IMG/VR virus record: IMGVR_UViG_2565956726_000013
Coordinates: 1 to 30,505 of that record
Strand: one strand, 5' to 3'
DNA from: a virus
Lineage: Duplodnaviria; Heunggongvirae; Uroviricota; Caudoviricetes
Length of the DNA stretch: 30,505 nt
In this document: in pieces, positions 1 through 30,505 of the stretch
Layout: each line of letters starts with the position of its first letter
How positions within the stretch are numbered: the stretch's first letter is position 1
Position numbers and translations under genes: made by a program
Notes under the pieces: model-generated
Database searches by the model: none
Told to the model about the DNA's origin: nothing
The model's input: the letters and a program-made list of their open reading frames with translations, nothing else

Positions 1-172
1 AACACGAGCAAACAGACAAAAAAAGGGCCAGCCAATTGGCCAGCCCTTCTTAACAGGATGTCGCTTAAGCGAAATCTTAGTTAAGACGCTCCTATTAACA
101 CCCCACAGCGAACAAACACTTACCATATAAAACAACTAGTTAAAGTAATTTTTAATGCAGTGAATTGCAGTG

Positions 173-1222
173 TTATGCAACCTCTGCCGCCACATTGTCG
201 CCAACATACAGCGATAACGGATTGAGGGTTACAGCTTGTTCAAGGTGGTCAGGAGCAAAGTGCGCATACTTCATTGTTTCTCGAATATTGGCATGTCCGA
301 GAATTTTCTGCAGCACCAGTATATTCCCTCCGTTCATCATAAAATGCGCACCAAAAGTATGACGCAAAACGTGCGTCTTCTGCCCTTCCGTCAATTCAAT
401 ATTCGTTAGTTTGAGCATCTTTTTAAACTCCTGATAGCAGGGTTTAAACATTCTGCCTTGACGTACGGACAACTCGTCGTACAGCCATTTAGGAATAGGA
501 ACTGTGCGATTCTTCTTACCTTTGGTTTTGGTGAACGTTAGTTTATATGGAGAAAGTTGAGGTCGGGTCAATCTCTCCGCTTCCCCCCATCGAGCGCCGG
601 TTGCAAGGCACACCTTAACAATCATGGTGAGGTCTTCTTTGCCGTATTGCTCGCAGGCTCGAAACAGCTCCGGGAGCTGAGACAAAGTTAGCCAGGACAT
701 TTCTTTCTCAGCTTCTTTGAATACTCGGATCCCATCAAGTGGATTGGGTAGGCTCCACTCCCCTAACCGGCGGAGCTCATTAAACACTGCTTCTAGGTAT
801 TGTTGTTCGCGATTGACGGTTATAGGTTTGGCGATCCATTTCGAGGGGTCTTTATGATAACCATTGTCTATTTCACCACGTAATCGACGGTCACGATAAT
901 GAGCCCAGTCTTTCGCGGTAAGGCGAGATGCAATCGGGTCGCCAAGTCCATTACATACGATTTGAAGCTTTGCAAACCTCGACTTACTGGCGACTAACGC
1001 TTGACCGTGCAAATTGTGCCAAAGCTGAATAATCTCGCTTAAGCGTCGGCGGTCTTCTTTCTTGCCGAGCCACGGCTTATCTTCACTCTCGCTTTTGGTA
1101 AATGCTTCAAATGCCTCGGCCTCACCTTTGGTATTGAACTGCCGACGTATACGCCGCCCTTCTCGACCATTTGGATAGAGTTCACACAACCATTTTCCAC
1201 TTTTTTGTTTACTTACAGTCAT
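173..1222 (-). CDS. int: Phage integrase, tyrosine recombinase (P2/186 family)
   Basis: 349-aa ORF; C-terminal region ...THVLRHTFGAHF...LGHANIRETMKYAHF... fits the tyrosine-recombinase catalytic box (R, H-x-x-R, Y); sits at the prophage edge next to the repressor operon. Confidence 0.9.
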   Translation of the reverse strand: MTVSKQKSGKWLCELYPNGREGRRIRRQFNTKGEAEAFEAFTKSESEDKPWLGKKEDRRRLSEIIQLWHNLHGQALVASKSRFAKLQIVCNGLGDPIASRLTAKDWAHYRDRRLRGEIDNGYHKDPSKWIAKPITVNREQQYLEAVFNELRRLGEWSLPNPLDGIRVFKEAEKEMSWLTLSQLPELFRACEQYGKEDLTMIVKVCLATGARWGEAERLTRPQLSPYKLTFTKTKGKKNRTVPIPKWLYDELSVRQGRMFKPCYQEFKKMLKLTNIELTEGQKTHVLRHTFGAHFMMNGGNILVLQKILGHANIRETMKYAHFAPDHLEQAVTLNPLSLYVGDNVAAEVA

Positions 1223-1246
1223 TGCGATACCGAGGCTAAAAGAAAA

Positions 1247-1585
1247 TTAATTACAAAGGGCTGTAGCGGCATCAATCACCGGTGAAATTGAAATTTTAAC
1301 GCCGTCATACTCAGGGTCATCCTTCCATACGTCATCTAAGTTAGACCCCTCCAGCTTTCCTGATTTAACAGCATCTACCGCCATGCCATTCAGAGGATAT
1401 CTATCATCAGTTTTGATGTCATACACAAAAGCATAAGCACGGTTAACACATGATACCTTTGCCTTTTCAAAGGTTAGAGGCCACTTGTCACCATATGCAG
1501 CGCCGTCTATCTCTTTAAACTTCTCAGCGGCTATGGCTGAGGAAGAAAGTGCAATGCAGACTATCGCAAATATAAACTTTTTCAT
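1247..1585 (-). CDS. Small secreted protein with cleavable signal peptide, possibly DUF2511/YebY-like (moron between cI and int)
   Basis: 112 aa; N-terminus MKKFIFAIVCIALSSSAIAAE is a classic Sec signal peptide; strong RBS (AGGAG) overlapping the cI stop; motif RYPLNGMA recalled as DUF2511-like (from memory, unverified). Confidence 0.6.
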   Translation of the reverse strand: MKKFIFAIVCIALSSSAIAAEKFKEIDGAAYGDKWPLTFEKAKVSCVNRAYAFVYDIKTDDRYPLNGMAVDAVKSGKLEGSNLDDVWKDDPEYDGVKISISPVIDAATALCN

Positions 1586-1594
1586 TACTGCTCC

Positions 1595-2440
1595 TTAAAC
1601 ATGCTTTTCCAAAGTAAAAATAACCGCACCTGATGGTGTGATATCTGAAATATTACATTCAAACTCAGCAGACTTATTTGATAACCTGACCTTTCCGCCT
1701 GGCAACCTGATTACGTCAAAAACATCGAGTGCGCCATCAATACCAATAAGCCAGCGACCATTTCCTATCTTCGAGTTAGAACTATCAACAAGCCAAGATG
1801 TGCTCACACCATCAATAAACACTAAATCATCAGTATTTGATGGAACCATAGATATATCAGGAGTCCAGCGTCCGATATCTTTGAGTTCGCCAGCCTCGAG
1901 GCGGCACTTTCTAATCGTTAAAGCATTTGCCGGTTCACCATCATTACTGTTACGCATCTGGCCTTTTCCGGTTGATAACCATTCTAACGATACGCCAGTA
2001 TCAAGGGCGCAAGTGACAACCACGTCACCGGGGAAAAAATCGCGTCTAACCCAAGTGCTTATAGTGCCGGAAGATATACCTAATAAATCTCCAAGCTCTT
2101 TTTGCAGAGTAAAACCATACGCATCGAGAATCCGACGCAGAACCGCCCTCCCTCCATTTGCCATGATTTCATCATAGAGTTGCTTACCTTTAAGCTTAGT
2201 TTTCACCACTTCAAATCTTGCATTTGCAAGCTCACCATTAATTAGCCATCGCAGGTCAGCTCCAGTATCAAGAGCACACTCAACGAAAACGTTGCTAGGG
2301 ATTACGTTTCTAGCAAGCCAGCTACTCACGTTGTTTGCATGTATGCCAAGCCTTTCGGCTAGTTCCTTTTGCTGCTTAAAGCCGTATGCAGAAAGGACAC
2401 GTTCCAATGCGGCAGACGCATTAACATCATTTTTAGACAT
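1595..2440 (-). CDS. cI: CI-type phage repressor with tandemly duplicated N-terminal HTH domain and LexA/S24-like C-terminal domain
   Basis: Listed ORF extends to 2629, but the likely start is the ATG at 2438-2440 (MSKNDVNASAALERVLSAYGF...). Two internal repeats: LERVLSAYGFKQQKELAERLGI...VECALDTGADLRWLINGE and LRRILDAYGFTLQKELGDLLGI...VTCALDTGVSLEWLSTGKG. C-terminus has an AG dipeptide and DISM...VIRL...GGKVRL...SAEF resembling the LexA S24 fold. Confidence 0.8.
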   Translation of the reverse strand: MSKNDVNASAALERVLSAYGFKQQKELAERLGIHANNVSSWLARNVIPSNVFVECALDTGADLRWLINGELANARFEVVKTKLKGKQLYDEIMANGGRAVLRRILDAYGFTLQKELGDLLGISSGTISTWVRRDFFPGDVVVTCALDTGVSLEWLSTGKGQMRNSNDGEPANALTIRKCRLEAGELKDIGRWTPDISMVPSNTDDLVFIDGVSTSWLVDSSNSKIGNGRWLIGIDGALDVFDVIRLPGGKVRLSNKSAEFECNISDITPSGAVIFTLEKHV

Positions 2441-2553
2441 ATGACACCAACAAGAATTTTGTTTACAACCAAAATTTAGCGATCTATATTGGTGCTCACC
2501 GACCAAGATGCACACCACTGCACTACATTTCAAACAACAGGAGATAATGCGAT
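2441..2553. promoter_or_regulatory. Divergent lysis/lysogeny switch region (pR/pL-type promoters and operators, not resolved)
   Basis: 113-bp AT-rich intergenic region between divergently transcribed cI (minus) and the early operon (plus); contains repeated CACCAAC/CACCGACCAAG-like motifs. Individual -35/-10 boxes and operators not assigned. Confidence 0.4.
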
Positions 2554-2925
2554 ATGTCAGATGCAAAATCAATCTCGACGCACGACTCGCAAAACTCACA
2601 AAATCAAACTGTGCTGCTAGATCCAACACAGTTTGATGCCATCGTTACCGCCATGCTGCCAGCTCTACAGACAATGATTCGCTCCGCTATGTCAGACACG
2701 ATGACTGTGAAAGACTTCGCCGCTACTCGCGGTGTTAGCGAGCGTCTGGTCTGGCAATGGCTCGATGAGGGAGTCCTTCTCAAAGCTCCGACCAAAGACT
2801 TTTCCAACAAAGAGGAAGCTGCTAAACGAAGCCGAACCCTCGTAAACGTAAAAGCATGGCGCGATAAGCTGACTCAACAAGCGATTGATTGTCGCTACAT
2901 CGACCAGCGCACCGCTCTTAACTGA
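2554..2925 (+). CDS. Apl/Cox-like early regulator / excisionase-type HTH protein (putative)
   Basis: 123 aa; RBS AGGAGA upstream of ATG; segment MTVKDFAATRGVSERLVWQWLDEG resembles excisionase/AlpA-type HTH; first gene of the early operon, divergent from cI as in 186 (apl) and P2 (cox). Confidence 0.5.
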   Translation: MSDAKSISTHDSQNSQNQTVLLDPTQFDAIVTAMLPALQTMIRSAMSDTMTVKDFAATRGVSERLVWQWLDEGVLLKAPTKDFSNKEEAAKRSRTLVNVKAWRDKLTQQAIDCRYIDQRTALN

Positions 2926-2957
2926 ATTTGATTATGCAAGTTAGAGGGAATTTAACC

Positions 2958-3467
2958 ATGTTTGATTTTCAGGTTTCCAAACATCCCCACTATGACGAAG
3001 CATGCCGCATTTTCGCACAGCGTCACAACATGGCGAAGCTGGCCGAGCGTGCAGGTATGAACGTTCAAACGTTACGTAACAAGCTCAACCCGGAACAGCC
3101 TCACCAGTTCACGCCGTCTGAATTGTGGCTGCTGACTGACCTGACCGAAGACTCAACCCTCATTGATGGTTTTTTAGCGCAGATTCACTGCCTACCATGC
3201 GTGCCGGTTAATGAGTTGGCTAAAGACAAATTGCAGTCTTATGTCATGCGCGCAATGCGTGAACTCGGCGAACTGGCGAGCGGCGCGGTATCTGATGAAC
3301 GTCTGACCATTGCCCGTAAGCACAACATGATTGAAAGCGTTAACTCCGGCATTCGCATGTTGTCATTGTCGGCTCTGGCGCTGCATGCACGTCTGCAGAC
3401 TAATCCAGCTATGTCGAGCGTGGTCGATACCATGAGCGGTATTGGCGCATCGTTTGGTCTGATTTGA
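2958..3467 (+). CDS. cII: CII-like transcriptional activator (phage 186 CII family)
   Basis: Start chosen at ATG 2958 (RBS GAGGGA 8 nt upstream) rather than the listed TTG at 2928; product begins MFDFQVSKHPHYDEACRIFAQRHNMAKLAERAGMNVQTLRNKL, matching my recollection of 186 CII. Confidence 0.8.
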   Translation: MFDFQVSKHPHYDEACRIFAQRHNMAKLAERAGMNVQTLRNKLNPEQPHQFTPSELWLLTDLTEDSTLIDGFLAQIHCLPCVPVNELAKDKLQSYVMRAMRELGELASGAVSDERLTIARKHNMIESVNSGIRMLSLSALALHARLQTNPAMSSVVDTMSGIGASFGLI

Positions 3468-3474
3468 GGTGCGT

Positions 3475-3675
3475 ATGCTGAAAAGTGAACCGTCATTCGC
3501 ATCTCTGCTCGTTAAGCAAAGCCCCGGCATGCACTACGGCCACGGCTGGATCGCAGGTAAGGACGGCAAGCGCTGGCACCCGAGCCACTCGCAGGCTGAT
3601 TTACTGGCTGGCCTCTCTACTCAAAAGCGGGGGGGATCATGGCTATCGAAGCTGTTTCCGCGACTGTTCCGCTAA
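3475..3675 (+). CDS. Hypothetical early protein
   Basis: ATG at 3475 with RBS GAGGTG immediately after the cII stop (the listed ORF starts at a GTG at 3469); 66 aa; no recognisable motif. Confidence 0.4.
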   Translation: MLKSEPSFASLLVKQSPGMHYGHGWIAGKDGKRWHPSHSQADLLAGLSTQKRGGSWLSKLFPRLFR

Positions 3676-3977
3676 AAGCGGGTGAACGTCTGGCCGGTCT
3701 CAATCATGTTGCCGAATTGCGCGCGAGATATTGGGGCGATAGCTGGAAAGAGGTTGAACGTTTTGTCGATGATATGCGCGATAAACGTGATCCACAATTT
3801 GAAGAAAATAATCGGGCGCTGGCCGCTATTTTCTTTCTGGCAAAAATACCGGCGGCTCGTCATGAACTCGAATTAAGTGAGCTGACTACTGACGAGAAAA
3901 AGGCGCTTATTACAGCGATGAATCATTTTCGTGCAGTAGTGAGCTTATTTCCCAAACGGCTAACCATGCCGAATTAA
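3639..3977 (+). CDS. Hypothetical early protein
   Basis: 112-aa ORF with G-rich RBS; overlaps the preceding ORF by 37 bp; same strand in the early operon; no motif recognised. Confidence 0.45.
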   Translation: MAIEAVSATVPLKAGERLAGLNHVAELRARYWGDSWKEVERFVDDMRDKRDPQFEENNRALAAIFFLAKIPAARHELELSELTTDEKKALITAMNHFRAVVSLFPKRLTMPN

Positions 3978-4044
3978 TCCAAACAGAAATTTAATGGCGT
4001 AAACCCGCCGGGCATCTTATTGCCCGAAATCAGGAGAGTTAATT

Positions 4045-4272
4045 ATGCGTAATACCGAAATCAGTAGTTTTAACACTGATAGCGATGCGCTGGCCGTATT
4101 GCTGACCGATGCAAAAAAAGAAGAGCGTAAAGACCGCGCGCTCGCTGTTTCCATCCGCCTTGAGGCGCTGGCTATCCATATTACCAGAGAGGGAATGAGC
4201 GGCACCGAAGCTGCCGAACTGCTGCGCCGTGAAGCAACCCGCTTTGAGAATGAATCACAGGAGCTGCACTAA
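4045..4272 (+). CDS. Hypothetical early protein (possibly DUF2732-like)
   Basis: 75-aa ORF, RBS GGAGAG upstream; position equivalent to the small orfs upstream of gene A in P2/186. Confidence 0.5.
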   Translation: MRNTEISSFNTDSDALAVLLTDAKKEERKDRALAVSIRLEALAIHITREGMSGTEAAELLRREATRFENESQELH

Positions 4273-4493
4273 TGGCCGACGCAATGGATTTAGCACAACT
4301 GCGCGAGCAGGAAGACCGCGAACGCCACATCAGCAACGCACGCACCCGTATCGCTGCACCTTCCCGTTTTCTTTGCGAGGAATGTGACGCACCAATCCCG
4401 GAAGCTCGCCGCATTGCGATTCCGGGCGTGGCTTTTTGCGTAACCTGCCAGCAAATCGCAGAGCTAAAAAACAAACACTATCGGGGGGTATAA
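4272..4493 (+). CDS. TraR/DksA-family C4 zinc-finger protein
   Basis: 73 aa; CEEC-x17-CVTC four-cysteine motif (FLCEECDAPIPEARRIAIPGVAFCVTCQ); start overlaps the upstream stop (ATGG/TAATG arrangement). Confidence 0.65.
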   Translation: MADAMDLAQLREQEDRERHISNARTRIAAPSRFLCEECDAPIPEARRIAIPGVAFCVTCQQIAELKNKHYRGV

Positions 4494-4494
4494 A

Positions 4495-6717
4495 TTGGCT
4501 GTTCAATTCGCTTATCCGTGGAACGTCCCACGGTCGGCAATCTCCAGCCCATACCTTACTTATGAGCAACAGCATCGCCGCGACCGTATGTTCGCGGCTT
4601 TGCTGCATGCAAAAAAGGTGCTTTCTCTCCAGCCCGACAGCGTGCGGTTAGATGTTTATCGCACTGCTGCGGTGCTGGAGCAAAATCAGGGTAGTCAACG
4701 AGCCAATGCATTTTTAATCAGCTTCTGCAAAAAGGCATTGCCGCGTCTTGAACTGGTCGCAAAAAAATACGAATGCGCTGGTATCAACAGCAAGGTATCA
4801 ACCGCTGTTTTTGGAAGTCATTTTGATACTCAGCAAATGCAATATCTGTCGTCACGCATGGTTAATATGGTCGCCAGATATAACCGTCTCCCGGACATGT
4901 CGCGCGCTGATGTTGACCTGTTGGCCGCTGATATTGCTAATTTCATTCGTGGTGAACTTGCCAACATTAATGACCACGGATTCGGCGAGCTTAAAACGCT
5001 GTACACCTGGTATATTCGTGCTGGCTTTATTTCCCTCCAATTCAACGTTATCCCACCACATTGGGAGCGGGTTGAAAAAAAATATGTCGGTGCGGATGAA
5101 ATCGCACCGGCTATCGCCAAAATGTTTAACGATGGGTGGTGGCGCGGTCGTTTGCGCCGTGTTGCAGCTACGTGGCGCGAACACCTGCAAATTGCAGTCG
5201 GCAACGTCAGTAAGAAAAAAAACACTTACGCGAGTAAAAACTGCGTGACTGACTGGCGTGAACAAAAGCGCCGCACTCGTGAATTTCTCAAAGGTCTGGA
5301 TCTCGAAGACGAAGACGGCAACCGTATCAGCCTGATTGAAAAATATGATGGCTCAGTTGCTAACCCTGCGATTCGCCGCTGTGAGCTCATGACCCGCATT
5401 CGTGGGTTTGAAAACATCTGTAATGAGCTCGGTTATGTCGGTGAGTTTTACACTCTAACCGCGCCGTCAAAATATCACGCCACGACTAAAGCCGGTTACC
5501 GTAACAGCAAATGGAGCGGTGCCAGCCCGGCTGACACGCAAAACTATCTAACCGGTATCTGGGCGCGTATCCGTGCCAAACTACATCGGGAAGATGTCCG
5601 TATTTTCGGTATTCGTGTCGCCGAGCCCCATCACGACGGCACTCCACACTGGCACATGCTGATGTTCATGCTGCCGGAAGATGTTGAATATGTTCGCTCC
5701 ATCGTCCGTAAATACGCATGGAAAGAAGACCGCCACGAACTGAAAAGCGATAAATCCAAAAAAGCACGTTTCCACGCCGAGTCCATTGACCCGGAGAAAG
5801 GCAGCGCAACCGGCTATGTTGCTAAATACATTTCAAAAAATATCGACGGTTATGCTCTCGATGGTGAAACCGATGATGAAAGCGGTGAGCTGCTGAAAGA
5901 GACAGCCCCCGCCGTTTCAGCATGGGCTGCGCGCTGGCACATCCGTCAGTTTCAGTTTATTGGTGGTGCGCCGGTGACGGTTTACCGTGAGTTGCGTCGC
6001 CTCGCTGATACCGAAACCGCGCACGGTCTGAGCGTTGAGTTTGCCGCCGTCCATGATGCCGCCGACGCTGGTGACTGGGCTGGTTATGTTAATGCTCAGG
6101 GTGGGCCGTTTGTCCGTCGCGATGATTTACAGGTGCGCACACTGTATGAACCGCGTACCGAGCTTAATCAGTACGGTGAGGAAACGGTATGTATTAAGGG
6201 GGTCTACGATTCCTCCATAGGTGCAGGAAGCCCGATTTTAACCCGGCTCACTCAGTGGAAGATTGTTCCGAAGCGTGCTGTTGATTTGGCCGTTGACCTT
6301 CAGGACGGCAAAGCCGTCCCTCGGAGTTCTGTCAATAACTGTACGGGAAGCGAAAGCGATCCACCGATACTGGATTTAACAAAACCACTGAGTCGGCGTG
6401 AAAGACGAGAATTGACCAACCGACTCAGGAAGCAAAAGCCAGCAGCACGGCGAAAATTCATCCACGGAACGGATGAGCAAAACGCAGCTATAGCTAAAAC
6501 TATCGACGAGATACATCTGACAACCGGCATTAATATCAGCCGGGGCGAAGCCCTGCACCTGATGGCCGGTGGTAAAAGTTGTTTTGATGGGAAATGGCTA
6601 CGCGGAACGGCCAAAGGAGAAATATTTTCCGCAGCACCATCGCATGAGGCTAAAGCTCGGAAAATCCTTAATCGTGTTGCGGCGATGGCTGAAGCATCAA
6701 AACCAAGACATGAGTAA
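4495..6717 (+). CDS. A: Replication initiation endonuclease, rolling-circle initiator (P2 gpA / 186 RepA family)
   Basis: 740 aa; N-terminus MAVQFAYPWNVPR parallels P2 A (MAVKASGRF...); conserved HUH-type motifs EPHHDGTPHWHMLMF and GYVAKYISKNIDGY (active-site tyrosine region). Apparent TTG start at 4495 with a G-rich RBS. Confidence 0.9.
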   Translation: MAVQFAYPWNVPRSAISSPYLTYEQQHRRDRMFAALLHAKKVLSLQPDSVRLDVYRTAAVLEQNQGSQRANAFLISFCKKALPRLELVAKKYECAGINSKVSTAVFGSHFDTQQMQYLSSRMVNMVARYNRLPDMSRADVDLLAADIANFIRGELANINDHGFGELKTLYTWYIRAGFISLQFNVIPPHWERVEKKYVGADEIAPAIAKMFNDGWWRGRLRRVAATWREHLQIAVGNVSKKKNTYASKNCVTDWREQKRRTREFLKGLDLEDEDGNRISLIEKYDGSVANPAIRRCELMTRIRGFENICNELGYVGEFYTLTAPSKYHATTKAGYRNSKWSGASPADTQNYLTGIWARIRAKLHREDVRIFGIRVAEPHHDGTPHWHMLMFMLPEDVEYVRSIVRKYAWKEDRHELKSDKSKKARFHAESIDPEKGSATGYVAKYISKNIDGYALDGETDDESGELLKETAPAVSAWAARWHIRQFQFIGGAPVTVYRELRRLADTETAHGLSVEFAAVHDAADAGDWAGYVNAQGGPFVRRDDLQVRTLYEPRTELNQYGEETVCIKGVYDSSIGAGSPILTRLTQWKIVPKRAVDLAVDLQDGKAVPRSSVNNCTGSESDPPILDLTKPLSRRERRELTNRLRKQKPAARRKFIHGTDEQNAAIAKTIDEIHLTTGINISRGEALHLMAGGKSCFDGKWLRGTAKGEIFSAAPSHEAKARKILNRVAAMAEASKPRHE

Positions 6718-6791
6718 TTCATATCCATATCATGCACATACAGCAATCGCTCTATTCATTTTTTTTCTTCCCATCTTTTGCCAATACGTGC

Positions 6792-6811
6792 TACTGTATA
6801 AATATACAGTA
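6792..6811. promoter_or_regulatory. LexA operator (SOS box) overlapping a promoter
   Basis: TACTGTATAAATATACAGTA: perfect CTGT-N8-ACAG palindrome with AT-rich spacer; possible -35 TTGCCA upstream; RBS GGGAGGG and ATG 6831 follow. Confidence 0.75.
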
Positions 6812-6830
6812 ACCCTATGGGAGGGATTTC

Positions 6831-7013
6831 ATGGTTGGCGAACATTTCAGCCGAACGCAGCAAAAGTGGGCTTGTGTGCAATTTATTGCCGAGGTATCTC
6901 TGATTGCAAACTGCAAGCCATCAGACTTAAAGCTCGCGCTCACTCTCATTGCAGACCTAGCAAACAGCGAAAATAACGAAACCGAAGATGATAATTTTTA
7001 TAAGGCTGATTAG
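6831..7013 (+). CDS. SOS-regulated small protein, Tum-like antirepressor N-terminal part (putative)
   Basis: 60-aa ORF directly downstream of the LexA box with a strong RBS; ends at TAG 7011-7013, in the same frame as and 3 nt before the DinI-like ORF. Confidence 0.5.
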   Translation: MVGEHFSRTQQKWACVQFIAEVSLIANCKPSDLKLALTLIADLANSENNETEDDNFYKAD

Positions 7014-7016
7014 ATT

Positions 7017-7250
7017 ATGAGAATCAATATCACGTTGGATAAAGAGCAAAAAATTAGTCAGACAACGTTGGATGCACTTGAGGCTGAGCTGTACCGCAAT
7101 CTTCAACCTATTTACCCAAAGACTGCTATCCGCATTCGTAAGGGCTCAGCTAATGGCGTTGAGCTAAGCGGTTTGAAACTGGACGAAGATAAAAAACGAG
7201 TGATGGAAATCATGCAGCAGGTATGGGAGGACGATAGCTGGCTGCATTAA
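7017..7250 (+). CDS. DinI-family protein (DinI-like C-terminal part of a Tum-type module)
   Basis: 77 aa; MRINITLDK...LDALEAELYRNLQ...DKKRVMEIMQQVWEDDSW aligns by eye with E. coli DinI (MRIEVTIAK...IDALAGELSRRIQ...DKQRISEILQETWESADDW). Confidence 0.75.
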   Translation: MRINITLDKEQKISQTTLDALEAELYRNLQPIYPKTAIRIRKGSANGVELSGLKLDEDKKRVMEIMQQVWEDDSWLH

Positions 7251-7253
7251 CAA

Positions 7254-7325
7254 ACGCCGTCGGTGCTGAATCTTGCTTTCAGTGCTGACGGGGTTGAACC
7301 ACTGGCTCCGCGAGACGTTAGTTCT
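7254..7325 (+). repeat. Intergenic ~70-bp repeat, copy 1 (hairpin-containing)
   Basis: AACGCCGTCGGTGCTGAATCTTGCTTTCAGTGCTGACGGGGTTGAAC...GCGAGACGTTAG; roughly 80 percent identical by eye to the copy at 7657-7728; directly follows a stop codon. Confidence 0.55.
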
Positions 7326-7445
7326 ACCTTTCAAACTTTCTCGATGTTTTATTGGTTACACACCGGTGAATAATGGGACGTTACCTTAGAGGATTTTATA
7401 GTGGCGCTTTGACAGCACTGAATAAAATTCATTGAGGGCGATAAT

Positions 7446-7655
7446 ATGCATCGACTACCGGGCGAAATTCCGCAGCACAAAACTAAAAGCATAAAACTGA
7501 TGGCTATCGTTCATCGCTTGCAGACGATAATGGTCAATGAGAATCTGACGCCAGCAGAATTAGTCGGGTGTGCAGAAGTGGTCAGAGATAACTACGGCAA
7601 GCTGGACGATATCAGCAGACCGACACATTACGCACCGCCACCACATCGACCATAG
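7446..7655 (+). CDS. Hypothetical protein
   Basis: 69-aa ORF with RBS GAGGG 7 nt upstream of ATG; flanked by the two intergenic repeat copies. Confidence 0.35.
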   Translation: MHRLPGEIPQHKTKSIKLMAIVHRLQTIMVNENLTPAELVGCAEVVRDNYGKLDDISRPTHYAPPPHRP

Positions 7656-7656
7656 A

Positions 7657-7728
7657 TAACGCCGCCGGAGCTGAAACTCGCTTTCAGGTCTGGCGGGGTT
7701 GAACAACGAGCTACGCGAGGCGTTAGCT
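7657..7728 (+). repeat. Intergenic ~70-bp repeat, copy 2
   Basis: AACGCCGCCGGAGCTGAAACTCGCTTTCAGGTCTGGCGGGGTTGAAC...GCGAGGCGTTAG; terminal AACGCC/GGCGTT inverted complement; directly follows a stop codon. Confidence 0.55.
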
Positions 7729-7788
7729 GGTCATAGCGTCGCAAATGCTTTAGCCGTCTGCTGGTTAAATAATTCGAGGTTTTTGGAC

Positions 7789-7983
7789 ATGCAAAATCCC
7801 CTTTCATCGAAAAAAGACCCGTTTGCCGATTGGGCAAAGAATCTGACTTTAATGGCTTTAAATAACGACCTGAGCTCTCGCGAGGTGGAAAGCTACACCG
7901 CAAAAATGGTCGGGCAGGCCAGTAAAGATGAGCTTTCAGTCGTTATCAAACACCTATTAAATCACATCAGAATGCGCAAATAA
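7789..7983 (+). CDS. Hypothetical protein
   Basis: Listed ORF starts at a TTG inside repeat copy 2; ATG at 7789 with GAGG 9 nt upstream is the more plausible start (64 aa). No motif recognised. Confidence 0.35.
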   Translation: MQNPLSSKKDPFADWAKNLTLMALNNDLSSREVESYTAKMVGQASKDELSVVIKHLLNHIRMRK

Positions 7984-7998
7984 GAGGAGCTATATAAT

Positions 7999-8100
7999 AT
8001 GTTATCTCTCGTTTATGAAAATCCGTGGACGACGGTTTTTCTGCTGATTGTTGCCAGTTGTTGTCTCAACAGTATTATTGGCGCATTGCGCAACAAGTGA
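7999..8100 (+). CDS. Small hydrophobic peptide (33 aa, single predicted TM helix)
   Basis: Strong RBS AAGAGGAG 9 nt upstream of ATG 7999; MLSLVYENPWTTVFLLIVASCCLNSIIGALRNK; stop at 8098-8100, then a rho-independent terminator. Below the 60-aa cutoff of the supplied ORF track. Confidence 0.4.
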   Translation: MLSLVYENPWTTVFLLIVASCCLNSIIGALRNK

Positions 8101-8122
8101 CCTCAATAAATCTGATTCAAAT

Positions 8123-8147
8123 CGGCACCAAAAATGCCGGTTTTTTT
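8123..8147 (+). terminator. Rho-independent terminator
   Basis: CGGCA-CCAAAAA-TGCCG stem-loop followed by GTTTTTTTA. Confidence 0.6.
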
Positions 8148-8307
8148 ATGCCATTTTTCCGCGAATTTCCCGTTTTTTAGCTATGCATGCAACAGGTGCA
8201 TGGTTTTGCATGCGTCAGGCTTGCCCGTTCAGGCCGTACGCCACCAGAGCTGGCGCGGAACCAGAGTGGTCATGCAACTGCATTAAAACCGCCCCATAAA
8301 GCGGGCA

Positions 8308-8326
8308 GGCGTGGCGGGGAAAGCAT
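8308..8326. other. cos-like cohesive-end site of the P2/186 type
   Basis: GGCGTGGCGGGGAAAGCAT resembles the 19-nt P2 cohesive end as I recall it (GGCGAGGCGGGGAAAGCAC; recalled, unverified); upstream 8170-8290 carries repeated ATGCAAC..TGCAT motifs that could be terminase-binding repeats. Confidence 0.55.
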
Positions 8327-8342
8327 TGCGCGCAGCACACAC

Positions 8343-8371
8343 TTGCAATTTGATATTTTTGGTGTAAAAAA
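8343..8371 (+). promoter_or_regulatory. Putative sigma70-type promoter for the cargo operon
   Basis: TTGCAA (8343-8348), 17-bp spacer, TAAAAA (8366-8371), about 65 bp upstream of the first cargo ORF; weak -10, low confidence. Confidence 0.25.
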
Positions 8372-8435
8372 TCGGTGTCAATGAGTAGAAGATGAAAAAA
8401 TAATAACCAAAGGTTACTAAATCAAGGATGTGCCG

Positions 8436-9254
8436 ATGAAAGTTAGCTATGACGTTGTCATCAAAAGTGGTGATCAAGAAGTTGATATGGAGTATGGCCT
8501 TGATACCCTCTCTGGAACGGCTGAGGTGACATGCATACTAGCAGAGGCAATACTCAGAAAAAAAATTATTAAGCGCCGCACTCATGTTAACCCTGCGCGA
8601 GCGGTTCTCAAACAAAGCTTTAAAAGTTCTTATGGTCAAAACTTCGACTTGATTGTTAATGAGCCGGAATTAGCTGCCGAATTAAAAAAAATGACCCGTT
8701 CTGTGTTCTCGGAAGTCATGGGGTATTTTATTTCTGAATCTCTATATCTGGAAACTAAGGAGCTATCTCCAAAAGCTGCAGGAATTATTGAGGAGCTTGA
8801 GGAAATTGAAGATGAACTTATTGATCGTATCAGACAACCTTTGGTAAGGATGCATAGGATAAATCTTCAAAAAAACTTTGATGTTGAACTTAACTATAAA
8901 AAACCTGCTGGCAAACAAAGAATAGCAAAGTTAGACACAATGACTGCTACAAACTTGACACAATCAAAAATAATGCCCGGTCAAGTTAATATTAACGCAG
9001 TTATTACTCGATTTAATGCGAGAACTGGAAATGGTAGGTTAGTTATCGAAGGTGAAGATGATACAGTAGCCTTTGGTTTTTACATGCCTTTAAAGGCTAT
9101 ACCCGCCGCTCAAAAAAGATTGGTCTCATTAAATTTACACAATAATAATGGCAGGCAAGATAACTACACATATCTAAAACTTACTGTTAGTAAAGTTGTA
9201 GTAAAAAGTGGTGATGTGGTGAAATATCTAATCCGTATGGTTGAAACTGTATGA
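8436..9254 (+). CDS. Cargo protein A of a two-gene cassette (unknown function, soluble)
   Basis: ATG 8436 with RBS AAGGA 7 nt upstream (listed ORF starts at GTG 8430); 272 aa; AT-rich unlike the phage backbone; no Walker A or other motif recognised; stop overlaps the start of the next ORF. Confidence 0.7.
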   Translation: MKVSYDVVIKSGDQEVDMEYGLDTLSGTAEVTCILAEAILRKKIIKRRTHVNPARAVLKQSFKSSYGQNFDLIVNEPELAAELKKMTRSVFSEVMGYFISESLYLETKELSPKAAGIIEELEEIEDELIDRIRQPLVRMHRINLQKNFDVELNYKKPAGKQRIAKLDTMTATNLTQSKIMPGQVNINAVITRFNARTGNGRLVIEGEDDTVAFGFYMPLKAIPAAQKRLVSLNLHNNNGRQDNYTYLKLTVSKVVVKSGDVVKYLIRMVETV

Positions 9255-9976
9255 GAAAGGTGTTGCTGTCTTCGGCTGGCGTGATTGTAGCTGTGTGCGC
9301 CTTGTATTACTTCAACTTCGGAGTAAACGGACATTTATCCAGCAAGACTGATGTTTGGGCGCAGTTTGGTGATTATTTGGGTGGTGTCGTCAACCCTATA
9401 CTTTCATTTATTACAATTTACCTCCTTATAAATTCAATAAAACTTCAAAGGGAGGCTAATTCCAGCCTGATCGATGAAGTAAAAAGGCAAGAATCTTTAG
9501 AAGAGTATAAAAAATTTGAAGTGAGATTTTTCCATTTGGTTGAATGTCAGGATTCTAACTTTGAAAGGTTTTGTGTTCAAGTTGGTGATGTTGATGGACA
9601 AACTGACGGGGTGGTCGAAGAATTTACAAGTGGTGCAGCCGTAACTTATCTTGAAGATAATATTGTAATTTTAGTTAAAGCCAAGGTAAAAAAAGAGGTA
9701 ATAACAACGTGGTTAAGTGAAGTGGATGCTAATGATTGCATTTTTTCAGTGGTGCGTCGCTTTTATTTGATTGTGAAGTTGATAGATAATTGCGGGGTTG
9801 AACGGGAAGATTATTATGAAACATTAGTTAACTTAACTGACATAAAAATAATATCTTTAGTTGCAATGGCTTGTACATACTACGAGTGGGATATCGTAAA
9901 GTATATCCATGACAGTAAAATACTTGAACGAGATGGAGTTAAAGAGTTTGTTTCGCAAATATCCACTCACGATTGA
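9251..9976 (+). CDS. Cargo protein B of a two-gene cassette (membrane protein with two N-terminal TM helices, unknown function)
   Basis: ATG 9251 overlaps the upstream TGA (ATGA coupling); 241 aa; hydrophobic segments VLLSSAGVIVAVCALYYFNF and GGVVNPILSFITIYLLINSI, then a roughly 175-aa soluble domain; AT-rich. Confidence 0.7.
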   Translation: MRKVLLSSAGVIVAVCALYYFNFGVNGHLSSKTDVWAQFGDYLGGVVNPILSFITIYLLINSIKLQREANSSLIDEVKRQESLEEYKKFEVRFFHLVECQDSNFERFCVQVGDVDGQTDGVVEEFTSGAAVTYLEDNIVILVKAKVKKEVITTWLSEVDANDCIFSVVRRFYLIVKLIDNCGVEREDYYETLVNLTDIKIISLVAMACTYYEWDIVKYIHDSKILERDGVKEFVSQISTHD

Positions 9977-9977
9977 G

Positions 9978-9996
9978 AGCCGCCATGCTGGCGGCT
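9978..9996. terminator. Palindromic hairpin between convergent genes (possible bidirectional terminator)
   Basis: AGCCGCCA-TGC-TGGCGGCT, 8-bp perfect stem, between the cargo operon end (9976) and the portal gene 3' end (10007); no flanking T-run. Confidence 0.35.
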
Positions 9997-10006
9997 AGAG
10001 TGGTGA

Positions 10007-11053
10007 TTATTCCGGGTTATCGAGGGTGTACTCTTTGAACCTGATGACCTCCATGCCGAGCCAGTCGTTTACCTCCCTGAACCTGTCCTGTAGCGGCGAC
10101 AGCTCATTGCGCACAAATACCTTTGCCACCTTCTCAACGTCACCGAGTGAACCGATATTCTCGGGCTTGCCGCCCATGAGCTGGAACGGCACGCGGTGCG
10201 CGTCCATCAGGTCGGCGGCGCTGGCTTTCTTAATGTTGAAAAAGTCATCCTTTGTGGCGACCTCGCTCAGTGGCACGATTTTGATGCCGTCCGGTTTTCC
10301 GCCGGGGGCGTAGAAAAACAGGTTCTTAAAGTTGCCGAGTCCCTTCGAGTTACGCATCGCCTCGCGCAGCGATTCGACGTCGGTCGCACTTTGCGCCGGG
10401 TCAGTCACATACATGATGTAGCCTGCGTGCGCGCCGTTCTGATAATACTTGCGGCGGAACAGCGTCGCGGATTCATTCAGCCAAGCGGAATTAAGCGCGC
10501 TGAGATATTCCGGCAAACCGTAAATCTCCTGATTAATGTCGGGCTCCAGCAGGTGAAACACGGTATCAGGCGCGAACTCGTGCGGCTGGGTGAAGTTTTC
10601 CACAAACCAGAAAATCGAATCGTCGACTCCGCGTCGGGTGTATTTGGCTGGCGAGGCCAGCAGTTTGATTAACTGGCCGGTGACGCTGTGGCGCTGCTCA
10701 AGAAAGGCGTTACCGAACACCAGATAATCGAGCGCAAAGCGGCTGAAATCCTGACGGGATAACAACGGGTGCGGAATGTAGGTGCTCGCGAGCACGTTAC
10801 GCTTAACATAAATTGGCGAGCTGTGATGCACGGCAGAGCGCAGGCTCTTTGCCAGCCCTGAGAAGCTGACCGGCGGCTCGTACCATTTGCCGTTACTGAT
10901 GCATTCGACGTAATCCAGAATGTCGCGCTTATCGAGTACCGGCACCGGCTCGCCGAAGGTGAACGCTGTCGTTTTTGGCGGTGCGCTGGCGGTCAGTTGT
11001 TGTGGTTTGCTGGCCTTTTGTGCGTTGGCTTTACGGGATTTTTGTTTACCCAT
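10007..11053 (-). CDS. Q: Portal protein (P2 gpQ family)
   Basis: 348 aa; size, position directly upstream of the large terminase on the same strand, and overall similarity to P2 Q as recalled. Confidence 0.9.
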   Translation of the reverse strand: MGKQKSRKANAQKASKPQQLTASAPPKTTAFTFGEPVPVLDKRDILDYVECISNGKWYEPPVSFSGLAKSLRSAVHHSSPIYVKRNVLASTYIPHPLLSRQDFSRFALDYLVFGNAFLEQRHSVTGQLIKLLASPAKYTRRGVDDSIFWFVENFTQPHEFAPDTVFHLLEPDINQEIYGLPEYLSALNSAWLNESATLFRRKYYQNGAHAGYIMYVTDPAQSATDVESLREAMRNSKGLGNFKNLFFYAPGGKPDGIKIVPLSEVATKDDFFNIKKASAADLMDAHRVPFQLMGGKPENIGSLGDVEKVAKVFVRNELSPLQDRFREVNDWLGMEVIRFKEYTLDNPE

Positions 11054-11054
11054 T

Positions 11055-12824
11055 TTAGTTGAACTCCAGAATAGATTTAGGCTGCATGCCGCTACCGGCA
11101 GAAAGCGGTTCGTTTAACAGGGCGTGCATGGTCGCCCATGCGATATCGGCGTGGCTGGCTTCCTCGGTGCGGCTGGCCTCATAGGTGGCGCTGCGCCCGC
11201 TGCTAGTCATGGTTTTGCGGATGGACATAAACGACTGCGTGACGTCGGTTGCTCCGGCGTCGTACTCCAGACAGCCACGGCGAATGGTGTCTTTCGCCTT
11301 GAGTACCATTGCGGTTTTCATTTCAGGTGTGTAACGGATGCCGCGTGCCGCCGGGTAAAATGAGCGCACCAGCTGGAACACGCCGAGACCGAGGCCGGTT
11401 GCGTCAATGCCGATGTATTCAACGTTGTATTTCTCGGTCAGCTTGCGGATGCCCTCTGCCTGTGCTGCAAAATCCATGCCCTTCCACTGGTGGCGCTCCA
11501 GCATGCGGAACTTGCCACCAGAGACCACCGGCGGCGCGAGCACGACGCACCCGGCACTGTCGCCGGTGTGTGACGGGTCGTAGCCAATCCAGACAGGACG
11601 AGAACCGAACGGATGGTCGGCGAACGGGGCAAAGTCCTCCCATTCCTCCATCACATCGACCATGCAGCGCTGCAGCTCCTCGAACGGGAATACCGACGCT
11701 TTATCGTCGACAAACTCGCACATAAACAGGTTCTTAAAGTCCTCATCACTGTTTTCGCGTTTGAGCTGGTCGAGGTCGAACAGGGTGCAGCCACCCGCAA
11801 GGGCGTCCTCAATGGTAACAATCTGCCGCCACTGGCCATCGTCGCAGAGCTGGCCACCGGCGAGCGCGCTGTGACTGATGTCGATTTCGATGCGGTCGGC
11901 AATCCGGCTGCGCCCCTTGTTGAACAGCTCGCCAGACCAGAAGGGGTAAGCGCCGTGCGCCAGCGTGGAAGGTGTCGAAAAATAGGTCGAGCGCAGGTGC
12001 TTTTGCGAGGCCATGCCCGAGGCGACTTTGCGCAGTTTCTGAAAATTCGGGATCCAGAATATTTCATCGACATACAGATCGCCGTTATGGCTCTGCGCGG
12101 TGTTGGAATTGGTACCGAGAAAAATCAGTTTTGCGCCGTTGTTACCGATGACAATCGGGTCGCCAGTCAGGTCAACGTCGACCAGTCGCGCAAACTGGAT
12201 GATGTATTCGCGGAACACGTAAGCCTGCGTTTTACTGGCTGATAAAAATATCTGGTTATGGCCGGTTTTGAGTGCGCGCAGCAGTGCCTCGCGGGAGAAA
12301 TAGAATGTCGCGCCAATCTGGCGGGATTTGAGAATGTCACGAATACGGTGCTCCAGTCCTGCGCGGTACCACTGCAACTGGTACTCGAAAGACTGATCGA
12401 AAAATAATTCCTCTAGTTTATCGATAGCCTCGTCGCTGAAAAAATTCTTTTTCGGCTTTTTGCGCTCCCCTTTGTTGCGGTTGGCGACGTTGGGGTTAAG
12501 GTCGGCTTCGTTGCCGGTCTGGCTGTAGCGGTTGACTCGCGCCAACCGTTCAATCTGCCGTCCGAGCAGGTCAATCTCTTTGAAATCACCCCCTGTCTTT
12601 TGCGGCTTGGCGATGAGCTGAATCAGCCTGGCCTCAAGGCTGCTTTCAACGCGGGAAATCGGCGCGATGCCGTCCCAGCCGTCGCGCTGCTTCCAGCTCT
12701 GCACGGTCGGGCGCTTGACCTGCAGCATTTCGGCAATCTGTGGCACGGAAAAACCCTGCCAGTAAAGCAGCGATGCCTGCCGTCGCGGGTCATGCAACAA
12801 GGTTGTATCTGTGGAAATGGTCAT
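11055..12824 (-). CDS. P: Terminase large (ATPase) subunit (P2 gpP family)
   Basis: 589 aa; position immediately upstream of Q with a 1-nt gap, divergent from the capsid operon. Confidence 0.9.
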   Translation of the reverse strand: MTISTDTTLLHDPRRQASLLYWQGFSVPQIAEMLQVKRPTVQSWKQRDGWDGIAPISRVESSLEARLIQLIAKPQKTGGDFKEIDLLGRQIERLARVNRYSQTGNEADLNPNVANRNKGERKKPKKNFFSDEAIDKLEELFFDQSFEYQLQWYRAGLEHRIRDILKSRQIGATFYFSREALLRALKTGHNQIFLSASKTQAYVFREYIIQFARLVDVDLTGDPIVIGNNGAKLIFLGTNSNTAQSHNGDLYVDEIFWIPNFQKLRKVASGMASQKHLRSTYFSTPSTLAHGAYPFWSGELFNKGRSRIADRIEIDISHSALAGGQLCDDGQWRQIVTIEDALAGGCTLFDLDQLKRENSDEDFKNLFMCEFVDDKASVFPFEELQRCMVDVMEEWEDFAPFADHPFGSRPVWIGYDPSHTGDSAGCVVLAPPVVSGGKFRMLERHQWKGMDFAAQAEGIRKLTEKYNVEYIGIDATGLGLGVFQLVRSFYPAARGIRYTPEMKTAMVLKAKDTIRRGCLEYDAGATDVTQSFMSIRKTMTSSGRSATYEASRTEEASHADIAWATMHALLNEPLSAGSGMQPKSILEFN

Positions 12825-12989
12825 TGATGCCTCGCCGTAGTGGATTCAGGGCAAGGCTACTTAATGGCCGTCAGTGATTCGCTAAGGTGCTGTTGTGTGG
12901 GTGGTTGTCCAGTCGTCATTGGTGGTCTGGCGTGTCCTGAGTCTGGAAACTGGCGGTGACCAGTAACCTTAACCTCAGGACTCCTGACA

Positions 12990-13844
12990 ATGGCAAAAAA
13001 AGTCTCAAAATTCTTTCGCATCGGCGTCGAGGGTGACACCTGCGACGGCCGCATTATCAGCGGCAACGATATTCAGGAAATGGCCGAATCGTTTGACCCT
13101 CGCGTCTACGGTTGCCGCATTAACCTTGAGCATATTCGCGGTCTCTTTCCAGATGGCGACTTCAAACGCTTAGGCGATGTGGTTGAACTGAAAGCTGAAA
13201 TAATTGACGACGATTCTGCGCTTAACGGCAAATGGGCGTTGTTCGCCAGAATCACCCCAACCGACGACCTGATTGCGATGAATAAAAAATTGCAGAAGGT
13301 CTACACCTCAATGGAAATTCAGCCGAATTTTGCCAATACCGGCAAATGCTACCTCGTCGGCCTTGCTGTCACCGATGACCCGGCGAGCCTCGGCACTGAA
13401 TACCTCGAATTCTGCCGCAACGCGAAGCACAACCCACTGCAGCGCTTTAAGGCCAACCCTGAAAACGTCTTTTCCGCTGCCACTCTGGCCGAGCTGGAGT
13501 TTGAAGACGTTCCCGACACGGTGCTCAACAGCCTGGCCGATAAGGTGAAAGCCATTTTCAGCCGTAAGCAGGTCAGCGACGATGCGCGCCTGAATGATGT
13601 GCATGAAGCGGTGACCACCGTCAGCGAACATGTGCAAACCAACCTGACAAAACAGGACGAGCGCCTTTCCGCTATGGAAACCGCGTTTGCCACTTTCAAA
13701 CAGGAACTGACCGGCAAGGTTGAAGAAACCAGCCAGGCATTTTCCGACCTGAAAACCACCCTCGATAAAACCGAAAGTTTCAGCCAGCCGCGACGCACGA
13801 AAGCCAGCGGCGGTGGTGGCGATGAGCTGCTGACCGACTGCTGA
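12990..13844 (+). CDS. O: Capsid scaffolding protein (P2 gpO family)
   Basis: 284 aa; first gene of the divergent late capsid operon. Confidence 0.85.
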   Translation: MAKKVSKFFRIGVEGDTCDGRIISGNDIQEMAESFDPRVYGCRINLEHIRGLFPDGDFKRLGDVVELKAEIIDDDSALNGKWALFARITPTDDLIAMNKKLQKVYTSMEIQPNFANTGKCYLVGLAVTDDPASLGTEYLEFCRNAKHNPLQRFKANPENVFSAATLAELEFEDVPDTVLNSLADKVKAIFSRKQVSDDARLNDVHEAVTTVSEHVQTNLTKQDERLSAMETAFATFKQELTGKVEETSQAFSDLKTTLDKTESFSQPRRTKASGGGGDELLTDC

Positions 13845-13920
13845 TAAACCGCAGACCAGAAACCGGGCGGCATCCCCGCCCGATGCAGTGACTAACCGAT
13901 AAATTCAAACAGGAAATACT

Positions 13921-14988
13921 ATGCGCCCGGATACCCGTTTTAAGTTCAATGCCTATCTGACCCGCGTCGCTGAGCTGAACGGCATCAGCACTGATGACGT
14001 CAGTAAAAAATTCACCGTCGAGCCGTCCGTAACGCAAACACTGATGAACAAAGTGCAGGAGTCATCCGCGTTTCTGCAGACGATTAATATTCTGCCGGTC
14101 GCAGAAATGAAGGGTGAGAAAATCGGCGTCGGTGTGACCGGTACTATCGCCAGCACGACCGACACCTCGGGCGATGATGAGCGTAAGACCGCCGACTTCA
14201 CCGCGCTTGAGTCCAACAAGTACGAGTGCGACCAAATTAATTTTGACTTCCATCTGAAATATAAAACCCTCGACCTGTGGGCGCGTTTTCAGGACTTCCA
14301 GCGCCGCATCCGCGACGCCATTGTCAAACGTCAGGCACTGGATTTCATCATGGCCGGTTTTAACGGTACAACCCGCGCCGCCACCTCTGACCGCACCAAA
14401 AATCCGATGCTGCAGGATGTGGCCGTCGGCTGGCTGCAGAAATACCGCAATGAAGCCCCGACGCGCGTGATGAGCAACATCACCGACGCTGACGGTAAGG
14501 TCGTTTCAGCAGTGATTCGTGTAGGTCGAAACGGCGACTATGAGAACCTCGACGCGCTGGTGATGGACGCCACCAACAACCTGATTGACGAGGTTTATCA
14601 GGATGACCCGAAACTCGTTGCCATCGTTGGCCGTAAGCTGCTGGCCGACAAATATTTCCCGCTGGTGAACAAGCCGCAGGAAAACAGCGAGGCGCTTGCG
14701 GCAGATATCATCATCAGCCAGAAGCGAATCGGCAACCTGCCTGCTGTGCGTGTGCCGTACTTCCCGGCGAATGCCGTGTTAGTGACCACGCTGGAAAACC
14801 TCTCTATCTATTTCATGGATGAGAGTCACCGCCGCAGCATTGATGAAAACCCGAAAAAAGACCGCGTTGAAAACTACGAGTCGATGAATATCGACTATGT
14901 GGTCGAGGCGTATGCCGCCGGGTGCCTGCTGGAAAACATCACCCTGGGCGATTTCACCGCACCTGCAGCACCGGAAAGCGGAGCCTAA
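13921..14988 (+). CDS. N: Major capsid protein (P2 gpN family)
   Basis: 355 aa (P2 N is about 357 aa); follows the scaffold gene. Confidence 0.9.
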   Translation: MRPDTRFKFNAYLTRVAELNGISTDDVSKKFTVEPSVTQTLMNKVQESSAFLQTINILPVAEMKGEKIGVGVTGTIASTTDTSGDDERKTADFTALESNKYECDQINFDFHLKYKTLDLWARFQDFQRRIRDAIVKRQALDFIMAGFNGTTRAATSDRTKNPMLQDVAVGWLQKYRNEAPTRVMSNITDADGKVVSAVIRVGRNGDYENLDALVMDATNNLIDEVYQDDPKLVAIVGRKLLADKYFPLVNKPQENSEALAADIIISQKRIGNLPAVRVPYFPANAVLVTTLENLSIYFMDESHRRSIDENPKKDRVENYESMNIDYVVEAYAAGCLLENITLGDFTAPAAPESGA

Positions 14989-14991
14989 ACC

Positions 14992-15741
14992 ATGACGAGC
15001 CCCGCACAGCGTCACATGATGCGGGTCTCGGCCTCTCAAGCCGCGCAGCGGGAGCAAGCCCCGCTGCGCCATGCAACCGCCTATGAGCAGATGCTGGTTA
15101 AGCTGGCCGATGACCGCCGCACGTTAAAAAACATCCGTTCAAACGAACGTAAAGCCGAGAAAAAGCGCGAGCTGCTGCCGTTCTATGCGCCGTGGGTCGC
15201 CGGTGTGCTGGCTGATGGCCGTGGTGCGCAGGATGACATTGTCATGACCGTCATGCTGTGGCGTCTCGATGCCGGTGATATCGCTGGCGCGCTGGAAATT
15301 GCCCCGTACGCGCTGAAATACGGCCTCACCTCTGACCACCGCCGCACAACACCTTACATGCTGGTTGAGGAAGTGGCGCTTGCTGCGCAGCGCCTGCGCG
15401 ATGCCGGTGAGTCTGTCGACCTTTCCTGGCTGCAGACCACTATCGACCTGACCGACGGCGCTGACGTTCCCGATATGGTGCGCGCCCGTCTGCATAAGGT
15501 GACAGGCCTGACCCTGCGTGATGCCGGTATGAATGCAGAGGCGCTGGCGCAGTTTCAGCGCGCGATGCAGCTCGACCGCAATGCCGGTGTGCGCAAGGAG
15601 ATTGAGCGACTGGAACGGGCATTGAAGCCAAAGCCAGAGGCCGCGCCCCGTAAAACGACTAAACCGCGCACGCGCAAACCTGCCAACAAACCGGCGGCAA
15701 AGCGCGGGCGTCCACCAAAGGCGGTAAAAACCGCCGGTTAA
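14992..15741 (+). CDS. M: Terminase small (endonuclease) subunit (P2 gpM family)
   Basis: 249 aa; position after N; basic, proline-rich C-terminus (KPRTRKPANKPAAKRGRPPK). Confidence 0.85.
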   Translation: MTSPAQRHMMRVSASQAAQREQAPLRHATAYEQMLVKLADDRRTLKNIRSNERKAEKKRELLPFYAPWVAGVLADGRGAQDDIVMTVMLWRLDAGDIAGALEIAPYALKYGLTSDHRRTTPYMLVEEVALAAQRLRDAGESVDLSWLQTTIDLTDGADVPDMVRARLHKVTGLTLRDAGMNAEALAQFQRAMQLDRNAGVRKEIERLERALKPKPEAAPRKTTKPRTRKPANKPAAKRGRPPKAVKTAG

Positions 15742-15834
15742 CTGAACGCTCCCCGAGCCGGGCGGCACGCCGGTCAAAGCAGGTTTTGACCCTGACGGCG
15801 ACCGGCGTCCACCGCCCAACCTAATGAGGTTGTC

Positions 15835-16344
15835 ATGACGACAGTAATACTGAATCAGCCCGACGAACCGCAGGACGTACCGGGCGTGGTGATTCCCGCA
15901 CCGGAGACGGGCGACGCAGTGATTAAAAACACGTTCTTTTTCCCTGATGTGGATCCGAAGCGGGTGCGCGAACTGATGCGCCTTGAGCAGACGGTTTCCG
16001 ATGCGCGCCTGCGCAACGCCATCAAGACCGGCATGGCGGAAACCAATGCGGAGCTTTACGACTACCGGCTGCGCCAGATTGCCGCAGGGTTTAAGACACT
16101 GGCCGACGTGCCTGACGCCGAGGAAATCGACGGCGAGAATGTGCGCGTTTTCCACTACCTCAGCGCCGTGACGGCGATGGCGACCGCCACCCTGTATGAG
16201 CGTTATCGCGGGGTTGAGGCCACGGGCAAGGGTGACAAAAAAGCCGACAGCGTCGAAACCACCATTGATGACCTGTGGCGGGATATGCGCTGGTCGGTCT
16301 CGCGTCTGCAGGACAAGCCGCGCTGCATCGTGGGTCAGCTCTGA
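15835..16344 (+). CDS. L: Head completion/stabilisation protein (P2 gpL family)
   Basis: 169 aa, same size as P2 L; position after M. Confidence 0.85.
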   Translation: MTTVILNQPDEPQDVPGVVIPAPETGDAVIKNTFFFPDVDPKRVRELMRLEQTVSDARLRNAIKTGMAETNAELYDYRLRQIAAGFKTLADVPDAEEIDGENVRVFHYLSAVTAMATATLYERYRGVEATGKGDKKADSVETTIDDLWRDMRWSVSRLQDKPRCIVGQL

Positions 16345-16547
16345 TGAAAGTCTACGCGATGCAGGGCGACACCCTCGACGCGCTTTGCGCCCGGTATTAC
16401 GGGCGCACTGAGGGCGTGGTCGAGACGGTGCTACAGGCTAATCCCGGTCTGTCTGAGCTGGGCGTCATTCTGCCGCATGGCACGGCGATTGACCTGCCCG
16501 ACGTGGCATCGTCACCCGTAACAGAAACTATCAACCTTTGGGAGTAA
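16344..16547 (+). CDS. X: Tail protein X (LysM-like)
   Basis: Start at ATG 16344 (MKVYAMQGDTLDALCARYYGRTEGVVETVLQANPGL...), 67 aa; matches P2 X as recalled; the listed ORF begins further upstream. Confidence 0.8.
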   Translation: MKVYAMQGDTLDALCARYYGRTEGVVETVLQANPGLSELGVILPHGTAIDLPDVASSPVTETINLWE

Positions 16548-16550
16548 ACC

Positions 16551-16847
16551 ATGACAGAAGGGGAAAAAGGCGTCCTGTCACTGTTTGTGATTGGCGTGAT
16601 GATTGTTGTCGGAAAAGTGCTGGCGGGTGGTGAGCCCATTACCCCGCGCCTGTTTATCGGCCGCATGCTGCTCGGCGGTTTTGTTTCAATGGTCGCCGGT
16701 GTTGTTCTGGTGCAGTTTCCAGATATGTCACTGCCTGCCGTTTGTGGGATTGGATCCATGCTCGGCATTGCAGGTTATCAGGTGGTGGAAATCGCCATTC
16801 AGCGCCGCTTTAAGTCACAACAGGGGGATAGCGATGCCGATCATTAA
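16551..16847 (+). CDS. Y: Holin (P2 gpY family)
   Basis: 98 aa; hydrophobic segments (LSLFVIGVMIVVGKVLAGG, LLGGFVSMVAGVVLVQF, AVCGIGSMLGIAGY) and a charged C-terminus; sits immediately before the endolysin. Confidence 0.8.
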   Translation: MTEGEKGVLSLFVIGVMIVVGKVLAGGEPITPRLFIGRMLLGGFVSMVAGVVLVQFPDMSLPAVCGIGSMLGIAGYQVVEIAIQRRFKSQQGDSDADH

Positions 16848-17331
16848 TACTCACCAGAATATCGCCGCATTTCTGGACATGCTGGCCTATTCCGAAGGGA
16901 CGGCGACGCATCCGCTGACGAAAAATCGTGGTTACGACGTCATTGTCACTGGCCTTGATGGCAAGCCGGAAATTTTCACCGACTACACCGACCACCCTTT
17001 CGCACATGGCAGACCAGCGAAAGTGTTTAATCGACGCGGCGAAAAATCCACGGCATCAGGGCGTTACCAGCAGCTTTATCTCTACTGGCCGCATTATCAG
17101 AAACAACTCGCATTGCCTGATTTCAGCCCGTTGTCGCAGGACAAACTTGCGATTCAGTTAATCCGCGAACGCGGTGCCATTGAGGATATTAAGGCGGGGC
17201 GTATTGAGCGGGCAATTTCACGGTGCCGCAATATCTGGGCGTCGTTACCGGGTGCCGGTTACGGCCAACGTGAGCACAGCCTCGACAAACTGGTCACCGT
17301 ATGGCGCACCGCTGGCGGGGTAATGGAATGA
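16843..17331 (+). CDS. K: Endolysin (P2 gpK lysozyme family)
   Basis: Start at ATG 16843 (MPIINTHQNIAAFLDMLAYSEGTATHPLT...), 162 aa; the listed ORF 16603-17331 includes an upstream out-of-context extension. Confidence 0.85.
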   Translation: MNTHQNIAAFLDMLAYSEGTATHPLTKNRGYDVIVTGLDGKPEIFTDYTDHPFAHGRPAKVFNRRGEKSTASGRYQQLYLYWPHYQKQLALPDFSPLSQDKLAIQLIRERGAIEDIKAGRIERAISRCRNIWASLPGAGYGQREHSLDKLVTVWRTAGGVME

Positions 17332-17741
17332 AAATCCTGATTACACTTCTGGTGCTGACTGTGCTCGGGATGTTGTGGTTGTGCCATGAGAACGGCAATT
17401 TATCCCGCTCCTTTGAGACAGCAAACCGCGTCGCGAGCGAACAAAAGACGACGATTGGCATGCTGAAAAATCAGCTCAGTGTTGCCGGTCAGCTTGCCAG
17501 ACGTAATGAATCTGCGCAGGTGGCACTGCGTGAACAGCTCGCAAAGGCCAGCGAGGAAGCCAGCCGCCGCGAGCAATCAATAACGAGGTTACTTAATGAA
17601 AATGAAGCCTTTCGCCGCTGGTATAACGCTGCTTTACCTGATGTTGTGCGTCGGTTGCACATCCGCACCGCCTGCGCCAGCGCCGGTGATTGTGGTCAAC
17701 GGATGCCCGAGAGTGAGCCTTTGCCCGATGCCGGGAAGTGA
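17328..17741 (+). CDS. lysB: LysB, Rz-like inner-membrane spanin
   Basis: Start at ATG 17328 (MKILITLLVLTVLGMLWLC, N-terminal TM), coiled-coil-like middle; overlaps the endolysin stop. Confidence 0.7.
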   Translation: MKILITLLVLTVLGMLWLCHENGNLSRSFETANRVASEQKTTIGMLKNQLSVAGQLARRNESAQVALREQLAKASEEASRREQSITRLLNENEAFRRWYNAALPDVVRRLHIRTACASAGDCGQRMPESEPLPDAGK

Positions 17742-17886
17742 CCCGAAAACCAATGGTGACCTGAGCGCAGATATCCGCCGCCTTGAGGGCGCGCTGATCG
17801 CCTGCGCGCTGCAGGTCAAAACCGTCAAACACTGTCAGGATGAACTCGATGCAGAAGCACAAAAGCCTGCGCAAAGCGCTGATTAA
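17596..17886 (+). CDS. lysC: LysC, Rz1-like outer-membrane lipoprotein spanin
   Basis: 96 aa; signal peptide with lipobox LCVGC, proline-rich; embedded out of frame in and extending past lysB. Confidence 0.65.
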   Translation: MKMKPFAAGITLLYLMLCVGCTSAPPAPAPVIVVNGCPRVSLCPMPGSDPKTNGDLSADIRRLEGALIACALQVKTVKHCQDELDAEAQKPAQSAD

Positions 17887-18316
17887 CGCCGTGCCGCAGC
17901 TCCGAAACAACCCCGATATGCTGCGCCTTTTTGCCGACAACGGCCATACCGATTCCAGACTGGCGAGCTCGCTGTCGTTTGAAAAGGTGTACGTGCTTAA
18001 CGTGGTGGTGACCGACTTCACCGGTGACCTTGATTTGATATTCGTGCCAGTGCAGGCGTGGCTGCGTGAACATCAGCCGGACATTATGACCACCGACGAC
18101 GGGCGGGAAAAAGGATTCACCTGGATTATTGATATCAATAACGACGATTCGCTCGATATCAGTATCAGCCTGAGGCTCACCGAGCGCACGCTCGTCAAAG
18201 AGGTCGACGGCGCGCTGCATGTCAGCTATGCCCCTGAGCCGCCGCTGCCTGAGCCGGTGACGCGCCCGGTCGAGCTGTACGTTAACGGCGAACTGGTGAG
18301 TAAGTGGGATGAGTGA
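17849..18316 (+). CDS. R: Tail completion protein R
   Basis: ...NPDMLRLFADNG...SLSFEKVYVLNVVVTDFTGDLDLIFVPVQAWLREHQPDIMTTDD...ELYVNGELVSKWDE matches P2 R closely as recalled; start could be 17840 or 17849. Confidence 0.8.
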   Translation: MQKHKSLRKALINAVPQLRNNPDMLRLFADNGHTDSRLASSLSFEKVYVLNVVVTDFTGDLDLIFVPVQAWLREHQPDIMTTDDGREKGFTWIIDINNDDSLDISISLRLTERTLVKEVDGALHVSYAPEPPLPEPVTRPVELYVNGELVSKWDE

Positions 18317-18758
18317 GTTAACCGCACTGCAGGAACGCCTTGCCGGTCTGATTGCCAGCCTGTCACCGGCGGCGCGTCGGCAAATGGCGGCTGAGATTGC
18401 GAAAAAGCTGCGTACCAGTCAGCAACAGCGTATCAAGCGCCAGCAGGCACCAGACGGCACCCCGTATGCGGCACGAAAGCGCCAGCCGGTGAAGAGCAAG
18501 AAAGGTCGGATTAAACGTGAAATGTTCGCCAAACTGCGCACCAGTCGCTTTATGAAAGCCAAAGGCAGCGACAGTGCGGCGGTGGTGGAGTTTACCAGCA
18601 AGGTGCAGCGCATGGCGCGGGTGCATCAGTACGGGCTCAAAGACAGACCAAACCGCAACAGCCGGGATGTGCAGTACGAGGCGCGCCCGTTACTCGGTTT
18701 CACCCGCGACGATGAGCAGATGATTGAAGACGTCATTATCAGGCATCTCGGCAAATAA
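18309..18758 (+). CDS. S: Tail completion protein S
   Basis: 149 aa; MSELTALQERLAGLIASLSPAARRQMAAEIAKKLR... resembles P2 S as recalled; overlaps the R stop. Confidence 0.8.
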   Translation: MSELTALQERLAGLIASLSPAARRQMAAEIAKKLRTSQQQRIKRQQAPDGTPYAARKRQPVKSKKGRIKREMFAKLRTSRFMKAKGSDSAAVVEFTSKVQRMARVHQYGLKDRPNRNSRDVQYEARPLLGFTRDDEQMIEDVIIRHLGK

Positions 18759-18826
18759 ATATTGTGTGAACCACCACCGGAGCCGCGCGAATTGGCGCGA
18801 CTCCAGACCAGAGGCATCCTTGCACT

Positions 18827-19462
18827 ATGAATACGTTATCCACGATACAGGAGCTCGCGCGTGCGATTCGCAACCTCATCCGCTCAGGTGTGGTGACTGA
18901 GGTTGATACCGTGCAGGGGCTGTGCCGCGTACAAAGCGGCGGGATCCAGACTACATGGCTGAACTGGCTGACCACCCGCGCCGGTCGTTCGCGGACGTGG
19001 TGGGCTCCCTCGGTCGGTGAGCAGGTTCTGCTGCTGGCAATCGGTGGCGAACTTGATACCGCTTTCGTGCTGCCGGGTATTTTCTCCGACGATAACCCCG
19101 CCCCGTCTGCCTCGGCGGATGCGTGGCATGTGGCTTTCCCTGATGGTGCGGTCATTGAGTACGAGCCCGAGACCGGCGCGCTGACGGTCAGCGGTATCAA
19201 AACGGCCGACGTGACGGCATCGGAGTCCATCACTGCAACCGTACCGCTGGTACTGGTGAAAGCCTCGACCAGTATCACCCTCGACACCCCGGAGGTGATT
19301 TGCACCAATAAGCTGACGACAGCGACGCTTGAGGTACAAAAAGGCGGCAAGATGAGCGGCAATATCGAACATACCGGCGGGTCACTGTCGTCTAATGGCA
19401 AGGTACTCCACACCCATAAACACCCGGGGGACAGCGGCGGGCAAACGGGGACACCGTTATGA
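18827..19462 (+). CDS. V: Baseplate assembly/spike protein V
   Basis: 211 aa; position and size; first of the V-W-J-I baseplate block. Confidence 0.85.
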   Translation: MNTLSTIQELARAIRNLIRSGVVTEVDTVQGLCRVQSGGIQTTWLNWLTTRAGRSRTWWAPSVGEQVLLLAIGGELDTAFVLPGIFSDDNPAPSASADAWHVAFPDGAVIEYEPETGALTVSGIKTADVTASESITATVPLVLVKASTSITLDTPEVICTNKLTTATLEVQKGGKMSGNIEHTGGSLSSNGKVLHTHKHPGDSGGQTGTPL

Positions 19463-19806
19463 CGGCGCGCTATCAGGGTATGAACCGAAATACCGGCCTC
19501 GGCATCAGCGATACCGAGCATATCAGCCAGAGCATGCGCGATATTCTGCTGACGCCGGTCGGTTCGCGGGTAATGCGTCGAGAATATGGCTCGCTTCTGT
19601 CGGCGCTGATTGATATGCCGCAAAACCCGGCGCTCAGGCTGCAAATTATGGTGGCGTGCTATTCGGCTATCCAGAAGTGGGAACCGCGCATCAGGCTTAC
19701 CACCATCAGCTTTGAGACCGGCGACGCTGGCGAAATGTATGTCGATATTACCGGGATGCGTACCGATACCGGTGCGTCAGTTTCAACCACTGTTTCACTG
19801 AGTTAA
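19459..19806 (+). CDS. W: Baseplate wedge protein W (gp25/GPW-like)
   Basis: 115 aa; start overlaps the V stop; position. Confidence 0.85.
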   Translation: MTARYQGMNRNTGLGISDTEHISQSMRDILLTPVGSRVMRREYGSLLSALIDMPQNPALRLQIMVACYSAIQKWEPRIRLTTISFETGDAGEMYVDITGMRTDTGASVSTTVSLS

Positions 19807-19812
19807 ATCACT

Positions 19813-20721
19813 ATGGCAACCGTTGACCTGAGTCAGTTACCCGTTCCCGATGTGGTTGAGGAACTGGACTATGAAACCATCCTTGCGGAACGCAAAGCGA
19901 TACTGATTTCGCTCTATCCCGAAGACCAGCAGGAGGCCATTGCCCGGACGCTCGCACTTGAGTCAGAGCCGATTGTTAAGCTGCTGCAGGAAAACGCCTA
20001 CCGTGAAATTATCTGGCGTCAGCGGGTGAACGAAGCCGCGCAGGCGGTAACGCTGGCCTATTCTGCCGGTAACGACCTCGACGTCGTGGCCGGGAACAAC
20101 AATACCGAGCGCCTGACCATCACCCCGGCGGATGACACTACCATCCCGCCGACGCCTGCCGTTATGGAATCAGATACTGACCTGCGACTGCGCACGCAAC
20201 AAGCGTTTGAGGGCTTGAGTGTGGCGGGGCCGGTCGGAGCATATGAGTATCATGGTCGCAGTGCCGACGGGCGGGTCGCTGACGTTTCGGTCGCCAGTCC
20301 GTCGCCAGCCTGCGTGACGATTACTGTGCTATCACGTGAGGGCGACGGCACCGCCAGCCCTGATTTACTGGCGATTGTTGATAAAGCGCTGAATGCCGAA
20401 GATGTGCGCCCGGTGGCTGACCGGGTGACCGTCCAGTCAGCCGAGATTGTGCCGTACCAGATTGACGCGACGCTCTACGTTTACCCCGGCCCCGAGTCTG
20501 AGCCCATCAGGCAGGCATCAGAACAAAAGCTGCAGAGTTACATCAGCGCGCAGCACCGCCTCGGGCGTGATATCCGTCTGTCGGCCATTTACGCGGCGCT
20601 GCATGTTGAGGGGGTGCAGCGTGTCGAACTGGCATCACCGCAGGCCGACATTGTGCTGAGTAAGTCGCAGGCGTCGAATTGTACTGAGTACCAGATAACT
20701 ATCGGGGGCTCGGATGAGTGA
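19813..20721 (+). CDS. J: Baseplate protein J
   Basis: 302 aa; position in the conserved V-W-J-I order. Confidence 0.85.
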   Translation: MATVDLSQLPVPDVVEELDYETILAERKAILISLYPEDQQEAIARTLALESEPIVKLLQENAYREIIWRQRVNEAAQAVTLAYSAGNDLDVVAGNNNTERLTITPADDTTIPPTPAVMESDTDLRLRTQQAFEGLSVAGPVGAYEYHGRSADGRVADVSVASPSPACVTITVLSREGDGTASPDLLAIVDKALNAEDVRPVADRVTVQSAEIVPYQIDATLYVYPGPESEPIRQASEQKLQSYISAQHRLGRDIRLSAIYAALHVEGVQRVELASPQADIVLSKSQASNCTEYQITIGGSDE

Positions 20722-21322
20722 CCGGCTATTACCCGTTGGCTCGTCGCCGCTGGAGGTTGCCGCCGCTGCCGCGCTCTCTGAGATTCAGCGTGTGCCGGTA
20801 CCGCTGCGCACTCTGTGGAACTGGCGCACCTGCCCGGTAAAACTGCTGCCGTATCTGGCGTGGGCGCTGTCGGTCGACAGGTGGGATGAGAAATGGCCGG
20901 AGGCGACAAAGCGTAGCGTCTGCGCGTCCTCGTTTTTCGTCCATCAGCACAAAGGCACCATCAGCGCATTGCGTCGGGTGGTTGAGCCGCTCGGCTTTCT
21001 GATTGAAGTGCGCGAGTGGTGGCAGCTCAACGAGGAGCCAGGCACATTCCGCCTCGTTGTCGGCGTGCTCGATAGCGGCATTACTGACGAAATGTATCAG
21101 GAACTTGAGCGCCTGATTGAAGACGCCAAACCGGCAAGTCGCCACCTGACCGGGCTGGCTATCAGTCTGAGCTCGACCGGCGAACTGTATGTCGGCGCGG
21201 GATGCTATCACGGCGACGCGCTGACTGTTTACCCCTACACCCCCGAGGAGATTGTCGTCGGCGGTGAATATTACCCGGCCTCGGCCATCCATTTGATTGA
21301 TAACCTGAGAGTGAACGCATGA
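20714..21322 (+). CDS. I: Baseplate/tail protein I
   Basis: 202 aa; overlaps the J stop; precedes the tail-fibre gene. Confidence 0.8.
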   Translation: MSDRLLPVGSSPLEVAAAAALSEIQRVPVPLRTLWNWRTCPVKLLPYLAWALSVDRWDEKWPEATKRSVCASSFFVHQHKGTISALRRVVEPLGFLIEVREWWQLNEEPGTFRLVVGVLDSGITDEMYQELERLIEDAKPASRHLTGLAISLSSTGELYVGAGCYHGDALTVYPYTPEEIVVGGEYYPASAIHLIDNLRVNA

Positions 21323-22275
21323 CCGCAAAATATTTTGCCATTCTGACCAATCAGGGCGCGGCGCGGCTGGCGAACGCGGCGGCACTCGGTACCAAACTCA
21401 ACCTGACGCAGATGGCCGTCGGTGATGCGAATGGTACGTTGCCGACCCCTGACCCGGCGCAGACGAAGCTCATTAACCAGAAACGCATCGCGCCGCTGAA
21501 CCTGCTGACCGTTGACCCGGCCAATACCAGTCAGATTATCGCGGAACAGATTATTCCCGAGAATGAAGGTGGTTTCTGGATCCGCGAGATTGGTCTCTAT
21601 GACGATGATGGTATTCTGATTGCCGTGGCGAACTGTCCGGAGACCTACAAGCCACAACTGCAGGAGGGAAGCGGTCGCACGCAGACCATTCGCATGATTC
21701 TGATTGTGTCGAGCACATCGGCAATCACCCTGAAAATCGACCCGGCAGTCGTGCTGGCAACGCGCCAGTATGTCGACGACAAGATTATCGAGGTGAAAGG
21801 ATATGCTGATGACCTGATGAAAAAACATGTTGAGGCCGCCAATCCACACAAGCAGTACCCGTTAATCGCTAATGCTCTGAAAGAAATGGTTGACGCGGGA
21901 CTGGCCGGCGACGTTCTTAAAAACCTTGGTTTGGGGGAATTGGCTCTGGCTGGCGCAACAACCGGCGCTATGTTGGTGAATGGGTATGTAGCAATTCCAT
22001 TAATTATTTCTGGCGTTCGGAGACCACTTATTATCCAGTGGGGAGTGGGGCAGTTTGGGGGAAGTCTGGGGGATGATGCGGGATATTTAAACAATTTCCC
22101 TTTCGCTTTTCCGTCGGCGTGCTACGTGATGGTTGCCAGCCACGTGGGGCATACACCTTCGGGTGCCGGAATACTATCTGCTTCCGCAATCACAAAAAGC
22201 GGCTTTCGTGGTTTTTCCAGCGTAGCGACTGCCGCAAATCCTGTATCGGGCTGTTATGTTGCTATAGGAGGGTGA
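21319..22275 (+). CDS. H: Tail fibre protein H (conserved N-terminal part fused to the currently expressed variable C-terminal part)
   Basis: 318 aa; N-terminus MTAKYFAILTNQGAARLANA...GGFWIREIGLYDDDGILIAVAN resembles the P2 H N-terminus; much shorter than P2 H; a hix-like site lies inside the gene at 21914-21939. Confidence 0.8.
   Translation: MTAKYFAILTNQGAARLANAAALGTKLNLTQMAVGDANGTLPTPDPAQTKLINQKRIAPLNLLTVDPANTSQIIAEQIIPENEGGFWIREIGLYDDDGILIAVANCPETYKPQLQEGSGRTQTIRMILIVSSTSAITLKIDPAVVLATRQYVDDKIIEVKGYADDLMKKHVEAANPHKQYPLIANALKEMVDAGLAGDVLKNLGLGELALAGATTGAMLVNGYVAIPLIISGVRRPLIIQWGVGQFGGSLGDDAGYLNNFPFAFPSACYVMVASHVGHTPSGAGILSASAITKSGFRGFSSVATAANPVSGCYVAIGG
21914..21939. other. hix/gix-like recombination site (left boundary of invertible segment)
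   Basis: TTCTTAAAAACCTTGGTTTGGGGGAA; 20 of 26 positions match the reverse complement of the site at 23711-23736; half-sites resemble hixL (TTCTTGAAAACC). Confidence 0.6.
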
Positions 22276-22276
22276 T

Positions 22277-22711
22277 GTGTTTTTTAGTCCATCTTTAAAT
22301 ATTTTTGTGAATCCTGCGCTTAAGGATGACTACATCAATGTAAATTCATGGCCAGATGATGCTGTTGAAGTTGATGAGCAGGTGTATATTGAGTTTTCCG
22401 GATTACCGCCGAAAGGAAAAATCCGTATCGCTGGGGAAAATGGTTTTCCTGCATGGTCTGAAATTCCACCACCAACGCATGAGGAACAGATTGCCGCAGC
22501 CGAATTGAAAAAACAGCAATTGATTAATCAGTCCAACGAATATATGAATACCAAGCAATGGCCTGGTAAAGCGGCTATTGGTCGTCTGAAAGGTGAGGAA
22601 CTGGCGCAATATAATTTGTGGCTGGATTATCTGGACGCACTGGAACTGGTTGATACCTCCAGTGCTCCAGATATTGAATGGCCTACGCCTCCGGCAGTTC
22701 AGGCCAGATGA
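22277..22711 (+). CDS. G: Tail fibre assembly protein (Tfa/gpG family)
   Basis: 144 aa; C-terminus LDYLDALELVDTSSAPDIEWPTPP is a Tfa-type signature; apparent GTG start. Confidence 0.75.
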   Translation: MFFSPSLNIFVNPALKDDYINVNSWPDDAVEVDEQVYIEFSGLPPKGKIRIAGENGFPAWSEIPPPTHEEQIAAAELKKQQLINQSNEYMNTKQWPGKAAIGRLKGEELAQYNLWLDYLDALELVDTSSAPDIEWPTPPAVQAR

Positions 22712-23276
22712 CATCCGGCGCGGTGCTCGTATCTGTTGCCGTCACCGCGTCAATGTAATCAAGCACGGCGTTAAGCCGGGTGGTTTCTGCCTGCGTCAGC
22801 TTCCGCCCGGCCTGTAATTTCAGCTGAATCAGACTGATGGAAGCCATTGCAGCATCAATCAGTGACTGGCGCTGTGCTTCTGCCGCTTCTACTGCGGCAC
22901 CGTGTTGTGCCTCAGTATCTGTCACCCATTTCTCACCATCCCATTTATCGTATGGCGTTAACGGTGAAAGCGTGACATAACCGTCTTTGATGGCACCGAT
23001 ATAACCCACTGTAACAGCTGCGCCATTTTCAGTTGAGTAAACGGTCTCATTGCGATGGTCTTCTTCATGGCTCCATCCCTTACCCGTAAATACTGCCACT
23101 TTTCCCGGAATGTTTTCGCCAGGGTCAATACCAGTGGAACAGGCGGGCATACTTACGCCAGTATTAATATATTCATCAGACCAGCCCGTATACTCAGATG
23201 TTTCAGCATCATAATAAAAACAACGCATATCGCCCGGCACTGTAGCCAGCCCATTTTCATCAAAAACAGGTTTCAT
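22683..23276 (-). CDS. Alternative tail fibre assembly protein (Tfa', inverted orientation)
   Basis: 197 aa; C-terminus LDYIDAVTATDTSTAPDVIWPELP parallels G; 3' end overlaps G convergently, as for U/U' in the Mu G segment. Confidence 0.7.
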   Translation of the reverse strand: MKPVFDENGLATVPGDMRCFYYDAETSEYTGWSDEYINTGVSMPACSTGIDPGENIPGKVAVFTGKGWSHEEDHRNETVYSTENGAAVTVGYIGAIKDGYVTLSPLTPYDKWDGEKWVTDTEAQHGAAVEAAEAQRQSLIDAAMASISLIQLKLQAGRKLTQAETTRLNAVLDYIDAVTATDTSTAPDVIWPELPEA

Positions 23277-23728
23277 TATTTAGCCCTCACCACAAAGTTA
23301 AATGCAATATTTCGCGGTCTGACAGCAACAAAATTCACACCATCACCCACAGAGTTACTGGTGAAATTAAATCGTGAAAATCCTGGCTGATTTCCGGCGA
23401 TGCCATCATGAAAGTTAATTGCGTGTCCCGCACCTCCGCCTATATTCCCGGCAAACTGAGAAAAGTTTGTAGCTTCCTGCCAGCTTAATAATTCGCGACC
23501 ACCATCGGCACCTCGCCCGTCATCCCAGATACGAATGAAATCACCGCGGGCTTCAGGTAATACCAGTGAAGGAAACACTTTCGCCAGCACAGGGTAATCA
23601 GAGGCAGAAAATTTCGCCCCGTTGAACTTCAAAAACACCATACTGGACCAGCTGTCGATTACAGTATTTGGCATTGCAGCGGACGGCCAGAAGAACGGAA
23701 CGCCAATAGCTGGAGCACCTTCTCCCAA
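23276..23728 (-). CDS. Alternative tail fibre C-terminal (receptor-binding) cassette, silent in this orientation
   Basis: About 150 codons with no ATG or RBS of their own; the 5' end coincides with the hix-like site; in frame with the H constant region after inversion (see findings). Confidence 0.6.
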   Translation of the reverse strand: MGEGAPAIGVPFFWPSAAMPNTVIDSWSSMVFLKFNGAKFSASDYPVLAKVFPSLVLPEARGDFIRIWDDGRGADGGRELLSWQEATNFSQFAGNIGGGAGHAINFHDGIAGNQPGFSRFNFTSNSVGDGVNFVAVRPRNIAFNFVVRAK

Positions 23729-23736
23729 ACCAACCT
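23711..23736. other. hix/gix-like recombination site (right boundary of invertible segment)
   Basis: TTCTCCCAAACCAACCTTTTAGAAAA; inverted-repeat partner of 21914-21939. Confidence 0.6.
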
Positions 23737-23799
23737 TTTAGAAAACGCAGATATTCCGTTCAGCTGGCATGATCCCGACTTTTTACCGGGTTATTTCTC

Positions 23800-24000
23800 A
23801 TGTTTATCGGTTATGTACGTGTATCAACAAATGACCAGAACACCGCATTACAGCGAAATGAACTGGAGTGCGCAGGATGTGAGCTGATTTTCGAAGATAA
23901 AATCAGCGGCAAAACATCAGACTGGCCGGGCTAAAGAGGTTACTCAGAACCTTGTCAGAGGGCGATACGCTTGTGGTCTGGAAACTGGATCGCCTCGGGT
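23800..24000 (+). pseudogene. Degenerate DNA invertase (Hin/Gin/Cin serine-recombinase family), frameshifted and truncated
   Basis: Encodes MFIGYVRVSTNDQNTALQRNELECAGCELIFEDKISGKTSDWPG then a stop; the +1 frame continues LKRLLRTLSEGDTLVVWKLDRLG; compare Hin MATIGYIRVSTIDQNIDLQRN...IFEDRISGK...PGLKRAL...GDTLVVWKLDRLGRS. No remainder of the catalytic domain or C-terminal HTH follows. Confidence 0.75.
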
Positions 24001-24051
24001 ATCTCAACGCTATACAAAAAATTTCCCGCATCCGTTGCTGATGTCTCAATG

Positions 24052-24076
24052 TGTCAGACATCGCCCAACACTGACA
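24052..24076 (+). promoter_or_regulatory. Putative late-promoter activator dyad upstream of FI
   Basis: TGTCAG-N13-CTGACA inverted repeat about 65-90 bp upstream of the FI start, resembling the TGT-N12-ACA element of P2 late promoters (spacing off by one; low confidence). Confidence 0.25.
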
Positions 24077-24139
24077 AATAGCCCCTCAACAGACCAGCCA
24101 GGACAATAACACTTGCCCACTAACCACGGAGTTAACCGG

Positions 24140-25318
24140 ATGAGTGATTTTCACCACGGCGTGCAGGTGCTTGAGATTAACGACGGCACCCGCGTCATTT
24201 CCACTGTTGCAACCGCAATCGTCGGCATGGTCTGTACAGCCAGCGATGCGGATGCGGCAACCTTTCCCCTCAACGAGCCGGTACTGATTACCAATGTGCA
24301 AAGCGCCATTGCGAAAGCCGGTAAAAAAGGCACGCTGGCCGCGTCCCTGCAGGCCATCGCCGACCAGTCAAAACCTGTCACAGTTGTCGTGCGTGTTGCC
24401 GAAGGTACCGGAGAAGACGCCGAAGCGCAGACCATTTCCAATATCATCGGCGGCACGGATGAGAACGGTAAATATACCGGCATCAAGGCGCTGTTGACTG
24501 CCGAAGCAGTCACCGGCGTTAAGCCGCGCATTCTCGGCGTGCCGGGTCTCGATACCAAAGAGGTCGCAGTCGCACTTGCTTCGGTCTGTATCAGCCTGCG
24601 CGCCTTTGGCTATATCAGCGCATGGGGTTGTAAAACCATTTCCGAGGCGATGGCCTATCGCGAGAATTTCAGCCAGCGCGAGCTGATGGTCATCTGGCCT
24701 GATTTCCTTGCATGGGATACCACCACAAACGCCACCGCACCGGCATACGCAACTGCACGCGCACTCGGCCTGCGTGCCTATATCGACCAGACCGTCGGCT
24801 GGCACAAAACCCTGTCTAACGTCGGCGTGCAGGGTGTTACCGGCATCAGTGCGTCAGTGTTTTGGGATTTGCAGGCATCCGGCACCGATGCTGATCTGCT
24901 CAACGAGGCCGGGGTCACGACACTGGTGCGTAAGGATGGCTTCCGCTTTTGGGGTAACCGCACCTGCTCTGATGACCCGCTTTTCCTGTTTGAGAACTAC
25001 ACCCGCACCGCGCAGGTGCTGGCCGACACGATGGCCGAGGCGCACATGTGGGCGGTCGATAAGCCCATCACCGCATCACTTATCCGTGACATTGTCGACG
25101 GCATTAACGCCAAATTCCGCGAGCTGAAATCAAACGGCTACATCGTGGACGGTGAATGCTGGTTCGACGAGGAATCGAACGATAAGGAAACCCTCAAGGC
25201 CGGGAAACTGTATATCGACTACGACTATACACCGGTTCCACCACTGGAAAGCCTGACCCTGCGCCAGCGTATCACCGATAAATATCTGGTGAATCTGGCC
25301 GAATCGGTCAACAGCTAA
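24140..25318 (+). CDS. FI: Tail sheath protein FI
   Basis: Start at ATG 24140 (MSDFHHGVQVLEINDGTRVISTVATAIVGMVCTASDADA...) almost identical to the P2 FI N-terminus as recalled; listed ORF starts at an upstream TTG. Confidence 0.9.
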   Translation: MSDFHHGVQVLEINDGTRVISTVATAIVGMVCTASDADAATFPLNEPVLITNVQSAIAKAGKKGTLAASLQAIADQSKPVTVVVRVAEGTGEDAEAQTISNIIGGTDENGKYTGIKALLTAEAVTGVKPRILGVPGLDTKEVAVALASVCISLRAFGYISAWGCKTISEAMAYRENFSQRELMVIWPDFLAWDTTTNATAPAYATARALGLRAYIDQTVGWHKTLSNVGVQGVTGISASVFWDLQASGTDADLLNEAGVTTLVRKDGFRFWGNRTCSDDPLFLFENYTRTAQVLADTMAEAHMWAVDKPITASLIRDIVDGINAKFRELKSNGYIVDGECWFDEESNDKETLKAGKLYIDYDYTPVPPLESLTLRQRITDKYLVNLAESVNS

Positions 25319-25333
25319 GGAGCCTGAAACAAC

Positions 25334-25852
25334 ATGGCACTACCCCGCAAACTTAAATATCTGAACATGTTCAATGACGGCCTTAGCTACATGGGCGTTG
25401 TTGAATCCGTGACGCTGCCGAAGCTGACCCGCAAGCTCGAAAACTATCGCGGCGGCGGCATGAATGGCGCGGCGGCGATTGACCTTGGTCTCGACGATGA
25501 TGCGCTCACCGTCGAATGGTCTGTCGGTGGCCTGCCTGATGTGGCGCTGTGGGCGCAGTACGCCGCGCCGGGTGCTGACGCTGTGCCGTTGCGTTTTGCT
25601 GGCTCTTACCAACGTGACGACACTGGCGAAATCGTGGCGGTCGAGGTGGTCATGCGTGGCCGTCATAAAGAAATCGACGGCGGCGAGAATAAGCAGGGTG
25701 AAAACACCTCGACCAAACTGTCGACCGTATGCACCTATTACCGCCTCACGATTGATGGTAGCGACGTCATCGAAATCGATACCGTCAACATGGTTGAGAA
25801 GGTGAACGGCGTCGACCGTCTGGAACAGCACCGCCGCGCAATCGGGCTGTAA
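25334..25852 (+). CDS. FII: Tail tube protein FII
   Basis: 172 aa; position after the sheath gene. Confidence 0.9.
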   Translation: MALPRKLKYLNMFNDGLSYMGVVESVTLPKLTRKLENYRGGGMNGAAAIDLGLDDDALTVEWSVGGLPDVALWAQYAAPGADAVPLRFAGSYQRDDTGEIVAVEVVMRGRHKEIDGGENKQGENTSTKLSTVCTYYRLTIDGSDVIEIDTVNMVEKVNGVDRLEQHRRAIGL

Positions 25853-25915
25853 TTCCCTGACCGGTCAGCACTGCTGGCCTGTTATTAATCCCCATTCAGA
25901 GCAGAGAAAAACATC

Positions 25916-26251
25916 ATGGCAAAAGCACCACGTAAAACCGCTGAATTTGTTGATATGGCTGGCAATGAAACTGACACCGTAAACCCGAACGTCGTGACCC
26001 TCGACAAGCCGATTAAGCGCGCCGGTCAGACGATTGATAAAGTCACACTGATTGAGCCGAACGCCGGTACCCTGCGCGGTGTCAGTCTGGCAGCGGTGGC
26101 GCAGTCCGAAGTCGATGCGCTGATTAAGGTATTGCCACGCATGACCTACCCCGCGCTTACGGCGCAGGAGCTTACCGCAATGAACCTGCCCGATATGCTG
26201 TCGCTGGCCGCTAAGGTGATTGGTTTTTTGTCACCGGCTTCGGCGGAGTAG
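25916..26251 (+). CDS. E: Tail assembly chaperone E
   Basis: 111 aa; position between tube and tape measure; contains the slippery T6G near its 3' end. Confidence 0.8.
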   Translation: MAKAPRKTAEFVDMAGNETDTVNPNVVTLDKPIKRAGQTIDKVTLIEPNAGTLRGVSLAAVAQSEVDALIKVLPRMTYPALTAQELTAMNLPDMLSLAAKVIGFLSPASAE

Positions 26252-26403
26252 ATTTCCCGCCCGACCTGTCGACCGATGACCTGATGGCGGATATCGCGGT
26301 GATATTCCACTGGCCGCTATCAGAGCTCTATTCCCTGAGCCTGACCGAGCTCATCACATGGCGCGAAAAGGCGCTGCAGCGTAGCGGACACCACAATGAG
26401 TAA
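25916..26403 (+). CDS. E+E' tail chaperone, predicted -1 programmed frameshift product
   Basis: Slippery TTTTTTG at 26224-26230; the -1 frame stays open to TAA 26401-26403, overlapping the start of T; arrangement conserved in P2-like phages. Confidence 0.55.
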
Positions 26404-28840
26404 TAACCTGAGACTTGAGGTTTTGCTGAAAGCGGTCGACCAGGCGACCCGACCGCTTAAATCCATCCAGACCGCGAGTAAAACCCTGTCGGGCGATATT
26501 CGCGACACACAAAAAGGGCTGCGTGACCTGAACGGGCAGGCCGCGAAAATCGACGGCTTTCGCAAAACCAGCGCTCAACTGGCCGTAACCGGCCAGTCGC
26601 TGGAGAAGGCAAAGCGCGAGGCTGAAGCGCTTGCCACGCAATTCAAAAATACTGAGCGCCCGACGCGAGCGCAGGCACAGGTGCTCGAATCCGCAAAACG
26701 TGCCGCCGAGGGGCTGCAGGTTAAATACAACAGCCTCACCGAGTCGGTTAAACGCCAACAACGCGAGCTGGGTGCCGCCGGTATCAATACCCGCAATCTG
26801 GCAAACGATGAGCGGGGGCTTAAAACACGCATCAGCGAGACGACGGCGCAGCTCAACCGGCAGCGTGAAGCATTGGCGAAGGTCAGCGCACAGCAGGCGC
26901 ACCTAAACCGAGTGAAAGAGCGATATAAATCGGGTAAGGAGCTTGCCGGTAACATGGCCGCTGCAGGTGCTGCCGGGGTCGGTATTGCGACAGCGGGAAC
27001 GATGGCCGGGGTTAAATTGCTGATGCCCGGTTATGACTTTGCGCAAAAAAACTCCGAGCTGCAGGCCGTGCTTGGGGTCGATAAGCAGTCTCCAGAAATG
27101 CAGGCTCTACGCAAACAGGCGCGTCAGCTCGGCGATAACTCAGCGGCCTCAGCAGATGATGCCGCCGCCGCGCAGATTATCGTAGCCAAATCTGGCGCAG
27201 ATAAAGACGGCATAGTGGCGCAAACACCGGCCATTCTGAATATGTCGCTGGCAAATAAAAAAACTATGGAGGAAAACGCCGCTTTGCTTATTGGCACCAA
27301 ATCGGCATTCGGGCTCGCAGATGACAAGGCATCGCATATAGCAGATGTCATATCGATGGCGATAAATAAAACACAGGCATCATTTGAGGGATTAAACGAC
27401 TCACTTACATATGTTGGTCCAGTTGCCAAAGATGCCGGTGTCAGCCTAGAAGAAACCGCCGCGATGCTGGGTGCGTTACACGATGCAAAAATCATAGGTT
27501 CGATGGCAGGAACCGGTAGCCGAGCTGTTTTAAGTCGACTGCAGGCTCCAACTGGCAAAGCCTATGATGCCATTAAAGAGCTTGGCGTTAAGACGATGGA
27601 TAAAAAAGGCAATACACGGCCAATCTTTACCATCCTGAAAGAAATACAAACCAGCTTTAAGCGCAACAACCTCGGTACAGGTCAAAAAGCCGAGTATATG
27701 AAAACGATATTCGGCGAGGAAGCCAGTTCCGCTGCAAGTGTGTTAATGGCCGCAGCGGCCAGTGGAAAACTGGATGAACTGACCAAGATAATTAAGGATT
27801 CTGACGGTAAAACCGAGGAATTGGTTAAGGTCATGCAGGATAACTTAGGTGGCGACTTCAAAGAGTTTCAATCCGCTTATGAGGCCGTCGGTACCGACCT
27901 CTACGACCAGCAAGATAGCTCATTGCGTCAGCTAACTCAGACAGCAACACGGTATGTGCTAAAGCTTGATGACTGGATCAAAGACAACAAGGAGTTAGCG
28001 GAAACTATCGGCATCATCGCCGGTGGTGCGCTGGCGCTGATTGGTATCATCGGCGGCATTGGTCTCGTTGCGTGGCCGGTTGTCATGGGGATTAATGCCA
28101 TTATCGCCGCTGCTGGCGTGCTGGGTACGGTCTTTACTGTCGTCGGTAGTGCCATTGCGACAGCGCTCGGTGCGATTACCTGGCCGATAGTGGCCGTCGG
28201 TGCGGCGATTGTGGCGGGGGCGCTACTCATCCGTAAATATTGGGAGCCCATCAGCGCATTTTTCTCGGGAGTGATTGAGGGCATCATGAGTGCCTTTGCC
28301 CCAGTCGGGGAAATGTTCGCTCCACTGGCTCCCATTTTTGATGGTCTCGGCGAGAAACTGCGCGGCGTCTGGCAGTGGTTTAAAGACCTGATAGCACCGG
28401 TTAAGGCCACGCAGGAAACGCTTGATAGCTGCAAAAATGTCGGCGTCATATTTGGTCAGGCACTGGCCTCTGCCTTGATGGCTCCGCTCAATGTTTTTAA
28501 CAAGCTGCGCAGCGGTGTCGACTGGCTTCTCGAAAAGCTCGGCATCATCAACAAAGAGTCGGACAGCCTCGACCAGACCGCCGCCAAAACCAATGCCGCC
28601 ACACAGGGTAATTCCTACATCCCGGCAACCAGCACATATGGCGGCTATCAGGCTTATCAGCCAGTTACCGCACCGGCGGGGCGCTCTTACATTGACCAGA
28701 GCAAAAGCGAATACAACATCAATCTGCCGGGAGGTGTTGCGCCGGGGCATCAGCTTGACAGACAACTACGCGACACGCTCGAACAGATTGAGCGCGATAA
28801 ACGCGCCCGCCAGCGTGCCAACATGACCCACGACTATTGA
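26396..28840 (+). CDS. T: Tail tape measure protein T
   Basis: 814 aa; coiled-coil-rich N-terminus and Gly/Ala/Ile-rich hydrophobic segment (IGIIAGGALALIGIIGGIGLVAWPVVMGINAIIAAAGVLG) typical of tape measures. Confidence 0.9.
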   Translation: MSNNLRLEVLLKAVDQATRPLKSIQTASKTLSGDIRDTQKGLRDLNGQAAKIDGFRKTSAQLAVTGQSLEKAKREAEALATQFKNTERPTRAQAQVLESAKRAAEGLQVKYNSLTESVKRQQRELGAAGINTRNLANDERGLKTRISETTAQLNRQREALAKVSAQQAHLNRVKERYKSGKELAGNMAAAGAAGVGIATAGTMAGVKLLMPGYDFAQKNSELQAVLGVDKQSPEMQALRKQARQLGDNSAASADDAAAAQIIVAKSGADKDGIVAQTPAILNMSLANKKTMEENAALLIGTKSAFGLADDKASHIADVISMAINKTQASFEGLNDSLTYVGPVAKDAGVSLEETAAMLGALHDAKIIGSMAGTGSRAVLSRLQAPTGKAYDAIKELGVKTMDKKGNTRPIFTILKEIQTSFKRNNLGTGQKAEYMKTIFGEEASSAASVLMAAAASGKLDELTKIIKDSDGKTEELVKVMQDNLGGDFKEFQSAYEAVGTDLYDQQDSSLRQLTQTATRYVLKLDDWIKDNKELAETIGIIAGGALALIGIIGGIGLVAWPVVMGINAIIAAAGVLGTVFTVVGSAIATALGAITWPIVAVGAAIVAGALLIRKYWEPISAFFSGVIEGIMSAFAPVGEMFAPLAPIFDGLGEKLRGVWQWFKDLIAPVKATQETLDSCKNVGVIFGQALASALMAPLNVFNKLRSGVDWLLEKLGIINKESDSLDQTAAKTNAATQGNSYIPATSTYGGYQAYQPVTAPAGRSYIDQSKSEYNINLPGGVAPGHQLDRQLRDTLEQIERDKRARQRANMTHDY

Positions 28841-28853
28841 GGGGGATTAAACG

Positions 28854-29339
28854 ATGATGCTTGCTCTCGGAATGTTTGTGTTTGAACTTCGCACCCTGCC
28901 TTACCAGTCGATGCAGCATTCGAAAGATTATCGCTGGGTGTCCAATGACCGGGTGGGTAAACCACCTGCCTATCAGTTTCTTGGCGAGGGGGAAACCTCT
29001 ATACAGCTTGCTGGTACGCTATACCCCGCTATCACTGGCGGTTGGATCTCACTTAAGGCTGTAGAGGTGATGGCCAATGAAGGCAGAGCGTGGCCGTTGA
29101 TAGAGGGAACCGGAAATATCCTCGGGATGTATATCGTCGATAAAGTATCGACTACACGCACCGAGTTTTTCAGTGATGGTGCGGCCAGAAAGATTGATTT
29201 CACGCTTTCGCTAAAACGGGTTGATGAATCGCTGACAGAGATGTTTGGTGACCTGAATAAACAGGCCAGTGAGCTTCTCGGCTCTGCCGGTAATTTGACA
29301 GATAAACTGCAGGGTATGCCCGGAGGTTTCACTGCATGA
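28854..29339 (+). CDS. U: Tail protein U
   Basis: 161 aa; position after T. Confidence 0.85.
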   Translation: MMLALGMFVFELRTLPYQSMQHSKDYRWVSNDRVGKPPAYQFLGEGETSIQLAGTLYPAITGGWISLKAVEVMANEGRAWPLIEGTGNILGMYIVDKVSTTRTEFFSDGAARKIDFTLSLKRVDESLTEMFGDLNKQASELLGSAGNLTDKLQGMPGGFTA

Positions 29340-30505
29340 TAACGGGGATGGCAATTGACGCCGGTGCCAGCCTTGCACCGGCTTTTATGCTGACGCTGAA
29401 CAGTCAGGACATTACCAGCAACTTCAGCGACCGGCTGATTTCTCTCACCATGACGGACAATAGGGGCTTTGAAGCTGACCAGCTCGACATTGAGCTCGAT
29501 GACACCGATGGGAAAGTCGAGTTACCCCTGCGCGGGGCAGTGCTGACGTTGTGGCTTGGCTGGCAGGGTTCGGCGCTGCTGAATAAGGGGGATTTTACGG
29601 TCGATGAGATTGAGCACCGGGGGGCTCCTGATACCCTGACCATCCGGGCGCGCAGCGCGGACTTTCGCGGCACGCTAAATTCCAGGCGTGAAGAGTCATG
29701 GCACGACACCACCATCGGCGAACTGGTCAGTACCATCGCAAAGCGCAACAAACTGACGGCCAGCATTGCGGAATCGCTGAAAAAAATCCCGGTACCGCAT
29801 ATCGACCAGTCGCAGGAATCCGACGCGGTATTTTTGAGTCGACTGGCTGACCGCAACGGGGCAACGGTATCGGTGAAGGCAGGGAAACTGTTGTTTCTGA
29901 AAGCCGGTAGTGCGATGACGGCCAGCGGCAAACCCGTCCCGCAAATGACGCTGACCCGCAGTGATGGTGACCGTCATCAGTTTGCCATTGCCGACCGTGG
30001 GGCTTATACCGGCGTCACTGCTAAATGGTTGCACACCAAAGACCCGAAGCCACAAAAGCAGAAAGTAACGCTGAAACGCAAGCCAAAAGAGAAGCACCTG
30101 CGCGCACTGGAACACCCAAAAGCAAAGCCGGTCAGCAAAAAGACAAAGGTCAAAAAAGAACAGGAAGCACGTGAGGGTGAGTACATGGCCGGTGAAGCCG
30201 ATAACGTGCTGGCGCTGACGACGGTCTATGCCTCAAAGGCACAGGCGATGCGCGCCGCTCAGGCTAAGTGGGATAAACTGCAGCGAGGCGTTGCGGAGTT
30301 TTCAATCACACTGGCGCTAGGGCGAGCGGATTTATTTCCTGAGACGCCTGTACGCGTGTCAGGCTTTAAGCGCGTCATAGACGAGCAGGCATGGTTAATC
30401 AGCAAGGTGACCCACAACCTCAATAATAACGGTTTCACGACGGGCTTAGAGCTTGAGGTTAAACTCTCCGATGTGGAGTACAGCTCAGAAGAAAATGGGG
30501 AGTGA
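29336..30505 (+). CDS. D: Tail protein D (late control gene D family)
   Basis: 389 aa; overlaps the U stop; complete, with stop at 30503-30505 at the window edge. Confidence 0.85.
   Translation: MITGMAIDAGASLAPAFMLTLNSQDITSNFSDRLISLTMTDNRGFEADQLDIELDDTDGKVELPLRGAVLTLWLGWQGSALLNKGDFTVDEIEHRGAPDTLTIRARSADFRGTLNSRREESWHDTTIGELVSTIAKRNKLTASIAESLKKIPVPHIDQSQESDAVFLSRLADRNGATVSVKAGKLLFLKAGSAMTASGKPVPQMTLTRSDGDRHQFAIADRGAYTGVTAKWLHTKDPKPQKQKVTLKRKPKEKHLRALEHPKAKPVSKKTKVKKEQEAREGEYMAGEADNVLALTTVYASKAQAMRAAQAKWDKLQRGVAEFSITLALGRADLFPETPVRVSGFKRVIDEQAWLISKVTHNLNNNGFTTGLELEVKLSDVEYSSEENGE

Follow-up and report, generated by a model that had tools for sequence, protein, structure and literature searches.

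The gene at positions 1595-2440 (minus strand) of the window, by which we mean the whole 30,505-nucleotide stretch of viral DNA analysed here, is cI, the immunity repressor of a PSP3/186-like P2-type (Eganvirus) prophage. Sequence comparisons identify its product as a complete 186-type CI with a second homologous helix-turn-helix (HTH) module, consisting of HTH1 and a remodelled linker, fused at the N-terminus. The explanation we favour, with moderate confidence, is that of a two-headed, non-cleaving 186-type CI whose heads divide the labour and which is inactivated by TumA. HTH1 would recognise the inverted repeat that covers the pR -35 and is specific to the immunity type (here AATTTTG-N8-CAAAATT). 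HTH2 would read a conserved palindrome at FL-like and FR-like sites, the latter over the CII-dependent pE, and at the promoter of the late activator pag/ogr in relatives. By analogy with 186, a CI oligomer with a putatively wheel-forming C-terminal domain (CTD) may connect pR to the flanking sites through DNA loops or wraps. A swap of HTH1 together with the pR operator could then alter immunity and leave the long-range architecture, the control of pE and late genes, and the antirepressor unchanged. CI would be inactivated by the small LexA-controlled antirepressor TumA and not by self-cleavage. We infer which head binds which site, the formation of the wheel, and the action of TumA.

186 CI forms a 14-mer wheel of seven dimers and uses pR, FL, and FR (PMC3675496). 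It serves as a model of gene control through the wrapping and looping of DNA on a protein wheel, and how its one HTH reads two operator types is an open question; that it reads two distinct recognition sequences is stated in the title of Shearwin, Dodd and Egan 2002, as listed in PMC3675496. The window CI has two heads available where 186 has one HTH for the two site types. If our explanation is true, this natural and widespread variant, with one variable and one conserved head and two operator classes to match, would let experiments separate immunity specificity directly from the long-range architecture. The diversification of immunity among P2-like prophages of Klebsiella, Enterobacter, Salmonella, and E. 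coli that share one SOS antirepressor would also be explained, and one antirepressor common to diverse immunities would have consequences for cross-induction among co-resident prophages.

The cI reading frame starts with an ATG at 2440, ends with a TAA at 1595-1597, and encodes 281 amino acids plus the stop. The annotation of Salmonella phage SI22 has the same 281-aa reading frame for cI, and the window CI is 91.5% identical to the CI of SI22/SW9 and 73% identical to that of PSP3. A Pfam search of the window CI found Phage_CI_repr (PF07022) twice (E 1.5e-47), and our own domain HMM placed the two HTH copies at aa 8-69 and 97-158. Comparison of aa 1-91 with aa 92-281 by BLASTP gave 43% identity over about 90 aa (E 5e-23), and the internal repeat extends beyond the HTH into the linker and the first beta-hairpin (NGELANARFEVVKTKLKGKQLYD versus DGEPANALTIRKCRLEAGELKD). 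An earlier reading of this DNA from its sequence only had seen two CI-type HTH domains in a single chain and proposed domain assignment as the check. The two PF07022 matches, the internal repeat, and the domain HMM all bear this out, and the N-terminal PF07022 HTH of a 186-type CI is present in two copies.

The domain architecture could be observed directly in the window protein. HTH1 (aa 8-69; 2234-2419, minus strand) is the variable N-terminal part and the proposed immunity-specific head. HTH2 (aa 97-158; 1967-2152, minus strand) is highly conserved and is the positional equivalent of the single N-terminal domain of 186 CI. CI aa 100-274 align to residues 10-182 of 186 CI in the full-length structure 2FJR (E 4e-21), which is the whole of 186 CI, and HTH1 is therefore the add-on; single-HTH CIs of about 190 aa likewise align to window CI 95-280. 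The inter-domain linker (aa 70-96; 2153-2233, minus strand) is homologous, by the repeat alignment, to the CTD linker and first beta-hairpin. In an AF2 model it is now disordered (pLDDT below 50 at aa 71-81) with a helix at 86-95; the model is of a monomer with pTM 0.41, and its inter-domain geometry is not reliable. The linker carries a conserved KGKxLY..GG motif, in which K84, G85, K86, L88, Y89, G96, and G97 are invariant among the 20 close homologues aligned.

The same two-HTH architecture was found in the CIs of PSP3 (AAN08403.1), SW9/SI22, SEN1, Midge, RCIP0057, and vB_EcoM-613R3 (278-287 aa, 67-92% identity). 186 CI itself (PDB 2FJR full length, 2FKD CTD 14-mer) is only about 33% identical to the window CI, which has the extra N-terminal HTH module. 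Nilsson et al. 2011 (PMC3448106) gave PsP3 CI a "longer C-terminal domain" and thus did not recognise the duplication, and no description of a tandem HTH in PSP3-type CI was found in the literature searched. For annotation, this shows that 280-aa "CI" proteins of this kind are not self-cleaving repressors of the LexA type and do not have a long C-terminal domain. Two Phage_CI_repr domains also precede a 186-type CTD in the CI of Klebsiella phage 4LV2017 (ARB15674.1, 313 aa) and in P0138, P0158, P0180, P0193, and P0194. The heads of 4LV2017 CI are 63% identical to each other and, in a rough neighbour-joining tree, group apart from the two PSP3-type clades, which points to independent, more recent duplications behind the tandem heads of this type. 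Enterobacterial prophages commonly have the two-HTH architecture, which originated more than once.

The surroundings of cI are those of a 186-like phage. It is the first gene of a leftward cI-int operon that faces a lytic operon beginning with apl/cox, cII, and fil, and the gene order of the window (ORF map, Pfam) is the same as in PSP3 and 186. The remainder of the lysogenic operon (173-1585, minus strand) holds ORFs for a DUF2511 periplasmic protein (1247-1585, Pfam) and the integrase (173-1222), and this cI-DUF2511-integrase order is also that of PSP3. The lytic operon begins with an ORF for a 123-aa Cox/Apl analogue of the PSP3 gp30 type (2554-2925, plus strand). It has no Pfam match; Midge and SI22 annotate its homologues as Cox or Cro/CI-like, and it is common to different immunity types. 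The cII gene (2958-3467, plus strand; Phage_CP76, Pfam E 4.4e-46) carries at its 5' end (2958-2985) a CII-binding site, ATGTTTGATTTTCAGGTTTCCAAACATC, identical to the annotated 186 CII site. Neither Padloc nor Pfam gave an informative match for the two cargo ORFs at 8430-9976.

The CTD (aa 176-281; 1598-1915, minus strand) is an oligomerisation domain of the 186 CI type. Pfam Phage_CI_C (PF16452), the domain with the 186 CI CTD fold, matched aa 176-269 with E 4.6e-19, and profile-profile comparison (hhalign) showed a weak relation to LexA (E 8.7e-5). No Peptidase_S24 match to the window CI was obtained at E<=1 in Pfam or in NCBIfam. The LexA/S24 fold that had been read from the sequence is thus retained as a LexA-like fold, but not as a Peptidase_S24 match. 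The strings RLEAGEL (180-186), DISM (195-198), and VIRL (243-246), on which that reading had built its alignment, are all present. However, hhalign places DISM opposite LexA D100-P-S-L103 and not opposite G-M-S119-M, and the 11-residue loop bearing LexA Ser119 is deleted in CI, so that the DISM serine is not the LexA serine. VIRL had been set at the position of LexA VKRL. LexA Lys156 lies opposite F241, not I244, and neither is a lysine; the lysine is absent as suggested, at a different position. Since the Ser119 loop is absent from the alignment, the serine is missing as well as the lysine. Across 99 non-redundant CTDs of the 186-CI family, the highest conservation of any serine is 34% and of any lysine 62%, and the most conserved lysine, K250 (62%), aligns with the non-catalytic LexA K164. 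The dyad has therefore been lost throughout the 186-CI family, and its absence does not set this protein apart.

The AG dipeptide of RLEAGEL had also been pointed out in the linker. CI A183-G184 is S-G in most homologues and is not aligned with the LexA A84-G85 cleavage site, which does not fit a cleavage site. The S24 serine nucleophile, lysine general base, and Ala-Gly or Cys-Gly linker site were all absent from CI. Unlike the self-cleaving S24 proteins LexA, lambda CI, and UmuD, the window CI has no S24 HMM match, Ser loop, Lys base, or conserved cleavage site. The C-terminal domain thus has the LexA/lambda CI fold and lacks the Ser-Lys dyad, and without this dyad CI is not inactivated by RecA-stimulated self-cleavage. 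It is very improbable that CI still autocleaves in the manner of LexA through substitute residues or the linker AG. The LexA-like fold, the AG at 183-184, and the basic R245, which is invariant in the 20 close homologues aligned and near the strand of LexA Lys156, could be cited for it. Such cleavage is contradicted by the missing S24 match, the deleted Ser119 loop, the poorly conserved serines, and the SG found in most homologues, as well as by the LexA-controlled tumA of the window phage and by the family prototype, 186 CI, which is inactivated by an antirepressor (PMC3121763).

Induction of the 186 CI family via the Tum antirepressor has already been described (PMC3121763). The window contains a single CTGT-N8-ACAG sequence, the LexA box CTGTATAAATATACAG (6794-6809, plus strand). 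It was found 22 nt upstream of a tumA-like antirepressor gene (6831-7013, plus strand), whose 60-aa product is identical at 59/60 residues (98%) to PSP3 TumA. PSP3 TumA is annotated for UV induction and is reported, by a cited personal communication, to carry antirepressor activity (PMC3121763). The action of TumA on the window CI is suggested by analogy, its antirepressor role resting on the PSP3 annotation and PMC3121763. TumA showed no BLASTP similarity to the N-terminal half of 186 Tum, despite the GenBank note of PSP3. The next gene, tumB (7017-7250, plus strand), encodes a DinI homologue (Pfam DinI, E 7e-24) that is 47% identical to the C-terminal half of 186 Tum. The single Tum of 186 is split into TumA and TumB in the window phage. 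The sequence-only reading had placed a Tum-like antirepressor adjacent to cI. The window's only perfect LexA box does precede tumA, but the neighbour of cI is the DUF2511 gene (1247-1585), and tumA is 4.4 kb away.

The two heads differ in their conservation. In 127 full-length homologues, HTH1 has a mean identity of 59% and HTH2 of 90% to the window CI. Among 27 cI genes, the amino-acid difference was 0.17 for HTH2, 0.45 for HTH1, and 0.54 for the CTD, at a synonymous proxy of about 0.6 throughout (HTH1 0.59, HTH2 0.61). Even between representatives of 50%-identity clusters, HTH2 is 66-82% identical and the CTD 26-54%. These results show that purifying selection on HTH2 is much stronger than on HTH1 or the CTD. 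HTH1 varies together with the pR-proximal DNA, including the operator at the pR -35, and both differ by immunity group, with at least three groups among PSP3, SW9/SI22, SEN1, Midge, RCIP0057, and vB_EcoM-613R3; the window phage falls in the group of SI22/SW9. No description of this selection contrast, of the HTH1/pR covariation, or of the conserved FL/FR palindrome was found in the literature searched.

A consensus scan placed the candidate early lytic promoter pR at 2462-2490 (plus strand; TTTACA, 17 nt, TATATT; 10/12 matches), reading into the Cox/Apl-analogue gene, and its TTTACA is kept across relatives. The -35 is straddled by a perfect inverted repeat, AATTTTG-N8-CAAAATT (2455-2476), which is the proposed immunity-specific operator of HTH1. 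It is the only perfect match in the 30.5-kb window, where no further copies of this pR palindrome were found. The repeat is retained in SI22, whose HTH1 is the same; phages with other HTH1 types have other repeats around TTTACA, mostly inverted, in its place. The DNA left of about 2497, comprising the pR -35 and -10 and HTH1, sorts into immunity groups, each with its own TTTACA-flanking repeats. Between the window and SI22, 3 of 113 intergenic positions differ, while about 40% of the HTH1 codons for the same amino acid differ. In the pR repeat, 15 bp separate the centres of the two arms. Such spacing is unusual for a simple HTH dimer and counts against the assignment of heads to sites.

A second class of candidate sites was found with a position weight matrix (PWM) trained only on the palindrome that forms the 17-nt divergent-promoter spacer upstream of single-HTH, HTH2-type cI genes (types L009-L039). 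The best match in the window, at 22.2 bits against an average maximum of 10.6 in shuffled genomes, is the FL-like palindrome ATCTTGCATTTGCAAGCT (2215-2232), which lies inside cI at codons 70-75 (ELANAR). The second best, at 20.1 bits, is the FR-like palindrome AATTTGATTATGCAAGTT (2925-2942), which lies between the stop of the cox analogue and the start of cII and overlaps the presumed pE -10. Both are proposed operators of HTH2. The FL-like site is about 240 bp left and the FR-like site about 470 bp right of pR, with the consensus AACTTGCA-TT-TGCAAGTT. In 49 double-HTH loci, the former recurs at +208 to +229 of cI in nearly all and the latter at -509 to -536 in most, so that the two flanking sites keep fixed offsets in most loci despite many different HTH1 types. 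The FL-like site falls within coding sequence, and conservation of the protein may account for part of its own. PSP3, Midge, and SI22 have the same flanking palindromes as the window phage, and the three best PWM matches in their complete genomes are the FR-like site, the FL-like site, and the pag/ogr promoter.

The ACTTGCA-N2-TGCAAGT palindrome occupies the positions of 186 FL and FR and, in some single-HTH relatives, the position of the pR operator. The FR-like site is 24.5 nt from the cII ATG, compared with 22.5 nt for 186 FR, and the identical CII site adjoins both at a matching distance. The palindrome itself differs, being ATTCAC..GTGAAT at FL/FR in 186 and ACTTGCA..TGCAAGT here, which matches the different HTH type next to the CTD. 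Candidate operators at pR and at distal flanking sites were thus found computationally, from their positions and conservation. This agrees with the earlier suggestion that a chain with two HTH domains would recognise operators unlike a dimer with one HTH. The proposed assignment of heads to these sites is based on conservation logic.

It seems unlikely that HTH2 is not primarily a DNA-binding domain but a TumA docking surface or a spacer, with the palindromes bound by another conserved factor, or non-specifically by HTH1 through wheel cooperativity. The window phage and PSP3 have 98% identical TumA proteins but HTH1 domains that differ by 42%, and an HTH2-type head is next to the CTD in 70 of the 71 TumA-carrying viral loci with a CI in reach; these loci are close relatives, however, so that the co-occurrence is not independent evidence. 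Five single-HTH phages of the L155 type point the same way, since their HTH2-type head has the same SSGTISTW(I/V)RR recognition helix but their pR spacer is a different palindrome. They gave no palindrome match at or above 14 bits (the best, 13.3 bits, was at the FR position), so that HTH2 and the motif do not correspond one-to-one. Against a mere docking role, an HTH2-type head is the sole HTH of functional-looking single-HTH CIs (P0132; types L009-L039, L131, and L155) and must bind DNA there. The palindrome is in the promoter spacer of L009-L039, with a symmetric variant in L131, and 186 has a site bound by CI at the FR position too.

Tethered double HTH proteins are able to read bipartite sites. 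Both heads might thus sit side by side at every site on composite operators, as a single-chain pseudo-dimer with no separation between pR and the flanking sites. The 15-bp arm distance at pR would leave room for further contacts, and the HTH1 groups have in common a conserved GATCTA-A-TG element around the pR -10. We regard it as improbable, since the flanking sites are compact 16-18-bp palindromes without group-specific adjoining sequence, alongside many HTH1 types, and since the PWM found nothing above noise in the pR region of the window.

Under the favoured division of labour, we tentatively propose subfunctionalisation after duplication, an idea that may well not hold. Each head would serve one of the two operator classes, both of which 186 CI must read with its single HTH. 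HTH1 and pR would make up a swappable immunity cassette, HTH2 would be frozen by the FL, FR, and late-activator operators and perhaps by TumA recognition, and the same solution would have been reached independently at least three times.

Two further repeats in this region were considered as CI sites and set aside. An inverted repeat at 2603-2637 (14-nt arms) goes with the phylogeny of the cox-analogue module, and in SI22, a phage of the same immunity, it is degraded. The TGCAC repeats of the pR leader, considered as an HTH2 site, are direct repeats with 10-bp phasing that recur beside int and in relatives, and a Cox/Apl-type protein fits them better. Here, the exact sequence TGCAGTG-N3-TGCA lies at 2509-2522 (minus strand), its only other exact matches in the window are at 156-179, beside int, and relatives keep comparable ATGCAC repeats in their leaders. 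The direct repeats to which 186 Apl binds are spaced by one turn of the helix (PMC7498355). The TGCAGTG-N3-TGCA repeats are probably binding sites for the Cox/Apl analogue.

The window is the genome of a PSP3/186-like P2-type phage (Eganvirus), with 96% DNA identity to E. coli phage vB_EcoM-613R3 (613R3) and 87-92% to SW9/SI22, Midge, RCIP0057, SEN1, and PSP3. At its left end, int (173-1222), a DUF2511 periplasmic protein gene (1247-1585), and cI (1595-2440) lie on the minus strand. The Cox/Apl analogue (2554-2925) and cII (2958-3467) run rightward, followed by fil, DUF5347, DUF2732, and a DksA-type zinc-finger protein, replication gene A (4495-6717), tumA (6831-7013), and the dinI-like tumB (7017-7250). 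The left-end gene order of PSP3 is identical. The DUF2511 (YebY-like) gene is kept in PSP3, SI22, Midge, and RCIP0057; since this secreted protein is encoded in the lysogenic operon, with cI and int on either side, its expression from the prophage would be expected. Two overlapping ORFs of 274 and 241 aa (8430-9976), situated between the tum region and the portal gene, are cargo. Pfam gave no match for the pair and PADLOC no more than a marginal one (ZorB, E 0.002); the 241-aa product has a membrane-like segment at its N-terminus.

Translation of cI begins at the ATG at 2440 and yields 281 aa. Pfam matched Phage_CI_repr (PF07022) twice (E 1.5e-47) and Phage_CI_C (PF16452) at aa 176-269 (E 4.6e-19), with no match to Peptidase_S24. 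The first 91 residues are 43% identical to the segment after them (E 5e-23), and the cores of HTH1 (aa 8-69) and HTH2 (aa 97-158) are 51% identical. The tandem HTH proposed in the sequence-only reading is thus real. The repeat unit of ~90 aa extends beyond the HTH to take in the linker after it and the first beta-hairpin of the C-terminal domain (CTD); in the first copy, the place of the hairpin is taken by a low-confidence loop (aa 71-81) and a conserved helix (aa 86-95). Because residues 100-274 match the whole 186 CI (2FJR residues 10-182, E 4e-21), and single-HTH CIs of ~190 aa from a 1.8-billion-protein representative library line up with residues 95-280, the protein is a complete 186-type CI with an additional N-terminal HTH module.

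We next consider the CTD, for which a LexA-like fold had been correctly proposed. In fold comparison it scored 17.5 with the 186 CI CTD (2FKD), 12.1 and 10.0 with LexA, 9.8 with the lambda CI CTD, 8.0 with UmuD', and 5.7 with a signal-peptidase homologue. A profile of 204 CTDs was aligned using hhalign with LexA, lambda CI, and UmuD sequences (E 8.7e-5, 90 columns). In this alignment, the family motif W-x-P-D-P/I-S-M pairs with LexA Q-V-D-P-S-L-F, DDLVFID pairs with LexA ADFLLRV, and the 11-residue LexA loop carrying G-M-S119-M is missing. The serine of DISM had therefore been wrongly paired with that of GMSM. The equation of VIRL with LexA VKRL was three residues out of register, Lys156 falling on F241, while the absence of a lysine there held. 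The AG dipeptide claimed for the linker (A183-G184) reads S-G in most homologues. Among 99 non-redundant CTDs, no Ser is conserved above 34%, and the most conserved Lys, K250 (62%), is the counterpart of the non-catalytic LexA K164. The CTD has neither the catalytic lysine nor the serine, and this dyad loss is a trait of the whole 186-CI family, in agreement with the published finding that 186 is induced by the antirepressor Tum and not by cleavage (PMC3121763). A dead LexA-like domain plus an antirepressor is already standard 186-family biology; the sequence-only reading had arrived at it by residue alignments that were partly wrong.

The sole CTGT-N8-ACAG in the 30.5 kb, CTGTATAAATATACAG at 6794-6809, lies 22 nt ahead of a 60-aa ORF identical at 59/60 residues to PSP3 TumA, for which antirepressor activity has been reported (PMC3121763). 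These features point to the antirepressor route of induction that had been suggested; the gene was said to adjoin the repressor, but tumA is not adjacent to cI, being 4.4 kb away. The ORF after tumA is a DinI homologue with 47% identity to the C-terminal half of 186 Tum. BLAST detected no similarity between TumA and the N-terminal, antirepressor half of 186 Tum, although GenBank labels PSP3-type TumA as similar to 186 Tum (1583-2023 of its locus, L008). It may be that these antirepressors share no ancestry and that each is paired with a different CI head type.

The two heads are under unequal selection. Mean identity to the query across 127 full-length homologues was 59% in HTH1, 58% in the first linker, 90% in HTH2, 45% in the second linker, and 71% in the CTD. 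In deep relatives (42-57% overall), HTH2 was 66-82% identical, the CTD 26-54%, and HTH1 31-54%. Among 27 cI genes, amino acids differed at a fraction of 0.17 in HTH2, 0.45 in HTH1, and 0.54 in the CTD. Since same-amino-acid codons differed in DNA at ~0.6 in all three regions alike, what keeps HTH2 conserved is purifying selection and not recent transfer.

Aligning six phages revealed a mosaic joint near 2497. On the right side of the joint, different immunity types have the pR leader and the Cox/Apl-analogue gene in common; to its left, the candidate early lytic promoter pR and HTH1 fall into three groups (window/SI22, PSP3/613R3, and Midge/RCIP0057). Candidate pR (TTTACA-17-TATATT, 2462-2490) has a perfect AATTTTG-N8-CAAAATT repeat, unique in the window, straddling its -35 (2455-2476). 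In a comparison of 26 regulatory regions, TTTACA is surrounded in most HTH1 groups by a group-specific inverted repeat, with direct repeats instead in the PSP3 group, and similar HTH1 variants go with similar repeat arms: TTTTCTT..AAGAAAA accompanies the HTH1 string AKSNVAGW, and TTTTCGTAT..ATACAAAAA accompanies SSSNVGGW. The window and SI22 differ at 3/113 intergenic bases, though neighbouring HTH1 codons are ~40% synonymous-type diverged. A GATCTA-A-TG element with a Dam site (2479-2492) overlaps the pR -10 and is kept across most HTH1 immunity groups; it may reflect constraint on the promoter, sensitivity to methylation, or an additional contact for the repressor.

A second class of site was found through HTH2-type single-HTH CIs (P0132, 196 aa), whose genes occur in 31 viral contigs. 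There, the palindrome AACTTGCA-TT-TGCAAGTT forms the 17-nt spacer of a divergent TTGACA/TAGATT promoter and is kept while flanking DNA diverges. A weight matrix built from these spacer sites alone had its top two window matches at 2215-2232 (FL-like, 22.2 bits) and 2925-2942 (FR-like, 20.1 bits); the third scored 10.3 bits, against a mean maximum of 10.6 in shuffled genomes. When the whole genomes of PSP3, Midge, and SI22 were scanned, the three best matches (17-25 bits) fell in the gap separating the cox analogue from cII, ~210-245 nt inside cI, and in the pag/ogr promoter region. The window's own pag promoter is outside it, because the window stops at the gene D stop codon. Among 49 double-HTH viral loci with many HTH1 types, a site occurs at +208 to +229 of cI in nearly all and at -509 to -536 in most. 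The FL-like site encodes ELANAR, so its conservation may be partly protein-level. The FR-like site is 24.5 nt from the cII ATG and adjoins a CII-binding site, ATGTTTGATTTTCAGGTTTCCAAACATC, identical to that of 186, whose FR operator (ATTCAC-N5-GTGAAT) is 22.5 nt from the same point. The position is therefore kept, and the palindrome varies with the type of the CTD-adjacent head. In 186, FL and FR cooperate with pR via the CI wheel (PMC3675496), and a single HTH recognises two different sequences (Shearwin, Dodd and Egan 2002, as cited in PMC3675496). No high-scoring palindrome was found with the matrix in five single-HTH phages (L155 type) with the same recognition helix. The 31 contigs, many of ~13-16 kb, often have cI at the extreme end; in one (L009), cI is opposite a 91-aa ORF and a DksA/TraR zinc-finger gene, without an apl/cII module. 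They may represent a satellite-like or remnant element sharing the repressor head and operator.

The most economical reading is that HTH1 would read the immunity-specific pR operator, HTH2 would read the conserved FL-like, FR-like, and pag-promoter palindromes, and induction would go through LexA-controlled TumA. Uneven selection on the heads, together with two operator classes, makes this a specific, testable mechanism. TumA and an HTH2-type CI occur together in 70/71 loci, which are close relatives and fit HTH2 as a DNA binder and HTH2 as the TumA target equally; both may be true.

Two further repeats were observed. TGCAGTG-N3-TGCA, a direct repeat with 10-bp phasing, has exactly three copies in the window (expected ~0.9, even with one mismatch allowed): two overlapping copies adjoin the int stop codon (156-179), and the third, in the pR leader (2509-2522), is on the opposite strand. 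They look like a putative set of binding sites for the Cox/Apl-analogue recombination directionality factor; the Apl-type factor of 186 works at att and also between pR and pL. A 14-nt inverted repeat, ATCAAACTGTGCTG / CAACACAGTTTGAT (2603-2637, 13/14 complementary, 7-nt gap), falls within the 5' part of the cox-analogue gene. 613R3 has it too, Midge has a weaker version, and in SI22 and PSP3 it is degraded; it could be tied to pL or RNA structure.

A search of 5.8 billion proteins returned 1005 CI homologues. The best 120 are nearly all 276-289 aa, carry the generic name 'phage repressor protein CI', and come from Salmonella, Klebsiella, Enterobacter, Escherichia, Citrobacter, Cronobacter, Kosakonia, Brenneria, and others. 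The tandem head is thus a widespread variant, and no description of it was found in the literature searched, where PsP3 CI is credited with 'a longer C-terminal domain' (Nilsson et al. 2011, PMC3448106). About ten double-HTH clusters were obtained at 50% clustering of the representative library. In a rough neighbour-joining tree, PSP3-type HTH1 domains form one long-branched clade, and HTH2 domains a short-branched clade that also holds single heads of some 190-aa CIs. In the CI of Klebsiella phage 4LV2017 the two heads share 63% identity, and the heads of proteins P0180, P0193, and P0194 (315-358 aa) form separate clusters, which suggests that tandem heads originated independently at least three times. 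Tandem PF07022 heads also occur in P0224 (525 aa) and P0252 (1170 aa), with seven and five matched stretches, respectively, in the representative search; in these two, as in 4LV2017, P0180, P0193, and P0194, they appear to have arisen independently.

Follow-up and report, generated by a model that had tools for sequence, protein, structure and literature searches.

The stretch of DNA analysed here (the window, 30,505 nucleotides in full) appears from its gene content to be a near-complete 186/P2-like prophage. Upstream of the replication gene A are an integrase, a 186-type CI, an Apl analogue and CII, and downstream of the operon described below the ORF listing gives long ORFs of sizes and order fitting P2-type late genes. 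Gene A encodes a 740-aa P2/186-type replication protein and ends at position 6717. Immediately downstream of it, a LexA operator overlaps a promoter and is followed on the + strand by tumA (6831-7013), encoding a 60-aa predicted antirepressor, tumB (7017-7250), encoding a 77-aa DinI-family protein, and a strong hairpin. An initial annotation of the window had reported an SOS box at 6794-6809 and the two ORFs at these positions, and on re-reading the sequence all of its coordinates were found to be right.

The sequence CTGTATAAATATACAG (6794-6809) is the sole CTGT-N8-ACAG retrieved by a pattern search of the whole window, in which 0.29 chance occurrences of this loose pattern alone would be expected. 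The encompassing 20-mer, TACTGTATAAATATACAGTA (6792-6811, unstranded), agrees with the LexA consensus TACTGTATATATATACAGTA in all but one of its positions (19 of 20); no LexA 20-mer match with three or fewer mismatches arose in 100 shuffles, and no second LexA box was found in the window. In phage 186, the annotated LexA site lies at the corresponding position. The two phages are near-identical in promoter and operator, and when the region upstream of tumA was aligned to the 186 promoter p95, the -35, the -10 and the LexA site were almost base-for-base conserved. The -35 hexamer, TTCCCA (6768-6773, +), was assigned by homology to the annotated p95 -35 (TTCACA), and the -10 hexamer, TACTGT (6792-6797, +), is identical to the annotated p95 -10, with an 18-nt spacer between the two. 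Hexamers of the p95 type are weak, and a generic promoter scanner called no promoter at this site, which was assigned by alignment to 186 p95. The -10 falls inside the LexA box, in agreement with the initial annotation, which had the SOS box overlapping a promoter just downstream of gene A.

The tumA gene is preceded by a Shine-Dalgarno sequence, GGGAGGG (6819-6825, +), read from the sequence 5 nt before the ATG. Its product is 98% identical to TumA of phage PSP3. TumA had no Pfam or NCBIfam match, PHROGs lists the family under "unknown function", and a profile search of the PDB returned nothing meaningful. Structure prediction gave a two-helix hairpin (pLDDT 72), for which Foldseek found no match among viral structures at E <= 0.001, this fold being too simple to inform. 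At the level of sequence, the family is well populated, comprising 208 protein clusters (90% identity) that are nearly all 60-61 aa in length and that span Escherichia, Salmonella, Klebsiella, Citrobacter, Cronobacter, Enterobacter, Kosakonia and Yokenella, among others. No DinI domain was found in any of the 208 clusters. Twenty-seven loci of the family were compared in detail, of which 25 came from the genomes of different species and the others were PSP3 and the window; together they cover about 15 genera. In all 27, a CTGT-N8-ACAG box lies 19-25 nt before the tumA start codon and the gene stops after 59-62 codons. The median dN/dS of tumA is 0.06 (codons 1-47, 166 pairs), and its alternative frames are either interrupted by stops or without constraint. 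Strong purifying selection thus acts on tumA.

The second ORF had been called a DinI-family gene, which Pfam confirmed: TumB matches DinI (PF06183) at E = 7e-24, with 84.4 bits against a gathering cut-off of 24.2, over profile positions 2-63 of 63. It is annotated as TumB in PSP3, and it aligns over its full length with E. coli DinI (PDB 1GHH, E = 5e-9). TumB scores below the cut-off of the NCBIfam equivalog for chromosomal DinI (52 versus 111 bits) and, by this measure, is therefore a phage paralogue rather than the host gene. The sole Shine-Dalgarno-like element for tumB is AAGG, 11 nt upstream.

Between tumA and the ATG of tumB at 7017 lie the tumA stop, TAG (7011-7013, +), and a 3-nt spacer, ATT (7014-7016, +). 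The two genes share a reading frame, and the stop-start junction is compatible with translational coupling. For this arrangement the initial annotation had offered three options, namely a Tum-type gene split by a nonsense codon, a readthrough arrangement, or two naturally separate products. Under the first, the locus would be a pseudogene, with an assembly error or a recent nonsense mutation inactivating a fused tum of the 186 type. Such an origin would account for two ORFs in frame with only TAG-ATT between them, and the fused 146-aa form is indeed common, being found in 77 of the 80 best 186-type viral loci. Checking other assemblies for TAG or a sense codon, as had been proposed, gave the opposite picture: a scan for the junction that left the seven bases between GCTGA and ATG free matched 59 independent viral contigs, all 59 with TAG and none with a sense codon. 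PSP3 and six other phages likewise carry the TAG. Moreover, tumA has a uniform length in about 15 genera and evolves under strong purifying selection, tumB retains an ATG of its own, and the relationship of TumA to the N-terminus of 186 Tum is too remote for a recently mutated copy. Conservation of the stop, the family and the selection data exclude a private nonsense mutation and an assembly error, and we give a pseudogene next to no credence. Because the fused form is itself so common, the fused and split architectures are both established in nature.

Under the second option, ribosomes would pass the amber codon, either at low frequency or in amber-suppressor hosts, and the resulting 139-aa fusion, equivalent to 186 Tum, would have a function of its own in addition to the two single proteins. 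In its favor, the gap between tumA and the DinI gene is 3 nt and in frame at seven of the nine family loci where a DinI gene follows tumA, whole 186 Tum is colinear through the stop by tblastn, and 186 itself makes a functional fused protein. Against it, tumA ends in TAG, TAA or TGA across the 27 loci, one of the seven 3-nt gaps follows TAA, and the other two gaps, of 2 nt and 17 nt, place the DinI gene out of frame. The base after TAG varies across the 59 contigs (A in 51, G in 6, T in 2), so there is no conserved readthrough context. In the remaining 18 of the 27 loci, phmmer searches of all ORFs detected no DinI within 1.5 kb of tumA, and unrelated sequence lies downstream instead; DinI is therefore an optional passenger of the antirepressor module. 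Programmed readthrough is characterized by a conserved stop and context and by an obligatory in-frame downstream ORF without a start, and these loci display neither. Since tumB has its own ATG, translational coupling is the simpler account of the short stop-start distance. The same evidence that speaks against a broken gene argues against an obligatory readthrough design, and we consider functional readthrough very improbable. Only slight odds can be given to a few ribosomes, or an amber-suppressing host, producing the 139-aa TumA-TumB fusion at the TAG-NNN-ATG conserved in the PSP3 clade and so recreating 186 Tum; if they did, two genes would give three products, and the fusion would help set the induction threshold. 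Thus, it is the third option that stood, while the nonsense-split gene and readthrough fell to the conserved stop of the viral contigs, the variable stop and frame of the wider family, and the frequent absence of DinI. tumA and tumB are two naturally separate genes, and TumA is an autonomous LexA-controlled module after which DinI is optional.

In phage 186, tum is one gene of 146 aa, expressed from the LexA-repressed p95 promoter and carrying nested in-frame starts. One of these, an internal GTG, yields a protein of DinI size that is annotated as modulating SOS induction. The 186 literature, as cited in PMC3121763 and PMC7708051, describes tum as a LexA-controlled antirepressor (Lamont 1989; Brumby 1996; Shearwin 1998), with p95 repressed by LexA and Tum binding CI to inactivate it reversibly. 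To Lemire, Figueroa-Bossi and Bossi (PLoS Genet 2011, PMC3121763), Tum looks like a fusion of an antirepressor with DinI. The initial annotation had described 186 Tum as a single SOS-induced protein with a DinI-like C-terminus, and correctly so: the last 76 of its 146 aa are DinI-like, and Tum residues 71-145 align with TumB at 47% identity (E = 7e-28). A linker of ~24 aa joins the two parts of the 186 protein into one polypeptide, whereas the window has two genes; no single polypeptide of ~146 aa with both parts is encoded there, the conserved stop separating them.

The relationship of TumA to the N-terminal part of Tum is more distant. BLASTP detected no similarity between the two. A profile comparison by hhalign (35 TumA-family proteins versus 26 relatives of the Tum N-terminus) aligned TumA residues 16-48 with Tum residues 14-46 over 33 columns, with a probability of 83% and E = 1e-5. 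The motif shared by the two profiles is V-x-x-I-A ... C ... A-L-x-L-I-A-[DE]-[LI]-A. An alignment of the conceptual fusion to 186 Tum had been suggested; tblastn with whole 186 Tum as the query gave a single colinear HSP (query 14-145) that ran through the TAG in PSP3-type phages. On the profile alignment and this single HSP, TumA plus TumB can be described as colinear with 186 Tum, with an N-terminal homology that is remote.

A 901-nt query around the locus has 93% DNA identity to PSP3, 93-94% to the Salmonella phages SI22, SW9, PSP3 and SEN1, and 83-91% to three coliphage and Klebsiella phage records. In PSP3 (GenBank AY135486; Eganvirus PsP3), tumA is annotated as "similar to 5' end 186 tum; UV induction of prophage" and tumB as "similar to dinI and 3' end of 186 tum". 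PSP3 shares with the window the position after gene A, the LexA box, a 60-aa TumA, TAG-ATT-ATG, a 77-aa DinI-like TumB and the long type of CI. It differs by ~7% at the DNA level, in a CI that is only 73% identical and diverges mostly in the first helix-turn-helix (HTH) domain, and in the genes downstream of the operon. Lemire et al. (2011, PMC3121763) described the tum genes of PSP3 and Fels-2 as split by a stop codon and the upstream gene of PSP3 as an antirepressor. As that source presents it where PSP3 is treated, this activity is a personal communication relayed through two papers, the direct evidence being unpublished. A literature search combining "TumA" and "antirepressor" found no paper. 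The arrangement is thus already known, annotated in PSP3 and published as the split tum of PSP3 and Fels-2, and is not a new anomaly; current understanding is for this reason unchanged.

Other SOS-linked operons show how far the components can vary. Fels-2 has tum split by a stop codon, as PSP3 does, and in its genome (NC_010463, 25404-25628) only the DinI half matches 186 Tum by tblastn. Fels-2 was absent from the TumA matches. Neither 186 Tum nor TumA matched its upstream half, so Fels-2 would draw on a third type of antirepressor sequence for its split tum. [quoted passage not shown] 2011, PMC3121763).

The predicted target of TumA is the 281-aa immunity repressor of the 186/PSP3 type encoded by cI (1595-2440, - strand), a choice based on its domains and on its co-occurrence with TumA. 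This CI contains two Phage_CI_repr HTH domains and a Phage_CI_C domain, and no Peptidase S24 (autocleavage) domain was found in it. Residues 100-274 are colinear with the whole 186 CI structure (PDB 2FJR, E = 4e-21). 186 likewise has a 186-type CI as the target of Tum, and the window CI differs from it by an additional N-terminal HTH domain. These features fit prophage induction by an antirepressor and not by repressor autocleavage; the prediction to that effect in the initial annotation is supported by the missing S24 domain. Ten phage records encode TumA, and precisely these ten have a full-length match to the long CI (67-92% identity), while in other phage records the CI matches, among the matches listed, reach at most 39% identity and are mostly in two pieces. 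Among TumA-bearing viral contigs that extend far enough upstream, the long CI is present in 32 of 32, full length in 30 and cut by the end of the locus in two. TumA therefore co-occurs strictly with the long 186-type CI.

This co-occurrence also bears on whether the 60-aa protein is an antirepressor at all. It might instead have another SOS-linked role, with induction depending on a different factor. Neither PHROGs, Pfam nor NCBIfam assigns TumA a function, its similarity to 186 Tum is weak, and the direct evidence from PSP3 is, in the published account cited above, unpublished. On the other side, TumA has the position, the LexA control and the colinearity of the N-terminal part of 186 Tum, and it is found with one CI type. 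That CI lacks an autocleavage domain, so SOS induction would require an antirepressor, and no other LexA box was found in the window. We therefore regard a different role for TumA as unlikely, though less so than readthrough.

Several observations concern the repressor itself. The HTH domain of the window CI is tandemly duplicated (residues 9-75 and 96-163, 31 of 61 identical), and it is HTH2 together with the C-terminal domain that is colinear with all of 186 CI. Viral contigs with TumA supplied 26 distinct CIs, in which HTH1 varies greatly (36-100% identity, 14 of 67 columns invariant) and HTH2 is conserved (43 of 68 columns invariant); TumA identity across the same contigs is 75-100%, with a median of 98%. 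This pattern suggests that HTH1 sets immunity specificity and that a conserved TumA may recognize a conserved CI core, in which case cross-induction of heteroimmune prophages would be allowed. The PSP3 CI has been described as having a longer C-terminal domain (Nilsson and Haggard-Ljungquist 2011). The Pfam result points to an extra N-terminal domain instead.

With the locus anatomy, homology, conservation, selection and CI co-occurrence documented above, we consider it highly likely that a PSP3-like, 186-group P2-like prophage (Eganvirus) has here its operon for SOS induction, encoding a TumA antirepressor and a separate TumB. From homology and the literature we infer that LexA binds here, that TumA interacts with CI and what TumB does. 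In the lysogen, host LexA would bind the operator overlapping the p95-type -10 and keep the operon silent. Upon DNA damage, activated RecA would promote self-cleavage of LexA and the operon would be transcribed. TumA and TumB would then be made as two proteins from one mRNA, TumB starting at its own ATG 3 nt past the tumA stop, probably by termination-reinitiation or coupling at TAG-ATT-ATG. TumA, a small helical protein, is predicted to bind the non-cleavable CI and block its binding to the operators, leading to lytic growth. TumB would be expected to act on RecA filaments in the manner of DinI and to tune the SOS signal.

The induction route proposed for this prophage is accordingly that of 186, a LexA-controlled antirepressor acting on a non-cleavable CI, rather than lambda-style cleavage of the repressor. 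The tumA/tumB module was matched in 81 of 5426 E. coli genomes, and among the matches listed RefSeq (PGAP) labels tumA a "hypothetical protein" in module-carrying E. coli genomes, an annotation that could now be improved. Recognition of the module should also help to predict induction and cross-induction where prophages share a host.

Directly after tumB is the strong hairpin (7253-7295, +), with a 14-bp core at 7257-7291 and a predicted fold of -34.9 kcal/mol (z = -2.6). It is followed by GGTTGAAC and has no U-run. Relatives keep the hairpin with at least three different stem sequences, and in 186 the canonical partial terminator t95a lies at its position. The hairpin is possibly a partial terminator or a 3' stabiliser. 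An Rfam scan of the window found no family. Two ORFs follow the hairpin on the + strand, at 7446-7655 (69 aa, PHROG 11386) and 7699-7983 (94 aa, PHROG 2454), both of unknown function; by position and length the first corresponds to PSP3 orf37 (gp37). By analogy with orf97 in 186, both may belong to the SOS transcript.

Elsewhere in the window, the gene at the Apl/Cox position (2554-2925, +) encodes a 123-aa product for which Pfam gave no domain and PHROGs only a weak Cox-like match (E = 8e-5), which agrees with a published remark that the Apl analogue of PSP3 is a singleton. A DUF2511 ORF of 112 aa (1247-1585, -) with a signal-peptide-like N-terminus lies between int and cI and is likely a lysogenic-conversion (moron) gene. 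Two overlapping ORFs at 8430-9254 (274 aa) and 9251-9976 (241 aa), both on the + strand, have a GC content of 36-38%, compared with 53-56% in the flanking phage genes. Neither had a Pfam or NCBIfam match or a significant PADLOC match, the only signal being a marginal PADLOC match of the 241-aa ORF to ZorB/MotB (E = 0.002), and they belong to PHROGs 13337 and 8999, of unknown function. The pair sits between the SOS operon and a 348-aa ORF (10007-11053, -), which we take to be the portal gene by P2/186 gene order. Its position is presumably that of the tin/old accessory-gene hotspot of P2, and the pair is therefore a candidate for anti-phage defence or for another moron pair.

Follow-up and report, generated by a model that had tools for sequence, protein, structure and literature searches.

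Inside a 186/P2-type prophage, the window (30,505 nucleotides, the whole stretch of DNA that was analysed) carries a two-gene cassette, with genes A and B both on the + strand in its open reading frame (ORF) listing, and we judge it probable, if only just, that this cassette is prophage-borne anti-phage cargo with two components, related to the AbiC/AbiP abortive-infection proteins. An anti-phage system is the most likely role of the A/B module, which is a credible candidate for one. An earlier note, made from the sequence by itself, had proposed a candidate novel defence or exclusion system; B proves to be kin to AbiC/putAbiC, which strengthens the defence reading and weakens the novel one, and what stands of the proposal is a known kind of system in a two-component version.

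The foreign cassette, consisting of a leader, gene A and gene B, spans 1644 bp (8334..9977, + strand) as delimited by blastn against the 186-type Eganvirus L017 and by GC content. Homology to L017 stops at 8333 and restarts at 9978, and the cassette stands in place of approximately 140 nt of GC-rich non-coding DNA in the 186-type phage. Windowed GC is 0.38, 0.38 and 0.36 across 8501-10000 compared with 0.55-0.61 in 10001-12000 and most of the late region, in agreement with the AT-rich block described previously against a GC-rich backbone (36-38% vs. 55-61%), and the deviant composition together with the exact limits relative to the 186-type phage bears out its description as foreign cargo. Gene A (8436..9254, + strand) encodes a soluble protein of 272 aa and gene B (9251..9976, + strand) an AbiC-like membrane protein of 241 aa; the coupling of the two ORFs by an ATGA stop/start overlap at 9251..9254 (+ strand), also noted earlier, can be read in the sequence. 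ORF A is listed from 8430/8436 and its homologues begin at the ATG at 8436 (MK-VSYD...), which gives A its length of 272 aa, and a Shine-Dalgarno sequence, AAGGA (8424-8428), lies 7 nt 5' of this start. The cassette's own leader additionally holds a candidate sigma-70-like promoter, GTGTCA-18-AATAAT (8375..8404, + strand), proposed from its 9/12 match in a consensus scan. The two ORFs are not chance reading frames, since they belong to large conserved families (111 clusters for A and 71 for B at 90% identity) and have confident AF2 models (pLDDT 90.9 and 87.3, respectively).

The slot that the cassette fills is bounded by backbone landmarks on both sides. On the left is the 186-type cos, GGCGTGGCGGGGAAAGCAT, read directly at 8308..8326, a 19-mer which we take to be the 186 cohesive end. 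It is common to 186-type Eganvirus genomes, including Yersinia/186-type Eganvirus L017, and phage records have a terminus at this site, including one 186-type Eganvirus record that starts there. On the right is the portal gene (P2 Q/186 W; 10007..11053, - strand), the product of which is WP_000517961.1 in RefSeq (identical protein, identical prophage), with the terminase gene (11055..12824, - strand) beyond it in the RefSeq annotation of the identical prophage; Pfam Phage_portal was also matched in sibling loci. With cos read in the sequence and the portal confirmed by RefSeq, the position of the cassette between the two is as had been claimed. Genes B and portal are convergent, and the hairpin between them (9978..9996) had been called a perfect palindrome. 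An inverted repeat is indeed present there, but it consists of an 8-bp stem (9978-9985/9989-9996) with a 3-nt loop. The hairpin also occurs in 186-type DNA without the cassette and is therefore backbone, not cargo. It is probably the terminator of the portal operon, also serving B, and was left uncalled by a terminator scan because a T-run is absent.

What the slot contains varies: 186 has nothing in it, in E. coli 222 another gene fills it, and among 5426 complete E. coli genomes 14 carry the present cassette there and 4 more have a 56%-identical variant of it (18/5426 altogether). The pair is thus not conserved in all 186-like phages, as there are 186-type genomes without it. These observations bear directly on whether the pair could serve an accessory packaging or morphogenesis function tied to cos or the portal, an explanation for which the position between the two is the sole argument and which is barely conceivable: 186-type genomes package normally without the pair, only 18 of the 5426 E. 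coli genomes have it, it also resides in non-phage islands, its composition is foreign and searches linked it to no family of virion or packaging proteins. That functional relatives lack it effectively refutes this explanation.

In P2, it is the gpA side of cos that carries the genes old and tin. The present cassette differs from them in lying on the portal side, the side that is empty in 186, and in encoding unrelated proteins. What it shares with P2 hotspot cargo (old, tin and the systems of Rousset et al., 2022) is the gpA-cos-gpQ region, rapid replacement and a high AT content. The P2 gpA-gpQ region next to cos is a published defence hotspot (Rousset et al., 2022; PMC9122126), on which a further study agrees (PMC13586616), and comparison with the former shows that the position and variable content of the cassette fit those of gpA-cos-gpQ hotspot cargo. 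Supplementary file 6 of PMC9122126 lists WP_000868916 and WP_001233394, which are this pair, as "hypothetical" hotspot cargo, and the same file holds canonical putAbiC genes as hotspot cargo.

The kinship with abortive-infection proteins is carried by protein B. Hydropathy peaks at residues 4-24 and 42-64 and AF2 helices at 2-24 and 33-104 agree on the two N-terminal transmembrane (TM) helices that had been attributed to it. TM1 covers residues ~4-24 (nt 9260-9322), whereas TM2 is opened by the motif W-x-QFGDY-x-GG-x-x-NP (residues 36-49, nt 9356-9397) and continues as a long helix (AF2 33-104), after which comes a helical domain at 127-237. The K/R distribution speaks for an N-in/C-in topology, in which the 175-aa domain would be cytoplasmic. 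A B-family profile search reached 6173 representatives, with the B sub-branch comprising roughly 90 clusters at 50% identity (E<=1e-30), and among the distant matches at E ~1e-18 nine of ten sampled carry PF16872 putAbiC (37-93 bits). Alignment of B with PF16872-bearing proteins by hhalign gave 99.93% and E 2.4e-35 over 230 columns, pairing B 3-235 with 19-264 of 294. On this profile evidence B is remotely homologous to the putAbiC/AbiC family along its full length. In Pfam, neither B nor any of 36 family members matches PF16872, even at E<=1; one submitter had already named a B variant "Phage abortive infection protein."

The features shared by B with AbiC (Prf, Lactococcus lactis pTN20) and putAbiC PF16872 are an N-terminal two-helix TM hairpin, W-x-QFGDY-GG-x-x-NP at TM2, a long stalk helix, and a C-terminal helical domain bearing the pattern ...RxFYxIxKxID...Y..L...L...; carriage on mobile elements is common to B and AbiC/putAbiC. 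B is shorter, at 241 aa vs. ~270-345 aa, and falls below the PF16872 model. The motif W-x-QFGDY-GG-x-x-NP is invariant or nearly so in both the B-family and putAbiC alignments, and this membrane-embedded element is the most conserved motif in B and the canonical putAbiC proteins. That the most conserved part of these proteins sits in the membrane, with K/R counts placing it at the outer leaflet, could also point to superinfection exclusion at the envelope, in which the motif at the periplasmic end of TM2 blocks DNA entry or senses injection, the cell survives and A acts as a regulator or chaperone. Exclusion is a common mode of prophage membrane proteins, as with Sie and Imm. We nonetheless consider it unlikely here, as the step at which lactococcal AbiC acts, the production of capsid protein, comes after DNA replication (PMC13064643), and an entry block needs neither a large conserved cytoplasmic domain nor an obligate OB-fold partner.

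That partner, protein A, is by its sequence a putative, divergent DUF7946+DUF7947 protein. Its matches come in the order DUF7946 (N)-DUF7947 (C), with both scores below the cut-off, at 12.8 bits for DUF7946 (PF25678) and 14.5 bits for DUF7947 (PF25679) against 27. Its relatives match DUF7946 in 30 of 41 cases and DUF7947 in 16 of 41 at E<=1 (best 5.6e-5 and 2.1e-6), and some database relatives carry a precomputed PF25678 match. In a second protein-database search with the A profile, the matches listed were all close relatives. The N-terminal alpha/beta domain (residues 1-175, nt 8436-8960) is DUF7946-like. Foldseek of the A model returned no match at E<=0.001, and Foldseek together with the family-profile sequence search found no solved relative of the N-terminal domain in the PDB; matches of this domain to M16 peptidase halves were dismissed because of their low Foldseek probability (0.1-0.4). 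The DUF7947-like C-terminal domain (residues ~180-272, nt 8973-9251) has an OB/cold-shock-like fold, being a five-stranded beta-barrel with the helix between strands 3 and 4 by which OB/CSD folds are recognised. Its invariant residues are R192, G198, G200, R201, F213, N233 and N237, and the conserved basic and aromatic residues lie on strands 1-3 and 5. The conserved R192, R201, F213, F215, K263 and Y264 are suggestive, but only that, of a putative nucleic-acid-binding face. The KSGD sequence near both ends of A, which the earlier note had singled out, does not hold up as a motif, as the duplicate is not conserved across the A family alignment.

From the description of AbiP (L. lactis, AbiC/P group) in a review, A/B resembles it in joining a membrane anchor to a likely nucleic-acid-binding OB/CSD-like module. 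AbiP is a single polypeptide with one TM helix, whereas in A/B the putative binding module is on a protein of its own, one that has an additional N-terminal domain as well.

A and B are consistently found together. In related loci, B lies directly 3' of A, adjacent or overlapping, in 39/39 loci with full-length A, and the two proteins diverge together (r=0.92, Mantel 0/2000). This sets B, with its upstream partner in all 39 loci, apart from AbiC, a single-gene system (PMC13064643). An A-like partner was absent in all four putAbiC-bearing proteins sampled, two of which are solo and one of which has an unrelated upstream gene. The compact coupled layout with the soluble gene first, the strict co-inheritance and the residence on mobile elements would also suit a prophage-stabilising pair of the addiction or toxin-antitoxin-like type, with B as membrane toxin, A as upstream antitoxin and no dedicated anti-phage role. 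This is very unlikely, however, as A, the bigger of the two proteins, comprises two conserved, well-folded domains, unlike typical labile antitoxins; the sampled AbiC-type relatives occur without a partner, and that branch therefore tolerates the membrane protein alone; and the hotspot is enriched for defence, not stability, genes (PMC9122126). It also overlaps the anti-phage reading, in that many toxin-antitoxin systems are themselves Abi systems.

Present in P2-like phages, in a second phage type and on chromosomal islands, the pair moves among them as one unit. Among its loci are P2-like phages whose portals are 60-100% identical, another Klebsiella phage, and islands of non-phage nature in Pseudomonas, Aeromonas, Bordetella and Achromobacter, and the sub-branch spans Gamma- and Betaproteobacteria. 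Its neighbours elsewhere include defence-type genes, namely a D12 methyltransferase with a HerA-like ATPase, an HNH endonuclease and a resolvase. The Pseudomonas pair lies near a Rap1a-family gene. Rap1a is a T6SS immunity family. Both proteins are annotated as hypothetical throughout their database relatives. A lysogenic-conversion "moron" unrelated to phages, with a role in membrane stress, colonisation or interbacterial competition, would be in keeping with these hypothetical annotations, with the Rap1a-family gene and with the finding that roughly half of the tested hotspot cargo was inactive on the phage panels used (PMC9122126). We regard such a role as quite unlikely, as the family to which B shows homology is an Abi family defined by experiment, and as the pair recurs in one and the same cos-portal slot even in P2-like phages whose portals are only 60% identical and has restriction-type neighbours elsewhere.

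Direct searches for known identities gave little. Pfam, NCBIfam and PADLOC returned no match above threshold for A or B, and PHROGs placed both in unknown-function families only (phrog_8999 for B); in line with the earlier note, none of Pfam, NCBIfam or PHROGs linked either protein to virion, packaging or lysis proteins. A PDB sequence search with both family profiles found nothing. In PADLOC-DB v2.0.0, A had no match and B matched only the ZorB TM region, with family-wide scans yielding scattered single matches. The B match to the ZorB3 TM region is weak (E 0.002) and recurs in 56/68 relatives (best 3.2e-5). A Zorya ZorB/MotB-like stator was rejected as an identity for B, as the match is confined to the TM region, there is no OmpA-like/peptidoglycan-binding domain and no ZorA/MotA-like neighbour, and the inferred topology puts Asp41 on the opposite membrane face. 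RexAB of lambda and Kiwa are prophage- or island-borne two-gene systems that combine a cytoplasmic partner with a membrane protein, and RexB is a 4-TM protein, compared with two TM helices and a large cytoplasmic domain in B. Their likeness to A/B is one of functional analogy, with no sequence or fold kinship detected and no PADLOC match to Kiwa. The full texts searched mention neither DUF7946/DUF7947 nor either of the two WP accessions, the DefensePredictor and Vassallo 2022 supplements contain neither accession, and no experiment on the pair or a subfamily member was found in the literature searched.

If the cassette is anti-phage cargo of the AbiC/AbiP kind, its action may be pictured as follows. 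A would be cytoplasmic, its OB domain binding nucleic acid or another cue that arises during infection by a competing phage, and would contact the cytoplasmic helical domain of B. B would be anchored N-in/C-in by its two-helix hairpin, with TM2 bearing the superfamily's most conserved motif, and would act at the membrane to halt phage development late, an effector step proposed by analogy with AbiC. Lactococcal AbiC lowers production of the major capsid protein without blocking DNA replication (PMC13064643). The step itself could be an ion leak or depolarisation, or it could be tethering and interference with phage RNA, as AbiP binds RNA better than ssDNA and requires both its TM anchor and nucleic-acid binding (PMC13064643). 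AbiC has two TM helices and AbiP one, and their extra-membrane domains superimpose (PMC13064643). The infected lysogen would yield no progeny and the clonal hosts of the prophage would be protected. A more specific version, in which A/B forms an unrecognised two-component AbiC/AbiP branch and the separate sensor A (novel N-terminal domain plus OB fold) gates the TM hairpin of B, is possible and for now tentative. In a recent screen, no protection came from an AbiC-like lactococcal gene of 38% identity (PMC11381338), and family membership is therefore no guarantee of activity.

The description of AbiC dates from 1992, the family is widespread, and a 2026 review gives no mechanism, trigger or structure for it (PMC13064643). 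The present analysis points to a sizeable AbiC-family sub-branch with an obligate soluble OB/cold-shock-like partner, which current detection tools miss because no Pfam gathering threshold is passed and there is no PADLOC system for it. If inactive, the pair would be one among many unexplained cargo sets in the hotspot. If active, it would add one more system type to the P2 hotspot catalogue, where it now stands as "hypothetical + hypothetical," and would supply a family-specific HMM pair for defence annotation. The AbiC effector mechanism, whether membrane leak or RNA interference, could then be tested in E. coli by means of a separable sensor. Were the two-component-branch reading true, the split between sensor and membrane module would make the workings of AbiC-type proteins accessible to genetics in E. 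coli.

The window holds a nearly complete 186-like (P2-family) prophage, and an annotated prophage of E. coli O141:H4 P13-6 is almost identical to it. In window order, the integrase gene (173-1222) is followed by CI, gpA (4495-6717), the minus-strand portal and terminase genes (10007-12824) and then the capsid, lysis and tail genes. The earlier note had described a two-gene cassette between cos and the portal gene, which is confirmed here with small corrections. Both plus-strand ORFs are real, with gene A (8436-9254) coupled to gene B (9251-9976) through an ATGA overlap, and they lie beyond the sequence GGCGTGGCGGGGAAAGCAT (8308-8326), which we take to be the 186-type cohesive end. The starts of A homologues place the start codon at the ATG at 8436, with AAGGA 7 nt 5' of it, rather than at the in-frame GTG (8430). 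The pair is AT-rich as claimed, at 36-38% GC vs. 55-61% in the adjoining late genes. Elsewhere in the prophage, a DUF2511/YebY-like gene (1247-1585, minus strand) lies between the integrase and CI repressor genes; the integrase-to-primase region was counted as a minor P2 cargo hotspot in a recent study. Further on, next to the genes for the tail fiber (21319-22275) and its assembly chaperone (22277-22711), the oppositely oriented minus-strand stretch 22683-23728 holds another Caudo_TAP chaperone gene (22683-23276) and a 150-aa ORF (23276-23728). GC content falls to 45-50% in this region, which looks like an alternative or invertible tail-fiber cassette.

The limits of the foreign DNA were set by alignment to L017, a 186-type Eganvirus genome with no gene between cos and portal. 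Homology stops at 8333 and restarts at 9978, therefore the cassette spans 8334-9977 (1644 bp), standing in place of a GC-rich spacer of ~140 nt. The inverted repeat at 9978-9996, previously called a perfect palindrome, consists of an 8-bp stem around a 3-nt loop and belongs to the backbone, as it is also found in the cassette-free phage. The expected variability of this interval is borne out: it is empty in L017, while the otherwise similar prophage of E. coli 222 (identical portal protein, flanking DNA ~95% identical) carries a different single minus-strand gene encoding a 327-aa hypothetical protein (L016, 3747-4730), another uncharacterized cargo of the slot. The cos flank was detected in 68 complete E. 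coli genomes and the cassette in 14 of 5426, with a variant A/B pair (56%/53% identical) in four further E. coli genomes. P13-6 (L001, 6322-8789) has the identical cassette to the right of cos and other genes to the left, including a Ser/Thr kinase gene, whereas the corresponding stretch of the window (6831-8300) contains a DinI-like gene (7017-7250) together with three small unknown ORFs; left and right of cos, gene content is therefore exchanged independently. The P2-like gpA-cos-gpQ region has been defined as a hotspot that occurs in 1650 gene arrangements, of which many are anti-phage (Rousset et al., 2022, PMC9122126), as confirmed by a 2026 study (PMC13586616). Supplementary file 6 of the former lists canonical genes of putAbiC (PF16872, the AbiC family) as hotspot cargo and WP_000868916 with WP_001233394, exactly proteins A and B, as “hypothetical + hypothetical” (PMC9122126). 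The slot is thus a known hotspot and the pair already catalogued but uncharacterized, and we found no sign of its testing in Rousset et al. (2022), Vassallo (2022) or DefensePredictor. A non-defense moron in this slot would be quite unlikely.

A/B loci were drawn from complete genomes, metagenomes (via distant B homologues), a Klebsiella phage and IMG/VR. Wherever A was full-length (39/39 loci), B followed A directly on the 3' side in the same orientation, with the two genes overlapping or abutting, and the identity matrices of the two proteins correlated strongly (r=0.92 over 30 non-identical pairs; reached by 0/2000 Mantel permutations). A toxin-antitoxin-like addiction pair is a very unlikely reading. 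In 15 IMG/VR loci and Dryocola the pair holds the same position against a P2-type portal (60-100% identical), and no P2 portal was found near it in the Pseudomonas, Aeromonas, Bordetella, Comamonas and Achromobacter loci, where neighbors include a resolvase, an HNH endonuclease and a D12 methyltransferase with a HerA-like ATPase. A packaging accessory is effectively excluded, because the cassette is absent from 186 and occurs outside phages. Immediately downstream of A/B in Achromobacter (L014, 9910-14367) and Comamonas (L013, 2460-6917), the D12 adenine methyltransferase and HerA-like (DUF87) ATPase are accompanied by a 467-aa protein without a Pfam match, and this set may be a second defense module travelling with the pair.

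Protein B has no Pfam, NCBIfam or meaningful PADLOC match. Its AF2 model (pLDDT 87.3) begins with a helix (2-24), continues with a very long one (33-104) and ends in a helical domain (127-237), and hydropathy gives two membrane segments (~4-24 and ~42-64). The two N-terminal TM helices proposed earlier therefore stand, while K/R distribution favors an N-in/C-in topology, which would put the C-terminal domain in the cytoplasm. Searching 1.84 billion representative proteins with a profile built from 68 members of the family retrieved 6173 at E<=1e-3. Compared with 16 putAbiC-type proteins, the B-family profile aligned over 230 columns, essentially all of B (probability 99.93%, E 2.4e-35), and both groups have a W-x-QFGDY-GG-x-x-NP motif where TM2 begins as well as FE..FF and R.FY.I.K.ID...Y..L patterns. 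On this profile and motif evidence B is classed as a short, divergent AbiC-superfamily member, and one variant was already named “Phage abortive infection protein” by a database submitter. Extreme conservation of polar and helix-breaking TM2 residues (D41, N48, P49) speaks for a membrane part with a function beyond simple anchoring; it does not discriminate between ion leak, a role in assembly and envelope sensing. Exclusion at phage entry is an unlikely reading. The TM region (residues 28-84; 9332-9502) also weakly matches the MotB-like ZorB3 PADLOC model in 56/68 family members (best E 3.2e-5), probably for compositional reasons, as in the inferred topology the conserved Asp would lie on the other face of the membrane.

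The structural check of A gave a confident AF2 model (pLDDT 90.9, pTM 0.84). Pfam matches are weak but correctly ordered (DUF7946 N-terminal, DUF7947 C-terminal); among 41 relatives, 30 match DUF7947 and 16 DUF7946 (best E-values 5.6e-5 and 2.1e-6), and neither was mentioned in the literature searched. The last 90 residues of A fold into a beta1-3/helix/beta4-5 barrel, whose only high-probability Foldseek matches are cold-shock domains (CspA, YB-1) and the OB domains of ExoVII and AspRS. Invariant residues cluster here (R192, G198, G200, R201, F213, N233, N237), with K263 and Y264 nearly invariant, and, judged by eye, the segment ITRFNxxTGNGRL...TVAFGF is spaced like the CspA strands bearing RNA-binding aromatic residues. 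For the N-terminal domain (1-175), Foldseek gave no significant structural neighbor; D17, M18, G27, S65 and H140 are invariant in it, and an SYG motif is nearly so.

In a 2026 review, structure is the basis for placing AbiC, which has two TM helices, together with AbiP, which has one. According to that review, less major capsid protein is made in the presence of AbiC while DNA replication is unaffected, AbiP prefers RNA to ssDNA as a ligand and depends on its membrane anchor, and a mechanism is given for neither (PMC13064643). An AbiC-like lactococcal gene, 38% identical, showed no activity in one screen (PMC11381338). The homology, the fold, the linkage, the mobility and the location established here are best accommodated if the hotspot cargo is an anti-phage module of AbiC type with two components. 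In such a module, the OB domain of A might detect a nucleic acid or another sign of infection, A might contact the cytoplasmic domain of B, and the conserved TM hairpin of B would execute the block. The proposal of a soluble and a membrane protein as foreign prophage cargo is supported as a hypothesis, as is the defense reading, while “novel” has to be narrowed. Canonical putAbiC genes taken from the edge of the B search had no A-like partner (two solo, one with an unrelated upstream gene), and A therefore appears, in this small sample, to set apart a sub-branch within the superfamily. In one metagenome contig (L022, 2-2105), a putAbiC-type gene (281 aa) overlaps with the gene upstream of it, which is unrelated and encodes a 433-aa protein with a C-terminal part rich in hydrophobic stretches, thus AbiC-like proteins may have acquired partners more than once. 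With its two genes, the A/B pair represents a new form inside an Abi family that is itself known.

Follow-up and report, generated by a model that had tools for sequence, protein, structure and literature searches.

A P2-like prophage of Escherichia coli carries a Pin/Gin-type invertible tail-fibre segment whose own invertase is dead and which is probably still inverted in trans

When a phage tail-fibre switch has lost the enzyme that turns it, is it frozen in one state, or can it still be turned by an enzyme from elsewhere? This question is raised by the tail-fibre region of the window analysed here (the whole stretch of 30,505 nucleotides, 30.5 kb), in which a putative host-range segment sits between genes H/G and FI of a P2-like prophage, adjoining the remains of an invertase gene. 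A preliminary description had read the region as an invertible host-range segment of the tail fibre, of the kind known from Mu and P1, flanked by hix-like sites and accompanied by a decayed invertase, and this core reading was supported on each point tested, because the form of the sites, the in-frame alternative C-termini, the chaperone belonging to each cassette, the Pin-family remnant and the ~95% identity to intact modules all agree with it. The system is an ordinary invertible tail-fibre switch, of which the mechanism is already known and not novel.

The window as a whole is a P2-like prophage, collinear with annotated P2-family prophages at 96-99% identity. Open reading frames and Pfam matches gave the late-gene order V-W-J-I-H-G followed by FI-FII-E-T-U-D. 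They also revealed an integrase, a CI repressor and a module for capsid and terminase of the P2 type, and both the gene order and the set of modules are those of P2-like (Peduoviridae) elements. The closest prophage among complete E. coli genomes was found with a query coverage of 91-92% and an identity of ~97%. The coordinates of the tail-fibre module are collected in Table 1, where the ATG start of FI was taken from the sequence, the open reading frame having been called at 24113-25318 from the first TTG.

Table 1. Features of the invertible tail-fibre module, in window coordinates
Feature	Coordinates	Strand	Description
H gene	21319-22275	+	318 aa; tail-collar N-terminal domain and gp53-like C-terminal domain
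Constant N-terminal part of H	21319-21925	+	Codons 1-202; PF12571, residues 1-150, E = 9e-63
Left crossover site	21914-21939	.	TTCTTAAAAACC TT GGTTTGGGGGAA; core dinucleotide 21926-21927
Invertible segment	21926-23733	.	1808 bp core to core
Variable H C-terminus, expressed in present orientation	21928-22275	+	PF21882 gp53-like, residues 237-317, E = 8e-12
G/tfa tail-fibre assembly chaperone	22277-22711	+	144 aa; partner of expressed C-terminus; PF02413 Caudo_TAP, E = 3e-35
Second tail-fibre assembly chaperone	22683-23276	-	197 aa; partner of silent cassette; PF02413, E = 6e-28
Silent alternative H C-terminal cassette	23276-23731	-	phrog_3100 tail-fibre, profile positions 212-381/382, E = 3e-51
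Right crossover site	23720-23745	.	+ strand TTCTCCCAAACC AA CCTTTTAGAAAA; core 23732-23733
Pin/Gin-family serine invertase pseudogene	23800-24081	+	PF00239 Resolvase on residues 3-41
Predicted Fis-dependent recombinational enhancer	23821-23884	.	Candidate Fis sites 23821-23835 and 23870-23884; by homology
Tail sheath gene FI	24141-25318	+	Right-hand end of module; RefSeq label in relatives 'phage tail sheath protein'

Between the two crossover sites, the preliminary description had placed the variable C-terminus of H and gene G on the plus strand, and a second chaperone gene with a promoterless tail-fibre cassette on the minus strand, a gene content borne out by open reading frames and by Pfam and PHROG matches. 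The invertible segment does not include the constant part of H, which is entered by transcription from upstream and is the same in the flipped allele of strain E1535 that is discussed below. The two tfa genes inside the segment overlap by 29 bp at their 3' ends. The silent cassette is without a start codon of its own, an in-frame TAA follows immediately beyond the right site, and no promoter-like site for the cassette was found on the minus strand. Its match to phrog_3100 spans 23276-23728 on the minus strand and covers the C-terminal part of that PHROG family, and in relatives the cassette bears the RefSeq label 'phage tail protein, missing N-terminus'. The proposal that the reading frame is equivalent across both sites proved right, as a simulated flip yielded an in-frame H of 354 aa reading ...KNLGLGEGAPAIGVPFFWPS..., and the 354-aa H of the flipped state is present as an annotated gene in E1535. 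Two alternative C-termini, each with a chaperone, can be joined in frame to one constant N-terminus, which is the arrangement of a tail-fibre member of this class of switches. In addition, the stretch 21920-23999 is ~95-96% identical to modules adjoining either an intact pinE (L003) or an intact P2-like invertase (L002).

The left crossover site has exactly the sequence given in the preliminary description, and is the single occurrence in 30.5 kb of the exact crossover-site pattern AAACCNNGGTTT. The right site had been placed at 23711-23736, where 5 of 26 positions match; the true site lies 9 bp further right, and the inverted match of 20 of 26 positions claimed for the pair holds at 23720-23745 and not at the former place. 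The hix-like half-sites were confirmed, in that two inverted 26-bp sites consist of imperfect 12-bp half-sites round a 2-bp core, TT in one and its reverse complement AA in the other, so that the cores are identical when the sites are aligned, as in the paired sites of Hin, Gin, Cin and Pin. A repeat search of 21300-24200 returned, as the longest inverted repeat, the 40-nt arms 21912-21951 and 23708-23747, which are 73% complementary. As a raw score the 26-bp match is not above chance, 20/26 being reached in 26 of 60 dinucleotide shuffles of the 2.9-kb region, and we therefore rejected it as significant by itself; the 29/40 match of the longer arms was reached in 3 of the 60. The crossover sites are taken as real because of their match to known sites, their position and the naturally recombined alleles, and not because of the raw repeat score. 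A hand count against the K-12 e14 P segment, left site with left and right with right, gave identity at 22/26 positions for the left site and at 23/26 for the right, and experiments have demonstrated inversion at the K-12 e14 repeats in which those two e14 sites lie (PMC12529663). In its outer half the right site of the window reads CCTTTTAGAAAA, which is further from the GGTTT form than the outer half in intact-invertase relatives (CGTTTAAGAAAA or CGTTTATGAAAA), a degeneration that could lower the efficiency of inversion. Only two pattern-fitting sites, and no third, were found in and around the segment, and a shufflon-like multiple-inversion system such as the Rci shufflon, p15B Min or the three-site EPEC P2-like locus was rejected on this ground.

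The adjoining invertase gene had been said to keep the active-site motif RVSTNDQ and to be frameshifted past codon 44, and both statements were borne out, the frameshift being a 1-bp loss in the G run 23928-23930. It had also been said to be truncated after about 68 residues; instead, it has suffered an internal deletion of approximately codons 68-170 and retains its C-terminal tail. The remnant keeps codons 1-67 (with the -1 frameshift) and the last 25 codons plus stop (24004-24081), the ~103 lost codons leaving a junction at ~23997-24003, and 24004-24078 still codes for the invertase C-terminal tail STLYKKFPASVADVSMCQTSPNTDK. A 3'-truncated gene, as suggested by a MAFFT alignment, was rejected since frame-3 translation and tblastn reveal this tail, the tblastn search with PinE giving matches to residues 1-44, 43-67 and 171-180. 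Residues 1-67 of the remnant are ~76-77% identical to Gin, and its descent from the Pin/Gin family is clear; in relatives it carries the RefSeq label 'recombinase family protein; frameshifted; incomplete'. Systems of this class have, adjoining the segment, a gene for a small serine recombinase (~185-200 aa, catalytic Ser10, helix-turn-helix at the C-terminus); here only the remnant adjoins it, and no other serine recombinase was found within the window by tblastn with PinE. The function in cis is lost.

A recombinational enhancer is predicted to be retained within the 5' remnant of the invertase gene. When the window is compared with Mu gin and four pin-type invertase genes, a 20-nt block, GTATCAACAAATGACCAGAA, varies at one position at most (its third, A or G), and five consecutive codons have the same third base throughout. 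The excess of synonymous conservation across the candidate enhancer was not significant (6/18 codons versus 5/30). By hand count, ~96 bp separate the proximal candidate Fis site from the right-hand core; in the Hin system the proximal Fis site is ~100 bp from hixL.

A search of 5,426 complete E. coli genomes for the deletion junction of the dead allele gave 35 carriers. The junction is common to three sub-alleles, which bear no further lesion, the -1 G or a +4 ATCA, and because they share one junction the deletion must be old and the later lesions independent. At least five different cassette sets occur in the dead-allele lineage. The phage vB_EcoM-613R3, reportedly named in a study that located phage sequences within clinical-isolate genomes, was for this reason rejected as proof of a viable dead-allele phage and treated as an in silico prophage.

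One prophage, integrated in every case at a single chromosomal location adjoining rplS/trmD, is shared by strains E1535, E1739, N21 and JKHS016. All four copies have the dead allele, and these prophages are 6-9 substitutions apart pairwise in 33 kb. The segment of E1535 is flipped relative to those of N21, E1739 and JKHS016, and is identical to the N21 segment at 1808/1808 bases. In the recombinant sites of E1535 the exchange falls within TTGGTTTGGG, a 10-bp stretch with the core TT, and the inner half-sites are swapped. In a second group, with the same dead allele and another cassette pair, the segment of KE40 is inverted relative to those of EC1, AF46 and GMM076, with 1935/1935 bases identical. 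Inversion with exchange at the core dinucleotide is what these natural alleles of relatives display in the E1535 and KE40 groups, the exchange being mappable in the E1535 group only, since there the inner half-sites are not alike. Each flip was read from a comparison of assemblies of relatives, and the prophage of the window is not among them. Opposite orientations in near-identical prophages with a dead allele therefore point to an invertase acting in trans. The preliminary description had called the switch probably locked, save for the action of an invertase from elsewhere in the genome. As dead-allele prophages occur in both orientations, the second of these alternatives is favoured, and the switch is probably not locked.

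Three other explanations of the flips have to be weighed. Both orientations might predate the death of the invertase, the dead allele having spread later by homologous recombination between prophages, which would leave a locked fossil in each of them. Such a history would suit an invertase that is unquestionably non-functional in a window without any other serine recombinase, the visibly mosaic nature of P2-like prophages and the degenerate outer half of the right site. However, it requires that in each of two cassette groups, whose prophages are near-identical throughout, the dead allele was transferred or both orientations were inherited, and it sits poorly with 6-9 substitutions in 33 kb, a common integration site and 100% identical segments, the more so as the three sub-alleles put the deletion before these very recent differences; we consider it improbable. 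General homologous recombination of the RecA type between the inverted repeats would make flips with no site-specific invertase at all, and a 40-nt inverted repeat of 73% identity does exist. Its arms, however, share as longest perfect identity the 10 bp of TTGGTTTGGG, and 10 bp is below the minimal homology for RecA-dependent exchange; the exchange in E1535 took place exactly inside the 10-bp stretch that holds the invertase core, and the sites match known Pin sites, so this route seems very improbable. Finally, as the assembled orientation of an invertible segment represents the read majority only, the opposite orientations might be assembly artefacts or the arbitrary choice of an assembler. 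We give this hardly any credence, since assemblers are by no means misled by repeats as short as 26-40 bp, the flips come from two unrelated strain sets and different laboratories with clean recombinant junctions, and a mixed culture would itself be proof of active inversion.

Inversion in trans by Pin-type invertases is already known. Fin of Fels-2 acts on the hix sites of Salmonella, and Pin of e14 complements Mu gin. The e14 P segment is inverted by PinE and also in trans by PinQ from another prophage (PMC12529663), and inversions at the tail-fibre locus of P2-like prophages have been seen by sequencing in EPEC (PMC4272514). When the marker query was extended by 351 bp of the 3' part of pinE, which is absent from the dead allele, E1535 had 3 matching places where it had had 1, and E1739 had 4 instead of 2; by these match counts the two extra pin-like places in each strain are candidate sources of a trans enzyme. 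Two chromosomal sites of E1535 were checked for a trans invertase and neither had one: icd, the e14 site, was unoccupied, and the island at ssrA encodes a 518-aa recombinase, a P2-like prophage being absent there. TW10598, which has the dead allele at rplS, contains 27 kb away another P2-like prophage, whose 188-aa invertase is intact and 84% identical to PinE.

We therefore propose, with considerable confidence, that the locus is a Pin/Gin/Cin/Hin-type host-range switch in a P2-like tail-fibre operon, whose own invertase is dead and which is still inverted in trans. In this mechanism the promoter side of H and its first 202 codons would stay outside the rotating segment, and a serine DNA invertase would cut both 26-bp sites at the central TT/AA and rotate the 1808-bp segment. 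The rotation would replace the gp53-like C-terminus and its 144-aa chaperone by the alternative C-terminus and the 197-aa chaperone, so that the 318-aa H would become the 354-aa H, putatively with a change of host range. The parts required in cis are intact, namely the two crossover sites and the first 200 bp of the invertase gene with the predicted enhancer, and a Pin-family invertase from another prophage in the same cell would invert the segment at some rate. With the own invertase dead and these cis parts in place, inversion in trans is most likely. A further, tentative suggestion is that the prophages form a 'free-rider' lineage, which has lost its invertase, keeps only the cis parts under selection and depends for switching on co-resident Pin-family invertases; we regard this as possible and rather doubtful. 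If it were true, switching would be tied to the prophage content of the cell, and as induction of PinQ during phage attack has been reported, free-rider switching might perhaps be coupled likewise.

For annotation, a tail-fibre segment adjoining a 'frameshifted, incomplete recombinase' should not be taken as fixed. The H protein in any one assembly is one of two states, and both are needed if host range or tailocin specificity is to be predicted from prophages of this kind. The locus is probably a natural case of an invertible segment that is still flipped without an enzyme of its own, in which co-resident Pin-family invertases would act as shared functions of the cell. As a natural substrate with sites and a putative enhancer and no enzyme, it suits cross-specificity tests of PinE, PinQ, Gin and the P2-like invertases.

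Among known systems, the e14 P segment with PinE shares the form of the sites and the TT/AA core, the K-12 sites being CTCTCGAAAACC TT GGTTTGGGAGAA and TTCTCCCAAACC AA CGTTTATGAAAA, as well as the layout of a constant 5' part, a variable part with tfa, a converging tfa with variable part, and the invertase. The segment of the e14-like element of strain EC43 (L003) is 95% identical to 21920-23999 of the window, and inversion in trans, by PinQ, is a further point in common (PMC12529663). In contrast to e14, the host element here is a P2-like prophage, the constant part is P2 gene H and not stfP, and the invertase is a pseudogene; K-12 e14 carries other cassettes, sharing only part of one tfa at 88% identity. 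The G segment of Mu with Gin and the C segment of P1 with Cin likewise have a constant N-terminus, two C-termini each with an assembly protein, and 26-bp sites; the invertase gene follows immediately downstream and has an enhancer inside it, which in the window is a predicted one. They differ in the size of the segment, the 1.8 kb found here standing against 3 kb for Mu and 4.2 kb for P1 (P1 being compared by description only), in the Mu core, which is TC/GA instead of TT/AA, and in that the window has no functional invertase in cis.

The same position between H/G and FI is used in the P2-like prophages of ECJXMCRH7 (L002), of TW10598 at ssrA and of EPEC E2348/69, and in phage pro483. The invertible segment of L002 is 96% identical to that of the window, whereas its constant H part is 78% identical and its invertase of 197 aa is intact, P2-like relatives with intact invertases encoding enzymes of 188-197 aa. 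Finally, in the trans-acting cases, PinQ on e14, Fin on hix and Pin for gin, a segment is likewise flipped by the enzyme of another prophage; the target there usually retains its own invertase, whereas in the window the cis enzyme is wholly gone and any inversion therefore needs catalysis in trans.

The preliminary description proposed that the tail-fibre region of this prophage is an invertible segment, and that reading is supported with three corrections, concerning the position of the right site, the lesion in the invertase gene and the idea that the switch is locked. The window runs from an integrase and a CI repressor through head, lysis and tail genes to gene D, thus covering nearly an entire P2-like prophage, and its bulk is collinear with annotated E. 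coli P2-family prophages at 96-99% identity. The left crossover site lies at 21914-21939, as described, and reads TTCTTAAAAACC TT GGTTTGGGGGAA. The reported match of 20 in 26 positions with the right site was recovered at 23720-23745; at 23711-23736, where that site had been placed, only 5 of 26 positions match. According to a repeat finder, no inverted repeat in the region is longer than this pair (40 nt at 73%). When the 2.9-kb region was dinucleotide-shuffled 60 times, 26 shuffles gave a 20/26 inverted repeat and 3 gave one of 29/40, thus the match count by itself is no evidence for a site pair, and we take the pair as real because of the form of the sites, their position and natural alleles in which recombination took place precisely at them. 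Within the 30.5 kb, the left site holds the sole instance of the exact pattern AAACCNNGGTTT, and by hand count the window sites are identical in 22/26 and 23/26 positions to the two sites of the K-12 e14 P segment, where inversion at the site-containing repeats has been demonstrated by experiment (PMC12529663). One site sits at the constant/variable boundary of H, and the other precedes the start codon of the invertase by 67 bp. The claim that the reading frame is equivalent across both sites held in a simulated core flip, which fuses ...KNL to GLGEGAPAIGVPFFWPS... and yields an H of 354 aa.

Features of the prophage and its tail-fibre segment (window coordinates)
Feature	Position	Strand	Remark
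Integrase	173-1222	-	From here the prophage genes run to gene D
H, 318 aa	21319-22275	+	Tail-collar N-terminal domain and gp53-like C-terminal domain
Tail-fibre assembly gene 1 (144-aa chaperone)	22277-22711	+	Directly after H
Tail-fibre assembly gene 2 (197-aa chaperone)	22683-23276	-	Converges on gene 1
Silent C-terminal cassette ORF	23276-23728	-	C-terminal part only of tail-fibre families
Invertase remnant	23800-24081	+	Alignment with intact relatives and PinE tblastn
Invertase 5' ORF, 44 codons	start 23800	+	Resolvase N-terminal domain
Second candidate Fis site	23870-23884		
Sheath gene	start 24141	+	Downstream of invertase remnant

The cassette ORF matches phrog_3100 over profile positions 212-381 of 382 (E = 3e-51). 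The minus strand of the segment showed no promoter-like site and an in-frame TAA lies immediately outside the right site, thus the minus-strand cassette is silent until flipped. Late transcription would reach H from upstream, and a Pin-family invertase would bind both sites and, with Fis at an enhancer, make staggered cuts at the TT/AA cores, rotate one half-site pair and rejoin the DNA, so that the prophage would produce the 318-aa H and the 144-aa chaperone in one orientation, and the 354-aa H and the 197-aa chaperone in the other. Different receptors would be expected for the two H forms, by analogy with Mu, P1 and carotovoricin. The 3' ends of the converging assembly genes overlap by 29 bp (22683-22711), an overlap annotated in all relatives, and no terminator-like structure was found between the two genes.

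The invertase gene had been described as frameshifted after about 44 codons and truncated after about 68 residues. The frameshift is confirmed: one G is missing from the run at 23928-23930 relative to intact relatives, producing a stop after codon 44. The truncation is not, since past ...DRLG (to 23999) the stretch 24004-24078 reads in another frame as STLYKKFPASVADVSMCQTSPNTDK, followed by a stop codon, and this, judged by its sequence, is the C-terminal tail of the invertase. Together with PinE tblastn matches at residues 1-44, 43-67 and 171-180, this tail identifies the lesion as an internal deletion of about codons 68-170, with loss of the greater part of both the catalytic and the DNA-binding domain. 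No further serine recombinase was found within the window. Of 5,426 complete E. coli genomes, 35 share the deletion junction, GATCGCCTCGGG joined to TATCTCAACGC, which comes in three sub-alleles: the deletion alone, without secondary frameshift, in EC6622, with the TW10598 remnant likewise annotated as incomplete and not frameshifted; the deletion with loss of one G in the window, EC1, E1535 and others; and the deletion with a 4-bp ATCA duplication in strain 222 and the in-silico prophage 613R3. Three sub-alleles of one deletion indicate that the deletion is old and that decay has been ongoing since. The secondary frameshifts map to the equivalent of window 23910-23935 and differ by lineage.

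While the preliminary description considered the switch probably locked unless an invertase acts in trans, the dead allele was found in both orientations in each of two groups comparable for orientation among 14 dead-allele loci, the window included. The first comprises E1535, E1739, N21 and JKHS016, of differing sources including Argentina, Bangladesh and Japan, which carry one prophage at one chromosomal site adjoining rplS/trmD, 6-9 substitutions apart over 33 kb. E1535 has the 1.8-kb segment inverted, with 1808/1808 bases identical to N21, and its annotated H is the predicted 354-aa fusion. The E1535 sites read TTCTTAAAAACC TT GGTTTGGGAGAA and TTCCCCCAAACC AA CCTTTTAGAAAA, and since the sites differ on both core flanks the exchange point can be read, lying inside TTGGTTTGGG, a 10-bp stretch with the core TT. 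Identity over 10 bp is insufficient for general recombination. The second group, with another cassette pair and the same dead allele, sets KE40 against EC1, AF46, GMM076 and DETEC-S565; the KE40 segment is inverted, with 1935/1935 bases identical to EC1, AF46 and GMM076. These would be two independent and very recent flips beside an invertase long dead, best explained by an enzyme in trans, so that the comparison favours the trans branch of the earlier claim, and the switch is probably not locked. The outer half of the right site (23734-23745) is CCTTTTAGAAAA in every dead-allele carrier and CGTTTAAGAAAA or CGTTTATGAAAA beside the intact invertases of the ECJXMCRH7 P2-like prophage and the EC43 e14-like element; the CCTTTTAGAAAA form might weaken the site.

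In the Hin, Gin and Cin systems, the invertase gene reportedly contains a Fis-dependent enhancer in its 5' end, as described in 1985 by Kahmann, by Johnson and Simon and by Huber. The homologous counterpart in the window is retained, within the 200 bp that are left of the 5' part of the gene. A 20-nt block from 23821, GTATCAACAAATGACCAGAA, has at most one variable position (its third nucleotide, A or G) when the window is compared with Mu gin and four pin-type invertase genes, with invariant third positions in five consecutive codons, and lies by hand count about 96 bp from the right site core; in Hin, hixL is about 100 bp from the proximal Fis site (PMC3798978). Over the whole stretch, conserved synonymous positions make up 6/18 codons versus 5/30, an excess that is not significant. 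Retention of this putative enhancer is likely why the dead allele could still take part in inversion.

As to candidate sources of the enzyme, adding the 351-bp 3' part of pinE that is missing from the dead allele to the marker query gave two more matching places in each strain (3 instead of 1 in E1535, 4 instead of 2 in E1739), indicating two further pin-like loci per chromosome. Those of E1535 are absent from icd and ssrA, both of which were inspected. The E1535 ssrA island (L024:4560-6116) encodes a 518-aa 'recombinase family protein', taken from its length alone as a large recombinase and not a Pin-type invertase, and two ParB-like genes, adjoining an integrase gene. TW10598 carries the dead allele at rplS and, 27 kb off, a second P2-like prophage at ssrA whose invertase (188 aa, 84% identity with PinE) is intact. 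In this ssrA prophage (L023:35542-36496) the left site, ...GGTTTGGGGAAT, has one G fewer than in the window, and H is annotated in two pieces, the break falling at the crossover site in the orientation that was assembled. In the TW10598 rplS prophage (L023:1913-7000) the terminase gene directly abuts a 156-aa 'phage tail protein' ORF; the entire block of capsid, lysis and baseplate genes is absent together with the constant part of H, and this is a large deletion, one end of which lies close to the left crossover site.

Other parts of the prophage also vary. The stretch 215-2143 (integrase, DUF2511, CI repressor) is 78% identical to prophages otherwise 96-99% identical over most of the window, thus the prophage is mosaic and differs from them in its immunity and integration module. 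Two neighbouring plus-strand ORFs of 274 and 241 aa (8430-9976), situated between the replication module and the portal gene, have no match in Pfam or PADLOC and match only the unknown-function families phrog_13337 and phrog_8999; 8337-10007 is without match in the E1535-type prophage, relatives having unrelated DNA there, and we regard the two ORFs as candidates for accessory or defence genes carried in a variable hotspot of P2-like phages. In E1535-type relatives, about 1.2 kb with an opposite-strand pentapeptide-repeat protein gene separates the tail-completion genes from baseplate gene V; only about 130 bp (18715-18845) corresponds to it in the window.

The system is already known in kind and will not surprise a specialist; its sole mildly new point is a widespread P2-like prophage lineage that seems, from the sequences compared, to have kept a working switch without its own enzyme. 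The stretch 21920-23999 takes in the inner part of the left site, the two cassettes with their chaperone genes, the right site and 200 bp from the 5' end of the invertase gene; it is one module with 95% identity to the EC43 element, where pinE is intact, and 96% to the ECJXMCRH7 prophage, with an intact 197-aa invertase. As e14-like and P2-like elements share it, the module is mobile, and its kind is well known. Tail-fibre locus inversions of P2-like prophages have been directly seen in EPEC E2348/69 (PMC4272514). Action in trans is also on record, since the Qin prophage enzyme PinQ inverts the P segment of e14 (PMC12529663), and the classic cases cited in that paper include complementation of Mu gin by e14 Pin and the contribution of a second invertase to Salmonella flagellar phase variation. 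In layout, the segment matches the G segment of Mu and the P segment of e14.
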